From the NCBI GenBank assembly GCA_050049995.1, contig JASFVE010000055.1:1-12728 (forward strand): a stretch of 12,728 nucleotides of DNA, read 5' to 3'. This document shows, piece by piece, positions 1-12,728 of the stretch. The notes under the pieces were generated by a model, which ran no database searches, was not told where the DNA came from, and saw only the letters and a program-made list of their open reading frames with translations. Every line of letters starts with the position of its first letter. Positions within the stretch are counted from its first letter, which is position 1. The stretch comes from Chlamydiota bacterium. GTDB lineage: Bacteria > Chlamydiota > Chlamydiia > Chlamydiales > SM23-39. Both the position numbers and the translations under genes were made by a program.

Positions 1-2
1 GT

Positions 3-332
3 TGGCCCCCTGGAGGTCCTTTTCAGTTTGAAGTGGGTATTGCTAATCTTTCCTTTGCTGTTTTAGGTGTTCTCTCTATCTGGTTTAGGAAACGTTTTTG
101 GATAGCAGTCATTGTCGGATACACCATCTGGCTATGGGGTGATGCTATAGGACATTTTGTGCAAATAATACGCATTGAAGATTATGCAGAAGGTAATGCA
201 GGAGTATATTTTTACTCAGATATTATAGCTCCTGTTGTTTTGATTTTATCCTATTTTTCTTATGTAGGATCGGTTAGTGAAGCAAAAAGTTGGAAAAGAA
301 AGTGGAAATATTTAATGAATCATGTGGAGTAA
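3..332 (+). CDS. DUF6790-like integral membrane protein, 5'-truncated by the window edge
   Basis: The frame is open from base 3 (WPPGGPFQFEVGIANLSFAVLGVLSIWF...WLWGDAIGH...GNAG..FYSDI), so the GTG at 33 is internal. The W-P-x-G-x-PFQ-x-EVG-x-AN pattern plus several hydrophobic helices resembles DUF6790. Confidence 0.7.
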   Translation, partial: WPPGGPFQFEVGIANLSFAVLGVLSIWFRKRFWIAVIVGYTIWLWGDAIGHFVQIIRIEDYAEGNAGVYFYSDIIAPVVLILSYFSYVGSVSEAKSWKRKWKYLMNHVE

Positions 333-342
333 GGAGTGATGT

Positions 343-759
343 ATGGCTAAAAAAGATCGAGACGAAAACAAAGAGCTAGTCCAAAAACTAGAAAAAGACA
401 TAGAAGAGTTCAGCCATGACTATGAAGATGTGTTAACACACCATGAGTTGGTTGACAACACAGAGTTTTTACACAAATTTGCTGACCACATTATTCAGTT
501 AGATAAAGATGCTACAGACTCTGATGATGAGCAAGCATCTTTAGTGCACCATTATTTGACAACACCCTTAGGTGCTCCTTTTATTTCTAATAAAACACTT
601 TTAGAAGCTGCTAACTCCTATGATCGACAAGATCCTCTGAATTCAGATTTACATGAATTAGTCGATGGGATGATTCATTTTGGAGATCAGCAAAAAAACC
701 CACTTATGGTCATTTTTCACTCAATTGAAGAACATTTAAAGAAAGAAAAGCAATCATAA
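343..759 (+). CDS. Hypothetical acidic, His-rich helical protein (138 aa)
   Basis: ATG preceded by AAGGAG overlapping the upstream stop codon; soluble composition; no family recognised. Confidence 0.75.
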
Positions 760-3474
760 TTTAAGTTGAGCTAAAATTAGTTGTTGGCTTTTATCTTCAG
801 TTAACTCAAAGCCATTTTTTTTGCATATTTGTTGCATGGCGTCATTTTCTGGAAGCATATAAGCTAAAATAGTTTCAATATGTTCTTTTTTAGCTATTTT
901 GATAATCACATCCATTAAGCTTTTTCCTAGCCCCTTGTGCTGCCAGTCATCTTTTACAATAATAGCAAACCTAGCATCGCTTGTACCTGCAAGCTTTGTC
1001 AACTTGGCAACTGCTAATATTTCTTTGCCGTCATGTTTTTTTTCCACCACAAGTGCAATTTCTCGATCATAATCAGTAAAGCAAATACTTACCAATCTAT
1101 CGTGAGCAGTTCTTTCATCATATTGAATAAATTTTAAGTACCTTTGGCGTACTGATTTTTCTGAAAGATCTTTATGAAACTTAGTAATTAGTGGAACATC
1201 TTCTGGTCGGATAGGTCTGATAGTTACAGGTGTCCCATCTGATAGTTTTATCTGATGTATATATTGCAAGGGGTAGGGGCGAATTGCCAGTTGCGGCAAG
1301 TTTTTCTCTTGGGCGTTATGCAAAATAATTCTAGCATCTAAAGCCACAATCCTATCTTCTGATACTAAAAGAGGGTTGATATCACACTCTTTAATCCAAG
1401 GGTGTTGAGCTATGAGATTGCTAAACTGCACTAAAATTTTTTCCAACCCCTCTATATCTACCGCTTTTTTACCCCTTACCCCTTGCAAAGCGGTAAAAAT
1501 TTTAGTTCTAGTCATAAGTCGTTTAGCTAAAGTCGATGTTAAAGGAGGAAGCGCTAAGGCCCTATCTTTATAAACTTCTACAAGCTGTCCACCTGTTCCA
1601 AAAAGTAATACTGGCCCAAATTGCTGGTCGATAGAGCTACCTAAGATAATTTCATAACCATTCAAGGAAATCATTTCTTGGACTGTGACTCCTTGAAAAT
1701 GCTCTTCTCCTTTTTTAGCTTTAACGGACTCATAAATTTCATCAAAAGCTCGCTGTACAGCTTCTTCAGATAAGAGATTTAACTTAACGCCTCCAACATC
1801 AGTTTTATGGGTAATCGTTTCAGAGTGGAGCTTTAAAACGACAGGAAATCCTATTTTTTTAGCTACCTCAGCTGCTTGATTTTTATCTGTTGCAATTTCT
1901 GTTTTTACTGTAGGGATTTGAAAAAGATCTAATACTTGCTTAGATTCAAATTCTGTTAGTAGTTCTCTATTTTCCCCTTTTGCTTTTTCAATTATCTTTT
2001 CAATTTCTTTATTTTGCTCTAATGCACCAACACTGTCAGGTCCTTGCATAACTGGTGTTTCATAAATACCTTTCAAATTATAAGTATAGTTCCACATATA
2101 GGCAAAGGCCTTACACGCCTGATCAGGATACTCAAAGGTAGGTATTCCTGCTTGATTTAAAATCCTATCCCCTTCTTCTATAGAACCAGCACCCATCCAA
2201 GAAGCCAAGATTGGCTTGTCATCAATATGCGCATGTTCTTTTAATTTAAGTGCTGTGGCAGTTGAGTCGGTCATATCCTGTGGCGTTAGGATAACTAATA
2301 ATCCATTCGTCTGTTTATCTTTAGCAACAATTTCAACAGTTTTTGCATATAGCTCATCGTCCGCATCTCCTAAAATATCCACCGGGTTATTGTGGCTCCA
2401 TTGCGGGGGTAACAAGTTATTTAATGAGCTATAGGTATTCTCATCTAATTTAGATAAGCTTCCACCATTTTCTATTAAGGCATCTGTTGCTATAACACCA
2501 GGACCTCCTGCATTTGTGACGATAGTAAGGTTGGGCCCTTTTGGTCTAGGTTGTTTAGACAATACCCTAGCCATACTGAAAAGATCGGAAATTGTATCGA
2601 CTCTTAATACACCTACTCTTTTTAAAGCCGCATCCAATACATCATCACTACCCGCTAGCGATCCCGTATGAGATGCTGCAGCTTTTGCTGACTCTTCTGT
2701 TCTTCCCGCTTTAATTAGAATAATAGGTTTATTTAAAGCTACTTCTTTTGCTGCTGATAAAAAAGACCTCGGATCACCAATACTTTCCATATAAAGCAAA
2801 ATGCTTTTTGTATTAGGGTCATTACCAAAGTAATAGATAAGGTCGCCCCAGTTAACATCTATCATTGATCCGACCGACACAAAAGAGCTAAAGCCTACCT
2901 TGTTTTTCAAACTCCAGTCTAATACAGCAGTGCAAAGAGCTCCTGACTGACTTAAGAAAGCTAGGTTGCCCTCATACGCCATGTCTGCCGCAAATGTGGC
3001 ATTTAACCCATTGATGGGATTCATCACTCCTAAACAATTAGGACCAATAATTCTCATATTGCCTTGTCTGGCTAGAGTGAGAATCTCCTCTTCAAGTTTA
3101 ATTCCAGGCTCGCCTAATTCTTTAAATCCAGCAGAAATAATAACAGCAGCAGGGATCTGTAAATCGACACAGTCTTGCACAATAGATGCTACAAACTTAG
3201 CTGGTATGACAATAACGACTAAATCAACTTTTTCAGGAATATCATGTAGTGTTTTATAAGCTTTAATACCTAAGACATTGGCTCTTTTAGGATTAACTGG
3301 ATAAACTGTCCCTCCAAAGGGTGATTTGAGAAGATTCCATAAAACAGTCCTTCCTACACTGTTTTTTCGTTCACTTGCGCCAACAACTGCAACAGTTTTA
3401 GGATAAAAAATATGATCAAGCTGCTGCTGTTTTCTATGTAAAATATTAAGCGATGGATCAAAAGAACTACTCAT
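754..3474 (-). CDS. ADP-forming acetate/acyl-CoA ligase family protein fused to a C-terminal GNAT domain (Pat/YfiQ-type architecture)
   Basis: CoA-binding domain ([24 protein letters not shown]), ligase motifs [21 protein letters not shown] and [12 protein letters not shown]-grasp motifs HKTDVGGV and ECDINPL, GNAT motif [19 protein letters not shown] upstream. Confidence 0.93.
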
Positions 3475-3480
3475 AGATGG

Positions 3481-3519
3481 AACCTCCCCCTCTTACTATC
3501 TATAGCAAAGGAGAAGGTT
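3481..3519 (-). promoter_or_regulatory. Predicted 5'-UTR hairpin sequestering the Shine-Dalgarno of the acyl-CoA ligase/GNAT gene
   Basis: Minus-strand RNA AACCUUCUCCUUUGCUA-UAGA-UAGUAA(G)AGGGGGAGGUU pairs over about 17 bp with one bulge and three G-U pairs; the GGAGG SD (3487-3483) lies in the 3' arm. Confidence 0.5.
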
Positions 3520-3552
3520 TTAGAAAAGATACGATATCAAATTGCGAAAAAA

Positions 3553-3915
3553 TTATGACCAAACCAATGCATATGCAAACTCTAACTCCCTGATTTCATG
3601 TGAGAAGTTAGAAGTAGGTTCTAGCTCTAGACTTTTAGCTAGGCTCTTAAAAGTTTTAATATTTTTTTCTATAAAGCTCAATTTTCCTCTTCTTTGTGCT
3701 TTAGTATTGAGAATGATTCTGGCATTAGCATGCATTATAGAAATCAGTTTATCTATTAAATGGCTTAAAAAATTGGGCTTATATAAAAGTGTAATTTGAT
3801 TTCCTTGAGCACTATAAACTTGAAATTTATGCACTTCAGTTCGTTCTTTGTGGTGAGTTTCCTGCGCTGCTACGTACTTGTCTATAATTCTACTTGGTAA
3901 AACAGTAGGTATCAT
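3553..3915 (-). CDS. Hypothetical protein (120 aa)
   Basis: ATG with AGGAG SD about 5 nt upstream; co-oriented with its neighbours; no recognisable domain. Confidence 0.7.
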   Translation of the reverse strand: MIPTVLPSRIIDKYVAAQETHHKERTEVHKFQVYSAQGNQITLLYKPNFLSHLIDKLISIMHANARIILNTKAQRRGKLSFIEKNIKTFKSLAKSLELEPTSNFSHEIRELEFAYALVWS

Positions 3916-3962
3916 AAATTCTCCTAATTTAGAACACAGGAAGAATCTATAAAGAAATTTTT

Positions 3963-4505
3963 TTAACGTACAGTATATTCACGAAAAAAGTTCATAACTA
4001 CTAGCAATCCTACAGAAAGGGCAATTCTCAGGGTTGCGATAGGTCTATGAGTAATCAAAATTTTTTCATCTCTATCCCAAGTAGTGAGCTTAGCACTTTT
4101 TAAATGAGAGTAGGCTACTAACATAGTGATTAAGTTGACAAAAGGAATTCCCATACCAAAGCCTCTAAACCACACTAAAAATGCTCTTCTCATAGAAGTA
4201 GGAAGAGATAGTCTATGTCTTTTATAGCTAAGCTTTGTTTTCAAAAGAAATTTTCCCGGAGTATACCCCCATGAGGAAAGTAAAACCGCTTCGATGGGAA
4301 CCCAAAGTAAATAAAGTAAGGGTACCATAGTAAAGTGAAAGGAATAGACTTTTGGAAAAAAGGATAAAATGACTCCAAAGAAAGAGTAATCTATCATTCT
4401 CGCTAGAAAGCGTATCCAGGGATTAACATGGGAAGTATCTTCTTTAGTAATTCTTGGCTGATCTACTATTATTTCAGATGGTTCAATAACTTTATCTTTT
4501 CTCAT
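3963..4505 (-). CDS. RDD family membrane protein
   Basis: PWIRFLARMIDY (R..D signature), hydrophobic helices, TPGKFLL, late W-D-R motif. The ATG at 4505 is preferred over the TTG at 4514. Confidence 0.85.
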   Translation of the reverse strand: MRKDKVIEPSEIIVDQPRITKEDTSHVNPWIRFLARMIDYSFFGVILSFFPKVYSFHFTMVPLLYLLWVPIEAVLLSSWGYTPGKFLLKTKLSYKRHRLSLPTSMRRAFLVWFRGFGMGIPFVNLITMLVAYSHLKSAKLTTWDRDEKILITHRPIATLRIALSVGLLVVMNFFREYTVR

Positions 4506-4525
4506 ATAGAACAAGTTAATATTTT

Positions 4526-5461
4526 TTAAATATTTGAGCTAGCTTTGTTAACTCGATTCATTAAAGCTAGATCTTCTTTAGCTATCTCATCGCAAAAAAT
4601 TAAAATCTCTTCAAACTGAAGTGAATCTGCTTTTCTAAAGTTTGCAAAAAGAGTTTGCCTACTTAAAGGCCAACTCAATATAGAGGGTATTTTTTGAGCA
4701 GATAGCACAATCTGTTTTTTAGAGCTCTTATCAGCATACTCTAGCAGTTCATTTAAGGAAAAAAAGACTTTTATTTTTGCAGAAGGTGCATAATGGCGAT
4801 ATTTCATACCAGGTGCAATTGCAAGATGAGAACTTTTTACTTCCCTTTTTAAAACAATCTCTAAGCTTTCTTTAGAAATTGCTCCAGGTCGTAAAAGAAT
4901 AGGAAAATCAGATAAGTAAATGACAGTAGATTCAATACCATGCTGACATGGACCACCGTCTAAAATAAAAGGAATTTTCCCATTAAAATCTTCAAAAACA
5001 TGTTCAGCCAAAGTAGGGCTCGGCCTGCCTGATATGTTTGCTGAAGGGGCAACTAAAGGTTCTTTAACTGCCGCAATCAGATCCAAGGCTGGTTGAAGGC
5101 CAGGCATCCTTATAGCTACTGTAGGTTTTGCTCCAGTTGCAATATCAGGAATATGTGGTTTTTTTTCTAAAATAATAGTAAGTGGACCTGGGAAAAATGC
5201 CTCGCTCAAAAGATAAAATTCTTTTGGAATATTTTGCGCCAGCTCTTCTACCCACTTTATATCATTGATATGGACAATCAAAGGGTTATCAGAAGGTCTA
5301 TTTTTTAAAGTAAAAATTTTCCGCACACTTTCTTCTTGAAATAAGGGAGCTGCCAAACCATAAACAGTTTCTGTAGCAAAAGAAACTAACTCATTGTTTT
5401 TAAGAGCTTTTGCAGCTTTTTTAATATTATCGGGTGTGGGAGAAAGTATTTCTGTTTTCAT
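4526..5461 (-). CDS. sua5: L-threonylcarbamoyladenylate synthase (Sua5/TsaC with C-terminal SUA5 domain)
   Basis: Motifs TETVYGL, KNRPSDNPLIVH, FFPGPLTII, PSANISGRPSPT, GIESTVI and the PGMKYRHYAP linker typical of Sua5. Confidence 0.96.
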   Translation of the reverse strand: MKTEILSPTPDNIKKAAKALKNNELVSFATETVYGLAAPLFQEESVRKIFTLKNRPSDNPLIVHINDIKWVEELAQNIPKEFYLLSEAFFPGPLTIILEKKPHIPDIATGAKPTVAIRMPGLQPALDLIAAVKEPLVAPSANISGRPSPTLAEHVFEDFNGKIPFILDGGPCQHGIESTVIYLSDFPILLRPGAISKESLEIVLKREVKSSHLAIAPGMKYRHYAPSAKIKVFFSLNELLEYADKSSKKQIVLSAQKIPSILSWPLSRQTLFANFRKADSLQFEEILIFCDEIAKEDLALMNRVNKASSNI

Positions 5462-5547
5462 ATCGAAATAGTATAACTAAATGCCTGTTGAAAGAACAGT
5501 TTCAAAAAAGGATTTGATTAAATTTAAAAGAGCTTAAAATAGAAATT

Positions 5548-6303
5548 ATGTATGACTTCCTTATACCAATTCCTATTCTTTCAGATAATTATAGCTACAT
5601 GCTCCGCACAGATAAAAAAGCTCTTATTATTGACCCAGGAGAGTCTCAGTCGATTATAGATGAACTGGAAAAGTTAAATTTACATTTGACCGCTATTCTT
5701 TGTACTCACCACCATTCAGATCACGTGAATGGTGTAGAAGCATTAAAAACTCGATATAATGCAAAAGTCTATGGGCCTAAAGATGATAGAATTCCTTTGT
5801 TGGATGTTGGATTGGATAAATATAGCACTTTAGCATTAGAAGGTTTTCCCTTTAAAATTATAGAAACTCCAGGTCACACAAAAAGTCACATTGTTTTTTT
5901 AGAAGAAAATCATCATATCCTGTTTTCTGGTGACACTCTTTTTGGAGCAGGGTGTGGAAGGCTGTTTGAAGGAAGCTATGAAGAAATGTATAGCTCACTT
6001 CATAAACTCTCCTTACTTAATCCTGATACATATATTTACTTTGGACATGAATACACTTTAAAAAACCTTGAGTTTGCTCATCAACTTTTTCCTGATGATG
6101 ACGCTATTAAAAGCAGGCTTAATACAACTATTCAGTTGAGAAAAAACCATCAATTTACTATTCCCTCAACATTAAATATGGAACTGAAAACAAACCCATT
6201 TTTAAGAGTACATGAACAATCCATTCAAAAATCTTTAGACATGCTAAGTCAAAAGGAGGTAGATGTCTTTGCAAAACTCAGGCAACTTAGAGACAAATTT
6301 TAA
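5548..6303 (+). CDS. gloB: Hydroxyacylglutathione hydrolase (glyoxalase II)
   Basis: DNYSY, THHHSDH metallo-beta-lactamase motif, TPGHT, FSGDTLFGAGCGRLFEG, GHEYT..NL.FA, PSTL..E..TNPFLR. Confidence 0.96.
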   Translation: MYDFLIPIPILSDNYSYMLRTDKKALIIDPGESQSIIDELEKLNLHLTAILCTHHHSDHVNGVEALKTRYNAKVYGPKDDRIPLLDVGLDKYSTLALEGFPFKIIETPGHTKSHIVFLEENHHILFSGDTLFGAGCGRLFEGSYEEMYSSLHKLSLLNPDTYIYFGHEYTLKNLEFAHQLFPDDDAIKSRLNTTIQLRKNHQFTIPSTLNMELKTNPFLRVHEQSIQKSLDMLSQKEVDVFAKLRQLRDKF

Positions 6304-6772
6304 ATTTTTTTGGTCTAAAAGCAAAAGAACCTTACCTGAGCAGTTAATTGGCTTCTTTTTGTTTTTAACAACAATTATTACTATCATGCTAATAAATGCT
6401 TGGATAACAAAACACGCACATTGGGAAAAGCCCCTTATCTTAGAAAGGTTTTTAAATCCTGTTTTGACAGTTGTTTATATTCTTATTTCAGTAAGTTTTT
6501 GGAGCTTATGGAGGAAGTTTTCTTTTAAGCATCTAAAAATGGAGTGTGCCTTTCTTGGGGCTAGCCTTGTTTTGAATGTAGCTTGGCATATAATGTTCTT
6601 ATATTTTAATGAGCCTTTTTTAGGATTGATCATTAATTTAATGATGTTTGCCACATCTATTTTAAGTTTTTATATTTTTTGGAGAAAAGATAGGATTGCT
6701 GCTATTATCTTTTTACCGTATGTAATTTTTAGCAGTATTTTAACTTCTTTTAATATGTTTTATTGTACTTGA
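6263..6772 (+). CDS. tspO: TspO/MBR (translocator protein) family membrane protein, divergent
   Basis: About five hydrophobic helices. KP...PVLTVVY, W.LWRK, LVLNVAWH.MF and FWRKDRIAAIIFLPY...FN align with the TspO pattern KP..PVWT.LY / LN..WS..FF / A..L..PY..W...LN. AGGAGGT inside gloB lies just before the ATG; 41-nt overlap with gloB. Confidence 0.75.
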   Translation: MSLQNSGNLETNFKFFWSKSKRTLPEQLIGFFLFLTTIITIMLINAWITKHAHWEKPLILERFLNPVLTVVYILISVSFWSLWRKFSFKHLKMECAFLGASLVLNVAWHIMFLYFNEPFLGLIINLMMFATSILSFYIFWRKDRIAAIIFLPYVIFSSILTSFNMFYCT

Positions 6773-6779
6773 GGTTTTC

Positions 6780-7109
6780 ATGATCAGATCTACTCCCCTA
6801 ATAATCTTAACCTATGCAATTGTAGTCATCTTATTGGGTTATATGGGCTACTCTAATGCACAAAGCCTCATATCTTTAATTATAGCTGGAATCTTTGGGT
6901 TATTTATTATTTTGATGTTAGGGTTGGCAGCGTATCGTAGAAAAGATTGGCTGTATTACCCAATTGCTGCTGCTGTTTTAGCCCTTCTAGGTTTTTTTGC
7001 TTATAGATTCAGCTCTACAAAAAACTTTATGCCAGGAGTCATGTCGGTATTTTCATTCCTTGTGCTGATACTGACCGTTATAAAAGCTCTTTCTCATCGT
7101 GAAGAATAG
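6780..7109 (+). CDS. TMEM14 (FAX-like) family small membrane protein
   Basis: YA..V...G.MGY..AQS..SLI...IFG and RF..TK.FMPG motifs characteristic of TMEM14; GAGG SD overlaps the upstream stop. Confidence 0.82.
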   Translation: MIRSTPLIILTYAIVVILLGYMGYSNAQSLISLIIAGIFGLFIILMLGLAAYRRKDWLYYPIAAAVLALLGFFAYRFSSTKNFMPGVMSVFSFLVLILTVIKALSHREE

Positions 7110-7817
7110 TTACTGTAAGGCATTTTCAAAGTTTTGATATTGTATGTACCTTTTATTAGCTACACTCCAATCAATACTATTGAAAAATGTTTCGATATAT
7201 TTTTTTCTGTTTAAACCAAACTGAATAAGATAGGCATGTTCCCAAACATCCATCACTAAAATGATATCTCCTGTAGCCAAATGACCTACATCATGTTCGT
7301 TAATCCAAGTATTGATTAGTTTTCCATTCTTAGGATCAAGGTATAGAATAACCCACCCAATCCCTCGGATTTGACCTGTTGCCATAAAATCTTCTTTCCA
7401 CTGATTGTAACTTCCAAAATCTTTTGCAATTGCATGATACAATGGAGTATCAGATTTAAGACTGCTTGTTTTTCCCATATTTCCAAAGTACAGCTCATGC
7501 AACCGCATTCCATCAAATTCCCAGCCTAACCTTCTTTTTAGTGCCCCAAAAATATAGGATGTAGCTTTTTTCGAATTTGCAAGTGATTTTAACTCTTCTA
7601 AAAGATAGTTAGTATTTTTAACATACCCTTCATAGAGCTTAAAGTGCATATTTAGTAGCTCATCATCAAACTCTGTAATGTTCAAAAGATAAGAAAAATC
7701 TTTCGCTTCATACCTACTATTAGACATGCTAGAAGATCTTTGACCTGGGTTTGATGCTGCATAAGAAAAAAAGATACAAAAAACAAAGGATAAAAGAATT
7801 TTCAATAATCTGCTCAT
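7110..7817 (-). CDS. sod: Fe/Mn superoxide dismutase family protein with N-terminal signal-peptide-like extension
   Basis: Ligand motifs MHFKLYEGYV, LHELYF, GIGWVIL, MDVWEHAY; leader MSRLLKILLSFVFCIFFSYAA; GGAAGG SD upstream. Confidence 0.92.
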   Translation of the reverse strand: MSRLLKILLSFVFCIFFSYAASNPGQRSSSMSNSRYEAKDFSYLLNITEFDDELLNMHFKLYEGYVKNTNYLLEELKSLANSKKATSYIFGALKRRLGWEFDGMRLHELYFGNMGKTSSLKSDTPLYHAIAKDFGSYNQWKEDFMATGQIRGIGWVILYLDPKNGKLINTWINEHDVGHLATGDIILVMDVWEHAYLIQFGLNRKKYIETFFNSIDWSVANKRYIQYQNFENALQ

Positions 7818-7829
7818 GTTTAAACCTTC

Positions 7830-8195
7830 CTATTTTTTTAATGGGTACTTGGCTTGCCCCTTTAAAGAAGTTAATAATTGGTGAATAGAAGAAAAAACTC
7901 GGTAAGATTTAGAGGTCAAATCAGGATTATCATCGTATAAAATCCATCCTTTTTCCGTCTGAACTAGCATTAGTTCCTTGATAGCATTTTCTTTTTCTTT
8001 GATCGTAATAATATAACAATGGATAGCTGTATGGTTTTCTCTAGCTAAAAGCTCTTCAATATTTTTAGTAATCAAATCTCCTTTACGAACGAGATAGGTT
8101 CCCGGTTTTTGATCTTTTAAAAGACGCTCTGCTTCTAAATGATCTACCCCTTTTTTCCAACCAGGTAAAGATGCAATGGGTCGTGAATTAGTCAT
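7830..8195 (-). CDS. Stand-alone SH2-like domain protein (121 aa)
   Basis: W..G.D..EAERLL....PGTYLVR (cf. WYHG.ISR.EAE.LL....GTFLVRES), CYIITIK (betaC), IKELML (betaD), FSSIHQLL (cf. F.SL.ELV) and terminal KYPL. Confidence 0.78.
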   Translation of the reverse strand: MTNSRPIASLPGWKKGVDHLEAERLLKDQKPGTYLVRKGDLITKNIEELLARENHTAIHCYIITIKEKENAIKELMLVQTEKGWILYDDNPDLTSKSYRVFSSIHQLLTSLKGQAKYPLKK

Positions 8196-8279
8196 TAGAC
8201 TATATATGCTTTTTTATTGATCTATAATTAAATTTCCTAAAAAGGACAATTAAATCATGAAACATACAAAGAAAAGCAG

Positions 8280-8313
8280 AGTAAAGAATGGTCCCTTCTA
8301 GAAGGAAGGGACC
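8280..8313 (-). terminator. Intrinsic terminator downstream of the orphan pair
   Basis: Perfect 9-bp stem GGTCCCTTC (8290-8298) / GAAGGGACC (8305-8313), 6-nt loop, followed on the minus strand by ATTCTTT; begins 7 nt after the stop at 8321. Confidence 0.7.
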
Positions 8314-8320
8314 TCTGATT

Positions 8321-8773
8321 TTATTTATTCCAGTTAAAAAATTCAGTGACTGCACTAACTCCAGAGTCGATATATGAACTTGCTTGCTTCTCCGCCTTAC
8401 CCGCCATGAGGTTCACAAGCCAACCTGTACCCCAGTAAGCTTTCTCTTTTTCTTTACTAACTCGGGATGATACTATGTGTTTGAAAAAGCCTCCCACTGT
8501 TTGCGTTGCGCTGGATCCCAGACCGCCAATTTTTCCAATAGAAGAAGTAAGTTCAAATGTTTCTATTACGGTTGTTATACCGGATGCAGCAACCTCAACA
8601 ATTCTCCAAGGAAGAGATTCCTCTTCCTCACATTCTGCGCGCTCTTTATTAAGCCATCTAACTAAGCCAGGAGGCAAAATTTCAGACTCATTATTTACAT
8701 CCCACCATTTACCGTCATAAAAAACTTCAGATGCTCTTATTTTATAACCACCAGGTACATTAATAGCTGCCAT
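8321..8773 (-). CDS. Hypothetical protein (150 aa), Gly/Ser- and Trp-containing, amphipathic segments
   Basis: Strong AGGAGGT SD inside the upstream ORF, TAATG stop-start overlap, terminator downstream. Confidence 0.8.
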   Translation of the reverse strand: MAAINVPGGYKIRASEVFYDGKWWDVNNESEILPPGLVRWLNKERAECEEEESLPWRIVEVAASGITTVIETFELTSSIGKIGGLGSSATQTVGGFFKHIVSSRVSKEKEKAYWGTGWLVNLMAGKAEKQASSYIDSGVSAVTEFFNWNK

Positions 8774-9132
8774 TAATTACCTCCTCCTAAATTTTTTGCC
8801 ACATAAGCTACGGTTGCTGCTACAGCAGAGGTAGCCACAATAGTATCTCGTGTAACTGCAGATGAAGCTTTTCTGTCAGCGCTTTCTGCCGTTGCCTGAT
8901 CTGCCTTCATTTGCACTACAGATGCTTGAGTTGAAATTAAAGAACTATATACTTTAGCTGCTGCCCCTCCTGCTACAAGACCTACTGCAGGTCCAGCTGC
9001 AGCTCCAACTAAAGCTGCTGCTGCAACAGTTGTCACACATAGTTCACTTTTAGGATGGCTAGAAACTATTCCACCAGCATTAGGAACTTCAGTTTTTTTG
9101 TCTCCACTAAACCAACTAATAATACCACTCAT
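8773..9132 (-). CDS. Hypothetical Ala/Gly-rich protein with glycine-zipper-like hydrophobic hairpin (119 aa)
   Basis: VAAAALVGAAAGPAVGLVAGGAAA and C-terminal TIVATSAVAATVAYVA hydrophobic stretches; AGGT upstream of the ATG; coupled to the downstream ORF. Confidence 0.8.
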   Translation of the reverse strand: MSGIISWFSGDKKTEVPNAGGIVSSHPKSELCVTTVAAAALVGAAAGPAVGLVAGGAAAKVYSSLISTQASVVQMKADQATAESADRKASSAVTRDTIVATSAVAATVAYVAKNLGGGN

Positions 9133-9286
9133 ATATTTACCTGTTATTTTAATTTTTTAATACAAGGAGCGAAATGCTACAACTTGTCTAAATTTTTTTA
9201 CCACATGTTTTCTCAAAAAATTTATTAGTTGCAGAGAAAAAAGCGTTTTTACATTCTCTCGATTTAAGACTTCATTGCTAAAAATT

Positions 9287-10711
9287 ATGCAAAACAAACG
9301 ATTTTTAAATGTTTTTGTCTTAGCCATGTTGAATATGGCTATCATGTCTAGCCTTAGGAATTTAACAATAGTTGCAGAGTATGGCTTTGCCTCCATTTTT
9401 CTCTATGGAGTTGCGGCTCTATTGTTTCTTTTTCCAGCCGCTCTTGTTTCAGCAGAACTTGCTACCGGATGGTCTAAAATTGGTGGAATCTATATTTGGG
9501 TAAGGGAGGCGTTTGGGCCTAGATGGGGCTTTTTTGCTATTTGGATGCAGTGGGTACATAATGTAACTTGGTATCCTGCTATTTTATCTTTCGTAGCTAT
9601 TATGATTGCTTATATTTTTAACCCCACACTAGCTGGCAGCAAGGCTTTTATCTTAAGTGTCATTTTAATCGGATTTTGGTTAATGACCTTTTTTAATTTT
9701 TTAGGACTTAAATCCTCTAGTATACTAAGTACTTTCGGGGTTATTATCGGGACAATTCTACCTGGTATTTTTATTATTGTTTTAGGAGCTCATTGGATAA
9801 TCGATCAAAATCCGATTCAAATCTCTTTTTCTTACAAATCCTTTTTTCCGGATTTCACTAATGTTTATAACCTTGTATTTTTAGCGGGCATGTTTTTAGC
9901 TTTTGGAGGACTTGAGGTATCAGCAGTTCACGCAAATGAAGTAAAAAATCCTCAAAAAAATTACCCCAGAGCTATATTGCTATCAGCAGTTTTGACATTT
10001 TTTCTATTTATTTTTGGCTCTTTATCAATAGCTGCGGTGATTCCCCATGAAAAGTTAAATCTGCTTAAGGGAGTCATGAACGCTTTTGAGTTTTTCTTAC
10101 AACAGTATAATTTAAGATTTTTGATTCCTGTTATTGCCAGTTTTATCATCGTAGGGGGCATAGCAGAACTAAATACCTGGATTATTGGACCTGTAAGAGG
10201 GTTATATGCAACGTCAAAACATGGCGATCTTCCCCCTTTTTTCCAAAAGCTCAATAAAAATAAGGTTCCAACTCGGCTGCTCTTATTTCAAAGTGTTATT
10301 GTTTCTTTAGCTTCTTTGGTATTTTTAATGATGCCTACGGCCAGTGATTCCTTTTGGATTTTAAGCGCTTTAACAGCAGAGCTTTACTTAATTATGTATG
10401 GATTTATGTTTGCGGCGGCCATCAAATTAAGATATAGTCACCCTCATGTAGAAAGAGCATATAAGATCCCTTACGCCCACAAAGGAATGTGGTTTGTAGC
10501 GGGCTTAGGCTTTATAACTTCGGTTTTAGCATTTTTTATTAGTTTTATACCTCCGGGACAGCTTAAGATTACTAACATCTTTTCCTATGAGCTATTCCTT
10601 ATAGGCGGTGTTGTCATTATGACGGCAATCCCTTTAATTATTTATCAGCTAAAAAAACCTGCTTGGTATTCTTATAATCAAGACATTTTAAAGGAAAACA
10701 GAAAGGATTAA
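9287..10711 (+). CDS. APC-superfamily amino acid permease (GadC/XasA-like)
   Basis: About 12 TM helices; SLRNL, FLFPAALVSAELAT, GGIYIWVREAFGPRWGF, FGGLEVSAVHANEVKNPQKNYP, GDLPPFF.K.NK..VP. The ATG at 9287 is preferred over the TTG at 9275. Confidence 0.92.
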   Translation: MQNKRFLNVFVLAMLNMAIMSSLRNLTIVAEYGFASIFLYGVAALLFLFPAALVSAELATGWSKIGGIYIWVREAFGPRWGFFAIWMQWVHNVTWYPAILSFVAIMIAYIFNPTLAGSKAFILSVILIGFWLMTFFNFLGLKSSSILSTFGVIIGTILPGIFIIVLGAHWIIDQNPIQISFSYKSFFPDFTNVYNLVFLAGMFLAFGGLEVSAVHANEVKNPQKNYPRAILLSAVLTFFLFIFGSLSIAAVIPHEKLNLLKGVMNAFEFFLQQYNLRFLIPVIASFIIVGGIAELNTWIIGPVRGLYATSKHGDLPPFFQKLNKNKVPTRLLLFQSVIVSLASLVFLMMPTASDSFWILSALTAELYLIMYGFMFAAAIKLRYSHPHVERAYKIPYAHKGMWFVAGLGFITSVLAFFISFIPPGQLKITNIFSYELFLIGGVVIMTAIPLIIYQLKKPAWYSYNQDILKENRKD

Positions 10712-10712
10712 C

Positions 10713-11318
10713 ATGCATCAGAATGAAATTACTAAAGAAGTTCAAGATCATAGAAAAAGCACCTATTCTATACACCCTATTATACTAAATAGATGGTCTC
10801 CTAGAGCGATGACAGGAGAATCTTTAAGTGATGAGGAATTATTTCCCCTTTTTGAAGCAGCAAGATGGGCTCCTTCTTCTTACAACAATCAACATTGGCG
10901 ATTTCTTTATGCTCATAGAGATACTAGTGAATTTGATCTTTTTTTTAACTTATTAGTCGATGCTAATAAACAATGGGCCAAAAATGCTTCCGTTTTATTA
11001 GTTATAATTTCTTATAATCTTTTCGATAGAAATCAAAAGCCCGCTCCTACTCATAGTTTTGATACGGGAGCTGCCTGGCAAAATTTAGCGCTAGAGGGGT
11101 CTGCCCGAGGGCTAGTAGTGCATGGCATGCAAGGATTTGACTATGAGAAAGCTAAGAAAGTCTTAGAAATCCCAGATGATTATACAGTAGAGGCTATGGC
11201 AGCCATTGGGAAAAAAGCATCTAAAGAAGTTCTTGCCCCTGAACTTGCTGAAAAAGAAAAACCCAACAGCCGTAAAGACTTAAAGGAAATAATTATCAAA
11301 GGGAAATTCAAAAAATAG
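10713..11318 (+). CDS. Nitroreductase family protein (FMN-dependent oxidoreductase)
   Basis: RWSPRAM, EAARWAPSSYNNQHWRF, DTGAAWQNLAL, HGMQGFD; starts 1 nt after the permease stop. Confidence 0.93.
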   Translation: MHQNEITKEVQDHRKSTYSIHPIILNRWSPRAMTGESLSDEELFPLFEAARWAPSSYNNQHWRFLYAHRDTSEFDLFFNLLVDANKQWAKNASVLLVIISYNLFDRNQKPAPTHSFDTGAAWQNLALEGSARGLVVHGMQGFDYEKAKKVLEIPDDYTVEAMAAIGKKASKEVLAPELAEKEKPNSRKDLKEIIIKGKFKK

Positions 11319-11348
11319 AAAACCGAGTGGGCCTAGCGGCCTCACTCG
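11312..11348 (-). terminator. Intrinsic terminator between the convergent nitroreductase and histone-like genes (U-tract on the minus strand)
   Basis: Stem CGAGTG-GGCC (11324-11333) / GGCC-T-CACTCG (11338-11348), 4-nt loop; the minus strand continues GTTTTCTATTTTTT. Confidence 0.75.
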
Positions 11349-11375
11349 ATCCACAAAAAGTTCGAAAAATAGAAA

Positions 11376-11798
11376 TTAAGCTAGTACAAGCTCTTCCATT
11401 TTTTTAGACTTTCTTTTTCTTCTAGTAGCTGGCTTTTTAGTAGCTGCTTTTTTTCTAGTAGATTTTCTTTTAGTAGCTTTTTTTGCAGGCTTTTTAGTAG
11501 CTGCTTTTTTTCTAGTAGTCTTTCTTCTAGTAGTTTTCTTTGCAGTTTTTTTAGCTGCTTTTTTTCTAGTAGTCTTTCTTCTAGTAGCTTTTTTTGCAGG
11601 CTTTTTAGCTGCTTTTTTTCTAGTAGATTTTCTTTTAGTAGCTTTTTTTGCAGTTTTTTTAGCTGCTTTTTTTCTAGTAGTTTTTCTTCTAGTAGTTTTC
11701 TTTGCAGGCTTTTTAGTAGCTGCTTTTCTTCTAGTAGTTTTTCTTGTTGATTTACGAGCTGCTGTTTTAGCAGTCGACTTTCTTTTTCTTTTCAACAT
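11376..11798 (-). CDS. hctB: Histone H1-like DNA-condensing protein, Hc2/HctB-like
   Basis: Almost entirely K/R/A/T/P/S repeats; N-terminus MLKRKRKSTAKTAARK resembles the chlamydial Hc2 start (ML...KKRST.KTAARK); AAGGAGG SD upstream. Orthology is inferred from composition and N-terminus. Confidence 0.75.
   Translation of the reverse strand: MLKRKRKSTAKTAARKSTRKTTRRKAATKKPAKKTTRRKTTRKKAAKKTAKKATKRKSTRKKAAKKPAKKATRRKTTRKKAAKKTAKKTTRRKTTRKKAATKKPAKKATKRKSTRKKAATKKPATRRKRKSKKMEELVLA
11427..11726 (-). repeat. Coding tandem repeat: five 54/57-bp units plus a partial sixth
   Basis: Units KAA(T)KK[PT]AKK[AT]T[RK]RK[TS]TRK of 19, 18, 18, 18 and 19 aa (residues 25-116), then KAATKKPA. Confidence 0.9.
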
Positions 11799-11879
11799 TT
11801 TTTTCTTCCTCCTTGTTTATTCCTACCAAAAAGGATTTCACCTTTAGGGTCTGAAATTCACATCTGCCTTACTCTTTTA

Positions 11880-11908
11880 AATATACAATTTTTATTTTAA
11901 AAAAACAA
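11880..11908 (-). promoter_or_regulatory. Candidate sigma70/sigma66-type promoter of the histone-like gene
   Basis: TTGTTT (11908-11903) - 17 nt - TATATT (11885-11880) on the minus strand. The region is very AT-rich, so a chance match is possible. Confidence 0.35.
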
Positions 11909-12067
11909 ATTTATATTAAAAAAAATATTTACAAAGTTAAAATTAAAATGTTACTATCGCTTCTACGTAGTACTGTGAGCTGTATTTTTTTATTTGAAAA
12001 AAAATTTATTTTTTTTAGAAATTTTTGATTTTATTAATAAAAAAGTGAAAGGTATTAACTTATTTTG

Positions 12068-12093
12068 AGAAATAAAGGGCTCTTTTTGAGCCC
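12068..12093 (-). terminator. Intrinsic terminator of the DUF378 gene
   Basis: GGGCTC (12077-12082) / GAGCCC (12088-12093) stem, 5-nt loop, minus-strand tail TTTATTT. Confidence 0.7.
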
Positions 12094-12106
12094 AAAAATA
12101 TGTTGA

Positions 12107-12316
12107 TTATCTTTTTAGAGCCCATCTTGCTTTAATAGATTTCCAAGAAATAGCAATATAAACAGCGCTGACACCAACAAAAAAGTAAACAACCCTATCA
12201 ATCCAGACTCTGCCAAATATGTAGTCTACAACATTAAAATCAAAAACACCCCATAGACCCCAATTAAGGCCACCGATCACAAGAAGGATCATTGCTATCA
12301 TGTCGAGTTTTTTCAT
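12107..12316 (-). CDS. DUF378 family small membrane protein
   Basis: IA.ILLVIGGLNWGL.G.F.FN.V..IFG....R.VY..VG.SA.Y signature; GAGG SD. Confidence 0.9.
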   Translation of the reverse strand: MKKLDMIAMILLVIGGLNWGLWGVFDFNVVDYIFGRVWIDRVVYFFVGVSAVYIAISWKSIKARWALKR

Positions 12317-12462
12317 GTTTTCCTCTAATTTATGGATTTACCTTACAATTAAGGTCTTGTGTCAAAAATTTATTTTAGATGCAAGCCTTTTCTAATAAAG
12401 AAGGTAGAAAAAATAGGCCTAAAAGAGCTACAAAAGAAGACAATTTATAAAAAGGTGTCTTA

Positions 12463-12705
12463 ATGAAATTAGAATTATATATAAGGAAAAGCTGTCCATA
12501 TTGCCAAAAAGTACTTGAACACTTAAGTAAACTGGGAAAACAAGTCCCCCTAAAAGAAATCGATAAAGATGAAAGCTCTAGAAAACGACTTATAGAAGTT
12601 GGAGGAAAACAACAGGTCCCCTGCCTATTTATAGACAACAAGCCTCTTTATGAATCAGAAGATATTAAAGAGTGGCTTTCTAATAATGTGAAGGAGATTC
12701 CCTGA
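12463..12705 (+). CDS. Glutaredoxin family protein (CPYC dithiol)
   Basis: LELY...CPYCQKV, GGK.QVPCLFID, LYES.DI; AAGGT upstream. Confidence 0.92.
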   Translation: MKLELYIRKSCPYCQKVLEHLSKLGKQVPLKEIDKDESSRKRLIEVGGKQQVPCLFIDNKPLYESEDIKEWLSNNVKEIP

Positions 12706-12728
12706 AAAGCACAACTTATTTATGAATT

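Follow-up and report, generated by a model that had tools for sequence, protein, structure and literature searches.

An ORF of 121 amino acids in the genome of an environmental chlamydia encodes a protein predicted, from a structural model, to adopt the fold of SH2, a domain through which eukaryotic cells recognise phosphorylated tyrosine. Judged by sequence comparison, it belongs to an inherited, single-copy, syntenic family that is found in two chlamydial families (here f1 and f7), and it is a derived, stand-alone form from which a 150-residue N-terminal domain has been lost. The chlamydial SH2 family is apparently undescribed. Characterised bacterial SH2 domains come from the Legionellales and are treated as host-directed effectors; the chlamydial family adds a second phylum, with an old single-copy gene in a housekeeping locus and a rebuilt phosphate-binding loop. 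We tentatively read the protein as a small non-enzymatic reader of phosphorylated proteins that would act inside the bacterium, a putative role to which we give a little less than an even chance. The features of the window, meaning the whole stretch of 12,728 nt that was analysed, are collected in Table 1.

The gene, its fold and its locus

The SH2 assignment had been made by eye from the ORF alone, and the motifs and residue calls quoted for it are all correct. The protein clears the cut-off of the Pfam SH2 model (PF00017) only marginally, with 21.4 bits versus 21 and over residues 21-38 only. With the 121-aa protein as query, a word-indexed sequence search returned one relative only and a single-sequence search of solved structures returned no match. 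Pfam SH2 matches at E<=0.01 were obtained for 67 of 150 family members, and the family profile matches many solved SH2 domains (best E 4.5e-8). The AlphaFold2 model of the query (150 sequences) has a pLDDT of 94.9 and a pTM of 0.87, with helices at residues 19-26, 41-54 and 104-110 and strands at 33-38, 59-66, 72-79 and 84-87. This predicted arrangement is a central antiparallel sheet flanked by two helices, as an SH2 domain requires. Foldseek with the query model found SOCS3 (E 2.3e-5) and a wide structural search SOCS1 (Z 12.0, rmsd 2.2 A over 95 residues); all of the 50 structural matches listed are SH2 domains. The proposed fold is thus upheld both by a confident model and by the fold searches that had been suggested as a check.

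Compared with a congeneric genome (G001), the ORF has 17 synonymous and two non-synonymous codon changes, and the neighbouring superoxide dismutase (SOD) gene 27 and five. The ORF is therefore a real gene on which purifying selection is acting. The same counts largely refute the idea of a decaying remnant of a two-domain gene, functionless in this genome. Both the N-terminal domain and the alphaA2 arginine have been lost here and the family is dispensable in related genomes, as a remnant would have it, but intact stand-alone genes with the same histidine exist in another genus at 47-50% identity, and we consider this explanation very improbable.

Table 1 The SH2 gene, its key codons and the surrounding features, with positions in the window
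Feature	Position	Strand	Basis or remark
SH2-fold gene, 121 aa, stand-alone form of a chlamydial two-domain family	7830..8195	-	ORF translation, Pfam, model, fold search, purifying selection
His19 codon, alphaA2	8139..8141	-	Arg in 138/151 family members
Glu23 codon, alphaA6	8127..8129	-	Glu in 148/151
Arg37 codon, betaB5 'FLVR' arginine	8085..8087	-	Arg in 143/151; model
Predicted helix 41-54 inserted in BC loop; preceded by Asp40 (123/151), likely helix cap	8034..8075	-	Model, profile alignment
Glu74 codon, betaD4	7974..7976	-	Asp or Glu in 146/151
Family motif W84-x-x-Y87-x-D89-x-P91-x-L93, betaE and following loop	7917..7946	-	Residue counts
Signal-peptide-type Fe/Mn SOD, second SOD of the genome, hydrophobic N-terminus	7110..7817	-	Co-oriented, 12 nt downstream of SH2 gene
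Terminator-like hairpin between upstream 150-aa ORF and SH2 gene	8290..8313	.	
Two ORFs, 119 and 150 aa, between permease and SH2 gene	8321..9132 (8321-8773, 8773-9132)	-	Only in this genus among loci compared
Amino-acid permease and nitroreductase, conserved upstream landmarks	9275..11318	+	Pfam, synteny
Sua5-like gene, glyoxalase II, TspO, Tmemb_14, conserved downstream landmarks	4526..7109	.	Pfam, synteny

The SOD gene is a conserved neighbour of the SH2 gene and probably co-transcribed with it. A canonical SOD is encoded on contig C14, and many f1 genomes carry both SODs. The second SOD was rejected as an obligate partner, as it persists without the SH2 gene and the SH2 gene is also found without it. 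Eight SOD loci were taken from genomes without an SH2 match: in two the order nitroreductase-SOD-Tmemb_14-glyoxalase-Sua5 is intact with the SH2 gene alone missing, and the other six lie in other contexts. Across 53 loci with short flanks (eight duplicate, same-genus or unrelated loci having been dropped), a permease gene is nearby in 23, an Inc-like gene in 19, nitroreductase in 16, TspO in 15, Sua5 and ProC in 14 each and SOD in 13. The name Sua5 is our presumption from the sequence rather than from a family scan. The adjacent TspO and Tmemb_14 genes (6263-7109, +) are conserved together across f1 loci; both families are known from mitochondrial membranes.

The two ORFs upstream of the SH2 gene overlap at stop and start, have no paralogues and are not the lost N-terminal domain; the 119-aa product contains a paired Gly/Ala-rich hydrophobic stretch. 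Further out, positions 11376-11798 (-) encode a Lys/Arg/Ala/Thr-rich histone-like protein with a weak HC2 match (E 0.019), and ORFs of 138 and 120 aa (343-759, +; 3553-3915, -) match no Pfam family significantly and are without paralogues in this genome.

A predicted rebuilding of the phosphate pocket

An exhaustive search for relatives (E<=0.001) gave 214 clusters at 50% identity. The analysis used the 150 that were listed, and residue counts refer to these and the query, 151 sequences with 23-48% identity to the query, its close twin excepted. Most of the peculiarities noted in the original prediction are, on this alignment, not specific to this copy. His19 and Glu74 had been placed correctly at alphaA2 and betaD4, and the conservation of Arg37 at betaB5, named as a check, holds among homologues. 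The BC-loop insertion had been described as helical-looking, and residues 41-54 indeed form a helix between betaB and betaC in the model. HHalign to a second chlamydial SH2 family (family B) likewise places the insert in the BC loop and sets Glu74 on the invariant betaD4 His of family B. The distance from Arg37 to Thr64 (Thr or Ser in 141 of 151) is 25-26 residues in 133 of 150 sequences versus 10 in 11 of 16 family B members, which gives an insert of 16 residues.

The claim of a non-canonical pocket stands in part. The insert and the acidic betaD4 are family-wide, but most members keep the canonical alphaA2 arginine, and position 38 is Glu in 45 and Lys in 40 of the 151, so the KG after Arg37 is unconserved. 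Both arginines are kept in 132 members; 19 are without one of the two, three of these through gaps. His19 occurs in four of the 151 sequences, all short and grouping together (SH-aLRT 87) in a quick tree of 94 rows and 121 columns in which 44 of 91 forks are open. Five more His-type metagenomic loci are also short and lie 2-14 nt before a SOD gene. The alignment thus suggests that the insert and the acidic betaD4 define the family, that His19 marks one stand-alone clade and that KG defines nothing. The prediction of a distinct SH2 subfamily is borne out with the BC-loop helix, the acidic betaD4 and the W-x-x-Y-x-D-x-P-x-L motif as its markers, the motif residues being conserved in 148 (W), 120 (Y), 147 (D), 123 (P) and 144 (L) of the 151.

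SH2 domains that bind phosphotyrosine (pTyr) combine betaB5 with a basic residue at alphaA2 or betaD6 (PMC7530234). In the register inferred from profile alignment to family B, betaD6 is Met76 in the query and holds no basic residue; across the 151 it is Leu in 92, Thr in 33, Val in seven, Met in six, and Ile and Phe in four each. By its residues the family at large fits the alphaA2 class of pTyr binders. This copy has neither basic residue; it has no more than His19, with two lysines close by, Lys38 and Lys73, that are not conserved.

The closest known relatives by fold are the eukaryotic Src-class SH2 domains (SOCS1 6c5x, SOCS3 2hmh, Abl, p120RasGAP, PLC-gamma; PF00017), which share the whole fold (Z 11.5-12.0, rmsd 2.0-3.1 A over 90-100 residues), the betaB5 arginine and, in most chlamydial members, the alphaA2 arginine. 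The chlamydial family differs in being bacterial, in its 16-residue helical BC-loop insert, acidic betaD4 and own W-Y-D-P-L motif, and is 12-27% identical to them; this copy differs further in its alphaA2 histidine. The Spt6 SH2 domains (3gxw, 6gme; Z 10.3 and 9.3) share the fold and offer a precedent for reading phosphothreonine or phosphoserine (pThr, pSer) through the FLVR arginine (PMC7530234). Spt6 carries a tandem module in a transcription factor, whereas the chlamydial N-terminal domain shows no similarity to SH2 in profile alignments. Legionella LeSH, RavO, DoSH and LUSH are likewise SH2 proteins of a host-associated bacterium, some of them stand-alone, and RavO has a four-residue BC helix; LeSH and RavO use betaB5 and betaD6 arginines, whereas betaD6 is hydrophobic or Thr in the chlamydial family (PMC6208348). 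No Legionella SH2 domain appeared among the sequence matches or the 50 structural matches listed.

The prediction from the model is that Arg37 lies at the bottom of the pocket and that a short turn and a helix of 14 residues take the place of the ordinary phosphate-binding loop. The N-terminus of this helix, capped by Asp40, may complete the grip on phosphate together with the alphaA2 arginine of most members, standing in for the lost Ser/Thr loop, and the acidic betaD4 would orient Arg37 as His does in other SH2 domains. Members of the His19 clade may bind more weakly or more selectively. Because both arginines have long been conserved, we infer an anionic, probably phosphorylated, ligand.

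The same residues can be read as a phosphate-independent scaffold. On this reading alphaA6 and betaD4, both acidic, would occupy the arginines, or the arginines would hold an acidic side chain, as happens in SH2 domains of the JAK family, and the functional surface would consist of the inserted helix and the W-Y-D-P-L motif. Consistent with this, the Ser/Thr-rich BC loop is gone, the median net charge of the domain is -4, and the acidic betaD4 (146/151) and the W, D and L of the motif are conserved at least as well as either arginine; the JAK and p120RasGAP SH2 domains are precedents (PMC7530234). It would leave unaccounted for, however, two arginines at canonical phosphate-binding positions in 132 diverse members, and RavO, which also has a short BC helix, binds pTyr (PMC6208348). 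We regard a scaffold as unlikely.

The two-domain family and its inheritance

The usual form of the family is a 150-residue N-terminal domain followed by SH2 (long-form model pLDDT 92.6). Among the 151 sequences, 109 have at least 200 aa and 33 at most 140 aa, and some of the short metagenomic ones may be fragments. A profile search with the N-terminal domain (lengths 61-284 only) found 75 proteins, 74 with an SH2 domain and one a 109-aa piece; members have no Pfam match in common over this domain. It was not found in positions 7800-9400 of the window or in the rest of the genome (1.88 Mb, 98% complete), and this copy is thus truly stand-alone, as had been claimed.

In its own family, f1, the gene is present in 53 of 103 genomes, exactly one copy each, as 43 long and 10 short forms, and since the long form prevails the stand-alone form is, by comparison of sequences, the derived one. 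A quick tree was built from 53 genome-anchored domains, 41 of them long and 12 short, after removal of six duplicates and of one locus at a contig edge. It has eight long/short changes, and a single clade of short forms is rejected (p-AU 9.6e-41). Of two other accounts of the N-terminal domain, one was rejected and one lacks support. In the first, rejected, the gene would be split; the two upstream ORFs have no match to the N-terminal-domain profile, and neither the 7800-9400 interval nor the genome holds a remnant. In the second, the N-terminal domain would be a degenerate SH2, making the long form a tandem module like those of Spt6 or Syk/ZAP-70, as suggested by its helix-strands-helix order, an Atlas feature match of 0.76 (below the lead threshold) and Syk as the first Foldseek match. 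Profile alignments to SH2 do not support this (probability 0.5% and 0.2%), and the Syk match has an rmsd of 12-19 A and a TM of 0.26-0.29 in a search with the whole long-form model, including its N-terminal domain, where SH2 matches fill the listing.

Of 400 Chlamydiota genomes (one unscored), 122 have a match and 95 a match at E<1e-20: this genome, 29 of 68 other f1, 64 of 90 f7 and one f42 genome. Genomes of f19 (0/23), f20 (0/29), f23 (0/35) and f37 (0/17) yielded no match, and those of f22 weak ones only (5/46). Family labels change only three times on the 53-row tree, and with its single copies and conserved locus the family stands apart from family B, which is patchy and multi-copy. The relatives carry the label Chlamydiota, and one f7 member clusters with a protein labelled Rhabdochlamydiaceae. 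The gene is absent from all 24 hydrogenase-bearing f1 genomes and present in 53 of the 79 others; kin are not independent in this count, and the absence probably reflects a single loss. With its hydrogenase-bearing members f1 fits the Anoxychlamydiales, and these and the Rhabdochlamydiaceae both belong to chlamydial Group 1 (PMC9816063). This genome would then lie outside the hydrogenase-bearing Anoxychlamydiaceae.

A search of viral contigs with the His-clade alignment, which reaches close relatives only, found no member. In automatic annotation the name 'SH2 domain-containing protein' is already attached to a few members, and two clusters in the Atlas, both mostly chlamydial, have partial SH2 matches (scores 0.89, lead level). 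Full-text searches, whose coverage leaves out most subscription journals, found no literature describing SH2 domains in Chlamydiae. In PMC6208348, 93 SH2 domains from Legionella and Coxiellaceae are described; 'chlamyd' does not occur in its main text, and other taxa may appear in its Supplementary Table 1. PMC7542358 adds no chlamydial SH2 domain.

Inside the bacterium or in the host

The original prediction offered two functional options, a host-directed effector or a reader of phospho-ligands within the bacterium, and the evidence leans towards the latter. An intrabacterial location is suggested because the long form folds from residue 3 (pLDDT 90-97 over residues 1-20 of the model), N-termini are charged and low in Ser/Thr/Pro/Asn, short forms have few residues before alphaA2 (median ~17) and the whole N-terminus has been shed repeatedly. 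Repeated loss of the entire N-terminal domain while the gene stays under purifying selection is difficult to reconcile with a type III signal located at the N-terminus. Chlamydial type III effectors have a disordered, Ser/Thr/Pro-rich N-terminal signal. Over the first 25 residues, the Ser/Thr/Pro/Asn fraction is 0.19 in 95 long and 0.16 in 28 short forms (charged 0.30-0.32), compared with 0.19 in the Sua5 neighbour (charged 0.25) and 0.45 (n=14) and 0.47 (n=3) in Inc-like neighbours and tandem kinase-like proteins (charged 0.13-0.15). It should be noted that this composition is a rough heuristic, the nitroreductase control being intermediate at 0.32 and the query itself at 0.24.

The rival is a secreted effector that would dock on host phosphotyrosine proteins in the manner of Legionella LeSH, the long form using its N-terminal domain as the output module. 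The genome encodes a type III export gate in a secretion locus and has four nucleotide-transporter matches; no low-molecular-weight tyrosine phosphatase was found in the genome and no BY-kinase over the cut-off, leaving it with no dedicated tyrosine kinase or phosphatase detected. The closest folds are eukaryotic pTyr readers, and seven of nine predicted Legionella SH2 effectors tested were translocated (PMC6208348). An Inc-like gene adjoins the SH2 gene in 19 of the 53 loci, from Rhabdochlamydiaceae-type genomes, and the absence from hydrogenase-bearing f1 genomes, though probably one event, could reflect a change of host. The lack of a basic alphaA2 or betaD6 in this copy, the 19 members without one of the two arginines and the absence of the gene from two otherwise intact loci also count against an intrabacterial reader. 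An effector is in turn at odds with the folded, conserved, charged and repeatedly lost N-termini, the single copy in housekeeping synteny and an SH2 domain that stops a few residues short of the C-terminus. We consider it rather unlikely, but a serious possibility; even then, the family would say something about the mostly unknown hosts of two chlamydial families, namely that they are likely to have phosphotyrosine signalling.

For the intrabacterial reader, the ligands would be sites, pTyr or pThr/pSer, phosphorylated by Hanks-type kinases of the bacterium itself, of which the genome has six. C. pneumoniae PknD phosphorylates Tyr, and C. trachomatis Pkn1/PknD is reported not to (PMC5177608). 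Without the N-terminal domain, proteins of the His19 clade might be site-capping competitors rather than two-ended adaptors. More broadly, Group 1 chlamydiae may have taken SH2 into their own signalling, as an ancient inherited family with a helix-rebuilt pocket that reads Hanks-type kinase sites inside the cell; this would be the first SH2 to serve a prokaryote internally instead of being turned on a host, and it would be one part of a broader, undescribed set of chlamydial SH2 proteins that includes a second family and a tyrosine phosphatase with SH2 repeats. We hold this as a conceivable but speculative scenario, with about one chance in three in its favour. If the protein is intrabacterial, reading of the pTyr style extends beyond eukaryotes and the organisms that manipulate them. 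Members that differ naturally in Arg or His, and in long or short form, allow the specificity of the pocket to be tested on small soluble proteins.

Several further genes were observed beside this family. Three tandem kinase-like genes on contig C21 of this genome (14663-20238; L086-L088) lack the usual HRD and DFG motifs, have Ser/Pro-rich N-termini and are likely secreted pseudokinases or atypical kinases. The Inc-like membrane protein (L029:2290-3681, -, and 18 other loci) has hydrophobic pairs, a Ser/Thr-rich N-terminus and no Pfam match; a distant relative is encoded on contig C28 of this genome (E 1e-7).

Family B (~120 aa; loci L062-L081, e.g. L064:720-1076, +, and L067:692-1060, +) occurs in 69 of 400 genomes from at least nine families. 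It was not found in this genome, and full-text searches found no description of it. It matches the present family with a profile probability of 98.7% over 100 columns and has the betaB5 arginine in 16 of 16 members; it differs in its short BC loop, His at betaD4, mostly Gly at alphaA2, and stand-alone form in one to three copies. A 618-aa chlamydial protein (L069:940-2796, +) has three SH2-like repeats followed by an apparent tyrosine phosphatase domain, which we take to be one from its HCRAGVGRS motif and which is reminiscent of SHP-type phosphatases. Two longer chlamydial proteins (L074:2-1495, +; L078:857-2014, -) end in an SH2-like domain, with an N-terminus that by eye is ankyrin-like in one and F-box-like in the other.
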